Shown piece after piece: positions 1 to 53,598 of a stretch of DNA of 53,598 bases. This stretch comes from Candidatus Thorarchaeota archaeon. Lineage in GTDB: Archaea; Asgardarchaeota; Thorarchaeia; Thorarchaeales; Thorarchaeaceae. Every line of letters starts with the position of its first letter. The stretch's first letter is position 1. The notes beneath the pieces are model-generated. The model made no database searches and was not told where the DNA came from. It worked only from the letters and a program-made list of their open reading frames with translations. The stretch spans positions 1 to 53,598 of the forward strand of contig JBHLRS010000022.1 of the NCBI GenBank assembly GCA_048882325.1. The letters run 5' to 3'. A program made the position numbers and the translations under genes.

Positions 1-2813
1 TACTCTGTGGTCTGTGTGTTGTCCCATAAACCAACTTCAAGATAGTCTATGTCCGCGAATCCACTAGGATCAGAAACGTAGACAGTGACTTGGTATTCTT
101 GGTATTGAGCATACATATTGTCCGTATCGCTTGGGTTGTCCAGAGTAGGTGCTTGATCATTCGCAGGAGCAGCACTCGTTGTCCACATATGAAGCAGTAC
201 TGCATCAATCTCCCAAGTATCTTGGGTGACATCACCAGTTTCATTTCCACCAAGAAAACGGATTTCAAAGGCGGAACCAGTCAAATAGCTACTAACACTA
301 ACATTGTTCCATTGATCAGGGATGAGATCTACAATCACATTAATCCAAGCACCATTCCAAACATCTACTTTGATGTCTTCTGTTGGCCACCCACCACCTG
401 TAACCGGATAGATACACAATTCTTCATTCGTTTCGTCGAAGTCTGCTGCTGTCCAGCCCACTTCTAGGTCCAATTCATAGTTGTAGGCCACACCACCACC
501 AGGATGTTCTAGGAAGACTAGTGCAACATCAATCTGCCACGTGTCTTGGATTGCATCCCCTGATGGACTTCCATCAATAAAGCGGATTGTCACCGTCGTG
601 ACATTGAAATTAATCGTGAAGTTGTTCCAAGTTGAACCAATCAAATCAGTAGTCACATTAGCCCACGTACTTGAATCGGTTCGAATCTGGACTATGATAT
701 CTTCAGCACCCAAAGTGCCTGCGCGAATACAGAGCTTCTCTGTTGGCAAAGTGGTTGGGAGGTCTGTGAATTGAACCTCTAAGTCGAGTTCGTAATTGTC
801 TGGAAGGTCCTTATCCCAGTTGAAGTAAATTGAAACCTGCCAATTCTGCCATTCAGTAACTGACCCGAATGGATCAGGCTGTGCAGGATATGGAGTGCTA
901 CTAACATTCAGAGCAGTCTGACCAACTGCCCCAAATTGATAGTAGGGTCGTAACTCATCATTGCTCCATAAACCAAGCCAATAAGTCCCCGCGCTTAGGG
1001 TGAGATTTGTTTCCATAGCTAATGTAGTCCAAGTTGCAAATGTTGACCAAGTCCCTTCGACAGTCCTCCCCAAAAAAGCACCAGGGGATCCTGCACTGTC
1101 AGAGTATATCAGATATCTGACAACATCTATGCCTGAGAAGCCATCAATCCTTCCGTATGCGCTCATGCTATAGACATTGACATTGTCTTCCGCAAGTGAG
1201 AACTGACAAAGGATTATCTCATTCAGCTCAAGCTGGTTCAAAGCAGAAAATCCTGGTGAAGTGAAACCGACTGTTCCTGAGAGTGATTGAACGGTGTTCG
1301 CTTCAGTAAGTGAATCATAAGTAAGATCTGCGGTCTGCATCTCTATGAATGAGCTATGAGTCCCAACATCAGCAGAACCATCCACGTCGCTCTGTCCATC
1401 CAGTGTATCCTCTTTCACTCCTCCTCCTGAAACCTGTAGGAGAACGGCATCAATGTTCCAAGTGTCCTGGATTGCATCTGAGGTTGTGAACGATCCACCG
1501 AATTTGATTGTGTAGGTTGAACTGGTTAATGAAACGGTGAAGTTGTTCCACTGATTGGCAGTCAGGTCGGAGGTTATGCTTGTCCAGGATGACCCACTCC
1601 AATATGTGACATTGATGTCTTCTGAGCCTGAGAATATGCCAGTCTTGATACAGAGTTCTTCCGTTGCCAAGAAATCAACCACATTTGTGAACTCAACCTC
1701 CAAGTCCATTTGATAACCTGAAGAACTAGGTACACCACTCCAGACACCACCTATCGAACAGGATCTGGTTGCAAGCCCAGTCCAGCCAACGGTAAGGTCG
1801 CCTGCTGGTGCGCCAATATAATCAGCAATAGCAGCACCCTGTGAAGTGACTGTTGGATCTATAACGTCTTCCCGGTTTGTGATTCCTCCAGTAACTGATG
1901 TCATTGCTGTTAATCCTCCAGTACACCCAACAGCAACAATCAATGCATTATCTTCATTAGTGGTGACTGCAAATGTGGTATCCCCTGCCGCAGGGGTTTG
2001 ATGACTTCCCGTATCATCAGGAACCTCTTGTTCAACGCCGGTATATTCTGCAACGAATACAATAATCTCTCTTGAAATTGGTTCATTTACTGTAACTGTG
2101 ATGTTGTAAGAGCCGGGTAATGCAGGCAAATTCGCATCTAGAATATACCAACCAGCTACGTATGAGAAAAAGCCTGAAACTGAGGTATTCTTACCAATTT
2201 GTTCTGAAAGAATAGAAACTGAGTTGAAAGTGATTGCTGTGACATCCCCAGTGACCTCAGCGTCTTCCCATGCAACTCCAATGACAACTAACCGATTATT
2301 TCCTGAAGCAGATGCCAGAGAATAGTTGAAACTGTGTCTACTCTGACCAATGGTGGACCAAGACTCCGTACTGCTTACGAAACTTGGAGGTACTCGAGGG
2401 ATTGATTCTGACAATTGATCAAACGTGTCATCTGTATTCTGAAGATTCACAAATGCAGTGTGAGCCCCATAATCACCTGAACCATCAACATCGCTTGTTT
2501 GGTCCACATAATCTTCAATTAACGCACCGGGAGTTGCACCACCAGTGTTTTCCTCCAAGATTTGGTCATAATTCAATCCAAAATCTTGCATGTCTGAGAG
2601 AACTGAGTGAGTTCCGATATCACTTGGTGCATGGAGATCTGAGGTCTGGTCCACAAAATCTTCAAAGTTGTCACCAACACCGGAGAGTGTATTCTCAAGA
2701 TGTGTCCATGCATGATTGGGAAATGGTAATGATTCATAGTCTGTTGTGGGGACAAAGAAACCGAATCCCACTAATGTGGAAAGAAACAAAATGACAAGAC
2801 CTTCTCTTCTCAT
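1..2813 (-). CDS. Large secreted/cell-surface protein, >=937 aa, truncated by the left window edge, with nested internal repeats
   Basis: Not in the ORF track because it has no stop in the window. I translated it by hand from ATG 2813 and the frame is open to base 3. It starts with a signal-peptide-like MRREGLVILFLSTLVGFGFFV, is rich in S/T/G/D/W, and has three copies each of an EDxVDxxSDxxxxxDxGxH motif and a YELDLEV..LCI..WNN..QDTWxIDxxL motif. Confidence 0.9.
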   Translation of the reverse strand, partial: MRREGLVILFLSTLVGFGFFVPTTDYESLPFPNHAWTHLENTLSGVGDNFEDFVDQTSDLHAPSDIGTHSVLSDMQDFGLNYDQILEENTGGATPGALIEDYVDQTSDVDGSGDYGAHTAFVNLQNTDDTFDQLSESIPRVPPSFVSSTESWSTIGQSRHSFNYSLASASGNNRLVVIGVAWEDAEVTGDVTAITFNSVSILSEQIGKNTSVSGFFSYVAGWYILDANLPALPGSYNITVTVNEPISREIIVFVAEYTGVEQEVPDDTGSHQTPAAGDTTFAVTTNEDNALIVAVGCTGGLTAMTSVTGGITNREDVIDPTVTSQGAAIADYIGAPAGDLTVGWTGLATRSCSIGGVWSGVPSSSGYQMDLEVEFTNVVDFLATEELCIKTGIFSGSEDINVTYWSGSSWTSITSDLTANQWNNFTVSLTSSTYTIKFGGSFTTSDAIQDTWNIDAVLLQVSGGGVKEDTLDGQSDVDGSADVGTHSSFIEMQTADLTYDSLTEANTVQSLSGTVGFTSPGFSALNQLELNEIILCQFSLAEDNVNVYSMSAYGRIDGFSGIDVVRYLIYSDSAGSPGAFLGRTVEGTWSTFATWTTLAMETNLTLSAGTYWLGLWSNDELRPYYQFGAVGQTALNVSSTPYPAQPDPFGSVTEWQNWQVSIYFNWDKDLPDNYELDLEVQFTDLPTTLPTEKLCIRAGTLGAEDIIVQIRTDSSTWANVTTDLIGSTWNNFTINFNVTTVTIRFIDGSPSGDAIQDTWQIDVALVFLEHPGGGVAYNYELDLEVGWTAADFDETNEELCIYPVTGGGWPTEDIKVDVWNGAWINVIVDLIPDQWNNVSVSSYLTGSAFEIRFLGGNETGDVTQDTWEIDAVLLHMWTTSAAPANDQAPTLDNPSDTDNMYAQYQEYQVTVYVSDPSGFADIDYLEVGLWDNTQTTE

Positions 2814-2972
2814 CGTAATGGCTCCATACTTCTGCCGTAGGGGACATTGGGGGAAGTCACGGTTTGTATGAAACTTTCACCTGTAGATTCCAGAGTTCAA
2901 CCAATGTAAACCTAACTAATAGATTGAATCAAATTTATTAATTTAAAAAAATCTTGGATAAATCATAATTAC

Positions 2973-4139
2973 TCACGATCGTTGGAAGATAGATACAACC
3001 ATGTTGTTACCAAAACCTCCGATGTTCTGTGTCAGTCCCAGAACAGGAGAACTTACCTGCAGTCCTTTTGGAGCTCTCTGCATGAGTTGGCAATAGATAT
3101 CATGGATCTGCGCTATACCGGTCCCACCAGGTGGATGACCGCGAGCCTTAAGTCCGCCAGTGGTGTTGACTGGAAACTGACCATTCACCTCTGTTGCACC
3201 ATCTTTCACCAAACCTATAGATTGACCGGGTTCAGCAATTCCTAGGTCTTCCATATTCACCAATTCTAGGATTGAGAAAGCATCATGAAGTTCGTACACA
3301 TCAATATCACTAGGTTCAACATTAGCCATGGCGAAAGCACGCTCAACAGCTACCCTAGTTGCGCAAAAAGATGTCAATGCGAGGCGATGTTGCAGTGCAT
3401 GATAATCAGTTCCATGACCTACACCTAATACACGAATGGCTTGGTCTGAGATTCCAAGTCCTCTCACTACCTGATCAGAGGCAAGAACTATTGCTGCGGC
3501 ACCATCACTTGTAGGACAGCAATCATACAACGTAAGAGGGTCTGCAACAACCCGGGCGCTACTGATTTTCTCCACGGTGAGCTCCATTTGGAAGTGTGCC
3601 AATGGATTCTTCGCTCCATTCTTGTGGGCCTTCATAGGCACAAGTGACAACTCATCGCGGGTGAGACCATAATCATGCATGTATCTACGTGCAACCAAGG
3701 CTGCTAGTGCTGAAGGAGTAGCTCCATATCGAGACTCACTTTCATAGGATAGTATCTTGGCAAGAATCTTTGAGGATGTTTCTCGGTCAACTTCTGACAT
3801 CTTCTCGACTCCAACAACCAGAATAAGATTAGAGTGTCCAGATGCAATCATCGTAAAAGCGGCCTCGAACGCGCTTGAACCTGAGGAGGGTCCGGATTCC
3901 ACCCGGGTTGCGCCTGCAGGAACAAGCCCTAGTCTATCAGCCAATAGTGTCGACACATGCCCCTTATTGACAAACTCATCAGGATTCAGCGTGCCCACGA
4001 TGATATGATCGAATGGTTGGTCCAATGTCTGAGAGTCACTCATGGCTTCGAAAGATGCCTTCTCCACAAGTTCAGTGAATGAGTCCTTGAGCACTCCGAA
4101 CTGTGTCATTCCAGCACCAATGATGTTCACTGGTTCCAT
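2973..4139 (-). CDS. Thiolase-fold protein (archaeal/SCP2-type), catalytic cysteines apparently absent
   Basis: Motifs GAGMTQFG, VVGVEKMS, YDCCPTSDGAAA, ELHDAF, NTTGGLKARGHP and QNIGG. RVESGPSSG stands where RVEAACASG is normal. Confidence 0.9.
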   Translation of the reverse strand: MEPVNIIGAGMTQFGVLKDSFTELVEKASFEAMSDSQTLDQPFDHIIVGTLNPDEFVNKGHVSTLLADRLGLVPAGATRVESGPSSGSSAFEAAFTMIASGHSNLILVVGVEKMSEVDRETSSKILAKILSYESESRYGATPSALAALVARRYMHDYGLTRDELSLVPMKAHKNGAKNPLAHFQMELTVEKISSARVVADPLTLYDCCPTSDGAAAIVLASDQVVRGLGISDQAIRVLGVGHGTDYHALQHRLALTSFCATRVAVERAFAMANVEPSDIDVYELHDAFSILELVNMEDLGIAEPGQSIGLVKDGATEVNGQFPVNTTGGLKARGHPPGGTGIAQIHDIYCQLMQRAPKGLQVSSPVLGLTQNIGGFGNNMVVSIFQRS

Positions 4140-4151
4140 TAGACTCCTACC

Positions 4152-4676
4152 TCACTCAATCAATACAAGAATGTCATTAGGAGTGACCATCGTTCCCACA
4201 TCAACGTTGACCTCCTTTACAGTCCCTGAGGAGCCGGACTTCAGTTCATTGAACATCTTCATTGCTTCAAGGATACAGACAGTATCGCCAGCTTTGACCG
4301 AATCCCCTACCTTGACTCGAACCTCTGTGATCTTGCCAGGCATAGGTGGATAGATACCTCCTTTGATCTTTGGACCACCCTGCCCTCCTCCAGCAGCACT
4401 CTTGACGACCTCCTGTTTCCTCACGCGCTCCCAATCAATCGTTCGCTCCTCGCCATTAATTTCAAGGGTAATTGCTTTGCCAGACCTCTTCAGTATCTTC
4501 ACTGCATAATCCGAACCGGTGTCGTTGACGATCCAATTTCCAGCCTCTTCAAGTGTAGGCTTCATGGTGAAGCTTTGATCCCCCACTGTGATGACTAGGA
4601 GACCTCCCTCATCAAGCATTTCCACATCAACTTCATAGGCACGCTCATCCAAAGTGACCTTGTATTCTGGGCTCAT
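4152..4676 (-). CDS. Biotin carboxyl carrier protein with an N-terminal beta domain (174 aa)
   Basis: PMPGKI...VKVGDSV...LEAMKMFNE biotinylation motif. The real start is ATG 4676 (MSPEYKV), directly after the upstream stop at 4678; the track's 4826 start overlaps the upstream gene. Confidence 0.93.
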   Translation of the reverse strand: MSPEYKVTLDERAYEVDVEMLDEGGLLVITVGDQSFTMKPTLEEAGNWIVNDTGSDYAVKILKRSGKAITLEINGEERTIDWERVRKQEVVKSAAGGGQGGPKIKGGIYPPMPGKITEVRVKVGDSVKAGDTVCILEAMKMFNELKSGSSGTVKEVNVDVGTMVTPNDILVLIE

Positions 4677-4677
4677 C

Positions 4678-6267
4678 TCACTGCCCCCTGCTTCTCCCAC
4701 GCATGATATCCTTACGACCTGCAGATGACCAAGCTGATGAAGACTTATCCCATTGGCCAGGACTGTATTGCACTGTTCGACCATCAACAAGGTCTGCTCT
4801 CCCAGCATCACTCCAAGTCTGTGCACGACTGGCAGCAGCAGCTACTGCACCAGGCCCGGTCCCATTCATGTGTAAGACTGCAGCGGCTATAGCAACCTCA
4901 AGCTCAGGAGTCATAGTTCCCCTGCTCATCCGCTGTGCCTTTCGTTTCAGAAAATCAAGTGCGTACTGTGGATATAGAGCATATGAAACCAAGTCTCGTG
5001 GAACATGTGGAATGTCCTTCAGTGCCTCTCGAGCTGCTGGCAATTCTGGTTCTAGCATATCAGCAGGTCTACACTCCAAGGGCTTTTCATCACCAATTGC
5101 TTTCTTCTTTATCTCTGGGTCAATCTCTGCTGGAGGTCTCCCGTAGTATCCCCGAATGTACTGCTTGACCTCAGTAGGGATCATACTGTACCTCTCTCCG
5201 GTCACAACATTGAGCGTGGCCTGTGTACCAACTATCTGGCTTGATGGTGTAACCAGCGGGGGATACCCCAGTTCAGCTCGGACTCGTGGGACCTCTGCAA
5301 GGACCTCATCATATCTATCAAGCGCTCCCTGTTCTCTTAGTTGATTGTCTAGGTTTGAGAGCATTCCACCCGGAATCTGGAACTGTAAGACCTGTGGGTT
5401 GACACCCTGTAGACTGCCTTCGAATTGACCATACTTTCGTCGGATCTTTCTGAAGTAGTTCGCAATCTCTGCGAGGAGGTCTAGGTTTAGACCAGTGTCC
5501 CTTTTTGAACCCTTTAATGCTTCAACAATGGACTCAGTTGCAGGTTGAGATGTTGCCATGGATAACGCAGAGATGGCACAATCAACTATGTCAACTCCCG
5601 CCTCTGAGGCTTTCAAGTAGGCCATGGCAGCCATGCCACTGGTGTAATGGGAATGTAGGTCGATTGGAATCTCAACTTCATCCTTGAGTTTTGTGACCAA
5701 GTCAAAAGCAGCCTCGGGTGAGATGAGACCTGCCATGTCCTTGATGCAGATTGAGTCAGCATCAAGAGAGTAGAGTTTCTTTGCCTTCTCAACGAACCTG
5801 TCATTTGTATGGAAGGGACTCAGAGTATAACAGAAACTTGCTTGGACATGACCACCCTCACGTTTCACAAACTTGATTGCAGCCTCCATGTTGCGGATGT
5901 CATTGAGAGCATCGAAGATTCGGAAGACATCAAGTCCTGCTTTGACTGCTTCAACGACGAATGCGTCGAGAACATCATCGGCGTAGTGACGATAGCCCAC
6001 GATGTTCTGGGCTCTGAGGAGCATCTGGAGCTTTGTCTTTGGCATTGCATCCCTTAGAGCCTCTAGCCTTTCCCATGGGTCCTCATCCAGGAACCGCATC
6101 ATGGAATCAAAGGTGGCTCCTCCAAACATCTCAAGTGACCAATATCCGACCTTGTCGAGCTTTTCGCAGATTGGAATCATGTCCTCTGTTCGCATTCTTG
6201 TTGCCAGCAAGGACTGATGAGCATCCCGCAAGACGGTGTCAGTAATCATGAGTTTGGTCATGGTCAA
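4678..6267 (-). CDS. Pyruvate/oxaloacetate carboxyltransferase (PycB / OadA / transcarboxylase 5S family) with an extra C-terminal PccX/MmdD-like tail
   Basis: TDTVLRDAHQSLLATRM, GGATFD, IKDMAG, LHSHYTSG, QIPGGMLSN and PPLVTPSSQIVG. No biotinyl domain is fused. Confidence 0.93.
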   Translation of the reverse strand: MTMTKLMITDTVLRDAHQSLLATRMRTEDMIPICEKLDKVGYWSLEMFGGATFDSMMRFLDEDPWERLEALRDAMPKTKLQMLLRAQNIVGYRHYADDVLDAFVVEAVKAGLDVFRIFDALNDIRNMEAAIKFVKREGGHVQASFCYTLSPFHTNDRFVEKAKKLYSLDADSICIKDMAGLISPEAAFDLVTKLKDEVEIPIDLHSHYTSGMAAMAYLKASEAGVDIVDCAISALSMATSQPATESIVEALKGSKRDTGLNLDLLAEIANYFRKIRRKYGQFEGSLQGVNPQVLQFQIPGGMLSNLDNQLREQGALDRYDEVLAEVPRVRAELGYPPLVTPSSQIVGTQATLNVVTGERYSMIPTEVKQYIRGYYGRPPAEIDPEIKKKAIGDEKPLECRPADMLEPELPAAREALKDIPHVPRDLVSYALYPQYALDFLKRKAQRMSRGTMTPELEVAIAAAVLHMNGTGPGAVAAAASRAQTWSDAGRADLVDGRTVQYSPGQWDKSSSAWSSAGRKDIMRGRSRGQ

Positions 6268-6333
6268 CCACCTAGCAGTGATGTGATGTCGTATTTAGTA
6301 GTTCTGATGAGGTTGGAGATTGGTTAAATCAAG

Positions 6334-6351
6334 ACTTATCTTGGAGTTGTG
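6334..6351 (+). repeat. 18-bp direct repeat, copy 1 (ACTTATCTTGGAGTTGTG)
   Basis: Identical to 7980-7997; lies 30 bp upstream of the LRR gene start. Confidence 0.9.
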
Positions 6352-6381
6352 TTCTAGAAAGGGAGTCATGGAGACTGGGGC

Positions 6382-7872
6382 ATGAGTATCAAGCTGACCT
6401 ACACAACCATCAACGGGGATGTGAAAGAGGTTGAGTTTGAGAGAGGTGCTAAGGAAATCCCTTTTAGACGACGAGAACTCCTTCACATTGATCTGGCACC
6501 TCTCAGTTCATGCAAGGCACTTGAGGAAATCTATCTGGATGGAAACCAACTACAAAGCATCGATCTGGCACCTCTCAGCTCCTGTAAATCACTTAAGAAA
6601 CTCTTTCTGTCCGAGAACCAGTTACAAAGTGTCGATTTAGCACCTCTCAGCTCATGTACAAAACTCAGGGTCTTCTGGCTTCACGATAACCAATTGCAGA
6701 GTATTGATGTAGCACCTCTCAGTTCTTGCAAGGCACTCGAGGAATTAGATCTAAATGGAAACCAGATACAAAGCATCGATCTGACACCTCTCAGCTCGTG
6801 CACTAGACTGAAGTGGTTCAACTTGAGTGCTAACAAGTTACGAAACATTGACCTAAATCCTCTTAGCGCATGCACGAAACTCTATGTCCTCAGATTGTAT
6901 AACAACCAGCTGCAAAACATTGACCTGACCCCTCTAGGAACATGTACGAGACTTATGAATCTCGACCTGGCTGGTAACCAGTTGCAGAGTATTGACCTGA
7001 TTCCCCTCAGCTCGTGCACCGAAATTGCGGACCTTAACCTGAGGAATAATCAAATACAGAGCATTGACCTGACACCTCTAAGTTCGTCTTGGAGACTTAG
7101 GAACCTAAATATTTACAGTATCAAATTACAGAGAGCTGTTTCATGGTTACGCCTCACTAAAAGAGAACAAGGAAAAGCCGTCTATACTCATCCGTCTGAA
7201 AGATATCCCTGGAGCTATCTTAGAGATGTTTTGGAATTCCATCTGACATCTCCAACGAGAGATTCATACAGAAAGGCTTCGATTCTGAGAATTCAGAATG
7301 ATATTCTAAGAGCTCTAGGTCTTTCAGACTATGGGTTCATTGGTAGAGATATGACCAATACACTACTGTCACTGTCCTCAGACAACAAGAGAGATTTTGT
7401 TCAGTTCACTCTGGCAGAGGTCCTAAAGGATGAGGTTGTAGCGACTATCGATAGAGAGGGTCACTCGATTGGCCTCAATATAGAATCCTTGAGTAGTAGA
7501 CATGATGAGATTGCCAAGAGGGCGAAGGACATCATCAGACTAAGAGCAGATGAGATTGAACAAACAACTATTGCAATACATGATAACACTGCAGATCTAA
7601 GACCACTCTGGCTCACAGCATATGGTTATGAGATTTGCTCCGCACTATGTCTACGACTGGACACAGATTCTACCGGAGTTGAGCAGGTCAAAAGGGCGAT
7701 TGGTGATGTGGGACTTGAGGTGCATCTTGGCGAGTCATCGGTCTACGGAGTGGACGTTAGTGAAGAATTCAAAGAGTGTATTTGGTGGATTGCCAAACAT
7801 ATGGGTCGTGCTTGGTCGCACAGTTCAGAGATTATAGCATATCTCGGAAACAACGAGCCGTGGAAGTGGTAA
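6382..7872 (+). CDS. Leucine-rich repeat protein (nine 24-aa LRRs) with a non-repeat C-terminal domain
   Basis: Repeat consensus LQSIDLxPLSSCxxLxxLxLxxNQ over about 6478-7125; no signal peptide. Confidence 0.95.
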   Translation: MSIKLTYTTINGDVKEVEFERGAKEIPFRRRELLHIDLAPLSSCKALEEIYLDGNQLQSIDLAPLSSCKSLKKLFLSENQLQSVDLAPLSSCTKLRVFWLHDNQLQSIDVAPLSSCKALEELDLNGNQIQSIDLTPLSSCTRLKWFNLSANKLRNIDLNPLSACTKLYVLRLYNNQLQNIDLTPLGTCTRLMNLDLAGNQLQSIDLIPLSSCTEIADLNLRNNQIQSIDLTPLSSSWRLRNLNIYSIKLQRAVSWLRLTKREQGKAVYTHPSERYPWSYLRDVLEFHLTSPTRDSYRKASILRIQNDILRALGLSDYGFIGRDMTNTLLSLSSDNKRDFVQFTLAEVLKDEVVATIDREGHSIGLNIESLSSRHDEIAKRAKDIIRLRADEIEQTTIAIHDNTADLRPLWLTAYGYEICSALCLRLDTDSTGVEQVKRAIGDVGLEVHLGESSVYGVDVSEEFKECIWWIAKHMGRAWSHSSEIIAYLGNNEPWKW

Positions 7873-7979
7873 GACAAAGTATCCGTATCTACAAAATCAG
7901 AACTCAGATTGATCAGATATAACCTGTCCTTGAACTTCAATCATTACAACTAGTTGCCTTGATTCACTTTCTAATCCAA

Positions 7980-7997
7980 ACTTATCTTGGAGTTGTG
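7980..7997 (+). repeat. 18-bp direct repeat, copy 2 (ACTTATCTTGGAGTTGTG)
   Basis: Identical to 6334-6351; lies 107 bp downstream of the LRR stop. Confidence 0.9.
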
Positions 7998-8093
7998 ACT
8001 GAAGGTGCAAATTCTGTTCTGTCACTAAGTCTTCTCTGAGAGACATAACGACTTGAGGAACACTGGATTATGCTACATCCAAATCTTGCGTTC

Positions 8094-8121
8094 AAAAAGA
8101 AAAAAGGGGGATGACTCCCCC
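8094..8121 (-). terminator. Hairpin + oligo-T terminator of 8128..10008
   Basis: Minus strand reads GGGGGA-GTCA-TCCCCC then TTTTTTCTTTTT, 6 nt after the stop codon. Confidence 0.75.
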
Positions 8122-8127
8122 ATAGAA

Positions 8128-10008
8128 TTAACTGAGGGGGAGTGGATTGATTTGAATTTGGGCCCATTCAACCGTAAGCTGCCAATCGTGTGACCAATGG
8201 TCGGGTCTACCAATTCCTAGATATACAGCTCTTCCTGGATCAAGACCTGTTATTGTTGCTTCTTTATACCTCCATGAAGTTCCGTCGGGATAATCTAGGA
8301 TTTTGTGGTATCGAACGATTGTGTACGGATTGTCGGCATACATCACATAGATGTACACCAGTCTTCTATTTTCTACCAAGTAGCTATAGAATGTGTCGTA
8401 CTGTTTGAACCATCCCCTCAAACTTATTTCTCCATTAGCGTCGATTAGGATTGTATCGCCTTGAGAATTGGGTATGGTTGAATCATGTTTGATGTATGCA
8501 TAGAAATGATACCCATAGTCACCACTTCCAACTGAATCAAGATGGTAGGTTATCCCATAATCTGATTCAAACTGACGGAAATGACAATATCCGTCATAAG
8601 GAGTGGTGTTTGCATTCCATCCAACATTATAGGTTGGAATATCATATATGACATGACAGTAGACAGCGTCTATAGATACCGTGAAGGGGCTTCCATAGTA
8701 TAATGTTTTACTGATTCGTATTTTCATATCACCATTAGAGCTGATATGGCTAGTCCCCAAATTATCATCAGGCAAGTCAAAAACAGGAGTGAAGTCAGAT
8801 TTCAGCTTGTTTGTCAATACATTCCATCGATTTGTATCATAGTTCCAAACGCGAACATCAACTTCTGGTCCATTTGTTCCTCCAATCACACCAATACTGA
8901 TTGTCCTTATTGGTTCTGGGGGAGTGTCAGAAAGGCGGAAGCTGTAGTCATAGGTGAGTTTGTCAGCAAGAGAGTCTGGTCTCCAAGGATTTGTTAGAAC
9001 TCTTTCACTACTTGATACGTGATACATATCATCTGGGTTGAATGAGTATGTGTAACTTGTATCACCAGATCCATAATTGTAACTTACCCCATTTGCTTTT
9101 TCATAACCAGTTTCGAAAAGGGTTAACGGCACCTCTGTTGATAGTGTTTCTACTGTTTCTACTTGTTCCCACCCGCCATCAAGATAGACACGTTTGAGTA
9201 TTGTTGTAGCCCTAAGAGTTATCTCATGATCTCTTGCACCTTTGTAGAGTTTCCAGTTCAAATCTACAAAGCCAACGCCTCCTTTTGTCTCTTGGAAATA
9301 AATCCCCGTCCAAAAGAATGCTTCATCCCGATTATAGCCATCCCAAAACAACCTTGCTCCTTCATCGTATCTGGTTGCCTCCATTTTTTCTGGTGCTGGC
9401 GTAATATCGGAACCAGCTAATAGACTGAGCAATTTGATTGGTTTAAGCACATATTTTGCAGGGGGATCACTTACGAAACTAAATCCAAAGGTGAGAAAAC
9501 TTAAGACTTCTTGAGCCATGTCATAATCTCCACTCTCATGAGGATAGTGTAAATTCGACGATGCCTTATCACTTGCAACGATTGCAGTGTAGTCTTTGTT
9601 GATTGATTCAACGATGTCTAAAGTCACTACATCAACATAGTAATATTCAGCTTCATTGTTATACGCGTATTGCTCGTATAGGGAAGGAGCCACTGATACT
9701 CTAAGGTTCAAAGAATCGTAGTCTTCCTGTAAGACTGAATACGAATAGACTTGACATGCGAGTCCAAGTAGACCAAATTCCCCTTCTTCAACATTACCAA
9801 CATCTTCGTCGAAAATGACACCATTAAGTGTTGGCTTCTCGTGTGTCCAACTTGTCCTAAGTCCATGATCTGGTGATGATGATGATGCTTCGACTAAAGG
9901 CATCATGGATGTGAACATCATTGTAGACACAAGAATTGCCAAGACGACGAAACGAAAGTTTTTCCACTTTGCATTCTTCACTGCGCTCATTAGATTCTTC
10001 ACTCTCAT
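8128..10008 (-). CDS. Secreted hypothetical protein, Tyr/Trp/Asp-rich with probable beta-sandwich domains
   Basis: 626-aa ORF with a signal-peptide-like N-terminus (KWKNFRFVVLAILVSTMMFTSMMPLVEA). No family recognised. Confidence 0.8.
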   Translation of the reverse strand: MRVKNLMSAVKNAKWKNFRFVVLAILVSTMMFTSMMPLVEASSSSPDHGLRTSWTHEKPTLNGVIFDEDVGNVEEGEFGLLGLACQVYSYSVLQEDYDSLNLRVSVAPSLYEQYAYNNEAEYYYVDVVTLDIVESINKDYTAIVASDKASSNLHYPHESGDYDMAQEVLSFLTFGFSFVSDPPAKYVLKPIKLLSLLAGSDITPAPEKMEATRYDEGARLFWDGYNRDEAFFWTGIYFQETKGGVGFVDLNWKLYKGARDHEITLRATTILKRVYLDGGWEQVETVETLSTEVPLTLFETGYEKANGVSYNYGSGDTSYTYSFNPDDMYHVSSSERVLTNPWRPDSLADKLTYDYSFRLSDTPPEPIRTISIGVIGGTNGPEVDVRVWNYDTNRWNVLTNKLKSDFTPVFDLPDDNLGTSHISSNGDMKIRISKTLYYGSPFTVSIDAVYCHVIYDIPTYNVGWNANTTPYDGYCHFRQFESDYGITYHLDSVGSGDYGYHFYAYIKHDSTIPNSQGDTILIDANGEISLRGWFKQYDTFYSYLVENRRLVYIYVMYADNPYTIVRYHKILDYPDGTSWRYKEATITGLDPGRAVYLGIGRPDHWSHDWQLTVEWAQIQINPLPLS

Positions 10009-10317
10009 TATTACTGTATCTTGGTACTGTGATGGTCAATCCAGTGTTCTCTTCAGCTAACTGAATAACGACTCTGGTAAATGAAATTCCAACCAATGGA
10101 CATGAAATTAGCATACTCCATATCAAAGGCGAAACTCTCCCATCACTGACCATAATTCAGCATTCCTTGAATATAAGCTATAGACGAGGCGTTAACTAAT
10201 CCATTGAGTGGAGATTTCTGATTATTTCGCGAGATTGATTGATGAGATGTTGAGATTTTTCATGGTGTTTGAAAACTAATGACTAAACAATTGGACAACA
10301 CCTTAATTCTGAGTTCG

Positions 10318-11739
10318 TCACACCTTTATGTAGTCAGCAATATCTGGGCTAATGTCAATACCCTCTATTGTGAATCCCCTTGGTCCAATCTTCCAGTCTC
10401 TGGCTATATCAGCACGAGGTCTACCCCCAGTCCAGGTCTTTCCAATGACCATTCTATGTGATAATATTCCATCTGAATCAAACATACCCCTGAAGTATTT
10501 GATGTATCTACTAATATGATCAGTCGGGACATCCATCCAGAGTACAATACCCTGTGTCGTGATATAATAAGCGACCATTGGTAGTTTCAATGCAATAGCG
10601 AGAAGTGAATTTGTCATGTCTTGTGAACAGTCACACTCAATGCGGAGGTGCCCGAAGTCTACATGTGTCCAGAGAGTAAGTGGTTGTACCACTCCTCGCG
10701 ATAGAAGCTTCTGCTTTTTTCGATATACTGCACTAGGACGCAGTCCTGTTCTAGTGGAAATTGCTGAGGCAGGCAGCCTACAGTCTGAAGACAACACATC
10801 GGATACTAAAAAATCACAATAATCGTACAATGGCTCAGAGTCACACTTTTTGATCATAGGTTGAAACTCACTCGCGATTGTTGGAGGAGTATCAGAGTGG
10901 ACCAGTTCTTCAGGATAAGCCCATCCATCTTCGTTCAATAGGCCCATATTCTTCGAGAACCCGCCAGCAATACCTTCTTGAAGCCGCCAATATGTAAATC
11001 GCTCTCCAGCCAAATCAGAAATGCTTCTTTTAAATTCATGAACCACACTCTTATCATTTGGCAACTGGAAGGTCAAGTAATGATGTCCATTGAATCGATC
11101 CTCATTTGCTATGTTCAGAAATGGGTATTCACTTATAGACTGAAAGAAGGAGTCCCATGAGTATTTGGATTCCAAATTGAAAAAGAGAATGAATAATCTC
11201 AAGCCAAACTTCCAATTATTGACTAATCCCTTAACGATAAACCAGTAGTCTTCTTTGAGCTTCCTAAATCTCTGAGAAGTAGTTTGAAGATGTTGATTCA
11301 ATGCTTTCGCAGCTCGAGAAAATGTACTCAAAGGAAACTTCTGAAAGTACTTGAGAACAGGCAGTAACTTACTAGTCAGCGGTGGTTGTTCTATCCTTGT
11401 CCATTCATCTATGGCCGCATAGAAAAGTCCAGGACTGCTATTACCATGTTTATACAAAAATTGAATATTATCTTGAATCCGTTGTAAATACTCCCTTCTT
11501 GCAAGGAGAAAAGGATCCATAGGTAGAATTTTGTAACTACTCAGTTTTCGTATTCTTTCATACTCAATTACAGCTTTCTTCCTTGAAATTTGGCCCTCAC
11601 TTATCTTGACACCTAGATCAACAATATCTAGAATATATAGTGAAAACTCATGGAGATTCTCTTGTTGATATCGAGACTCACCCAATTTGTCTACTAGCTT
11701 TGTCTTTGTGTCCCCAATGGTGATTGAATTTGCCTCCAA
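10318..11739 (-). CDS. Transcriptional regulator with two Lrp/AsnC-like winged HTH modules and an N-terminal extension
   Basis: HTH-like segments PLSTFSRAAKALNQHLQTTSQRFRKL and DCRLPASAISTRTGLRPSAVYRKKQKLLSRGVV, each followed by an alpha/beta region. Confidence 0.7.
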   Translation of the reverse strand: MEANSITIGDTKTKLVDKLGESRYQQENLHEFSLYILDIVDLGVKISEGQISRKKAVIEYERIRKLSSYKILPMDPFLLARREYLQRIQDNIQFLYKHGNSSPGLFYAAIDEWTRIEQPPLTSKLLPVLKYFQKFPLSTFSRAAKALNQHLQTTSQRFRKLKEDYWFIVKGLVNNWKFGLRLFILFFNLESKYSWDSFFQSISEYPFLNIANEDRFNGHHYLTFQLPNDKSVVHEFKRSISDLAGERFTYWRLQEGIAGGFSKNMGLLNEDGWAYPEELVHSDTPPTIASEFQPMIKKCDSEPLYDYCDFLVSDVLSSDCRLPASAISTRTGLRPSAVYRKKQKLLSRGVVQPLTLWTHVDFGHLRIECDCSQDMTNSLLAIALKLPMVAYYITTQGIVLWMDVPTDHISRYIKYFRGMFDSDGILSHRMVIGKTWTGGRPRADIARDWKIGPRGFTIEGIDISPDIADYIKV

Positions 11740-12210
11740 TTACCTTGCGCTATATGCTTGTTTACTTGCAGACATATAAATGGAAACTATTGAGAATCGT
11801 AGAATCTGCTCCTCAGCTTTCTCTATCTAAATTGGATTGAAACCACCTAATTCTAACCTAACCCTCTGAATTCTTTGTAGAAACGAAAAGAAAGACACCC
11901 TGACCTCAATTATCTGTATTTCCGAGCTTTTACACGTAAAAACCCAATCGTAATACTTATTAATGTAATATGTAATACTATTACACAAGTAATACCCGTT
12001 TGAGGAGGCAATGTGAAGAAGTGACGAGTCGTAGAATATCGATCGAGCGAGCAACTCTCGTGGTCATGGATATAGAGAAACTTGATGGAGCAATAGGTTT
12101 CAACATTGATGTCTCAGCACATGTTCTGAGGAGTATTGGAGGGACAAACCTGAGCATCTACATCCATGACAAGAGAAACCAGCAGTCGACTAGATAAATC
12201 GAAATAAGTT

Positions 12211-12226
12211 GAATGAGGCCTCATTC
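12211..12226. terminator. Perfect 16-bp palindrome GAATGAGGCCTCATTC, candidate terminator or binding site
   Basis: Seen directly, 8 bp downstream of the minus-strand stop at 12235. Confidence 0.4.
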
Positions 12227-12234
12227 GAATTTTG

Positions 12235-12912
12235 TCAGGTAGCACCCTGTAGTTCTTTCTTCTGCTCTTCTGTGAGTTCCTCGTAGCCTACAAGTTTGTC
12301 AAGAGTAGTTCCTTTGAATATGTGTGCGGTACACTTCAGGTGATGCCATCCATAACTAATATGACCTTCATAGAGAAATGGTTCTCCCAGCCGTAGTTCT
12401 CCTTTCTGGATCTTCTGTGAGCAGGTCCGGCAAGTCGCCCTACTAGACTTTGCAGGTTCGATTTTCCATGCGTCATCGGTTTCAGACTCTTTCTCGGTAA
12501 ATGGCTCAAGGTCATAGAGAAAGTCCTCTACATCACCTCCCACCATTTCAGGAGTCAAACGAATGGTGAAGGAATCATACTCTGTAGGGGAATAATCGAG
12601 GTCGACAGTACCATTTGCGAAGGTCTTCTTTATCTCGGTCTTTGGAGGGTACATCTTGTTGGCCCGCATGAAGTCCAAGATCTGTGTAGCGAGAACGTTG
12701 CTCGCATCCTTCTTGCCCATCTCGGTTATCCCGGATTCGCCTGCAACACCGTATGTTGTTACAATGATCTGACGACCGTCGTCCAATGTTTCTCGAGCCT
12801 TCAGAAACACGACTGCCCCCACTCTGACTGACTTTTTGATTCTTGGCGTTCTGAAGGTGTCTGGATTGATCCAGTATCCCCAATCGGTTGCGTATTCTAA
12901 CCACTCTGTCAT
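12235..12912 (-). CDS. Protein with a C-terminal PARP-type zinc finger
   Basis: WKIEPAKSSRATCRTCSQKIQKGELRLG...WHHLKC matches the zf-PARP CxxC...HxxC pattern. The N-terminal ~145 aa are unrecognised. Confidence 0.85.
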   Translation of the reverse strand: MTEWLEYATDWGYWINPDTFRTPRIKKSVRVGAVVFLKARETLDDGRQIIVTTYGVAGESGITEMGKKDASNVLATQILDFMRANKMYPPKTEIKKTFANGTVDLDYSPTEYDSFTIRLTPEMVGGDVEDFLYDLEPFTEKESETDDAWKIEPAKSSRATCRTCSQKIQKGELRLGEPFLYEGHISYGWHHLKCTAHIFKGTTLDKLVGYEELTEEQKKELQGAT

Positions 12913-12967
12913 GACGAATGCCCTCGTTTAATAATATCGAACTCACATATATCTTGACCACCATTTG

Positions 12968-14602
12968 TTACTCTGTCTTTGGTGACCTCCTTTTTCTGAG
13001 GAGAATGGCAGTCACTAATACAACCCCTATTGCTACTGCACTTATAATGAGCCACGGAATCAATACCTCCAAGAACGGAATAGGCTGAATTGTGACCAGG
13101 ACCATGTCAGTTGCAATATTACCCCAAATATCCTCTGCAACTATGGTATAGTTATAGACACCCGGAGGAAGGTCTTCAATATTAGTTGAGAAGAAAATGG
13201 GTGAAGTTGGGATGTCATATGATGTTACCTCAGAACCATTCCGAAGAAGCACGAACGTTAGTGTGCTTAGGTCTGAAAGGGTCCACTCTAGCATATAGTT
13301 AGTTTCATCATCTACGCGATATGAGAGGTCATCAGGATGGGTTGTGGTCGGGGGTGTAGTGTCTCGTACGAAGACAGTGAAGATCGCTTCAGTGTAATAA
13401 CCATAGATGTTGGTAACGTTCACTTCCAATGGATAGTCACCTACATCCAACCTGTTGCTGCTACCAATGGTATACATAATTACCCAGAAGAGAGTGGACT
13501 CATTCAACCTAAGATCGTATGGAGCAGGACAGATGACTGGAATGCTATATTCGAAGTCTGGACCAAACTCAACATGTTGATCAGTTGGTCGTATTACCCA
13601 CTCGACAGGGAACGGAGGGTACATCAGAGGATGGTAGTCAACATCAGAAAATGTGTGACTAGTATCTCCAATACCATCACCATTTCCATCTGAACCCGTA
13701 TAGTCAGACCAATAGTTATAGTCCCAAATTGAAGGAGTGCCATCAGAAATTCCATTGTCTAGCGTATTATTAGCAAAGATATTCCATTGAATGAAGTTGT
13801 CATTTGACGCAGTAGTCCAAATACCAAACTCATTTTCGTTTGAAGTGTTGTTTTCCAGAATATTCTCAATTGCACTCTGCAGTCGAAAGCCGCTGTTTGC
13901 GTTCCTGTTACAGATATTATCAGTGACTATATGATACCTAGAAAAGTATGTCAGCTGAATCCCGAAAATTCCATTTCCGCTGCAATTATTCCCACTGATT
14001 GTTCCATAATCCGAATCCGAGATATAAATGCCTGTGAAGAAGTTATACGAGCAGTAATTGTTTGTGATGGTAAAATTGTCAGAGTTCCCCCACCAAATGC
14101 TGTATGAGTTGTAACTGATGTTGTTCCTAGCCACAACGAGGTTTTTACATGCCCCAGATACGTTGAGGCCATTAGCAAAATTGGTGATCAGATTATTGAT
14201 AATTCGTCCATTGGATGAGTTCTCTAGATTTATACCATATGAAGGAGTTGCCGCAGGACCAATCAAATTGCATCCTTGAATGGTATAGTTTACCCTGGTA
14301 TTTGTTATACTAATACTGGCTTCTGGAGCGGGACCCATTGCAATGTCATAGTTCTCTATGATGTACGGGTCTTGAGCTGAACCGTCGCCTGACCAACCTT
14401 CTGCAAGTGCAGTTGCTGAGAAATTAGCATCACTATCAATAGCAATCGGTCCGTGCGAATCATTTGCTCTGATGCTTCTGGTGCTCGTGGTTTCGTAATT
14501 CACATCTTGGTCAGTTGTAACAGGTGACACAACAGGCATGAGCAGGAGTAATATCAGAAACAGAGATACCACAAACCTGCATCTTATCTCCATCCTAAGC
14601 AT
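12968..14602 (-). CDS. Membrane-anchored NosD/CASH parallel beta-helix surface protein
   Basis: Signal peptide, GDGSAQDPYIIEN, N-rich GIxL repeats, NYWSDYTGSDGNGDGIGD, an Ig-like tail, and a C-terminal TM helix followed by RKRR. Confidence 0.9.
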   Translation of the reverse strand: MLRMEIRCRFVVSLFLILLLLMPVVSPVTTDQDVNYETTSTRSIRANDSHGPIAIDSDANFSATALAEGWSGDGSAQDPYIIENYDIAMGPAPEASISITNTRVNYTIQGCNLIGPAATPSYGINLENSSNGRIINNLITNFANGLNVSGACKNLVVARNNISYNSYSIWWGNSDNFTITNNYCSYNFFTGIYISDSDYGTISGNNCSGNGIFGIQLTYFSRYHIVTDNICNRNANSGFRLQSAIENILENNTSNENEFGIWTTASNDNFIQWNIFANNTLDNGISDGTPSIWDYNYWSDYTGSDGNGDGIGDTSHTFSDVDYHPLMYPPFPVEWVIRPTDQHVEFGPDFEYSIPVICPAPYDLRLNESTLFWVIMYTIGSSNRLDVGDYPLEVNVTNIYGYYTEAIFTVFVRDTTPPTTTHPDDLSYRVDDETNYMLEWTLSDLSTLTFVLLRNGSEVTSYDIPTSPIFFSTNIEDLPPGVYNYTIVAEDIWGNIATDMVLVTIQPIPFLEVLIPWLIISAVAIGVVLVTAILLRKRRSPKTE

Positions 14603-14814
14603 GGAACGACTCTCCTTCTCTGCGACGAACAGTATAGATGATATCAGCGAAAGTCAATCAAGCAAGGTCCATGCGGTCGTTAGTTCACTCTCCCTCGCGA
14701 TATATGCGAGTATGTTGACTTTCCATATTAATGTCAGCAATGATTGATTCACTATAGTTTAGAGAAAACGACCATTCCTCAACTCTTATACTCAATGAGC
14801 CAAGAAAGAACAAC

Positions 14815-15531
14815 ATGTGCGGTCGTTTTGCACTTCTTACTCATGCGGAGGCAATCATAGAGCGGTTTGGAGTAGAGGAGGTCATCAAGAGACCTGAACC
14901 CAGGTACAACATCGCTCCGAGCCAGAATGTGACTGTTGTTGTGCAGAGAGAAACACGACAACTTACAGAGATGAGATGGGGACTTATCCCCTTCTGGGCC
15001 AAAGATGTGAGCATAGGTAACCGGATGATCAATGCCCGTGCTGAAACGGTTGCTGAAAAGCCCGCATATCGGAGTGCATTCAAGAAACGGAGATGCCTGA
15101 TACTTGCAGATGGTTTCTATGAGTGGCAAAAGGTTGGGAAAGTCAAGATTCCCACACACATACGACTGAAGAGTCGAGGGCCATTTGCCTTTGCAGGACT
15201 ATATGAATACTGGAAAACCAAGTCAGGAAAAATGCTCGAGAGTTGCACAATCGTCACAACCACACCAAACGAACTCATGAAATCAATTCATCGTAGGATG
15301 CCTGTTATTTTGAGCCCAGAACACGAGGCAGCTTGGTTGGACCCAACAAACGAAGATGTATCGGAACTTATGAAATTGCTTCAACCTTACAATCCAGCAG
15401 TGATGGAGGCGTATGAGGTATCAGAGTACGTCAACTCACCCAGTAATCAAGGCCCACTCTGTACAAAGCCAGTGAACGCATCACTACTTGATTCTTCAGA
15501 AACTGCGAGCACATCTAGTGGTAGTGCTTAA
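14815..15531 (+). CDS. SRAP-domain protein (YedK/HMCES family abasic-site crosslinking protein)
   Basis: N-terminal MCGRF, RYNIAPSQ, WGLIPFW, INARAET, RRCLILADGFYEW and IHRRMPVIL. Confidence 0.95.
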   Translation: MCGRFALLTHAEAIIERFGVEEVIKRPEPRYNIAPSQNVTVVVQRETRQLTEMRWGLIPFWAKDVSIGNRMINARAETVAEKPAYRSAFKKRRCLILADGFYEWQKVGKVKIPTHIRLKSRGPFAFAGLYEYWKTKSGKMLESCTIVTTTPNELMKSIHRRMPVILSPEHEAAWLDPTNEDVSELMKLLQPYNPAVMEAYEVSEYVNSPSNQGPLCTKPVNASLLDSSETASTSSGSA

Positions 15532-15556
15532 GTAACTCGATACCCACTATTGAAAC

Positions 15557-16318
15557 ATGGCGCATCCAAGAGTAATGCGAGGTGAGGATGGGAGAGCACC
15601 TCATATTCATCTAAAAGAAGAGGACGTCGCAAGATGTGTACTGTTGCCAGGGTCTCCAGAACGAGCAAGGCTCACGGCCTCCGTGTTTGATGATGCAGTG
15701 GAAAAGACGTTTCACAGGGAGTATCTGTCATTCTCTGGTAAGTATCAAGGTGTGGATGTCACGGTCATGTCGACTGGGATGGGAGTCTTCTCTGCTGTAA
15801 CTGCAGTGGAAGAACTCGCTGACATAGGTGCGGAAACCTTCATTCGTATTGGTTCATGTGCTACCTACCAAGAAGAGATTGCTCTTGGAGATAACATCAT
15901 TGCCACGGGGTGTATACGTGATGAGGGGTGCACGCTGGAATTTGCGCCTTTGTCTTTTCCTGCAATACCAAGCCTAGAGGTTCTGACTGGTCTAATAGCC
16001 TCTGCAGAGGAAATAGGAGCAACATACCACACTGGTATCGTGAGGACATGTGAGAACTTCTACCTTCGTGAGAGATCTTCGAAGCTCAATGAGCAATACA
16101 CCAGATTAGGTGCTGTTGCAATAGAGATGGAATTGTCAGCGATTCTCATGGCAGCTATAGATCTTGGGAAACGAGCGGGAGGAATCCTGACTGTAGGCTC
16201 AAACCTAGTGACAACTGAAAACCGATACAAAGGACAGAGAGTCGCTGAGTTTGAGACCGGTGAAAAAAACATGATCAAGATTGCACTTGAAACAATTAAG
16301 CGACTTGATGGTCGTTAG
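15557..16318 (+). CDS. Nucleoside phosphorylase (PNP/UDP family 1, uridine-phosphorylase-like)
   Basis: LLPGSPERA, HREY, STGMG, FIRIGSC, IRDEG and IEMELSA. Confidence 0.9.
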   Translation: MAHPRVMRGEDGRAPHIHLKEEDVARCVLLPGSPERARLTASVFDDAVEKTFHREYLSFSGKYQGVDVTVMSTGMGVFSAVTAVEELADIGAETFIRIGSCATYQEEIALGDNIIATGCIRDEGCTLEFAPLSFPAIPSLEVLTGLIASAEEIGATYHTGIVRTCENFYLRERSSKLNEQYTRLGAVAIEMELSAILMAAIDLGKRAGGILTVGSNLVTTENRYKGQRVAEFETGEKNMIKIALETIKRLDGR

Positions 16319-16988
16319 ATTTCTTTTCCTCAGGAACTACAAACCTCTCATTGACAAGTCTGCAAGCAATATCTCTGAAGCCAGGACATTTGCTCCATCT
16401 CATCTTGTACTCACAATTATCGCACTCTCTGAAAACCTCAAGACTGCGCTTTATGTTAAGAACTGTCACGAACCCCATGTATAGTGCGATAATTAAGAGG
16501 AGCTTGAGCTCCAGACCCGGTGAGAAAAGTCCATTCATGAGAAGAATCGACCAGCAAACCGCTGCAAAGGATGGCCCAAGAAGAAACTTCGATACTATCT
16601 TCGTCCTTGTGCTGCGGTCTGCCAAGCCAGACAGGCTTGTTAGAAAGTATAGAACACTACCAACAACTCCTCCCCAAAACAAATAGAATCGATTGAGTAA
16701 GGTGAGATCGTACAGCCAAATCAATAGCAGAATGAACATCGCACCAAAGAATGAGATCGAGTTGAATGTGCATCCTATGCACCATCTTCTACCTCGGATT
16801 GTCACAGAGTGACTATCAAAGTGTGAACAGGTTGGGTGATGGGCGGTCACAAACGGGTCAGTAGTCTTCAGGAAGAGTAGAGGATGTCTGAGTACGCGAC
16901 GCATGTTTAGCATCAGCCTACCTCGATTTTCGTCATCGAGAACTTCTTCGCACGGTCGTTGAGTCAATCCTCTCTCTTCCCGATCCAT
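16296..16988 (-). CDS. Four-TM membrane protein with Cys/His clusters (possibly DUF2085-like)
   Basis: HHPTCxxFDxH and WCIGC before the helices, CDNC...CPGF after them. Confidence 0.75.
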   Translation of the reverse strand: MDREERGLTQRPCEEVLDDENRGRLMLNMRRVLRHPLLFLKTTDPFVTAHHPTCSHFDSHSVTIRGRRWCIGCTFNSISFFGAMFILLLIWLYDLTLLNRFYLFWGGVVGSVLYFLTSLSGLADRSTRTKIVSKFLLGPSFAAVCWSILLMNGLFSPGLELKLLLIIALYMGFVTVLNIKRSLEVFRECDNCEYKMRWSKCPGFRDIACRLVNERFVVPEEKKSNDHQVA

Positions 16989-17016
16989 TGCTGTTCAAGT
17001 TGTCCGTCTGATGAAA

Positions 17017-17403
17017 CTAAGGGACTAGTGGAATCAAACCACCAAGAATCGCAGCCCAGACTCCAGCGAAGACGAACATCAGTAGCAATATCATAACGAT
17101 AATTTGGATGATGGCACCCAAAATCCATGCAATCAGGGCTCCGCCCCAACCAACTCCGTGTCGGCTCTTGATAAAGTACCATGCGATGAAACAACCCAAA
17201 CATGGAATCCAGATGACCAAAGACATGAGAAGTGCAGTGACAAATGTCGATGACAGGTCTCTATTGGTACCGTCTACAAAGCCCAATCCAATCCCCAGAA
17301 ATAGACCTTGGATTAGAAAGTTGATTATGAAAACCAGAGCAATGAGTATGAGAATAGATGTTAAACCAATTCCAAGTATCCCAAAAATCCAATCAAATTG
17401 CAT
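17017..17403 (-). CDS. Small multi-pass membrane protein
   Basis: Very hydrophobic ORF; start 17403 (MQFDW) or 17433. Confidence 0.8.
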   Translation of the reverse strand: MQFDWIFGILGIGLTSILILIALVFIINFLIQGLFLGIGLGFVDGTNRDLSSTFVTALLMSLVIWIPCLGCFIAWYFIKSRHGVGWGGALIAWILGAIIQIIVMILLLMFVFAGVWAAILGGLIPLVP

Positions 17404-17472
17404 TCCTATCCCTCGCGAGATGATATCGCTCATGCGAAACTTAGTCAGATAAAAGTCTACTGACTAGTTGGA

Positions 17473-18594
17473 TTAGACGAATTGTTGCATCATCTCATCA
17501 ATCATACTGTCAATGTTGTCCTGATTGACGTTATTCTCGGCCATGATTTCGCTAATCCGGATCTTTCGAGAGGTGTCCTCAAGGTCATTTAAGCTTGAGA
17601 ATGCACCAAGTCGTCGTCCGAAGCGATATAGCGTCTGTTCTTCCGCATCCATATCAAGGAACCTCTGGGTAATTGATAACAAGTGCTTTTTATCTTCAGG
17701 AAACTGTCCCTTGAGATCAGCGAATAGGTTCAGAATATGATCACTCACCAGATATCCTGAGATACCCTCTAGGTTAGAGATGAATGTGTGGAGCTCCTGC
17801 ACAATCTCGATGTCATTACATCGGTCAAAGTCACCAGATGAAACCATGTCGTAAAGAGGAGCTCGGACTGGAAAAGCAATTGGTCTCAAGCGGATGAAGT
17901 CAGGATTAATCTGGGTAATGGCATCAGCAGACTCAATGGCATGTTCCTTGGAGAGGTGACGACCTCCAAGTCCGGGCATGAAGTATTCAGATAACTCTAT
18001 GCCCGCTTCCTTCACTCTGAGACCCGCTCGAACATGAATAGCCTTCGAAGCACCTTTTCGAACCATCTTCAAAACATTGTCAGATCCAGATTCAAGACCA
18101 ACATGAATCCGGTTGAGTCCTGCTTCATGCAAGGAAACAAGGTCCTCTATGGTCATCTTATTGATTGTAGATGAACGAGAGTATGATGTGATTCGTTCAA
18201 TATCTGGGAACTTGTTTTTCAGATGAGCTAGTATCTTTACCAGATTGTGTGCTCCAATCACCAATGCGTCTGCATCTTGGAGGAAAACAGACTTCATTCC
18301 AAGACTATTCCAACGCAATGCAGCATCATAGGCTAGGGGTTCACCTATCACAATGTTGTGGGTTGGATATTCAAGAAAGTCAATATATTCACGGATGATG
18401 TCGATATCGCGCATCACATGCTCCACAGGTCGAACAGAGAACACTGTTTCTTTATAGACTGGGCAGAATAAACATCTGTTCCATTGACAGTTACGAGTCA
18501 CTCGTATCAGAAGACTTGCAGCCTCACTTGGAGGTCTGATTGGGCCCATCTCAAAACGATAGGTAGCCAATTTCGCAGGTTCTTCGTGAGTCAT
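17473..18594 (-). CDS. Radical SAM protein, function unassigned
   Basis: GPIRPPSEAxSLLIRVTRNCQWNRCLFC cluster motif, VFLQDAD and RIHVGLESG. Confidence 0.92.
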   Translation of the reverse strand: MTHEEPAKLATYRFEMGPIRPPSEAASLLIRVTRNCQWNRCLFCPVYKETVFSVRPVEHVMRDIDIIREYIDFLEYPTHNIVIGEPLAYDAALRWNSLGMKSVFLQDADALVIGAHNLVKILAHLKNKFPDIERITSYSRSSTINKMTIEDLVSLHEAGLNRIHVGLESGSDNVLKMVRKGASKAIHVRAGLRVKEAGIELSEYFMPGLGGRHLSKEHAIESADAITQINPDFIRLRPIAFPVRAPLYDMVSSGDFDRCNDIEIVQELHTFISNLEGISGYLVSDHILNLFADLKGQFPEDKKHLLSITQRFLDMDAEEQTLYRFGRRLGAFSSLNDLEDTSRKIRISEIMAENNVNQDNIDSMIDEMMQQFV

Positions 18595-18903
18595 GATAGA
18601 ATGAGCTCCGGATAAGAGTGAAAGTTTGTGCTTTTCACTCTATCCGAATTTAAGGAGGGAAGAATGGATGCTTACCTATCGAAGCGAGAACGATAGACGA
18701 CAGACATGCCAGTACGACTCCTTTGCTGTGGAAGATTTCTCCACCTTCTTGGGGATGCTTTTTCACATGCCATATCGATGCACCTTCACATCATATAGGA
18801 TACTGAAAGAATATGATTTCACGTACAGTGGCGACTGAGATAATACGGATGAGATATTTCGTAATCTTCCGAAAACTGAAGTGCTCCCTTCACAAAAAGG
18901 GAT

Positions 18904-19830
18904 TCAAAATCCAGCTTCACGAATCATCTCATCGAGCTTGGATTCTGCAAAATACGGGAACTTCAGATTCGAGTATGAAACAAGAGTTGTTGTAGATTTT
19001 ACAAAAGGCTTACATCTGATGTGACGTGCAATAGCCTCTGCTTGATGTAAATCGTCTACGACAAATTCAGCATAGATTATTGCGTCTGTTGCTGATACTG
19101 TTGGATCCCAGAGCTCAAGTGAGAACTTATCCTGTAACCACTTTACTATATCCTCTAGTGTTGTTTCATCCTCATTCCATTCGAAACGAACATAAAAATT
19201 CACAAAATGACCAGCAGCCGTGTCAGGTCTGGCAGAGAAGTGGATACCCCCACCTTCCATAAGCTCACGAATAGCTCGTCTAACTGTCTTTGGTGCTAGA
19301 TTCGTATCAGCTGCAATATCGTTGATCAATGCACGAGGATTCTTCTGCAGCACAGCGAGAATACGAAAATGAAGCTTAGTGAGTTTCATCTTCTGGCCAT
19401 GTTTCCAAAGTATTGTGCGAACTTCAACATCTCGAACCTCTGGGGGATTATGTAGAAACGTTCGTAGTTCGGATAGCATTGAGGACCCAATATATTGCCC
19501 CCAAAGAAGATATGCCCCACCATCTGCACTGGCTAAGAGACTGATATGACCGACCATGGGGCTCTCCCCCATCTTTCCAAGATATTGGTCAATATCTTCA
19601 GTCCCATCAGTAATAACGAGCGCAATGAAATGCTCAGCATTTATCATCGCGGCGCTGAGAGAGATAGCAAAACGAGAGATTGCTCCACTATCCAAGAGCG
19701 CCTGAACTCTATTCTTGACAGCATTGGAACTAAGACCAATCTTTCGAGAGAGGTCACGGTAGCTAATTCTGCAGTTGGTAGCTATCTCAATCATGATTGT
19801 CTTGTCTATAAGATCCAACTCATTTGCCAC
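18904..19830 (-). CDS. Tandem (double) Lrp/AsnC-type winged-helix regulator
   Basis: LDLIDKTI...NCRISYRDLSRKIGLSSNAVKNRV and a second module LQKNPRALINDIAADTNLAPKTVRRAI. Confidence 0.9.
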   Translation of the reverse strand: MANELDLIDKTIMIEIATNCRISYRDLSRKIGLSSNAVKNRVQALLDSGAISRFAISLSAAMINAEHFIALVITDGTEDIDQYLGKMGESPMVGHISLLASADGGAYLLWGQYIGSSMLSELRTFLHNPPEVRDVEVRTILWKHGQKMKLTKLHFRILAVLQKNPRALINDIAADTNLAPKTVRRAIRELMEGGGIHFSARPDTAAGHFVNFYVRFEWNEDETTLEDIVKWLQDKFSLELWDPTVSATDAIIYAEFVVDDLHQAEAIARHIRCKPFVKSTTTLVSYSNLKFPYFAESKLDEMIREAGF

Positions 19831-19880
19831 CTGATTCTACTTGCAGGACATCGTCCTGTTAGTATTTTCCATATCGGTGG

Positions 19881-20288
19881 TTACTCTAATGCCAGTCTTT
19901 CAGATGTTTCAAGGTACATCCGTAGAGTATCAACGTGTGACCGTAGCTGAGCTACACTACCATCATGACCTAGAGTGAATGCGCTAGGACCTATCCTCCT
20001 GCCACGTTTGAATGCTGTATAGAAACAAGCCTCAATTCCTTTGGCTCCAAGAGTGTGTGCGCGTTCGCCCACTGTCATGATAAGGTCAAGATCCTCCTGA
20101 GACTCAACACAGAGATAGTAAGCAGGACGATTTGGATGTGACGTGTCAGTGAACTTGACTATACGGGAACCCTCAGGGAACTGTTGATTGAGACATGGGT
20201 TGCATCTCCATTCTCCACCATCAGAGAAGGAGTTGTACACATACTGAACGTTCTCAGTTGACCCACATAAATCGCAAGTCTTTGTCAT
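19881..20288 (-). CDS. Hypothetical protein with an N-terminal zinc ribbon
   Basis: CDLC-x19-CNPC directly after ATG 20288 (MTKTC). Confidence 0.7.
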   Translation of the reverse strand: MTKTCDLCGSTENVQYVYNSFSDGGEWRCNPCLNQQFPEGSRIVKFTDTSHPNRPAYYLCVESQEDLDLIMTVGERAHTLGAKGIEACFYTAFKRGRRIGPSAFTLGHDGSVAQLRSHVDTLRMYLETSERLALE

Positions 20289-20429
20289 GGTTCTGCCCCT
20301 TTTATTGTTCTCAGATAGGGGAAAACTAGGAATCCAAGAACTTGAGATGTTATATTCCCCCAGTGATACAAGGTGAACCAATCGAATACTTAATTAACAA
20401 TGGTTAATTCATAAGATTGTGGTGTTCCG

Positions 20430-21089
20430 ATGAAGCTCACAAAATCGATTTGCAGTAGAGAGATAAAGAAGACTAAGGTTCTTGACTCGTCAGGAGAGGT
20501 CGTGGGAAAAGTGAAAGACCTCACTTTCTCATTTGATGGAGAGCTCAAGCTGTCCAAGTTCATACTTGGAGGATCGAGATGGGAAGAGTTTCTTGAATCA
20601 GTCAAGATTCGACCAGACAAAGATCCAGTCTTCGACGGTTCATTGATTGATCACATTGATGATCATGTGCATCTTAACACCACAGTAGCATCACTAAAGA
20701 CAACTCACGACAAGGATGCCATTCCGGAGGGAGATATCAGACTCTCAAAGATTGAGAAGATGGATATTGTCGATGACTCTGAGCAGAAGGTTGGTCGAGC
20801 AATCGCAGTCAATTTCAATCTCGACGGGTCAGTTTCGATGATTGTTGGAGGCGGCTTTATTGAGGAGAAACTAGAGGCTGCTGGACTGAAAACAGATGTA
20901 GATGTTATCGTACCCGGGCATGTGATAGCTTCAATTAGTGATAAAGTACATCTCATCGTATCCGCAGACTCACTTGAAACAACAATGGATGATGCTTTGA
21001 GGCATGAAGAAGAGGTCAGAGCTCGAAGAGAGCAGCCTGTTCAGAGGGATGTGGCTAAAGTCCAGCTCTTCACCCATCGTCCAATGTAA
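20430..21089 (+). CDS. Tandem PRC-barrel protein
   Basis: Two repeats: KVLDSSGEVVGKVKDL...ILGG and DIVDDSEQKVGRAIAV...IVGG. Confidence 0.85.
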   Translation: MKLTKSICSREIKKTKVLDSSGEVVGKVKDLTFSFDGELKLSKFILGGSRWEEFLESVKIRPDKDPVFDGSLIDHIDDHVHLNTTVASLKTTHDKDAIPEGDIRLSKIEKMDIVDDSEQKVGRAIAVNFNLDGSVSMIVGGGFIEEKLEAAGLKTDVDVIVPGHVIASISDKVHLIVSADSLETTMDDALRHEEEVRARREQPVQRDVAKVQLFTHRPM

Positions 21090-21149
21090 ATGACCACATC
21101 GATTTTCACTCCTCATTACTCATACATATAACGTTCGAGAGTCATCGAA

Positions 21150-21542
21150 ATGATTATGCCCGATGATAGTGATATTGACCTTGGTTGGTTCACTCTGTGT
21201 TTTGATGTCAAGGACATGGGGAAAGCACTAGAATTCTATAGGCAATTGCGATTCAGTATTGAAACCGGTGGTATAGAAGAGGGGGGGTGTCAGGTCACAA
21301 ACGGAAACGTTAGACTCACATTCTTTTCTAATGGTTTCATCCAGAAGGAGTTTGGAGTATCTCACCTGTTCAACTTTAGAGGTGGAGATGTCAGGACAAA
21401 CTTCGAGAATCTGAAGAAGCTGGGAATATCGTTCACCCAAGACCTCAAAATCCATGAAGATGGGAGCATAGACGCTAAGTTTGAAGATCTAGATGGAAAC
21501 GTAATCTATCTTGACACACATCCGAGTGAGGTCCAAGATTGA
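21150..21542 (+). CDS. VOC/glyoxalase-family protein
   Basis: DVKDMGKALEFYRQLRF and FEDLDGNVIYL. Confidence 0.88.
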   Translation: MIMPDDSDIDLGWFTLCFDVKDMGKALEFYRQLRFSIETGGIEEGGCQVTNGNVRLTFFSNGFIQKEFGVSHLFNFRGGDVRTNFENLKKLGISFTQDLKIHEDGSIDAKFEDLDGNVIYLDTHPSEVQD

Positions 21543-21587
21543 GTGTCAGGTAAGCAGTTACCAATCATTGAGGACCGGGGAGGACTT

Positions 21588-22295
21588 CTAAACCATGTTC
21601 AAATTCGGCCCCTGAACAACCTCTGAATGATACACCTTTGCGGGAGTTCGTTTCCTCCACAAGACAATTACTACGCTAGAAACAACCAATGCGCCAAATC
21701 CTGCAATTGCGAGAGGAACAATAAGATTGGGAGTTGACTTTCGCTCTAGCACAACACGTGAAACCTCAAGACCGGAACTAGCCTCCCATACCATTTTGTT
21801 AAGCATTCCATCGGACTTTGAGAAATGTGTATGTGTTTGGATGATATAGTCTCCAAAGAAACTTGTTCCTGTTTGATGAATGCTCCATGCTGCGGGTGTT
21901 TGTGAAACACTCCTGTCATCAAACCCTTCCCAGGCAGTAACGAAAATGTTTGTTATCAATGACCAGTTGCCAGCAGGAAGACCTGTGGGAAAATGACCCA
22001 TATAGTCAAGCCAAAGACCATCGATGTAAGTATCATTCTCGTCAAAGACAGCTACTGCTGCAAATGAGATGTCTTCTGGACCATTCACAATATCGGGAAT
22101 TTCAGGAAGGTCGACAATGACATAATACAAATCAAAACTCACCGATTGACCGCCTCCTGTCGCCTTAATGGTGTAATTAAGTATTTGACCTTCGACTACG
22201 CCCCAATACAAACCATGTTGTGGTTGGGCATTTGCTTGGATTGGAGAAACAATGACTAGTGTACACAATATCAAGATCAGGGTGAATCTTCTCAT
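21588..22295 (-). CDS. Secreted, C-terminally anchored hypothetical protein
   Basis: Signal peptide ending ANA, LYWGVVEGQILNY, and a TM helix followed by WRKR. Confidence 0.85.
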   Translation of the reverse strand: MRRFTLILILCTLVIVSPIQANAQPQHGLYWGVVEGQILNYTIKATGGGQSVSFDLYYVIVDLPEIPDIVNGPEDISFAAVAVFDENDTYIDGLWLDYMGHFPTGLPAGNWSLITNIFVTAWEGFDDRSVSQTPAAWSIHQTGTSFFGDYIIQTHTHFSKSDGMLNKMVWEASSGLEVSRVVLERKSTPNLIVPLAIAGFGALVVSSVVIVLWRKRTPAKVYHSEVVQGPNLNMV

Positions 22296-22383
22296 TTTTC
22301 CCAGAAACCTCCACCAAGATTGGTTGGTCCGCTCCCTCTATTATTTCTTGTGAGCTGCCTATCCAGCGCCTAATTTTCAGCTT

Positions 22384-22394
22384 AAAGTTTATAT
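22384..22394 (+). promoter_or_regulatory. BRE/TATA-like promoter for 22484..22678
   Basis: AAAG followed by TTTATAT, about 90 bp upstream of the start. Confidence 0.5.
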
Positions 22395-22442
22395 TTCCTC
22401 AAGGGAACCCGAGTTAGTGATTTATGTGGACTGGAGAGGCTA

Positions 22443-22467
22443 GCGATGCTGCCCGAGGGGCCATCGC
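22443..22467 (+). promoter_or_regulatory. GC-rich 5'-leader hairpin
   Basis: GCGATG/CATCGC outer stem and GCCC/GGGC inner stem, ending 16 nt before the TTG. Confidence 0.5.
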
Positions 22468-22483
22468 AGGATGAAATTAGGTT

Positions 22484-22678
22484 TTGCCACACAAGAAAGG
22501 CCGTGGCGGCCAGAAAAAAATCAGAGTTCGCGAGGTGGGTAGCAAGATCTATCCTCACAGAATGAACCGCTGCAGTGTCAATGTTGCTCCCAAGTGCAAA
22601 GGCTGGGTCAATGCTAACACCATGCCTGTATCTGGTATTTGCAAGCGCTGCTGGCAGGTCATGAACTCCCGTAAATGA
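22484..22678 (+). CDS. Small, highly basic four-cysteine protein (64 aa)
   Basis: MPHKKGRGGQKK...C-x7-C...CKRC, with its own promoter and terminator; TTG start. Confidence 0.75.
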   Translation: MPHKKGRGGQKKIRVREVGSKIYPHRMNRCSVNVAPKCKGWVNANTMPVSGICKRCWQVMNSRK

Positions 22679-22685
22679 ACAAACA

Positions 22686-22714
22686 GGGGGACACTCCCCC
22701 GACTATTCTTTTTT
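22686..22714 (+). terminator. Hairpin + T-tract terminator
   Basis: GGGGG-ACACT-CCCCC then TTCTTTTTT, between convergent genes. Confidence 0.7.
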
Positions 22715-22717
22715 CAA

Positions 22718-22963
22718 CTATGCCGGAATGTAGATCCATTGCCGCATGTCTTGAAGGCAAGGTATTCGGCGAATCAGGTTCTTCTTCAGTAGTTTCCGTA
22801 GCGCGTATCTCACTGTTCGAGGTGCAAAGTGCACTTCACCTAAGAGCTGCTTGGGTGTTACACCATTCTCTCCCTGTGACCGCAATATGTTCAGTACAAT
22901 CTCCTGACTCTTGGTCAGCTTGGAAGCCCTTACCTTTAGCTCAAACTCTTCTTTATTCATCAT
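22718..22963 (-). CDS. Small winged-helix (MarR/ArsR-like) DNA-binding protein
   Basis: LTKSQEIVL...TPKQL...APRTVRYALRKL...DMRQWIY, a common archaeal wHTH pattern. Confidence 0.88.
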   Translation of the reverse strand: MMNKEEFELKVRASKLTKSQEIVLNILRSQGENGVTPKQLLGEVHFAPRTVRYALRKLLKKNLIRRIPCLQDMRQWIYIPA

Positions 22964-23184
22964 TGGTAAAAACACCAACTATACTAATATTCGTTTGAAA
23001 TAACTTGTATATAACTATTTCTACAAAAACTCTAAGAAAAATTAACCCTGTTAAGACCTTGCCTTTGTGAGATTTTCGAGGGAATGCTGATTTATGGATT
23101 TTCCTCATCATCAGAAAGGTTGATGCCTGATTCCATTTCCTCATAGGAAGGAGCTTCAAGTTTGTCTGAGTCTTCCATATCATG

Positions 23185-23298
23185 CTACTGGGATCTTACA
23201 AAGAATGCCCTAACCAAATATGCAATGATTAATGCACCAATAGCGAGAAGTAGGTAAAGAATATTCTTTCCAAACCAATCTATGTAGTCAAATTGCAT
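23185..23298 (-). CDS. 37-aa single-TM peptide (68 aa, to 23092, if the TAG is read through)
   Basis: Not in the track. GAGGTGA RBS, then MQFDYIDWFGKNILYLLLAIGALIIAYLVRAFFVRSQ*. Confidence 0.65.
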   Translation of the reverse strand: MQFDYIDWFGKNILYLLLAIGALIIAYLVRAFFVRSQ

Positions 23299-23391
23299 TC
23301 GCCTGTCACCTCTGGGGTGCTCCTTCGTTTTGTAATATGTTGCAGCTGAATACGAAACAGGTGGTGTTCATTTAAATATTCTAATTGGAAA

Positions 23392-25026
23392 ATGAGGGAG
23401 GGTATTCTCGTGAAAAAGCAACAACTGACAGCCATTATTCTTTGTCTAGTAATAATCGTTTCAGGAATCGTCGTATACTATTATCTATTCAACAACGATG
23501 ACGGAGGTGGTGAACCCATCTATAAAGGTGGACAACTAACTCAAGACGAAACATGGTCAGGAAATATCTTTGTTTATAATCACATAGTTGTTCCCGCGGG
23601 TATCACTTTGACAATTGAACCTGGCACCAGATTATTCTTCAATCCAAGCAGAAATTACACAAATCTAAACAAGCTAAGCCTTCATATAATGGGGGGCACG
23701 CTTAATGCTACTGGGACAGCGGATGATCCCATTTGGTTCACATCTGACTCGGATGATCCGATTAATGGAGATTGGCAAGGTATTGAATTCGCAAATTCAA
23801 ATGATTCAATCATCAAGTATGCGATAGTTGAATATGCGTTCATCGGCATCATGCTACAGCAATCAAAGGTTGATATCAGTCACTCAATTGTAAGGTGGGT
23901 AAATGCAGAGGGGATATATTGCGAACGCTCCAGTCCAGTTATTGAGTCTAACTTACTGTATCAAAACGGATACCATGAGATTGCACTTGAACAGCACAAT
24001 CCCAACGTAACAATCAAAAACAACATTTTCGCAGGAGGTCATGTCCCGTTCATTGTTTTTGATTCTAATGCAACTTTGACAGGGAATTATTTCTACAACT
24101 ACAATAATACTGAGCAACCTGCAGTTTCAGTAGCTGGTCAAGCAAATGCTACAGTCATAAACAACAGGTTTTCTGGATTTAATAATGAAACAGCAATAAT
24201 GAGATTGTCCAATAGTTGCATTCTTGTAGAATCGAATAACGATTATGGTGAAGGATTCATTCCAATACCTCAACTTGATTTTGAAGATCGAAAAATCACA
24301 GACCTAGGATATACTCCTGGGGATCCCGAAGATCGATGTATGTATGTCTATCCTCCTGAGGATGCAACTCGGAGGGTAGTAAAAAGAATCGGCCAAGGTT
24401 TTGGTTTTGGATGGTCGCTTGAATATGCAAATGGATATCTTTGGAAATTAGGATCAGGGGATCTAGTTCGAATTGACCCCAATACTGAGGAGAATAAAAC
24501 GTATACATTTGACACTGCCAATCTACTTGGTCCGAGAGGATTTTGTTACGATGGAGAATTCTTCTGGGCAAATGACCATTCTCTGAGAAAAGTAGTGAAA
24601 TTCAAAGTGAACGAAACAGATATGGAATTTCATGGGTCATTTCAGGTTCCTGAACCAGATGTGGGTATGGCATCGGGATTAGCCACAGATGGAACGTATC
24701 TCTACATGACGAACCTACTTGGTACGAAATTGTATGAACTGCATAAGAATGGAACAACAAATGGAATCGCAAACATCACTGGTTTTGTAGCAGAGAGTGA
24801 CTTTGTATGGAATGGAACGCATTTCATATCTAGTATTGGCTCAAGACTACTTGTTTGGACAAAATCAGGAAACATCGTAGGTAGTGTATATGAGGCCGCA
24901 GATGGCTGTTCAGCGATGGCATGGGATGGAACCTATGTTTGGGGCATATACAAAACATGCGAGTTATGGAATGATAACAAAATATTCCAAATTGAGTTAA
25001 AGGACACGCAACTAATTGGTCTTTGA
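23392..25026 (+). CDS. N-anchored extracellular protein: parallel beta-helix plus C-terminal beta-propeller-like domain
   Basis: TM helix; LTIEPGT and ATGTADDPIWFTS...GDWQGI (beta-helix); repeated GFCYDGEFFW / GLATDGTYLY / AMAWDGTYVW blades. The start may be GTG 23410. Confidence 0.85.
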   Translation: MREGILVKKQQLTAIILCLVIIVSGIVVYYYLFNNDDGGGEPIYKGGQLTQDETWSGNIFVYNHIVVPAGITLTIEPGTRLFFNPSRNYTNLNKLSLHIMGGTLNATGTADDPIWFTSDSDDPINGDWQGIEFANSNDSIIKYAIVEYAFIGIMLQQSKVDISHSIVRWVNAEGIYCERSSPVIESNLLYQNGYHEIALEQHNPNVTIKNNIFAGGHVPFIVFDSNATLTGNYFYNYNNTEQPAVSVAGQANATVINNRFSGFNNETAIMRLSNSCILVESNNDYGEGFIPIPQLDFEDRKITDLGYTPGDPEDRCMYVYPPEDATRRVVKRIGQGFGFGWSLEYANGYLWKLGSGDLVRIDPNTEENKTYTFDTANLLGPRGFCYDGEFFWANDHSLRKVVKFKVNETDMEFHGSFQVPEPDVGMASGLATDGTYLYMTNLLGTKLYELHKNGTTNGIANITGFVAESDFVWNGTHFISSIGSRLLVWTKSGNIVGSVYEAADGCSAMAWDGTYVWGIYKTCELWNDNKIFQIELKDTQLIGL

Positions 25027-25110
25027 CCAACCTCGATTGCCTACTAGGAACTTGCATTCCTGATGAGGGAATCCAGAACGGAAACTGTAAATGATCATCA
25101 TCGTAATTCT

Positions 25111-26658
25111 CTACAGAGGAATATTCCCATGCTTCTTTGGAGGCCTATTCTGTCTCTTACTCGTAAGTAAATCAAGACCATTGCAAATTAGCTGACGAGT
25201 TTCATGAGGATAGATCACCTTGTCAATATAACCAAGTCCTGCAGCGATGTAGGGATTGGCAAACTGCTCCTTGTACTCTTTTACAAGCTCAGCGCGTTTC
25301 TTCTCCTTGTCCTTAGCTGCCTTAATCTCGTTTCTGAAGATGATGTTAATAGCTCCATCAGGACCCATCACAGCAATCTGTGAGCCAGGCCATGCATAGA
25401 CAAGATCAGCACCGATGTGCTTGGAACTCATAACATCATATGCTCCACCATAACCCTTGCGTGTGATGATGGTTATGAGGGGGACTGTTGCCTCCGCAAA
25501 GGCATAGAGAATCTTAGCGCCATGACGAATAATTCCACCCCACTCCTGAGCAGTCCCTGGAAGGTAACCTGGTACATCCATAAACGTGATGACTGGAATG
25601 TTGAAGGCATCACAGAATCTTACGAACCTTGCACACTTGTCTGACGCATTAATGTCAATGGTTCCAGCCAGATGCGCTGGATTATTTCCAACGATACCGA
25701 CTGAACGTCCGTCGAAGCGAGCAAATCCGGTAATCATGTTCTTTGCCCAATGCTCGTGGACCTCAAAGAACTCGCCATTGTCAACTAGTTTCGTCACAAC
25801 ATCTCGCATGTCATAGGGTTGATTGGCATCCTCAGGCACAAGGTCATCTATGGACTCGTCAATATCATTCGGAGCATGTCCTGTGTCAACACGAGGCGGT
25901 TCTTCTAGATTGTTGCTTGGAATGTAGCTCAGAAGTGTCTTGATCTGCATGATGCAGTCATCCTCATCCTCACTTGCGAATGATGCGACTCCACTCGTTG
26001 TATTGTGGGTCATGGCTCCACCCAGTTCTTCGAAGGTGACCTCCTCGCCAGTGACTGTCTTGATGACCTCCGGGCCGGTGATGAACATGTGGCTAGTGCC
26101 TTTCACCATAAGCGTGAAGTCTGTCACCGCTGGACTGTAGACAGCGCCACCTGCGCAAGGACCCATGATCGCAGAAATCTGCGGGATAACACCAGAGGCC
26201 AGTGTATTTCGCCTGAAAATCCAACAGTAGGATGCAAGGCTCTTCACACCCTCTTGGATGCGAGCACCTCCAGAGTCATTGAGCCCTATGACTGGAGCAC
26301 CGGTTTCCATTGCCATGTCCATGACCTTACAGATCTTGAGACCGTACATCTCAGCAAGGGACCCACCCCATACAGTGAAGTCTTGACTGAAGATGAACAC
26401 CTTCCGACCGTCAATGGTCCCGTAACCTGTGATGACACCGTCACCGAGAATCTTCTTGTCTTCCATGCCAAAGGCGGACTCTCGATGAACAACGAACTCA
26501 TCAATCTCTACGAAAGACCCGGGGTCGAGAAGCTTCTCAATTCTCTCCCTTGCTGTGTACTTGCCAGCATCATGCTGACGTTTCTTTCTCTCTTCGCCTC
26601 CAGCTTCAAGTGCTTTCTCTCTCATCTCAGCAAGCTTGTCGAACGATTCCTTTGGCAT
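25111..26658 (-). CDS. pccB: Acyl-CoA carboxyltransferase (PccB / MmdA / transcarboxylase 12S family)
   Basis: [50 protein letters not shown] and KKHGNIPL. Confidence 0.95.
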
Positions 26659-26736
26659 AGTGAGGTCCTCACGTTACCTCACGTGTTCTATGTGCCCAGT
26701 TTTGAATGTTCTGCTAACCGGGATTTTGAGATGTTT

Positions 26737-27552
26737 TCAGGGTGATTGTATTAGAGTTCCCTCAGATGTAAATGTTAGAAATGTGAAATAGGGAACATCG
26801 AGAATCTCATTGGTCGGATTCTCAACAAGAATACTGTACTCAGAAAGGAAAGTTTCACGATTGTCACCAGCGAAGTGGGTGGGAATTGTATACGTTGGTT
26901 GTATTACGTTGATTGATTGAACTATCGGATACAATGAGGCGTTCAGGTCACCCAAACCGCCATCAAAGTAAATCGGAAGAAAGGCTAGATCGATGGAACC
27001 GACAAGTTCCTCGTATTCATCAATATACTTGTTATCACCTGCGTGGTAGATGGTGAAACCGTCAATATCTATGATAAAGCTGGTCCAATTGGCTGATTCT
27101 GGATGGACCGATTGCACACCTGATGGGTAGTCAGGCAAGTACAGCGGGAAAGCTGTGATATTGATGCCTTCTACTAGAAAACTGTCACCTGGGTTGACTC
27201 CCACACCATCAAACCTATCGATTGCATCTGTCATGTTTGCTGGACAAACAAAGAGTGTGTCATTGGTCACTATATCATTGAGGTCTGAAACGCTGTAATG
27301 GTCAGTATGTGGATGTGTAATCAGAACAACATCTGCAGGCAGATCTGTGTAATTACTCGGGATATAGAGTGGATCAACGTATATTCGAACCCCATTTGCT
27401 TCAATCATGACACCAGCATTGAGTAAGAGCCTTACCTCAATCTCTTTGGCAGGTTCCTGTGCTGGATTCATCAATAGAAAAACTGAAGCTGAAGCAACAA
27501 TAACCCCAATCACCACTGCAAATGCATATTTGGAGTTGGTTGAGAGACTCAT
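26737..27552 (-). CDS. Membrane-anchored metallo-beta-lactamase-fold hydrolase
   Basis: N-terminal TM, ITHPHTDH, IYHAGD and IPTHF. Confidence 0.9.
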   Translation of the reverse strand: MSLSTNSKYAFAVVIGVIVASASVFLLMNPAQEPAKEIEVRLLLNAGVMIEANGVRIYVDPLYIPSNYTDLPADVVLITHPHTDHYSVSDLNDIVTNDTLFVCPANMTDAIDRFDGVGVNPGDSFLVEGINITAFPLYLPDYPSGVQSVHPESANWTSFIIDIDGFTIYHAGDNKYIDEYEELVGSIDLAFLPIYFDGGLGDLNASLYPIVQSINVIQPTYTIPTHFAGDNRETFLSEYSILVENPTNEILDVPYFTFLTFTSEGTLIQSP

Positions 27553-27780
27553 GTTTTGATTCTAGATTGTTGATTGAATATAAGAGAACATCTTGGCGCA
27601 ATTTACTCAAGTGTAATTAGAAACATACTCTCAATTTATTCCATCATGTGTAGGTATGGCTTTCTAAGGTCTGTATGATGCAGTTAGTATGAGATGCTCA
27701 CGTATTTCCATTCATCAAGGATTTGGTCAATTTCATCTCAGTAACAGAGGTTTGAATGATTAAGAAATGAGGACGAGCAA

Positions 27781-29025
27781 TCATCTATATCCACGCATGC
27801 GTGCTTGAAGCAGTGCTTCATTGACCTTATCTTCATCTACAATGATTGAAAGTTTCCTACCAGTTTCGTTTATCACATACTGAAGAGCGTCATAAAGGTC
27901 CCCATAATCACTTGGGCTCATGGTTTCATCAATTCGACATTCCAAACTGTATCCATCCTTAATTCGTACACGTGACAACCAGGGATGTGTCCAAATACCA
28001 TTCACGAATACGGTCAATATAGCTACTTTGAGAGTCTGTTGAGATACAAGGCGCTTGCATTGAGTCAGAAATCGATTAAGTATTGCTTCATGTCCTAGAA
28101 TCAGATTATGCTCAGGCGTCGTCTTCTGTAGAAATCCTTGAGTAATGAGAGAACCCAATTCAGAACGAATGACCTCTTCCCCAAGGTTCCATCTCGCCAA
28201 TATCTCTCCCAGTGGTTTTCTGCCATCTAGACCACCCACCACAAATAGTGTGTTCCTTGATAGACACAGTGGATTACCATCAGAAAAGATGGTGGAAAGA
28301 GACTTTTCTGTTGGTTTCAAGATGTCATCATCTGAAGGAACATATCGCATGTCTATACTATTGTTCCAATAGGCACGCATGACAATCTCTTTAGCTTCCT
28401 CAAAAGAGATACTCTGGCCAAGAGCAAACTCTTCAATCGTTATTGCTCTATCAAGCACTCTGAGAGCAGGGTATATCGTGTAGACTGGACCTGAATGTGA
28501 AATCGGGAGCACTCGTTCATCTTGGGCGTCTTTCGTTTTTATACAAGTTTTCGGAGAGATCTTCTCATCCAAGAAGACTCTCATGACAAACTCATCAAAT
28601 GAATCAAGTATTCCGCCCTCGAAGCATTCCGCTTCTCGGAATGCTTGAAAGGTGTTCTCGAATTCAGCCACTATTAACCGAACTTTGCTATGCAGGAGCC
28701 CATTATCACGCAAGACAACAAGAACAGCCGTGGTCCACTCTCCAGCTTCTACAATGAGAGTCGTGGTCGACCCATAAGTGGTCTTCCAACCAGATTCCTC
28801 AGAACTCAGAGCCTCACCCAGAAAACTTGTCATAGCTCCAATGAATCCAGACAATAGTTGAGGATCTAATTCCCCTTTAACAAACTCATGGGAGTATAAA
28901 GCCATCCCGTATGATCTATGGATGATGAACAATCCCTTTTCGTTTGATGCGGTTTGCTCTTTCCTCATCTTGATTATTTCTTTCGAGAGTACTCGTTCTT
29001 GAATCGCTACACCTTTCTTAGACAT
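27781..29025 (-). CDS. Longin-like domain + two winged-helix-like domains
   Basis: GLFIIHRSYGMALYSHEF...DPQLLSGFIGAMTSF is the typical Asgard longin pattern. wHTH-like segments: LDRAITIEEFA and LDGRKPLGEILARWNLGEEVIRSELGSLITQGFL. Confidence 0.75.
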   Translation of the reverse strand: MSKKGVAIQERVLSKEIIKMRKEQTASNEKGLFIIHRSYGMALYSHEFVKGELDPQLLSGFIGAMTSFLGEALSSEESGWKTTYGSTTTLIVEAGEWTTAVLVVLRDNGLLHSKVRLIVAEFENTFQAFREAECFEGGILDSFDEFVMRVFLDEKISPKTCIKTKDAQDERVLPISHSGPVYTIYPALRVLDRAITIEEFALGQSISFEEAKEIVMRAYWNNSIDMRYVPSDDDILKPTEKSLSTIFSDGNPLCLSRNTLFVVGGLDGRKPLGEILARWNLGEEVIRSELGSLITQGFLQKTTPEHNLILGHEAILNRFLTQCKRLVSQQTLKVAILTVFVNGIWTHPWLSRVRIKDGYSLECRIDETMSPSDYGDLYDALQYVINETGRKLSIIVDEDKVNEALLQARMRGYR

Positions 29026-29047
29026 CGTATTCTCCTCAGTTCTTTGA

Positions 29048-29599
29048 TTAAAACACGCGCTCCACTATTTTCTCTTTTAGATCAATTTCATCTTTTGATT
29101 CGTCGTCAAACCAGAGAGAACTAGCATCGGAAACTATTCGTCTGTGTTCAGACAAGAATGAGCAAATCTCATTTTCTAATCGGTCTAGAAGTTCTTTGGT
29201 TTCACCATCTGGTGAATTCTGTCGCTGGAAATTTTTGATGTCTCGACAGATTCGTCCCACTTCTTGGATGTACTTGCTTATTCCAAGTGTCATCAGTTCA
29301 TCTATACTCATTGACAATTCATAGAGTATCCTCCGACGTCCGCGACCAGAACTTGAATCATCAGAACGTCTATTGAGGATGCCTAGTGCTTCTAGTCGTG
29401 AGCATAAAACCGAAACTGAACTCAGTGAGAGACCTGATTTTCGAACAATATCTCTGATTGATAGCGCTGATTGGGTTTCATGTTTTTCGATATATAGAAT
29501 GAATAGAATATCGGTTGCACTTCGTTGTATTCCCAAATGTTCAATACTCACTCCTAAGGCGCGTTTCACAAAGGCCAGATAACCACTCTCTACCTGCAT
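29048..29599 (-). CDS. Winged-helix transcriptional regulator (GbsR/MarR-like)
   Basis: LSIRDIVRKSGLSLSSVSVLCSRLEALGIL...GRGRRRILYEL; the start overlaps the upstream stop (TAATG). Confidence 0.85.
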   Translation of the reverse strand: MQVESGYLAFVKRALGVSIEHLGIQRSATDILFILYIEKHETQSALSIRDIVRKSGLSLSSVSVLCSRLEALGILNRRSDDSSSGRGRRRILYELSMSIDELMTLGISKYIQEVGRICRDIKNFQRQNSPDGETKELLDRLENEICSFLSEHRRIVSDASSLWFDDESKDEIDLKEKIVERVF

Positions 29600-31026
29600 T
29601 AATTCTCAACACTCCGTATCTTTGGTAGCCATACAATAAACTCAACACCCTCGTTAGGTTTCCCGTGAACACGATCACGAACGCTTAGTTTCCCCCCATA
29701 TTTCTCAACAATCTGTAATGAGAATTGGATTCCAAGACCTCCGAACCTGTGTTTAAGGTCAAAAAGAATCTCCTTCATCACATCTTCAATACCAGGGCCA
29801 TTGTCAGCAATCGATATCTCGAACCCATCATTAATGGAGTGAAGTTTAGTCCAGACAATCTTTCGGGGAGATGGATTGTGTTTAATTGCATTTGTAAGAA
29901 GATGTGTGAATAGATTCTCTAAGTATCTATCAGCCATAACCAACGATTCTGAATCTTCACCTTCTAGCTCAATAACACAATCACAGAATTTCTCACCAAC
30001 TATGGCTACACAATCCAATAGAGCTCGACTTAGTGACCTCTCAACTAACGGGACTATGGCGAGATTCTCCGTTGATCTTGCTTCCATTATCAAACCCATA
30101 CAACGGTTTACTGAATCTAAAATCTGACTCACAAATTGCGGAATCATGTCTGATTCATTCTTCATTGGTAGCACATCTCGTGCTAATTCAGCACTTCCTT
30201 GAATTACCTGTAATTCGTTAGCCATATCATGTGCCAATAGGTCGAGATAGAGACGTGCTCTTCTGGATTCTTTTTCAAGCTGAGTTTCTGCCCATTTTTG
30301 TTCAGTAATGTCGAGTCCATACTTTATCATCAGTGTTACTTCGCCATTAGCGTCAAAAATCGGATAAGCATAAACTTCAATTTCTCTCAGGTCGCCTTTA
30401 TCGTCAAAGTGCATATGTTCAATCATGACAGGTTTCTTGGTCTTTTTGACTGCTGCAACTGGACAGCTCTGTCCTCTCTTCCAGCAAGGAACAGAGCTCC
30501 TGTGAATTGCGGAGTAGCAGAAAGTCTTTTCATTTAATGGACCAATTTTCGCAGCAGAATTTGCAATCCTGATTGTATAATCGTTAACATCGATGACATA
30601 GAATGGATGTGTCAGTGACTCTATGACACGAAGAAGAAAGTCATTTCGAGATACTAATTCACCTGTTTCATTAGTTGTTGCAGTATCTTCTTCATCCTCT
30701 TCTGGTTCGAAAATCTTTGTGACTGGTTTGTGAGCATTCACATATTTCTTAACAATTGAAGTTATGACATCTCTATTTTGATAGATAGGTTGAGTAGTAG
30801 ACGATCTTTGTATGTAAATCGATGTTGGTTCACAATTATTGATTGATTGACTTTGAAAGGGGAAAACCGTCCATCCTTCGAAGAATATCGGTGTATCGTT
30901 GACCATCCGAAAAGGTGTCAGATCAGGATGCACATAGAAAGGAATGGAATCTGCCTCATGATGATTCCGCATATCAGATGCTAGTGCTTCCTTCGAATCC
31001 CGGTATCGTTCTTTTTTAACTCCCAT
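29599..31026 (-). CDS. Cytoplasmic PAS histidine kinase
   Basis: Cys/His PAS domain, H-box LLAHDMANEL, N-box NAIKHN, DNGPGI and GGLG. Confidence 0.92.
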   Translation of the reverse strand: MGVKKERYRDSKEALASDMRNHHEADSIPFYVHPDLTPFRMVNDTPIFFEGWTVFPFQSQSINNCEPTSIYIQRSSTTQPIYQNRDVITSIVKKYVNAHKPVTKIFEPEEDEEDTATTNETGELVSRNDFLLRVIESLTHPFYVIDVNDYTIRIANSAAKIGPLNEKTFCYSAIHRSSVPCWKRGQSCPVAAVKKTKKPVMIEHMHFDDKGDLREIEVYAYPIFDANGEVTLMIKYGLDITEQKWAETQLEKESRRARLYLDLLAHDMANELQVIQGSAELARDVLPMKNESDMIPQFVSQILDSVNRCMGLIMEARSTENLAIVPLVERSLSRALLDCVAIVGEKFCDCVIELEGEDSESLVMADRYLENLFTHLLTNAIKHNPSPRKIVWTKLHSINDGFEISIADNGPGIEDVMKEILFDLKHRFGGLGIQFSLQIVEKYGGKLSVRDRVHGKPNEGVEFIVWLPKIRSVEN

Positions 31027-31071
31027 GATTGCAGTTCACCTTCAATTAATGCCAAGATTATCAGAATGGTG

Positions 31072-31488
31072 TCAATCTTCGAGGACCGTTCGAAGCTTCT
31101 TCACAACACCAGCTAATTTTGATTCTACATGTTCAGAATTGTCTCTTCTGAAGAAGAACCTCTTGCGTTGTCTTCCATTGGGTGCGATAGCTCCAATGCG
31201 AAACCACCTGTCTCTGACCATGAATTCTTGGATGGTGATGGATACACCAAATCCTTTGATAGAGGATGTTTTTGGATGCCCATATCCGAGATTCTCACTC
31301 ACACGAATTGCAGTATCTGACATGAGTGAAATCATTGCTGCTAAAATCTGGCTGGAATAATCCTCTATTGATTCACCAGCGACCACAAGACCTCTTTCAT
31401 TGGTCACAACACAACTCAAGAAGTCTTGCTCAGGACCTACCAGATCATCCATTATTTGTTCAAGTTTTGCTGTTTTTCCTTCCCTCAT
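31072..31488 (-). CDS. Roadblock/LC7 (MglB-like) protein
   Basis: SCVVTNERGLVVAG...ILAAMISLMSDTAIRVSENLG. Confidence 0.85.
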   Translation of the reverse strand: MREGKTAKLEQIMDDLVGPEQDFLSCVVTNERGLVVAGESIEDYSSQILAAMISLMSDTAIRVSENLGYGHPKTSSIKGFGVSITIQEFMVRDRWFRIGAIAPNGRQRKRFFFRRDNSEHVESKLAGVVKKLRTVLED

Positions 31489-31501
31489 TTCTTTACCTCC
31501 A

Positions 31502-32392
31502 TTAAGTTACTGATGCTTCGTGAAGTTTCACATCCCAGAGCTTGACTACTTCTTTGATATCATTGCTAAGGTTCTCTATCTCAAAGGACACAAGTCCAAG
31601 CTTTGCAGTATTTGGAAAGATGCATGTCAACATTACATTCTCTGCTACTTGCTTCAATAATACTGAAAAACTGACATTATCAGAATCATTATCTGCATCA
31701 ATCAAGACTTGTCTGAATTGAGAATCAGAAGCAACAAGGCGGATAAAGTCTTGAGAGATCGTTATCATTCCTGCAGACATACTACTGACAACCATCTCCA
31801 AGTTCTCAGGCATTGCATCATAGAAGAGACGATGAGCTAGGATATACCCATCCACTGTGAAGACAGTAAGACCCCAAACTGGAACTCTCATCTCAAAATC
31901 TGTCAGATGGTTTCGAATCTGTTGAATTGGAGGAATTACTGATTCTACTGGAGTTGAGTCATCGAATCCAACAACTACCTGCGACTCGCCAGATTCATCA
32001 AGGGGTGAAGCATTTTCCTCAACTTGATCTGTATTATCATCAATGGGAGTTAGTTGTGCAAGATTTTCTGAATCTAAAGAGATTTCAGTTTGATTTGATT
32101 GCGCCTCATCTATAGACTCTTCATAAGCTGATTCTTGAGAATTGTCAACAGCGGTCGTTAGGCTCTGTTCTGAAACTTGTTCCAGACGTTCCTTCTTGCC
32201 CTGGGGTTTACGCGCCTTCTTGGGTTTTTCTAGAGGTTCAGTGGCTGTATGTATCAGTCCTGAAACCGGACCTGAAGTTTCCTTCTTAACCTGAGTTTTA
32301 CGTACTTTCTTGGGTTTTTCAGAACTTTCGTGAGTAGGTTTTCTCTCAGGCTGTTCACTTTCACTTTGTGTATCGACTTGTTCTCGCTCCAT
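31502..32392 (-). CDS. Roadblock/LC7 protein with a ~150-aa disordered N-terminus
   Basis: C-terminal GLTVFTVDGYILA...VSSMSAGMITIS...AKLGLVSFEI. The N-terminus is low complexity with a duplicated EKPKKxRKxQxKKE. Confidence 0.85.
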   Translation of the reverse strand: MEREQVDTQSESEQPERKPTHESSEKPKKVRKTQVKKETSGPVSGLIHTATEPLEKPKKARKPQGKKERLEQVSEQSLTTAVDNSQESAYEESIDEAQSNQTEISLDSENLAQLTPIDDNTDQVEENASPLDESGESQVVVGFDDSTPVESVIPPIQQIRNHLTDFEMRVPVWGLTVFTVDGYILAHRLFYDAMPENLEMVVSSMSAGMITISQDFIRLVASDSQFRQVLIDADNDSDNVSFSVLLKQVAENVMLTCIFPNTAKLGLVSFEIENLSNDIKEVVKLWDVKLHEASVT

Positions 32393-32411
32393 TTTTTATA
32401 CCTCTCCAAAG

Positions 32412-33086
32412 TTATTGCGCTTGTGGAATTACCTCCACGACTTCATCCTGTGTTGAGGAACTCAAACAGATATCCTCAACCATTCTCAAAAGAAGAACTA
32501 AAGCAGTCTTGGATGACTCGCGATTCATGGCAGACATTCCAACTGCGTTTGAAACGCCCAACCAAACGGCCACTTCTTCTGGTGCAACTGCGTCAGCTCG
32601 GTCTTGTTTGTTCGCAATCGAAACAATAGGCGTACCCGTGAATGCAGATCTTGTTTCAGCAAGTATGGCACAAGCATCACCAATCATTCCTGTGTCTGAA
32701 GAGTCTACGATCATGAGAACGCCATCAGTGTTGGACCTCATTGTGTCTCTCACGAATTTGAAGTGCAGTTGACCTGGTACACCACGAAGCTCAATCTCCT
32801 TGGCAATCCAACCATCGTACTCTGCAACCTCTTTTTCAAACTCAGCTTTGGGAACAATAAGACCCATGTGAGTTTGTTCTTTTCTGACCCAAACTACGCG
32901 CCCAAGATCAAATCCGGTTGTGGTCGTGCTCTTCTCGCCTCGATATTCCTCTTTCATGTCACGTTCAATTGACATTGCATTGGGATCGAGCGTGTGAATA
33001 AGCGTGGTCTTACCGGCCTGAAATGGTCCAGTCACGTAGACTTTGTAGTCGTATGACCTTAGTTTTCTTATCGACAAGTTCTCCAA
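32412..33086 (-). CDS. Small GTPase, MglA/conservon (CvnD)-like
   Basis: G1 GPFQAGKT, switch I TTTTGFDLG, G3 GVPGQ, G4 NKQD, G5 MSA. Confidence 0.92.
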   Translation of the reverse strand: MENLSIRKLRSYDYKVYVTGPFQAGKTTLIHTLDPNAMSIERDMKEEYRGEKSTTTTGFDLGRVVWVRKEQTHMGLIVPKAEFEKEVAEYDGWIAKEIELRGVPGQLHFKFVRDTMRSNTDGVLMIVDSSDTGMIGDACAILAETRSAFTGTPIVSIANKQDRADAVAPEEVAVWLGVSNAVGMSAMNRESSKTALVLLLRMVEDICLSSSTQDEVVEVIPQAQ

Positions 33087-33139
33087 TCTCCTTAGTTCCT
33101 CTAATTCCAGTTCTTGAAGTCGGGATAATGAAATTCAGA

Positions 33140-33502
33140 CTAAAGCGTAGACTCCACAGAGGCTGCAGCTTTGTCCATCTCAAAGTCAATCAAGCCAATC
33201 TTTGCGTCCTTTGGAGCAGTCGCAATCATTGCGGCGTTCGATACTTTACGAACGATGACTGTCTTCTTGTCCCCTTCAATCACGATGCTCTTCGGATCTC
33301 CGGATGCAAGAGCAGCACCAACACGACTTCCAATTGACACAAGTGCGGCTGCCATAGCAGAAACTGCTTTGTCATCTACACCCTTGTGCAACGCAGCGGC
33401 CATTAACTGACCTCTGTCACTAACAAGCGCGCATCCATCGACTTCACTGTCAGCCTCAAGTTGCTTCAAAATTTCTTCAAGTTTCTTTATTTTCGCACTC
33501 AT
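33140..33502 (-). CDS. Roadblock/LC7 (MglB-like) protein, 120 aa
   Basis: GCALVSDRGQLMAAAL...VSAMAAAL...AKIGLI; a GAGGTGA RBS precedes ATG 33502. Confidence 0.93.
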   Translation of the reverse strand: MSAKIKKLEEILKQLEADSEVDGCALVSDRGQLMAAALHKGVDDKAVSAMAAALVSIGSRVGAALASGDPKSIVIEGDKKTVIVRKVSNAAMIATAPKDAKIGLIDFEMDKAAASVESTL

Positions 33503-33639
33503 TCTTTTCACCTCATTTTTCATAGAATTCGCAGCTTTCCTTTTCCTTTGCAGAAACGTAGATCTTTTTCTTTTCACACCAGACCTGGCCCGATGAATTG
33601 GTATCACCTGCATACTTGCAATCTGATCCCATTTTCAAC

Positions 33640-34128
33640 TCACTCCAGTAGTACCGTGAAATCACTAGCGTTACGATCTGGGTAAAATTGACACTTGGTT
33701 ACTGTGCAATTCGTGCCAGTCTTCTCGTTTAGAGCCGCATATAGAATTGCCATCATCGGACAAGGCGGAATCATGTTGAAATCACCAGCTCTGATGACTG
33801 TAGTAGCGGGCGCGAAAATGCACTCCCCAATATCCATGACAAGCTCTGTGTCAGTGAGACTGACAACATTGCACCGTTGTACGGCTCCAGATTTCTTTAT
33901 CTCAGTGACAAATGACTCCACAATAGATTTTACATTATCACCTTCGATATTCAAACCCAAATCGCTCAGCATAGGTTTTGCATCGCCTTGAAACGCATTT
34001 GCCATCTGAGTCCAGATGAGTGGAATATCTAACCCCATGTTTACCATCGCATCTGCGACAGCAACCATGACAGCATTCGCAGTGTCTAGTAGACCTTTGT
34101 ATTCCATTTTTGTTTTCTCCTGGGTCAT
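33640..34128 (-). CDS. V4R / MetOD1-like small ligand- or metal-binding protein
   Basis: LVMDIGECIF...PCPMMAIL...KCQF...SDFTV resembles the Cys-containing V4R/methanogen output domain pattern. Confidence 0.6.
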   Translation of the reverse strand: MTQEKTKMEYKGLLDTANAVMVAVADAMVNMGLDIPLIWTQMANAFQGDAKPMLSDLGLNIEGDNVKSIVESFVTEIKKSGAVQRCNVVSLTDTELVMDIGECIFAPATTVIRAGDFNMIPPCPMMAILYAALNEKTGTNCTVTKCQFYPDRNASDFTVLLE

Positions 34129-34768
34129 CTGAGCCTGCTAAGATTGCAGATTGAATAGACCCTGTTAGAATTGAATATATTTTTCATATATATATATTTT
34201 TGATATATCTAAAACATATGAGTGTTATGATTTTAATGAAAATTAATTGAACGATAACAGAAAAATGCACAGATTGATAATAAAAAGGGAGATGAGAAGC
34301 TAGAACCTAGTCAAAGGTACTCATGGACCCTTGATCAATCAAATCTGTTGAGAGATTTGTGGAAAACAGACTAAGCTATCTACTTCTCATAGTCAGGACA
34401 GTTGTCCTTTTCTGTTCCTGATACATAGATGTTCTTTTTGGAACACCATATTTGACCTGCAGCGTTTTTTGCTCCTGCGTATTTACAATCACTCATAACA
34501 CATTGCCTCTTGCATTTTGCAGATGTTTTGCAACATCTGTTTCAAATATCACATATTTCTTACATTATAAAAACAAATTGTGGCATCGCACTGTTGTGTG
34601 CAGTTACGCATGTCAGTACTGCAATGCGAATGGATAGCAACAGTAATTTTTAATATCCAAGAAATTTATAATTATCCTAAATAAATAAATTATCTGAAAT
34701 ACAATGTTAAAATCAGTCTGAGTGGTTGTTTGTGCCAGACCAAGAAACAGGGAGAGAAGGTGACAAGC
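34129..34768. promoter_or_regulatory. AT-rich divergent control region with inverted repeats
   Basis: AT/TATA runs near 34170-34210 and 34645-34695; AGGACA-GT-TGTCCT (34395-34408); CAGATGTT-TTGC-AACATCTG (34520-34539). Confidence 0.6.
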
Positions 34769-37675
34769 ATGAGTATCAAAGTTCTTTTCATAGATGACGA
34801 TGAAGACACTCTGTACATTGCCAAGAATTACCTGGGAAATGATTCACGATTCGATATATCCTTCTGCAGCTCCAGCCAAAAGGCATTAAGAAAACTGAAG
34901 CAGGACAATTTCGATCTTATCGTATCGGACCACGAGATGCCAGACATCACGGGACTCAATCTATTAGAAACTCTACGACGAAAGGGGGAAGATATTCCAT
35001 TCATAATATTTACAGGACGTTCAAGAGAGGATCTTGCGATTACAGCTCTTAATCTTGGGGCGGCATATTTTGTAAAGAAAGGTGGGGATTCTGAGAGTCA
35101 GTATGCTGAACTTGCCCATATTATTCAGAAGACGTATGACCAAGTGCAGGATAGCAGGGCTCTACAAAAATCTGAGATGATGTATAGAACTCTTGTTCAT
35201 TCTATGCATGATCTCGTTCTTGTACAAGACAAAAATGACTGCTATGTTCAATATCATGGTGGAAATAAGGAATTGCTTCACCTTCCCCCTAAAGAGTTTC
35301 TCAACAAACATCTAAGTGAAGTACTCCCTGGATATGTTTCAAAAATATTGCTGCAAACAGCTGATGAAGTCCGAAACTCAAAGGAAACTAGTATTTGTGA
35401 GTTTAACCTATCAATTCGAAATCAGGATAGATGGTTCGAGGCCAAGCTTTCATTGCATGAAGATAGAGAGAGTGTTGTTACAGTCGTTAGGGACATCACT
35501 AAAAGAAGAAGAAACAAAGAAAAACTGCAGCTAGCTCAATTTAGCTTAGATAATGCGGCAAATCCAATTATCTGGATTGCACGTGATGCAAGTATCATTT
35601 ACGTGAATCGCATGGCTTGCTTTGCGCTTGGTTATTCTGAAGATGAACTACTTCAGATGTCAATTGTTGACATTGATATGAAGAAAACACAGCTTGATTG
35701 GCCAGATCTTTGGCAAGATGTAAGAGAATTAGGATCATTGCATTTAGAAACCGAATTACTGACAAGGTCATCAAGAGTCTTTCCTGTAGAAATATACCTG
35801 AGTCATCAAAAGTTCGGAAACAGAGAATTTGGATTTGCGTATATCATTGATATGTCGGAAACATGGTTCGTGGAAAAAGAACGTCAAGAGGCAGAATCAG
35901 CATTTAAAGATGAAAGTGAGAAGGCACAGCTCTATCTTGATACTGCAGGTGTCATGTTTGTTGCATTAGACAATAACGGTAGAATAAGTCTACTAAACAG
36001 GAGAGCGTGTGAGATTCTAGAATGCCACGTAGAACAATCCATGGGGAAAGATTGGTTTGAAACGTTTTTGCCTCCTAGAGTCAAGGAGGAGGTCAAGGGT
36101 GTTTTTACCCGATTAATGAAAGGTGATGTTGAACCTGTTGAAGATGTTGAAGGACCAATTCTAACATCTGATGGAAATGAGCGAATCATTAGATGGAGAA
36201 ATACGATCCTAAGAGATGAGGGCGGAGAGATCATAGGAACTTTCAGTTCTGGTGAAGATGTGACTGATCAGCGTAAAGCAGAATATCTTTTGAGAGCAAG
36301 CGAATCCAAATTTCGAGGCTTTTTCAATGAGGCTCCAATAGGTATGACAATTGTTGACACCAATGATCATATAATGGAAGCAAATAAGAAATTTCAGGAA
36401 TTTGTTGGATACAACATTGATGAACTAAGGAGCATGAAGATTGCTGAGTTCACAGCTCCGAATGACGCCACACTCAATGGTAAACTTTTCAAAGAGGTTC
36501 TGGATGGAGAATCTGATGGCTACAAGATTGAGAAAGAATACATCCGTAAGGATGGTGAATCAGTCTGGGGAGATGTCACAGTTTCCTGTATACGAAATGC
36601 GTCAGGTCTACTTGAATTTGTAATGGGAATGGTTGAGGATATTACTGAACGTAAGAGAATAGAAATAGCTCTCGGAGAAAGCGAGAAGCGATACCGGGAA
36701 TTAATTGCTGCCCTTCCAGAAGGGATTGGTATCTCTAACTTCAATGAGGAATTGATTTTCTGTAACGATGCTTTTGCAGAACTGCTGGGTTACACCAGAG
36801 ATGAACTTCTTGGAAGGAGTGTACTTGATTTCATTCATAGTGATGATATAGAGAAATTGCAAAGTGAATCATCAAAAAGGAAGTCAGGTATTTCATCCAT
36901 TTATGAAATCAGGATGCAGCATAAGAGCGGGAAAGACCTAGTCATGAGAATTTCAGCTGTTCCACTAGAGAACGAACATCATATGATTATTGGTTCCGTT
37001 GCTGTGATTAGCGATGTGACAGAACAGAACGCGAATATAGATATGATTCGAAGACAGAAAGCTGAATTATCCACACTAGCTCATATATTAAGACACGATC
37101 TAGGGAATAATTTTCACACCTTACTTGCATACCTATCACTTCTTGAAAGTCAACACGATTCGGACGTCATTCAAAGAACAAAGTTGCTTGTGTCAAGAAT
37201 GTCTGATTTACTTTCATCATCGGTCATCCTTGCTGACGCAGGACTTGTAATTGACACTGCGATTGATGTGAACCTTGAAGCAATTGTTGATGAGATTGCA
37301 TCTACGGTCATCCCTGAGGATATCAAATTTGAGCGAGACAACCTTCCCATTCTAAGAGGTGATCCTCAGAAGATTAGTCAGATTTTCCAAAACTTGTTGT
37401 TGAATGCAGTTGAACATGGAAAACCTCAGGTCATTGAAATCAGGTTAAAGAGATGCAAAGACTCGTTAACCATCCTTATCCAAAATGATGGTGATATTAT
37501 TAATCGAAAGTTGAAAGAAGATCTATTGAGGGGGCCGATTATTGTTGAAAAAGGGAAAAGAGGGTTTGGACTAGCAATTGTCAAGAAACTTGTAGAGGCG
37601 CATGGTTGGGAGATAACCATGGAACCAATAGAAAAGACCTCATTCAAAATCATCATAAATAACAGATCTTCATGA
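34769..37675 (+). CDS. Hybrid sensor kinase REC-(PAS)x5-HisK-HATPase
   Basis: IDDD/SDHEMP/FTGR receiver, five PAS units, LRHDLGN, QNLLLNAVEHG and GFGLAIVK. No TM. AGGTGA precedes ATG 34769. Confidence 0.95.
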   Translation: MSIKVLFIDDDEDTLYIAKNYLGNDSRFDISFCSSSQKALRKLKQDNFDLIVSDHEMPDITGLNLLETLRRKGEDIPFIIFTGRSREDLAITALNLGAAYFVKKGGDSESQYAELAHIIQKTYDQVQDSRALQKSEMMYRTLVHSMHDLVLVQDKNDCYVQYHGGNKELLHLPPKEFLNKHLSEVLPGYVSKILLQTADEVRNSKETSICEFNLSIRNQDRWFEAKLSLHEDRESVVTVVRDITKRRRNKEKLQLAQFSLDNAANPIIWIARDASIIYVNRMACFALGYSEDELLQMSIVDIDMKKTQLDWPDLWQDVRELGSLHLETELLTRSSRVFPVEIYLSHQKFGNREFGFAYIIDMSETWFVEKERQEAESAFKDESEKAQLYLDTAGVMFVALDNNGRISLLNRRACEILECHVEQSMGKDWFETFLPPRVKEEVKGVFTRLMKGDVEPVEDVEGPILTSDGNERIIRWRNTILRDEGGEIIGTFSSGEDVTDQRKAEYLLRASESKFRGFFNEAPIGMTIVDTNDHIMEANKKFQEFVGYNIDELRSMKIAEFTAPNDATLNGKLFKEVLDGESDGYKIEKEYIRKDGESVWGDVTVSCIRNASGLLEFVMGMVEDITERKRIEIALGESEKRYRELIAALPEGIGISNFNEELIFCNDAFAELLGYTRDELLGRSVLDFIHSDDIEKLQSESSKRKSGISSIYEIRMQHKSGKDLVMRISAVPLENEHHMIIGSVAVISDVTEQNANIDMIRRQKAELSTLAHILRHDLGNNFHTLLAYLSLLESQHDSDVIQRTKLLVSRMSDLLSSSVILADAGLVIDTAIDVNLEAIVDEIASTVIPEDIKFERDNLPILRGDPQKISQIFQNLLLNAVEHGKPQVIEIRLKRCKDSLTILIQNDGDIINRKLKEDLLRGPIIVEKGKRGFGLAIVKKLVEAHGWEITMEPIEKTSFKIIINNRSS

Positions 37676-37690
37676 TGACACTTTTTTTGG

Positions 37691-38992
37691 TTATGTAGAT
37701 TCGGTACCTATTACGAGAATATTAAAGATGAAGGCAGACTCACCAGCATATTTCGATTGAATAACTCGTGTTTTGACATGCATAGCTTTGTTGTTCTTAC
37801 TCATCATTCTGAAACTATGCAGTTTTGATTTTCCCTTGCCTTTCTCTACTTCAGTCAAAATCCTCGCAATCTCCTTGCGGTCATCAAGCACAACGAAATT
37901 CCAGAAATCAGCCCCAGTTAATTCATGTATTTCATAATGGAGCGCCTTGGAGATCGGTGCATTGCAAAATACAATGCGACTGTCCTGAAGGACAAAAACA
38001 CCATTCTCCATATTTTCTATAATTATCTGATACATGTCAAGTAGTATCCGTAAATCAGCCTCAACCTGCTTTCTATCTGTGACATCCAGGTTGTATTCAA
38101 TTACTTGAATGACATTACCTTCATCATCAAGAATCGGATGTGCATGAATCTCAACATGTCTTGTTCTTCCACTAACGTGGTGATGAACATGCTCCACTAT
38201 AGCTGGTTTTCTCGATTCAACGACCTCTTTCAAAGGGCAAGGATGGATATCACCAGCGCATGGTTTTGCTGATTTATGAGTGAGCGCATAACAGGTCGAT
38301 TCATGTGTAAGAGAACCCAATCGTGCCGCTCGATTAGCCATCTTAATTGTATAATCATTAACATCAATAACATAGAACGGATGTGCCACAGACTCCATAA
38401 CATGATTAAGGAAGTCATGTTGCTGTTGAATCTTCGCCTCCGATAGTCTGCGGGATGTGATATCTTCGAGCAGGATTGTTGCTCCAACACTTCCATCATC
38501 AAAGGTTGTTGGAACTAATTTAATTCGGAGATGTCTTGTGACACTATCATCCAAAATAGTAATCTCGAAATCCTTTTGCCTTCCACTCACAGCATCTTGG
38601 AATAAAGAAACTGTCTCTTCTCCTGAACGTCTAGGCCAATTCAGTTTATCCAGTTTATAGCCAAGCAACTCTTCTGTATCAAGATGCATTATTTTGCCAA
38701 ACGCATCATTCACACGTATAACTTTCAAATCTGAGTCATAAGTAAGAATACCATCCTCGGAAAGATTCAGCATGGCATCAAGTGGTATTCTCTGTGAAAG
38801 GAAGTACAACTTTGCTGGACCAACTTTGCGCATCTCAACATGGCCGGAGATCTGTAGGACATCTAGATAGCGCGCAGTACTGTTTCGATTGATGTCGATT
38901 CGTGTGGCTATGTCAGTAATGGTCAGTCCTTTCGGGTTCTTTCTGAGCTCCTCTCGAATTCTTTCTGATATTTTATGATTCATCTCTGTCAT
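37691..38992 (-). CDS. wHTH-(PAS)x3 one-component regulator
   Basis: PKGLTITDIATRIDINRNSTARYLDVL...GPAKLY then three PAS domains; AGGTGA precedes ATG 38992. Confidence 0.92.
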   Translation of the reverse strand: MTEMNHKISERIREELRKNPKGLTITDIATRIDINRNSTARYLDVLQISGHVEMRKVGPAKLYFLSQRIPLDAMLNLSEDGILTYDSDLKVIRVNDAFGKIMHLDTEELLGYKLDKLNWPRRSGEETVSLFQDAVSGRQKDFEITILDDSVTRHLRIKLVPTTFDDGSVGATILLEDITSRRLSEAKIQQQHDFLNHVMESVAHPFYVIDVNDYTIKMANRAARLGSLTHESTCYALTHKSAKPCAGDIHPCPLKEVVESRKPAIVEHVHHHVSGRTRHVEIHAHPILDDEGNVIQVIEYNLDVTDRKQVEADLRILLDMYQIIIENMENGVFVLQDSRIVFCNAPISKALHYEIHELTGADFWNFVVLDDRKEIARILTEVEKGKGKSKLHSFRMMSKNNKAMHVKTRVIQSKYAGESAFIFNILVIGTEST

Positions 38993-39071
38993 CAAGAACT
39001 CACCTAAGCGTTCCAAGCGACGCTCTCTATTTCCGTCTAATAGCTATGCGTTAGTTTCAATGTCTGATAGA

Positions 39072-39614
39072 TCAGTCAGCTTTTACTTGGGAGTCTTCTA
39101 GTACTTTAGTTGATAGTATCGTTCTTGTAATATCACGAAGCTGCTCAGCATTTCGTCTTGCTTCTTTTGATAATGCTGTTAAAGCTTGGATAGCGTCTTT
39201 TTCACCCTCACCGACTGATACCTGCATAGCATTTGTTTCATTAAGAATGCCTTCTAGTTCTACGCCAAGCCTTCGAATTCCAAACATGATGAGTCCGGAT
39301 AAACCTTCACTCAATGCATACAGTGTAGGTCTCCTACCTCGACCTTCTTGACTAGTATCAATACGGGTTTCAGTGAATCCAAGAGATCTTAGTTGAGAAA
39401 TTGCTACACTGATACTCCCCCTGGAGTATCCAGTAATACTAGCTAGTTCCTCTGGTGATAGTGCGTCATTGGACCAGTAGTATTCTGTAAGTAGAACTGA
39501 AAGGATATCTCTAGCGGCTTCTGAAAGGCCAATCCATTGGAGATGTTTTTTGCATATCCGTAGAAATTTGATATATAACACTGAATCTCTATTCGTCATT
39601 TGATTTACTACCAT
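39072..39614 (-). CDS. Winged-helix regulator (GbsR/MarR-like), paralogue of 29048..29599
   Basis: LSPEELASITGYSRGSISVAISQLRSLGF...GRGRRPTLYAL. Confidence 0.87.
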   Translation of the reverse strand: MVVNQMTNRDSVLYIKFLRICKKHLQWIGLSEAARDILSVLLTEYYWSNDALSPEELASITGYSRGSISVAISQLRSLGFTETRIDTSQEGRGRRPTLYALSEGLSGLIMFGIRRLGVELEGILNETNAMQVSVGEGEKDAIQALTALSKEARRNAEQLRDITRTILSTKVLEDSQVKAD

Positions 39615-39693
39615 TTCTAGCCGGTAGCTAGTGTTTTCAAACTAGAAACCTTCAGGATACATTTAAATCTTCTTATATTATAAACATTTCTGA

Positions 39694-39718
39694 AAATATT
39701 CGTATTAAATGAATATTT
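39694..39718. promoter_or_regulatory. Inverted repeat in a divergent promoter
   Basis: AAATATTC-N9-GAATATTT just downstream of TTATATTATAAA. Confidence 0.4.
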
Positions 39719-39808
39719 GTATTAGTTTGTGGTATGATGTGTAGGTGTTGTGTAAGGTTAATGAAGGTTAGAAGAACGAAGCGCATTCAACCTTCTACCT
39801 AATAGGAG

Positions 39809-42800
39809 ATGGACGACATGAATATTCGCATCCTAGTTATCGATGATGATGAAGACCTTCTTTTTATTGCTGAGCAGTATCTTACGGTGCAAGATTCAGA
39901 TTTCCAACTTGTTCAGGTTTCGACTGCACAAAAGGCTCTCCAATTATTGGACGAGGAATCGTTTGATGCAGTGATATGTGATTTCTATCTTGGATCAGAT
40001 CAGTTGAATGGGCTTCAAATCCTTGAATGGTTAAGAGAACATGGCTCTGCAACACCATTTATCATCTTCACTGGTAGGAGCAGAGAGGAGATTGCAATTC
40101 AAGCCCTCAATCTTGGTGCGGACTACTATTTGGAGAAAGGAGATGACTTAGAGGGGCTGTTTACAGAGATAGGGCACCACATAAAAAACGTCGTCAGAAG
40201 TAGACGCACAGAAGATGCGCTTCGTGAAAGCGAAGAGAAATATCGAAATCTTCTTGAAAATCTACCACAGAGGGTTTTCTACAAGGATAGGAATTCTGCA
40301 TACATTGCTGTGAATCCTGCTTTTGCTTCAGATTTCGATTTAAGTATAGCAGATATTATAGGCAAGACGGATTATGATCTTTATCCGGAAGAGGTGGCGG
40401 ATCTTTATACATCAAGCGATCAAAAAATATTGGAGTCTAGAGAGCCACATGAAACTGACCAATATGATTTCGAAGATACTGAGAAGATATTCCACATCAT
40501 TAAGACTCCTGTTCTAGATGATCATGATAATGTTATAGGAATCCTCGGGATTCTCTGGGATATTACAGAACGAAAGGCCGCAGAGAAGGCATTGCGAGAT
40601 AGTGAGGGAAAATACCGTCTGCTGTTTGAGAACCTTTCAGATGGACTTGTTATCACTGATGTCAAGGGAATCATAACCATGTCCAATCCACAGACTGCTT
40701 CAATATTCGGTTATGCTTCAGCAGAACTCATGGGTTCGCACATCACGGCCTACATTCATCCTGATGATAGAGACCAGATCATGAATTTGTTGAGAGAGTC
40801 TCCTGCCGCAAAGCAAGCTGGTCCTGAGGGTGTTGAAGTAAGAGGCGTGAAAAAAGATGGATCAGAGATTATCTGCCATGTGGTGAATTCGGTCTTAATG
40901 AAGAATGAAGGACCAATTGGATATCAAAGCATTATTAGAGATATAACGGATAGCAAACGAGCTGGTGACGCGCTCAAAGAGAGTGAAGCCAAATATAGAA
41001 CGCTTGTAGAGTCAATGCTTGACTTAGTTTTTGTGCTAGACAGGAATAACCGCTACTCTCAGGTTTACTTTGGTGATTCTTCAAACCTTGTCGCACCTTC
41101 TGAAGAACTTCTTGGGCGTTCGGTTCGAGAAATACTACCAAGAGAGGCCGCAGGACGGTTTGAAGAAGCATCACGAGTAGCCAGAGAAACTGGAAAAGGG
41201 GGAGAGTTTGATTACCAACAAGAGATTAATGGATCTAACAAATGGTTCTCAGCCAGGATTAGTCTTCATGAAGATGGCGAGAGTATTGTAGCAACTGTTA
41301 CGAATATAACTGAGAGAAAGAAAATAGAAAATGAATTGAGGATTGCAGAGAAAGAGTGGAGAAATACTTTTGATTCGATTCCCGAATGGGTTTCGGTTTT
41401 GAATAATGAGTTTGAGATAACAAGAGCCAACAAGATAATGGCTGAGTCTTTAGGACTCGAACCGGAAGAACTCATAGGCAAGAAGTGTTACGAGGTCATT
41501 CACAAAACATCCGCGCCATTTCCTGGGTGTCCTCACCTTTCTACATTAGAAACAGGTCAACCAGCATCATCTGAGATATATGATCCAGCGGTAGGAGTGC
41601 CCCTCCTTGTCACAACCTCACCAATATGTGATGATAATGGTGAACAGATAGGGATTGTTCATATTGCCAAAGATATCTCTGCACAAGTCAAAGCTGATGA
41701 AAGAATAAGAAAAAGTGAAACTAAATTCAGAGTTCTTTTTGAGAATGCAGGAATTGGAATGGCGCAAGTTTCGATGGATGGAAAAATACTCGCAGCAAAT
41801 AGAAGGCTTTCGGAAATTCTTGGGTATAATGTTGAAGAGCTTCTGAACATGGAAATTCCTGAAATCACTCACCCAGATGATATTGCAGAGGATGATAGAG
41901 CCCTTGAAGAAATGATAGAATCGGGAGCTTCAAGTTATCAAATAGAAAAAAGATACAAACGAAAAGATGGTGTAGTGGTTCTCGGTCAGTTGACAGTTAC
42001 AATGGTTAGTGATGAGGAAGGAACACCTCAGTTCACAATTGGCATGCTTGAAGACATCACTGAGCATAAGAGAATCCTCAAGGAGCTAGCAGTCAATGCA
42101 GATCTGCTCAGCACTATCTTTGAGATGTCACCTGTAGCGATTGATGTGTATGATGCTAATGGTGCTTTCCTCCGGGCTAACAAGTCCTGTCTAGACCTCT
42201 TCGGAATACGGGATGAAGCGGACCTTGAAAGGCACAATATATTCAATGACCCAAACATCACAGATGACCAAAAGCAAAGAATGCGAGAAGGAGAAATATT
42301 GAGGTTCGATGGTGTATTTGATTTTGATATCATAAAATGTAACAAGATATTTGACACATCAAAACAGGGCAAAGCCTGGTATGAAACTGTAATTTCTCCA
42401 CTTGGGATTGATATTGATGGAGTTCCATCTGGCTTTATTTTACACACACTAGACATCTCAGAACGAGTAATAGCTCTAAAAAGCCTACAAGAGAGTGAGG
42501 GAAAATTCCGTAGAGTCTTTGAGAGAGCTGGTATTGGCATGACATTAGTTGGATCAGATGACAGGATAATCGAGGCCAATTCAGCATATCAAAAGTTGGT
42601 TGGATACAGTCTTGATGAACTAAGAGATTTGAGAATTGCAGATTTTACGCACCCCGACGATGCATTTCTAGATGCAGTGTTATTCAAAGAAATTGTTGAA
42701 AAGAAGAGAGACACATATCAAATGAACAAACGCTACATTACCAAGACCGGGAGAATCACTTGGGTTAATCTGACGGTGACTGTTATCCGAGATGAGACTG

Positions 42801-45721
42801 AGAAGATTACACACATTATTGGCATGATTGAAGATATATCCGCTCAAAAGACTGCGGAAACAAGATTTCGGCATCTCTTTGAAACATCACCAATAGGAAT
42901 CGCGATTGTCGGATTGTCTGGTGAGATTTACAATGCGAACAAAGCCCTAGAGAATATACTCGGTTATTCAAACAATGAATTGGCAGAGTGTAATGTCGAA
43001 GATTTCACACATCCTGAGGACTGGGTAATCGAGAAGAATCTAGAACAGGAATTGATTGATGGGAAGAGTGATTCCTATGCCCTGGAAAAACGCTTCCATC
43101 ATAAGGATGGTCATATTGTCTGGGGGCGGTTGAGAGTTGCAGTCAAAAGAGATGATAACGGAGATCCAGAATTCGTTATTGGACTGGTCAGTGACATAAC
43201 TGAGGAAAAACTCTCCCAGCAGAAAATAGCACAATCAGAGGAAAGATTCAGAACTATGGCTGAGAACATTGCAGATGGCATACTGATATTTGAAGATGGA
43301 TCACTTGTATTTGCGAACGATAAAGCATCCGAGATCTATGGCTATACTTTGGATGAACTATCAGAAATGACTGCTTACGACTTGGTTGCAGAAGAAGAGA
43401 GAGATAAGATTATTGAAATGAGGCGGAAGTGGGACGAGGAAGGGCTTGCTACACCTAGTCTAAACTTATGGATCGAGAGAAAAGATGGCTCAAAGAGATA
43501 TGTGAGTAACCGATACGCACACACCTCGAGAGAAGATGGTAGGAGAATCGGTATCATCACTTCAACAGATATGACACAAGCAAAGTTAGCAGAAATTGCA
43601 CTCAAAATGAGCGAAACCAAATTCAGACAGGTGGTTGATTCCACTCCTCTTGGAGTACATATGTATGAGTTGAATAATGAAGGAGATCTTCTCTTCATTG
43701 GAGCAAATCCCGCAGCCGATAGAATCTTGGGTGTGGATCATTCTAAGTTTACAGGTTTGAAAATTGAGGAAGCGTTTCCAGCATCAGTAGAAACAGAAAT
43801 ACCTGCCAGATATCGAGAGATTGCGGAGAGTGGTTCAACATGGGATATCGAGAGAATTATTTATGAGGATGACGAGATCTCTGGAGCGTTTCAGGTTCAC
43901 GCGTTTCAAAGCGCACCTAACAAAATGGTTGCAATGTTTCTAGATATTACGGATAGGAAGATTGCTGAACATACTCTAACAATGAGCGAGGAGAATCTGA
44001 GAACGTTATTTGAAACAATTGAAGATAAGTTATTCATTATAGGCTTAGATGAGAAGATAATAACAGCAAACCAATCTGTAAGAGATGACCTCGGTTACAC
44101 CAAGGAAGAACTCATTGGACTTCCAGCAGTGCAACTTCATCCTCCTAATCGGAGAGTTGAAGCCGCAGCTATACTAAAAGAGATGATAGAAGGTAAGACG
44201 ACACATTGTCCAGTACCGCTAATGGCAAAAGATGGAACGATTCTTCATGTAGAAACTAAAATCACATTGGGAAAATGGCAGGGAGAGGATGTGCTTTTTG
44301 GGGTTTCTCGAGATATTTCTCAAAGATTGGCGGCAGAGAGAGCTCTCAAACACCAAATAGGTTTCTTGAATGAAGTTATTGAATCGTTGGATCATCCCTT
44401 CTACGTTATTGATGCAAATGATTATAGTGTAAAAATGGCAAACAAGGCAGCTCGTCTAGGGAATGGTCGAATTGGAGAATCTTGTTATGTATTGACCCAC
44501 CATAATTCAGAACCATGTTCAGATGTTAATCATCCTTGTCCGCTTGAAGAGGTACAGAGAACAAAGAGTGCTGTTATCACAGAGCATATCCACTATGATG
44601 AAGAAGGAAAACCGCACGATGTAGAGGTACATGGTCACCCCGTGATTGATGAAAAAGGCAAAGTCATCCAAATGATTGAATATTCACTTGATGTCACTAA
44701 ACAAAAGAGTGCTATCAGAGCTCTTGAGGCTAGTGAGCATAGATTCCGAGATTTGTTTGAGAAAGCTCCTCTTGGTTATCAAACATTGGGTGAGGATAGC
44801 ATGATTCTTGATGTTAACCAAGCTTGGCTCGATACAACCGGTTACGATAAGGATGATATTGTAGGTTTCCACTTTGGCCGTTTTTTGACACGCGAATCTC
44901 AGAGCAGATTCACAAATGCATTTTCCAATTCCAAAGAGAGTGGTGTCATGAGAAATGAAGAATTCGAAATGATCGCCAAAGATGGAAGAATATTGATGGT
45001 TAGATTCAATGGGAGAGTTTCTTATGATGATGAGGGTCAATTCAAACAAATCCACTGTATATTTCAAGACATCACGGATTGGAAAAGAGCAGATGATCTT
45101 CTAAAACGACAGAAGGAAGAATTGAGTGAACTTGCACATGTAATGTCTCACGATTTAGGTAATAAGATGAAGAACATACGCAACCTTGTTAAAATTGCCA
45201 AGAATAAGCCTAATGAAGATATACTGTTGAGAGTTGATAGCATTGCACAACAATCAGCGGAACTCCTCCAAGCTTCTGCAGACCTTGCTGATGCTGGTAT
45301 GATTGTTGAGAAACGGGTAAGTGTTGACTTGAATGAAGTAGTTAGAGAGATTGCTAAAACAACTATACCAGATACAATATCATTCCACTGTGATGATCTG
45401 CCAATTGTTCAAGGTAGTCCGGAGAAAATTGGTCAAATCTTCCAAAATTTGTTCACCAACGCAGTTGAACATGGAAAACCCTCTGTAATTGAAGTTAGGA
45501 GAGCTGAGCTTGCATCAGGTACTAATCTGGTTGTTACAAATGATGGAGTATCAATTCCAGATGATATAAGATCTAAGATTTTCAAAAGAGGGTTTACTAC
45601 AAAGGAGAGAGGCACTGGTCTGGGACTATCTATAGTAAAGAAGCTTGTTGAGGCTCATGGTTGGCGAGTTTCCTTAGATCCAGGATCTCCAACAGCTTTC
45701 AGTATAACTCTGCTCAACTAG
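39809..45721 (+). CDS. Giant hybrid sensor kinase REC-(PAS)x13-HisK-HATPase (1970 aa)
   Basis: IDDD/CDFY/FTGR receiver, 13 PAS units each ending in a DIT/DIS-like motif, MSHDLGN, NAVEHG, NDG, GFTT and GTGLGL. No TM. Confidence 0.95.
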   Translation: MDDMNIRILVIDDDEDLLFIAEQYLTVQDSDFQLVQVSTAQKALQLLDEESFDAVICDFYLGSDQLNGLQILEWLREHGSATPFIIFTGRSREEIAIQALNLGADYYLEKGDDLEGLFTEIGHHIKNVVRSRRTEDALRESEEKYRNLLENLPQRVFYKDRNSAYIAVNPAFASDFDLSIADIIGKTDYDLYPEEVADLYTSSDQKILESREPHETDQYDFEDTEKIFHIIKTPVLDDHDNVIGILGILWDITERKAAEKALRDSEGKYRLLFENLSDGLVITDVKGIITMSNPQTASIFGYASAELMGSHITAYIHPDDRDQIMNLLRESPAAKQAGPEGVEVRGVKKDGSEIICHVVNSVLMKNEGPIGYQSIIRDITDSKRAGDALKESEAKYRTLVESMLDLVFVLDRNNRYSQVYFGDSSNLVAPSEELLGRSVREILPREAAGRFEEASRVARETGKGGEFDYQQEINGSNKWFSARISLHEDGESIVATVTNITERKKIENELRIAEKEWRNTFDSIPEWVSVLNNEFEITRANKIMAESLGLEPEELIGKKCYEVIHKTSAPFPGCPHLSTLETGQPASSEIYDPAVGVPLLVTTSPICDDNGEQIGIVHIAKDISAQVKADERIRKSETKFRVLFENAGIGMAQVSMDGKILAANRRLSEILGYNVEELLNMEIPEITHPDDIAEDDRALEEMIESGASSYQIEKRYKRKDGVVVLGQLTVTMVSDEEGTPQFTIGMLEDITEHKRILKELAVNADLLSTIFEMSPVAIDVYDANGAFLRANKSCLDLFGIRDEADLERHNIFNDPNITDDQKQRMREGEILRFDGVFDFDIIKCNKIFDTSKQGKAWYETVISPLGIDIDGVPSGFILHTLDISERVIALKSLQESEGKFRRVFERAGIGMTLVGSDDRIIEANSAYQKLVGYSLDELRDLRIADFTHPDDAFLDAVLFKEIVEKKRDTYQMNKRYITKTGRITWVNLTVTVIRDETEKITHIIGMIEDISAQKTAETRFRHLFETSPIGIAIVGLSGEIYNANKALENILGYSNNELAECNVEDFTHPEDWVIEKNLEQELIDGKSDSYALEKRFHHKDGHIVWGRLRVAVKRDDNGDPEFVIGLVSDITEEKLSQQKIAQSEERFRTMAENIADGILIFEDGSLVFANDKASEIYGYTLDELSEMTAYDLVAEEERDKIIEMRRKWDEEGLATPSLNLWIERKDGSKRYVSNRYAHTSREDGRRIGIITSTDMTQAKLAEIALKMSETKFRQVVDSTPLGVHMYELNNEGDLLFIGANPAADRILGVDHSKFTGLKIEEAFPASVETEIPARYREIAESGSTWDIERIIYEDDEISGAFQVHAFQSAPNKMVAMFLDITDRKIAEHTLTMSEENLRTLFETIEDKLFIIGLDEKIITANQSVRDDLGYTKEELIGLPAVQLHPPNRRVEAAAILKEMIEGKTTHCPVPLMAKDGTILHVETKITLGKWQGEDVLFGVSRDISQRLAAERALKHQIGFLNEVIESLDHPFYVIDANDYSVKMANKAARLGNGRIGESCYVLTHHNSEPCSDVNHPCPLEEVQRTKSAVITEHIHYDEEGKPHDVEVHGHPVIDEKGKVIQMIEYSLDVTKQKSAIRALEASEHRFRDLFEKAPLGYQTLGEDSMILDVNQAWLDTTGYDKDDIVGFHFGRFLTRESQSRFTNAFSNSKESGVMRNEEFEMIAKDGRILMVRFNGRVSYDDEGQFKQIHCIFQDITDWKRADDLLKRQKEELSELAHVMSHDLGNKMKNIRNLVKIAKNKPNEDILLRVDSIAQQSAELLQASADLADAGMIVEKRVSVDLNEVVREIAKTTIPDTISFHCDDLPIVQGSPEKIGQIFQNLFTNAVEHGKPSVIEVRRAELASGTNLVVTNDGVSIPDDIRSKIFKRGFTTKERGTGLGLSIVKKLVEAHGWRVSLDPGSPTAFSITLLN

Positions 45722-45851
45722 AAATACTAGCTAATCCGGATACATCAGGAAGAGTGAAGGGAGGCAGGAGCGACGTTTATAGGGATGCATAGAACCAATC
45801 GTTTTGGGAGGAGTATAACGAGGTTGGAGCTCTGAGAGGTTCAATCTGATG

Positions 45852-46058
45852 TCAGCCCCCGCCATGTCCTTCACTCAGTTTTTGGTTGTTTCCAAGGGTG
45901 GTTTCTTTCAAACTCAGCAAAGAATTCTCTATATCTCTAATAAAAGAAGATTCAGAGAAAAATTGGTGAAAGAGTTTGCAAGCAATGCACTCACCTTCTG
46001 TATACTCATTATCATACTCATTCAAGGTCTGAATGAGTTTTTCCAATCTAACAGTCAT
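45852..46058 (-). CDS. Small hypothetical protein with CxxC
   Basis: 68 aa, GGGTGA RBS upstream, ECIAC motif. Confidence 0.5.
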   Translation of the reverse strand: MTVRLEKLIQTLNEYDNEYTEGECIACKLFHQFFSESSFIRDIENSLLSLKETTLGNNQKLSEGHGGG

Positions 46059-46336
46059 CTCATTTCACCCTTGGAGGATGATGAACAAATAACATTCAAC
46101 ATTATTAAATATTTTGGATATATATGAAATATAATAATATTAAGAGTGGGAGGCACAAGTCTTTCGAGAGCAGAATGGAAGATGATAAGACATCAAAAAT
46201 GGGTTGCAGAAATCGGACCTGAGGACATTATATTAGCAGTCTTTACGAGTACTCAAAGAAATCGAAATCTTCGAACAGCTTAAAGCAATGGACCCAAACC
46301 TAATTAGAAGGATACTCATAATTCAGTATATCACGC

Positions 46337-49234
46337 TTGGATGGTGTTAGTTTGGGTCTGAAAGATGCAATCACAGACTACTTCGCCACACGACCTCGAG
46401 CGAAGAAGGTACTAGGAATAGCTACTGCAATAGCCACAAACTTTGCGATGATTGGGTCTGGATCAGCTGTACTGGCGATTGCAGCAGGTTCTATTGCAAA
46501 GGCAAGAGAGGATGACCAACGAATCCGGTCCGATCAGCTAATGGATTTCTTCAAGGAAGCAATTCAGGACCCAGAGGTAAGAGATTCACTCAAGGACGCA
46601 GTTCAGGAAGGGGGCGTTGCAGTTGCAGCTCCCGTTTCTACTGCTCTGAATCAACTAGGCGCATATATGCCCGAAACTGGTCAGTTTGTTGACACCATGA
46701 GGTCTGACATCACCGTCGTACTGCAGGGTCTTGGAATCCTTCAGGATATGCTCTCATACTATGAGATTCCGGACTCTCAGAATCGAATTGTGAATGTATG
46801 GAGGCTACCTCTCTATCTCGATGAGGTTCTCGTCATTGAGGATGCACTCCAATCTGTGATTGACACAGCAGTGAGATACGCGAGGGATGGGGCGAATGTT
46901 GTCATCCTTGGAGCACCAGGTTCTGGAAAGACCACTGCAATGTATGCAATCTGGAAGGAGCTGGACAGAGAGATGGACACTGCTCTTGTTTGGGATACAA
47001 AAGATGTGGCCAGAACTCATGAGAGGGATGGTGTAGTTCTCTTCAGTGACGACCTACCAGAAACTAGAGAGCTTGCCAAAGCTATTGTTGAAAAAGATGC
47101 ACAGGGAATTATCACAACAGCTCGAGAGCAGGATTGGTCAAGACTTCCTATTGACCTGAGAAGTAAATTCCATCCAATCAATCTTCCGAACATATCAGAT
47201 GAGGTAATGACAGAGATAGCATCAAAGCATCTTGAAAGTCAAGGCATCAGCTATGGGAAGAACGTTCTGCAAACAATTGTAGAGAGTTCTCAGGGCAGTC
47301 CAATCTACATTCGATATTTGGTCGAGGAAATTGGCTCAGAGATTAAGACGGGTGTTCTAAACAAACTGACAGCTAAGCGTGTAAAGACTGCACCAAAAGG
47401 AATGACAGATTATGTAGCAGGTATTCTAGCGCGAATCCTGTTCGAACTAGACGGCACCATATACAAACCTAAGGCTGGTGCTCTACCTGTCATCAAATCA
47501 CTTCTTTGCCTCGCAGACATGCCAAACTATGAAACACATGAGGTTCACTTGAACCAGATGTTCTTCGCACTGAAGCAGCCCTCTGACAGCCCAGGTCCGT
47601 TCAATGCCTTCAAGCAGTATCTCTCCCGAGATCCACGATTCTATTCTCTGAAATTTATGCACGACACTCTTGCTGATGTTCTTAGAGGAAAAGTTGACCA
47701 TCCAGTGGTGGGTGATATCCGCTTGGTCGCACAAGAGATGGGCGTTGCTGGACGACGGAATATTGAGGTGCAGGCACTGGATGATGGATGGGAACATGTG
47801 AAGGCTGAATTTGAGGTGGACCGAGCTGGGAGCCTCGACCTTGTGTTGGCCTATGCGTATTTTGCTACAAAGAACTTTGGTATAGACCGAATAGACCCAG
47901 TCGCCTTGAGCTTAGCCAATCAGCATCTTGAGAATCCCATTAGTCAAGGACTATTCGCTCTGACTGGTCCTATCTCAGAGGTACCAGTTGCGGAACCGAA
48001 ACCAGATGTTGTTTCAGAAACGCCAAAGACCAGCCCTCAGGAACCACAAGACTCGCTTCCAGATAGTATTGAGCGATTAATCAAAGAAAGAATCGAAGCG
48101 GTAGGCGCTGGTGCTGCGGATCCAGTTCAAATTGCTAAAGATCTAGAGAATCTGAAGGAACTCGAAAAACTGGGAAACATTGGGGGTATTGTTAGCAAGG
48201 CAATTGAGTCATCCATGTCAGCATCCAAAGAAGTGAGGAAGACAAGTCTAGACCTATTGGAGGAGGCAATTAAGGACGAATCAATAACTCCGGGGCGACT
48301 AGCAAGAAGAGTTTTGAAGGCATGTCGTAGGATAATGGTGTTTAGTGATTCAGGGAAACTCACCGGAGAGAAGGAAAAGGGGGACCTGATTACAGCTGGC
48401 GCGAAAAAACTAGCCACCCTCGATCACGAGAGGTTTTTGGACAATTTAGACATAATCTTTGAAGCATTGGCATTAACTCTAGGAGAAGAAGAGTCCTCTG
48501 ATATAGTCACACAGATTTCCACAGAAATTCCAATTGATCAACTTGACGAGAACAGTCGAAAGAAACTTGATGACGCCTACACGAAGGAAATGCAGCAATC
48601 AGCCAAGCTTGGTGACCATTCAGGAATGCTTGCTCATCTAAGAAACAAATGGAAACTTCTTGGATTCGACCATGATGATCTCTCTTTTGTGTCAGATGAA
48701 TTTGGTAGATTAATGAAACGAGGGCGTGCGAAACTAGCATTGAATGAACTTGAGAATTTGAATGCAATCTTGGGAGGAAGCGACATTGAGGTCAGGATTG
48801 GAATGACCCTGCAGGCATTCAAGAATCTGTCAAAAGCTGCTGTGAGGGACAGAGATCACTTTAATTCAATAATCGATGCTGCATTGAAACTGTTTGAGCA
48901 ACTTGTTTCAAGCATTGATGAATGTGACCAAGCTATTTGCGAGGAGCTGATTCAAAGTCAAGCGATTGCAGATTTGTGTTTGGCTTCTGTATCAAGCACA
49001 AGCAGTTTGATGGGTACCTATGCAAAGAGTCCCGGGAAATCAGTAGCCGCGGCAGCAGCATATCCCCTGCTTCATGAGGCTGTGAACCCCCTAGTTTCCT
49101 TAGCACTAAAGACTCTGAAGCAAAATGGTAGTGAGAAGACCATAAAGTCTGTCAAGATTGCAATCAGTAAATTCAAAGGTCAGAGTTCAGTCAAGGACGC
49201 GATGATTGCTGAGGCAAAGTCATACTTTGGATAG
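46337..49234 (+). CDS. STAND-class P-loop NTPase (NB-ARC/NLR-like) with a helical C-terminus
   Basis: Walker A GAPGSGKT, Walker B VVLFSDD, sensor-1 IITTAR, GxP motif SQGSPIY and winged-helix FMHD. Confidence 0.8.
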   Translation: MDGVSLGLKDAITDYFATRPRAKKVLGIATAIATNFAMIGSGSAVLAIAAGSIAKAREDDQRIRSDQLMDFFKEAIQDPEVRDSLKDAVQEGGVAVAAPVSTALNQLGAYMPETGQFVDTMRSDITVVLQGLGILQDMLSYYEIPDSQNRIVNVWRLPLYLDEVLVIEDALQSVIDTAVRYARDGANVVILGAPGSGKTTAMYAIWKELDREMDTALVWDTKDVARTHERDGVVLFSDDLPETRELAKAIVEKDAQGIITTAREQDWSRLPIDLRSKFHPINLPNISDEVMTEIASKHLESQGISYGKNVLQTIVESSQGSPIYIRYLVEEIGSEIKTGVLNKLTAKRVKTAPKGMTDYVAGILARILFELDGTIYKPKAGALPVIKSLLCLADMPNYETHEVHLNQMFFALKQPSDSPGPFNAFKQYLSRDPRFYSLKFMHDTLADVLRGKVDHPVVGDIRLVAQEMGVAGRRNIEVQALDDGWEHVKAEFEVDRAGSLDLVLAYAYFATKNFGIDRIDPVALSLANQHLENPISQGLFALTGPISEVPVAEPKPDVVSETPKTSPQEPQDSLPDSIERLIKERIEAVGAGAADPVQIAKDLENLKELEKLGNIGGIVSKAIESSMSASKEVRKTSLDLLEEAIKDESITPGRLARRVLKACRRIMVFSDSGKLTGEKEKGDLITAGAKKLATLDHERFLDNLDIIFEALALTLGEEESSDIVTQISTEIPIDQLDENSRKKLDDAYTKEMQQSAKLGDHSGMLAHLRNKWKLLGFDHDDLSFVSDEFGRLMKRGRAKLALNELENLNAILGGSDIEVRIGMTLQAFKNLSKAAVRDRDHFNSIIDAALKLFEQLVSSIDECDQAICEELIQSQAIADLCLASVSSTSSLMGTYAKSPGKSVAAAAAYPLLHEAVNPLVSLALKTLKQNGSEKTIKSVKIAISKFKGQSSVKDAMIAEAKSYFG

Positions 49235-49294
49235 ATAGCGCGCTTCCAGAAATTTGTGAACATGACTATAAGATGCAACTCAGAATATATCTCC

Positions 49295-49552
49295 ATGAGC
49301 AGAAAGACGTACAGAGATGCTAAGGGATACTTGAGATTCATTGATTCGGGTAAGCTTGTTCATCGTTGGAGTGCCGAGAGGAAATTAGGTCGACGTCTTA
49401 AACCTGGTGAGGTTGTCCATCATCAGAACAAGATTAAGACTAACAATCGCTATGGAAATCTACATGTCTTCAGCTCGCGCAAGGCACATCAGGCGCATCA
49501 TATCAAGCAAGCGTGGATCAAGGCAAAACGCCGTCGAACTCTGAAGCGATGA
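49295..49552 (+). CDS. Small HNH endonuclease (HNH_3-like)
   Basis: GYLRF...VHRWSAERKLGRRLKPGEVVHHQNKIKTNNRYGNL...HQAHH. Confidence 0.88.
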   Translation: MSRKTYRDAKGYLRFIDSGKLVHRWSAERKLGRRLKPGEVVHHQNKIKTNNRYGNLHVFSSRKAHQAHHIKQAWIKAKRRRTLKR

Positions 49553-49617
49553 ATTATATGCAGCTCATTTTAATACAGGATTACATTGGAGAGGAAAAGT
49601 TGCGAGGGTGCTGACTA

Positions 49618-50685
49618 TTGACAAAAACATCAAGTTCCACGCAAACAGCTTCAGAATGTGACTTACCAGGAAAAGAGCTCACCACTTTTGAGAAGTACTT
49701 GCCATTATGGATAGCTGTCTGTATGGTCATCGGTATAGTTCTATCATTGGTTGTTCCGGGCATAAGCGAGGCCATAAATTCATGGCAATTTGCAGGCATA
49801 TCTATACCGATTGGAATCTGTCTATTCTTGATGATGTACCCAGCGATGTTGAACATTCAAGCCTCAGAGTTAAGAAAGCTGAGAAGAAATCCAAAACCCA
49901 TCATACTCACCTTGATTTCGAATTGGATTGTTGCACCGATTGTGGGTTTCTTTCTGGCTTGGACTTTGCTTGCAGACCATCCACAACTCATTGTGGCAGT
50001 GATTCTACTTTCCTCTAGTCCCTGTACAGCAATGGTTCTGGTGTGGGGATACTTAGCAGAGGGTAACCAGGAACAGAACGTGGTCAACACTACTCTAAAC
50101 ACAATAAGCATTCTAGTTCTCTTCGCGCCTCTTGTCTCTCTGTTCACTGGAATCTCAAACATTCCAATCAATCGGTTGTTGTTGGTCATCTCAGTATTCG
50201 TTTTCATTGGAATCCCCTTGGTATTGGGATTGATTTCAAGAAGGTCTCTAGTTGGATGGAAGGGAAAAGAATGGTTTGAAACAAAATATAGACCAGCAGT
50301 GGGAAATCTGGCCCTTCTAGCACTTCTAACAACTCTCGTGGTACTCTTCTCGTTGAATGGCATGGTAATGCTTGAAAATCCAGATCTATTGGTGCTTGTT
50401 TCAATTCCACTTCTACTAGGATTTGCAATCGTTGTGGGATATAACCTAGTAGTTACTCGCTTGGCAAATCTGGCATATCGGGAAGCAACAATCACAGTCA
50501 TCATTGGGTCATCAAGTCACTTCGAGATTGCTATCGCGACAGCAATATCGATGTTTGGTGTTGGTTCAATAGCAGCCCTCGGCACAACCATGGGACTGTT
50601 TTGGGAAGTTCCGATTATGCTGGGACTTATATACTTGGCAAGGTATCTACGAAAGAGGAACTTTTGGAAAGGTGAACCGATGTAG
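49618..50685 (+). CDS. acr3: Acr3-family arsenite efflux transporter
   Basis: FEKYLPLW, MMYP, NWIVAP, PCTAMVLVW, SSHFEIAIATA and EVPIML. Confidence 0.93.
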   Translation: MTKTSSSTQTASECDLPGKELTTFEKYLPLWIAVCMVIGIVLSLVVPGISEAINSWQFAGISIPIGICLFLMMYPAMLNIQASELRKLRRNPKPIILTLISNWIVAPIVGFFLAWTLLADHPQLIVAVILLSSSPCTAMVLVWGYLAEGNQEQNVVNTTLNTISILVLFAPLVSLFTGISNIPINRLLLVISVFVFIGIPLVLGLISRRSLVGWKGKEWFETKYRPAVGNLALLALLTTLVVLFSLNGMVMLENPDLLVLVSIPLLLGFAIVVGYNLVVTRLANLAYREATITVIIGSSSHFEIAIATAISMFGVGSIAALGTTMGLFWEVPIMLGLIYLARYLRKRNFWKGEPM

Positions 50686-50688
50686 AAG

Positions 50689-51555
50689 TCACGACTTCCC
50701 TTCAATTTCAGATTGCACATAGGATACCTTTGCAAACAGATGCTTGTCCTTGTGTTTATGTGCCTCAACCAAATTCAAATCACGAAGGTCATATTCGAAT
50801 TTCTTACATGCCCAATCAATCCATGCTTCTCGTGCTTCCCTAGCAATGATGCTTGCAGCGGCAACCGCAGTTTCATCCTCAGCTTTCGGGCGTTGTACGA
50901 GCTCAATCTTGTTTAGGTCGATTTTGACTCGAAGTCTTGCTTCAGTTTTGACTCGAGCAAACTGGTCAACAACTATCTTGATGGGTTCTTCGCGATTCTT
51001 CACAGACTCATATACTTCTGTGATTACCTTTGTGTGTGCCCAAGCAAGCATATCGTTGAGATTCTTACCTTCCTTACGAAATTCCTCAATCTGTACATTG
51101 AACTTCTCGGGGGAGATGAGTAGAGATTCGACCTTGAGGGCATTCCTCCTCACTGTTTTTGAGAGTTCTGAAATCCTACTCACAGACATACTTTTGCTGT
51201 CCATAACACCTAATGCACGCATAATTGCTGTCTGATCGGGTGTGAGTGCAACAGCCGCAACAGTCAATGGTCCAAGCCATTCACCCTTTCCAGCCTCGTC
51301 AGAACCAATCACCAATACTGTATCTGAATCAGAATCCAAATCCAAGATTGCATTCTGTACTGCGACTGTGGAATGTGGACCATTGCTTACAACCTTTCCA
51401 CTCGTATATACGACGATGACCTCCCCTGCCAACATTATTCGGAATGCCTCATACTCGTTAGTTGTTTCAAGATCTGATGCATCTCTGCTATCAAGGATTC
51501 GTCTATGGAGTTCCTCTATCCGCTCTGGTTGAATCTTGACAACTGTGGGTTTCAA
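50689..51555 (-). CDS. rnhC: Ribonuclease HIII (TBP-like N-domain + type 2 RNase H domain)
   Basis: N-terminal YEAFRI...IVVYTSGKVV, IGSDEAGKGEWLGP, GVMDSK, NLNDMLAWAH, VDQF and KAEDETAVAAASIIAR. Start is TTG 51555 or 51579. Confidence 0.88.
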   Translation of the reverse strand: MKPTVVKIQPERIEELHRRILDSRDASDLETTNEYEAFRIMLAGEVIVVYTSGKVVSNGPHSTVAVQNAILDLDSDSDTVLVIGSDEAGKGEWLGPLTVAAVALTPDQTAIMRALGVMDSKSMSVSRISELSKTVRRNALKVESLLISPEKFNVQIEEFRKEGKNLNDMLAWAHTKVITEVYESVKNREEPIKIVVDQFARVKTEARLRVKIDLNKIELVQRPKAEDETAVAAASIIAREAREAWIDWACKKFEYDLRDLNLVEAHKHKDKHLFAKVSYVQSEIEGKS

Positions 51556-51611
51556 ATACACCTCTCCACGTGATATCACTGCATGTTGGTATTATGTCTT
51601 AAGGTGTACTG

Positions 51612-52448
51612 CTAGAACTTGCGAATCTCCACATTGAGTTCCATAGTTTCCGCTTCAACTGACAAGACACCATAGAAGCCATTCACTACTGCAGGAATCA
51701 TGATACAATCCGTATTTTCGATTTGGAATGTGTAATGCTGATGATTGTGACCGGACAGAGAAAGAGATACATCGTGTTCTGCGATGAATTGAGCTACAGC
51801 TTTACTTCCTGTTGACACTCCTATTGCAAAAGCAGAAACAACCCCTGGTTCGTATGGCGGCATATGCGAGATGAGTATCTTAATCGGGCTACTCTTGATC
51901 TGTTCATATGCAGTCACGAGGATCTCATGTATCTGTTCTTCGGGATGTTCAAACGGACTTGTGTACACATCGAGTTTGGATAATACAAAGTCACTCCATT
52001 CCTCTACAACGAATTTACCATTCTCAAAGAATATGCCAAACGCGTTCCAAGTCTCCATGGTACGCTCATCAGGGGAGATACTCGATGTATCCTGTGTCTT
52101 GAAGAACTCGCGAATATCAGAAATAGTCTTGCTGGTTTCTTGCACCCCACCAACACCAAAGAATCCGACATCCTCGAAACTCTGTCCTTTACAATGGATG
52201 TTTATTCCAAGATTGTCGAGAGCCTCACGAACTCTAGGAAGTGGACCGTTTCCAGGCACTCCTATCATCCAGTTACTTGCTTCTTTAATTCTAGTCAGAT
52301 TGTCAATTGACGCCTGGGTGAACTTTCTAAAAGTCATCAGGTCTCCAAGGAAAATTACACCATCCATCTCGCTAGCGAGTCTGAGCATCTTGTCTAAGTG
52401 TACCCATGTGTCATGAATATCGGTCAAAATCAAGAATTTCAGCTGCAA
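51612..52448 (-). CDS. Calcineurin-like metallophosphoesterase (Icc-related)
   Basis: LTDIH, GDL, VPGN, SHMPP and SGHNH. Confidence 0.9.
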   Translation of the reverse strand: MQLKFLILTDIHDTWVHLDKMLRLASEMDGVIFLGDLMTFRKFTQASIDNLTRIKEASNWMIGVPGNGPLPRVREALDNLGINIHCKGQSFEDVGFFGVGGVQETSKTISDIREFFKTQDTSSISPDERTMETWNAFGIFFENGKFVVEEWSDFVLSKLDVYTSPFEHPEEQIHEILVTAYEQIKSSPIKILISHMPPYEPGVVSAFAIGVSTGSKAVAQFIAEHDVSLSLSGHNHQHYTFQIENTDCIMIPAVVNGFYGVLSVEAETMELNVEIRKF

Positions 52449-53231
52449 TCACTCCTGAGTTCTTAGATGTGATACATCACCAAGAAGTACGTTCACAATA
52501 CCATCATCTGTTTTAACTATAAGACTTCCATCATTGTTGATATCTATTGCAACACCGTCAATATTCTTTTCAGCCTCATGTATACGAACTCTTGCTCCCA
52601 AAGTGGAACTCAGTTCTCGCCATTCACTAAGAATCCTAGTATAAGAGGCATCCTCCTCCAGGATCTGAAGAAGTGCATCAATCTCATTCACGATTGAACA
52701 TAACAATGATTCAGCAGATGTTTCTTTTCCAAGTTCATCAATGACGGATGTGGTCGGCCATACAAGACCTGAAGGCATATCTGATACTGGGCAGTTCTGG
52801 TTCACACCAATCCCAACTACTATTCCAATAGTTTCGTTTTGTACAGACACAGCTTCACTCAGAATCCCGGAAATCTTACTCTCCCCAATCAGGACATCAT
52901 TAGGCCATTTCAACCTCACATTCTTAACTCCCAAAGCATTTAGACTTCGGGCAACAGCACATGCGCCAAGAATCCCAAGAAGAGGCACGTTTTCCAATCC
53001 GAAACGAGGCTTTAGTATGATTGAGAAATAGAGACCACCATCAGGAGAGAGCCATAACCGATCCCTTCTTCCGCGTCCTGAGGTCTGGGTTCTAGCGGAC
53101 ACTATGAGTCCTTCAGTTTCACCTTGGATGAGAAGTTCCTTTGCCACAGAGTTTGTTGAATCTACACTATTGAAGGATTTCACCCGTGGATGAAGAACAC
53201 TTGTTTTGAAACACTCAAAGCGGTCACTCAA
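52449..53231 (-). CDS. birA: Biotin--protein ligase (class I, no HTH)
   Basis: DSTN, QTSGRGRRDRLWLSP, KWPNDV, KISGILSE and GIGVN. Confidence 0.96.
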   Translation of the reverse strand: MSDRFECFKTSVLHPRVKSFNSVDSTNSVAKELLIQGETEGLIVSARTQTSGRGRRDRLWLSPDGGLYFSIILKPRFGLENVPLLGILGACAVARSLNALGVKNVRLKWPNDVLIGESKISGILSEAVSVQNETIGIVVGIGVNQNCPVSDMPSGLVWPTTSVIDELGKETSAESLLCSIVNEIDALLQILEEDASYTRILSEWRELSSTLGARVRIHEAEKNIDGVAIDINNDGSLIVKTDDGIVNVLLGDVSHLRTQE

Positions 53232-53332
53232 TCTGAATCAACGAATATAATGATGATAGCTATTTGAACTCAAGGGAATCTACAGTGATGACTTATATTG
53301 TGGGTGGAGATGTGAGCAAATGTGTGGTTTGC

Positions 53333-53598
53333 ATGCCAAGTTTTGCAGGAGCATTGATTCTACAAGATGAAAAGAAGACACTTCTCTTTAAGAACCGGGA
53401 TATGTTAACATCATCACCTCACATTGATGGTCTGTTTTATGATGTCGATTGTTTTGGAGTTAAGGGATTCAACAAATCGACCCGTGCACTTGAGGGTCTA
53501 GCGATTGGCGTAAACCGGCACGGTTTGGCAATCGCAAACACGAATGTTTTGAGGACACCGGACCCATCCTATACAGTGCTCACTGAACAACTCCTCCT
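53333..53598 (+). CDS. Ntn-hydrolase (C45/AAT-like), truncated at the right edge
   Basis: Hand translation: MPSFAGALILQDEKKTLLFKNRD...GVNRHGLAIANT. An alternative in-frame GTG lies at 53312. Confidence 0.7.
   Translation, partial: MPSFAGALILQDEKKTLLFKNRDMLTSSPHIDGLFYDVDCFGVKGFNKSTRALEGLAIGVNRHGLAIANTNVLRTPDPSYTVLTEQLL

Follow-up and report, generated by a model that had tools for sequence, protein, structure and literature searches.

The transcarboxylase of Propionibacterium (12S, 5S and 1.3S; PDB 1ON3, 1RQB) has three catalytic parts in common with the system analyzed here and likewise contains no biotin carboxylase; its operon consists of four genes, one of which is a small ORF formerly read as the 12S C-terminus (PMC2909200, PMC7344785). 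In the BT domain of the PCC/MCC alpha subunits (PDB 3N6R, 7YBU), a long helix lies within an eight-strand barrel and a Trp hook sits on the beta6 core; the hook, a loop after the helix, has a conserved Trp that, in MCC/GCC, lies buried within the beta subunit (PMC4673880). The alanine-rich helix and the barrel are on different chains in the two-subunit pyruvate carboxylase, where the helix is required for assembly (PMC5059739). A helix-linker-Trp module is further found in the small subunits PccX (PF26062), AccE/AccE5 (PF13822) and MmdD/OadG (PF04277, NF047902), and the mycobacterial epsilon subunit AccE5 places one helix in a beta-cage and its C-terminal part in the carboxyltransferase ring (PMC13612425; 10.64898/2026.02.06.704326).

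In Asgard archaea, a methylmalonyl-CoA transcarboxylase-associated ligase and carrier were annotated by Imachi 2020 under propionate fermentation, with scoring by MmdA, carrier and pyruvate carboxylase (PMC7015854). This partly anticipates a transcarboxylase function in Asgard; that work offers an annotation, and its passages found here make no mention of a tail, an architecture or an exclusion test. No account of a fused tail or of a split BT layout was found in the literature searched, outside which most subscription papers lay. Here we analyzed a window of 53,598 nt (the whole stretch of DNA under study) from a genome of the class Thorarchaeia (3.6 Mb, 93% complete), whose gene content makes it likely that the source archaeon has an ATP-free methylmalonyl-CoA:pyruvate transcarboxylase (EC 2.1.3.1).

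Carboxyltransferase genes, their order and their possible partners

The genes of the window that concern biotin-dependent carboxyl transfer are as follows:

2973..4139 (−): thiolase-family gene, directly behind the carrier, a position it keeps in most loci of Thorarchaeia
4152..4676 (−): free biotin carrier, 174 aa, Pfam PF00364 and weak ACCA_BT
4678..6261 (−): 5S/PycB/OadA-type oxo-acid carboxyltransferase, 527 aa, Pfam PF00682 and PF02436
25111..26658 (−): 12S/PccB/MmdA-type acyl-CoA carboxyltransferase of 515 aa, present once in the genome
52449..53231 (−): birA, biotin protein ligase, first gene of the birA-12S-5S-carrier order

The ORF of the 5S-type protein spans 4678-6267 on the minus strand and probably starts with the ATG at 6261, giving 527 aa, which equals the length of its database record. 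Its closest relatives, up to 94% identical, come from Ca. Thorarchaeota MAGs. The protein comprises HMGL-like and PYC_OADA domains, with the Pfam core finishing at about aa 444, and no biotinyl domain was detected in it by the domain search. The original prediction had described an oxo-acid carboxyltransferase with a C-terminal tail, and the tail sequence quoted there was recovered at 4678-4914. Residues R12, D13, Q16, K174, H203, H205 and T338 were invariant among 24 homologues, and we take them to be the metal, substrate and carbamylated-lysine positions of 5S. The best PDB matches were 5KS8, 2NX9 and 1RQB. With the Propionibacterium 5S the protein shares 48% identity and a matching fold; its score against the curated 5S model NF008984 was 568.6 bits with a cut-off of 827, and the 12S likewise fell below the curated MmdA cut-off. 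Judged by sequence, the thorarchaeal enzyme would work like the Propionibacterium enzyme without being its equivalog.

The carrier starts with the ATG at 4676, one base past the 5S stop. The free carrier predicted directly after 5S does adjoin it and has a biotinyl domain, but its start is this ATG and not the GTG of the ORF 4152-4826, which would encode 224 aa and was rejected. The 12S and birA genes, also predicted, were both confirmed in the window. The 12S is closest to PccB and has Asp408, presumably the position favouring propionyl-CoA in Streptomyces PccB.

The 12S lies about 19 kb from 5S in the source genome, a distance that counts against a joint enzyme, and the window keeps the order birA-12S-5S-carrier with unrelated genes between. 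This order was found in four Asgard families (Thorarchaeia and three more). Where 5S and 12S share a contig, 36 of 37 cases have the 12S upstream and on the same strand, at a distance of between 20 bases, as in five genomes of one genus, and 25 kb; a Fisher test on these cases overstates the association, since kin are not independent. The genes 12S, 5S and carrier are adjacent in Thermoplasmata, and Anaerolineae add mutase genes behind them. Outside Thorarchaeia, among loci with at least 2.5 kb of upstream sequence, which represent about three tailed lineages, a 12S was located within 6 kb of a tailed 5S in 24/24 cases and of a tail-less 5S in 0/14.

The source genome encodes a single copy each of 5S, 12S, the biotin carrier and BirA; a second lipoyl/biotin match was rejected as a carrier because it is an E2. 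The absence of a biotin carboxylase and of a Na+-pump beta subunit, predicted for the window, holds genome-wide: no biotin carboxylase, OadB or OadG was found in the source genome, and the search for such a partner encoded elsewhere, which had been proposed as a check, also returned no match by tblastn with three carboxylases and two OadB sequences. ATP-grasp gave two weak matches there, one of them succinyl-CoA synthetase. Among 87 genomes of the class, 5S was present in 73 and 12S in 75, and biotin carboxylase in none by either of two Pfam domains, a search that detected 13 of 14 controls. Full OadB was likewise found in none of the 87; the class yielded one sub-threshold match and a single match above the cut-off, an OadB-like fragment of 48 aa at a contig end (L033, G047:C204 4213-4356), which may be a genuine gene, a relic or contamination. 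The system therefore differs both from the two-subunit pyruvate carboxylase (PycAB), which needs the PycA biotin carboxylase (Thorarchaeia 0/87), and from the Na+-translocating decarboxylases (OAD, MMCD), which have a membrane beta subunit and an anchored gamma or delta subunit, neither found in the source genome.

Across 400 Asgard genomes, 5S was found in 69/85, 3/3 and 17/19 genomes of the families f1, f4 and f14, respectively, plus one genome (G397), which makes four families only, and in 0/135 genomes of the largest family; f14 groups with Hermodarchaeota in the 5S tree. Biotin carboxylase was present in 103 of the 400 genomes, but in 0 of the 107 belonging to f1, f4 and f14, and OadB in 0/22 of f4 and f14. 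Zero over this many genomes, even though kin are not independent, is not explicable by MAG incompleteness. As G397 has 5S, biotin carboxylase and OadB together, and as OadB or biotin carboxylase is encoded elsewhere in the genome of many Anaerolineae that possess the same operon, exclusivity is a pattern of the Asgard families f1, f4 and f14 only. For these genomes, the ATP use or sodium pumping implied by the database labels of 5S-type proteins, ‘pyruvate carboxylase subunit B’ or ‘oxaloacetate decarboxylase alpha’, is impossible.

The C-terminal tail of 5S and the barrel of the carrier

Behind its core, the 5S-type protein carries a tail of about 80 aa that begins with a helix rich in alanine and also contains a disordered linker and a pair of W-x3-G-R motifs:

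4861..4908 (−): tail part 1, conserved alanine-rich helix (aa 452-467 in the AlphaFold2 model)
4789..4815 (−): tail part 2a, first W-x3-G-R repeat (Trp483), variable, a Thorarchaeia-specific duplication
4693..4731 (−): tail part 2b, conserved C-terminal W-x3-G-R motif (Trp511) and helix

Beyond the helix 452-467, the AlphaFold2 model is of low confidence and shows short helical stretches at 485-492 and 514-522, a predicted pattern that is that of a segment folding upon binding. Among 40 distinct Thorarchaeia tails, the C-terminal W-x3-G-R motif was kept in all 40 and the first repeat was kept in full in 21; a tail with one repeat was also seen in Thermoplasmata, in Anaerolineae and in three further Asgard families, and W, G and R of the C-terminal motif are invariant across lineages. 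Because the C-terminal motif is present in 40/40 tails and the single-repeat form recurs in other lineages, the conservation of the tail is not due to chance. The 5S tree contains six supported tailed clades with an open backbone and four changes, with which a single and a repeated origin of the fusion are both compatible. In two loci (L099:5950-8631, L106:5977-8883), a 5S-like protein stops after the alanine-rich helix and is followed by a carrier with repeated biotinyl domains, with no 12S nearby.

The original prediction had related the tail to PccX, AccE and MmdD. A direct comparison of the tail with Pfam and NCBIfam models (ACC_epsilon, OAD_gamma and MmdD included, PF26062 not among them) gave no match, nor did one with PDB sequences, and homology to the PCC/MCC hook was not detected by sequence; an ESM Atlas search with the tail returned just a low-score PYC_OADA cluster. 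A profile built from 17 tails and searched against 1.84 billion representative proteins matched 51 proteins at E ≤ 0.001. These comprised 21 proteins with an N-terminal hydrophobic stretch, seven C-terminal fragments of 5S and about 20 free soluble proteins of 44-108 aa. OAD_gamma scored above the cut-off in 6/6 anchored matches tested, one free match is ACC_epsilon, and two matches bear PccX in precomputed annotation. Since the profile retrieves OAD_gamma, ACC_epsilon and PccX proteins, the predicted kinship is supported in a transitive way, and the 5S tail would be akin to PccX, AccE and MmdD/OadG. Compared with these small subunits, with which it has the helix-linker-Trp module in common, the tail is fused to the enzyme, has no membrane anchor and, in Thorarchaeia, has a doubled Trp motif.

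The genomic setting of tail-like sequences was also inspected. Among the free small proteins, two have a 12S gene immediately in front of them, and for one of these two a 5S::carrier fusion comes next. Another sits before a carrier and a tail-less 5S. [quoted passage not shown] A locus-level tail HMM gave 8 non-5S matches at E < 1 versus 4 in reversed sequences, so these count as evidence by identity alone, 7 of the 8 being delta subunits or carboxylase tails. The tails were aligned by hhalign to delta subunits at 98%, a value that is circular since the delta sequences came from the same profile, and weakly to carboxylase tails (81% over 19 columns). A 106-aa gene between 12S and 5S in Anaerolineae was considered as an epsilon subunit and rejected, as it appeared cupin-like by eye; such a cupin-like gene of 105-108 aa lies just before 5S and after 12S in 19 Anaerolineae loci (L084-L129).

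The predicted structure of the carrier shows, at aa 5-84, a domain of eight strands without a helix, which had been absent from the original prediction; a disordered linker then leads to the biotinyl domain, which carries Lys140. Its best Foldseek matches were PCC/MCC alpha subunits over about 175 columns, with a high rmsd that stems from the free angle between the domains. In the separate models of each protein, then, the carrier barrel has no helix, and the 5S tail has an alanine-rich helix followed by Trp motifs. By analogy with the PCC/MCC alpha subunits, we infer that the tail may be the helix-plus-hook half of a split BT domain and complete the barrel of the carrier. Unlike in PCC/MCC alpha, helix/hook and barrel would here lie on two chains, and the enzyme in front of the helix is an oxo-acid carboxyltransferase, where PCC/MCC alpha has the ATP-dependent biotin carboxylase. 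The tail would probably be two-part, with the helix for the carrier beta-barrel and the Trp motifs alone for 12S, the docking to which is suggested by co-occurrence and homology. A complex prediction with one 12S chain and tail residues 28-82 of alignment A2 scored 0.02, which counts neither for nor against docking, as a single subunit may not form the site.

A putative ATP-independent transcarboxylase and alternative readings

With two carboxyltransferases and only one carrier, carboxybiotin made by one of them is usable only by the other, and, given 5S, 12S, a carrier and no other partner, transcarboxylation is the simplest reading. Of the parts expected for EC 2.1.3.1, the source genome has a 5S with intact residues, a linked 12S, a free carrier and a ligase. 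We thus consider that 5S, the barrel-bearing carrier and the lone 12S quite probably form a soluble ATP-independent transcarboxylase with the tail as a helix-plus-hook tether. In this enzyme, the alanine-rich helix would plug into the eight-strand carrier barrel and the W-x3-G-R motif or motifs would grip the 12S hexamer, by which 5S and the swinging biotin arm would be held on the 12S core. The 12S would move the carboxyl of methylmalonyl-CoA onto biotin, and 5S would pass it from biotin to pyruvate with neither ATP nor free CO2, so that the overall reaction would be methylmalonyl-CoA + pyruvate → propionyl-CoA + oxaloacetate, in a reversible manner. Of the original interpretation, the kinship of the tail, the lack of a rival partner and the linkage to 12S have stood, and its single docking tail is here refined to a two-part one.

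The same enzyme could instead use its tail to bind the carrier only, the Trp motifs being otherwise used and the 12S being reached by the biotin arm or the barrel. The position of the carrier, always directly after 5S when the 12S is up to 25 kb off, is in line with this, and a helix-in-barrel contact has the nearest precedent (PMC5059739). We nevertheless find it improbable: the helix-only tails (L099, L106) have no 12S nearby and full tails always have one, the Trp motif is the best conserved part of the tail, and the conserved hook Trp of MCC/GCC is buried in the beta subunit (PMC4673880). An identical architecture acting on other substrates, for example acetyl-CoA/malonyl-CoA or butyryl-CoA at 12S, or 2-oxoglutarate or 2-oxobutyrate at 5S, with the thiolase supplying the acyl-CoA, is less credible still. 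It would account for the thiolase after the carrier in most Thorarchaeia and is compatible with a 12S nearest to PccB, a family with a broad acyl-CoA range; against it, Anaerolineae operons run on into methylmalonyl-CoA mutase genes (identified by sequence and an epimerase-adjacent match), the source genome has mutase and epimerase, and Asp408 of 12S, taken as the equivalent position, suits propionyl-CoA.

There is a similarly slight chance that 5S and the carrier are a soluble decarboxylase, or that they work with a membrane decarboxylase or biotin carboxylase which escaped recognition or assembly. Most of the genomes are incomplete MAGs, an OadB fragment stands at a contig end in G047, and 5S, biotin carboxylase and OadB co-occur in G397. 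These points are outweighed by biotin carboxylase being found in 0/87 and 0/107 genomes, single-contig genomes included, and by the source genome, in which tblastn with carboxylases and OadB was blank and the ATP-grasp matches were just two and weak.

Compared with Propionibacterium, 5S has a fused helix-plus-Trp tail and the carrier an eight-strand PCC-like barrel, where the Propionibacterium 1.3S presumably has a short N-terminal arm. This bears out only in part the prediction of an enzyme assembled differently from the Propionibacterium one, given that the operon of the latter has four genes and that the fourth may be the tail module in unfused form; the difference would then be the fusion, the motif doubling and the carrier type, and not the module. 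More tentatively, and with somewhat less confidence than its contrary, we suggest an undescribed transcarboxylase architecture in several Asgard classes, Thermoplasmata and Anaerolineae, in which the PCC frame is retained and the biotin carboxylase is swapped for 5S before a portable helix-plus-Trp tether; this tether might be the common origin of the PccX, AccE and MmdD/OadG tails and of the helix-hook of the PCC/MCC BT domain, and by the swap Asgard lineages might have changed over between carboxylating propionyl-CoA with ATP and without it.

The Wood-Werkman partners are present in the source genome as in Propionibacterium: methylmalonyl-CoA mutase and epimerase lie side by side, and succinyl-CoA synthetase, SdhA/FrdA, fumarase, an Ldh_2-type dehydrogenase, malic enzyme and PEP carboxykinase were also identified; a canonical malate dehydrogenase was not found in the genome, which is a point against the transcarboxylase reading. 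Going by these annotations, the enzyme set would fit a loop of the Wood-Werkman kind, whichever way it runs. On balance the flow probably leads to propionate, as an electron sink in peptide fermentation, but it may instead serve the oxidation of propionyl-CoA. A transcarboxylase would let Thorarchaeia and two more Asgard families connect propionyl-CoA with the C3/C4 pool at a saving of ATP, in keeping with an archaeal cycle of the Wood-Werkman type. Its three small soluble proteins are tractable for cryo-EM of the whole transcarboxylase, and the system suits a direct test of the binding partner of the PccX/MmdD-type Trp motif.

Additional features of the window and of related loci

Several Thorarchaeia have extra 12S 3′-end or 5S 5′-end fragments within the 12S-5S gap, at the following places:

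G052:C10 84215-110013
G043:C209 26176-30057
G028:C100 6785-9350
G051:C63 7114-7649
G077:C61 38419-38688

These fragments suggest a hot spot of integration at which part of the target is duplicated; no such 12S/5S fragments were found within the 53,598-nt window. An Anaerolineae operon (L115, L116, L147, L148) has the order 12S - tailed biotin carboxylase - carrier - tailed 5S - carrier - mutase, and its carboxylase and transcarboxylase appear to share one 12S core. Single-chain fusions of biotin carboxylase and acyl-CoA carboxyltransferase of about 1,000 aa were noticed in Chloroflexota (L138, L139).

Elsewhere in the window, a leucine-rich repeat protein with 24-aa repeats (6382-7872) is oriented divergently to the 5S gene, and a 225-aa protein (12235-12912) contains a zinc finger of the PARP type (PF00645, E 2e-15), which is mainly known from eukaryotes. 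A roadblock and small GTPase cluster, recognized by eye and typical of Asgard archaea, lies at 31072-34128, and a 1970-aa receiver/multi-PAS/histidine kinase is encoded at 39809-45721.
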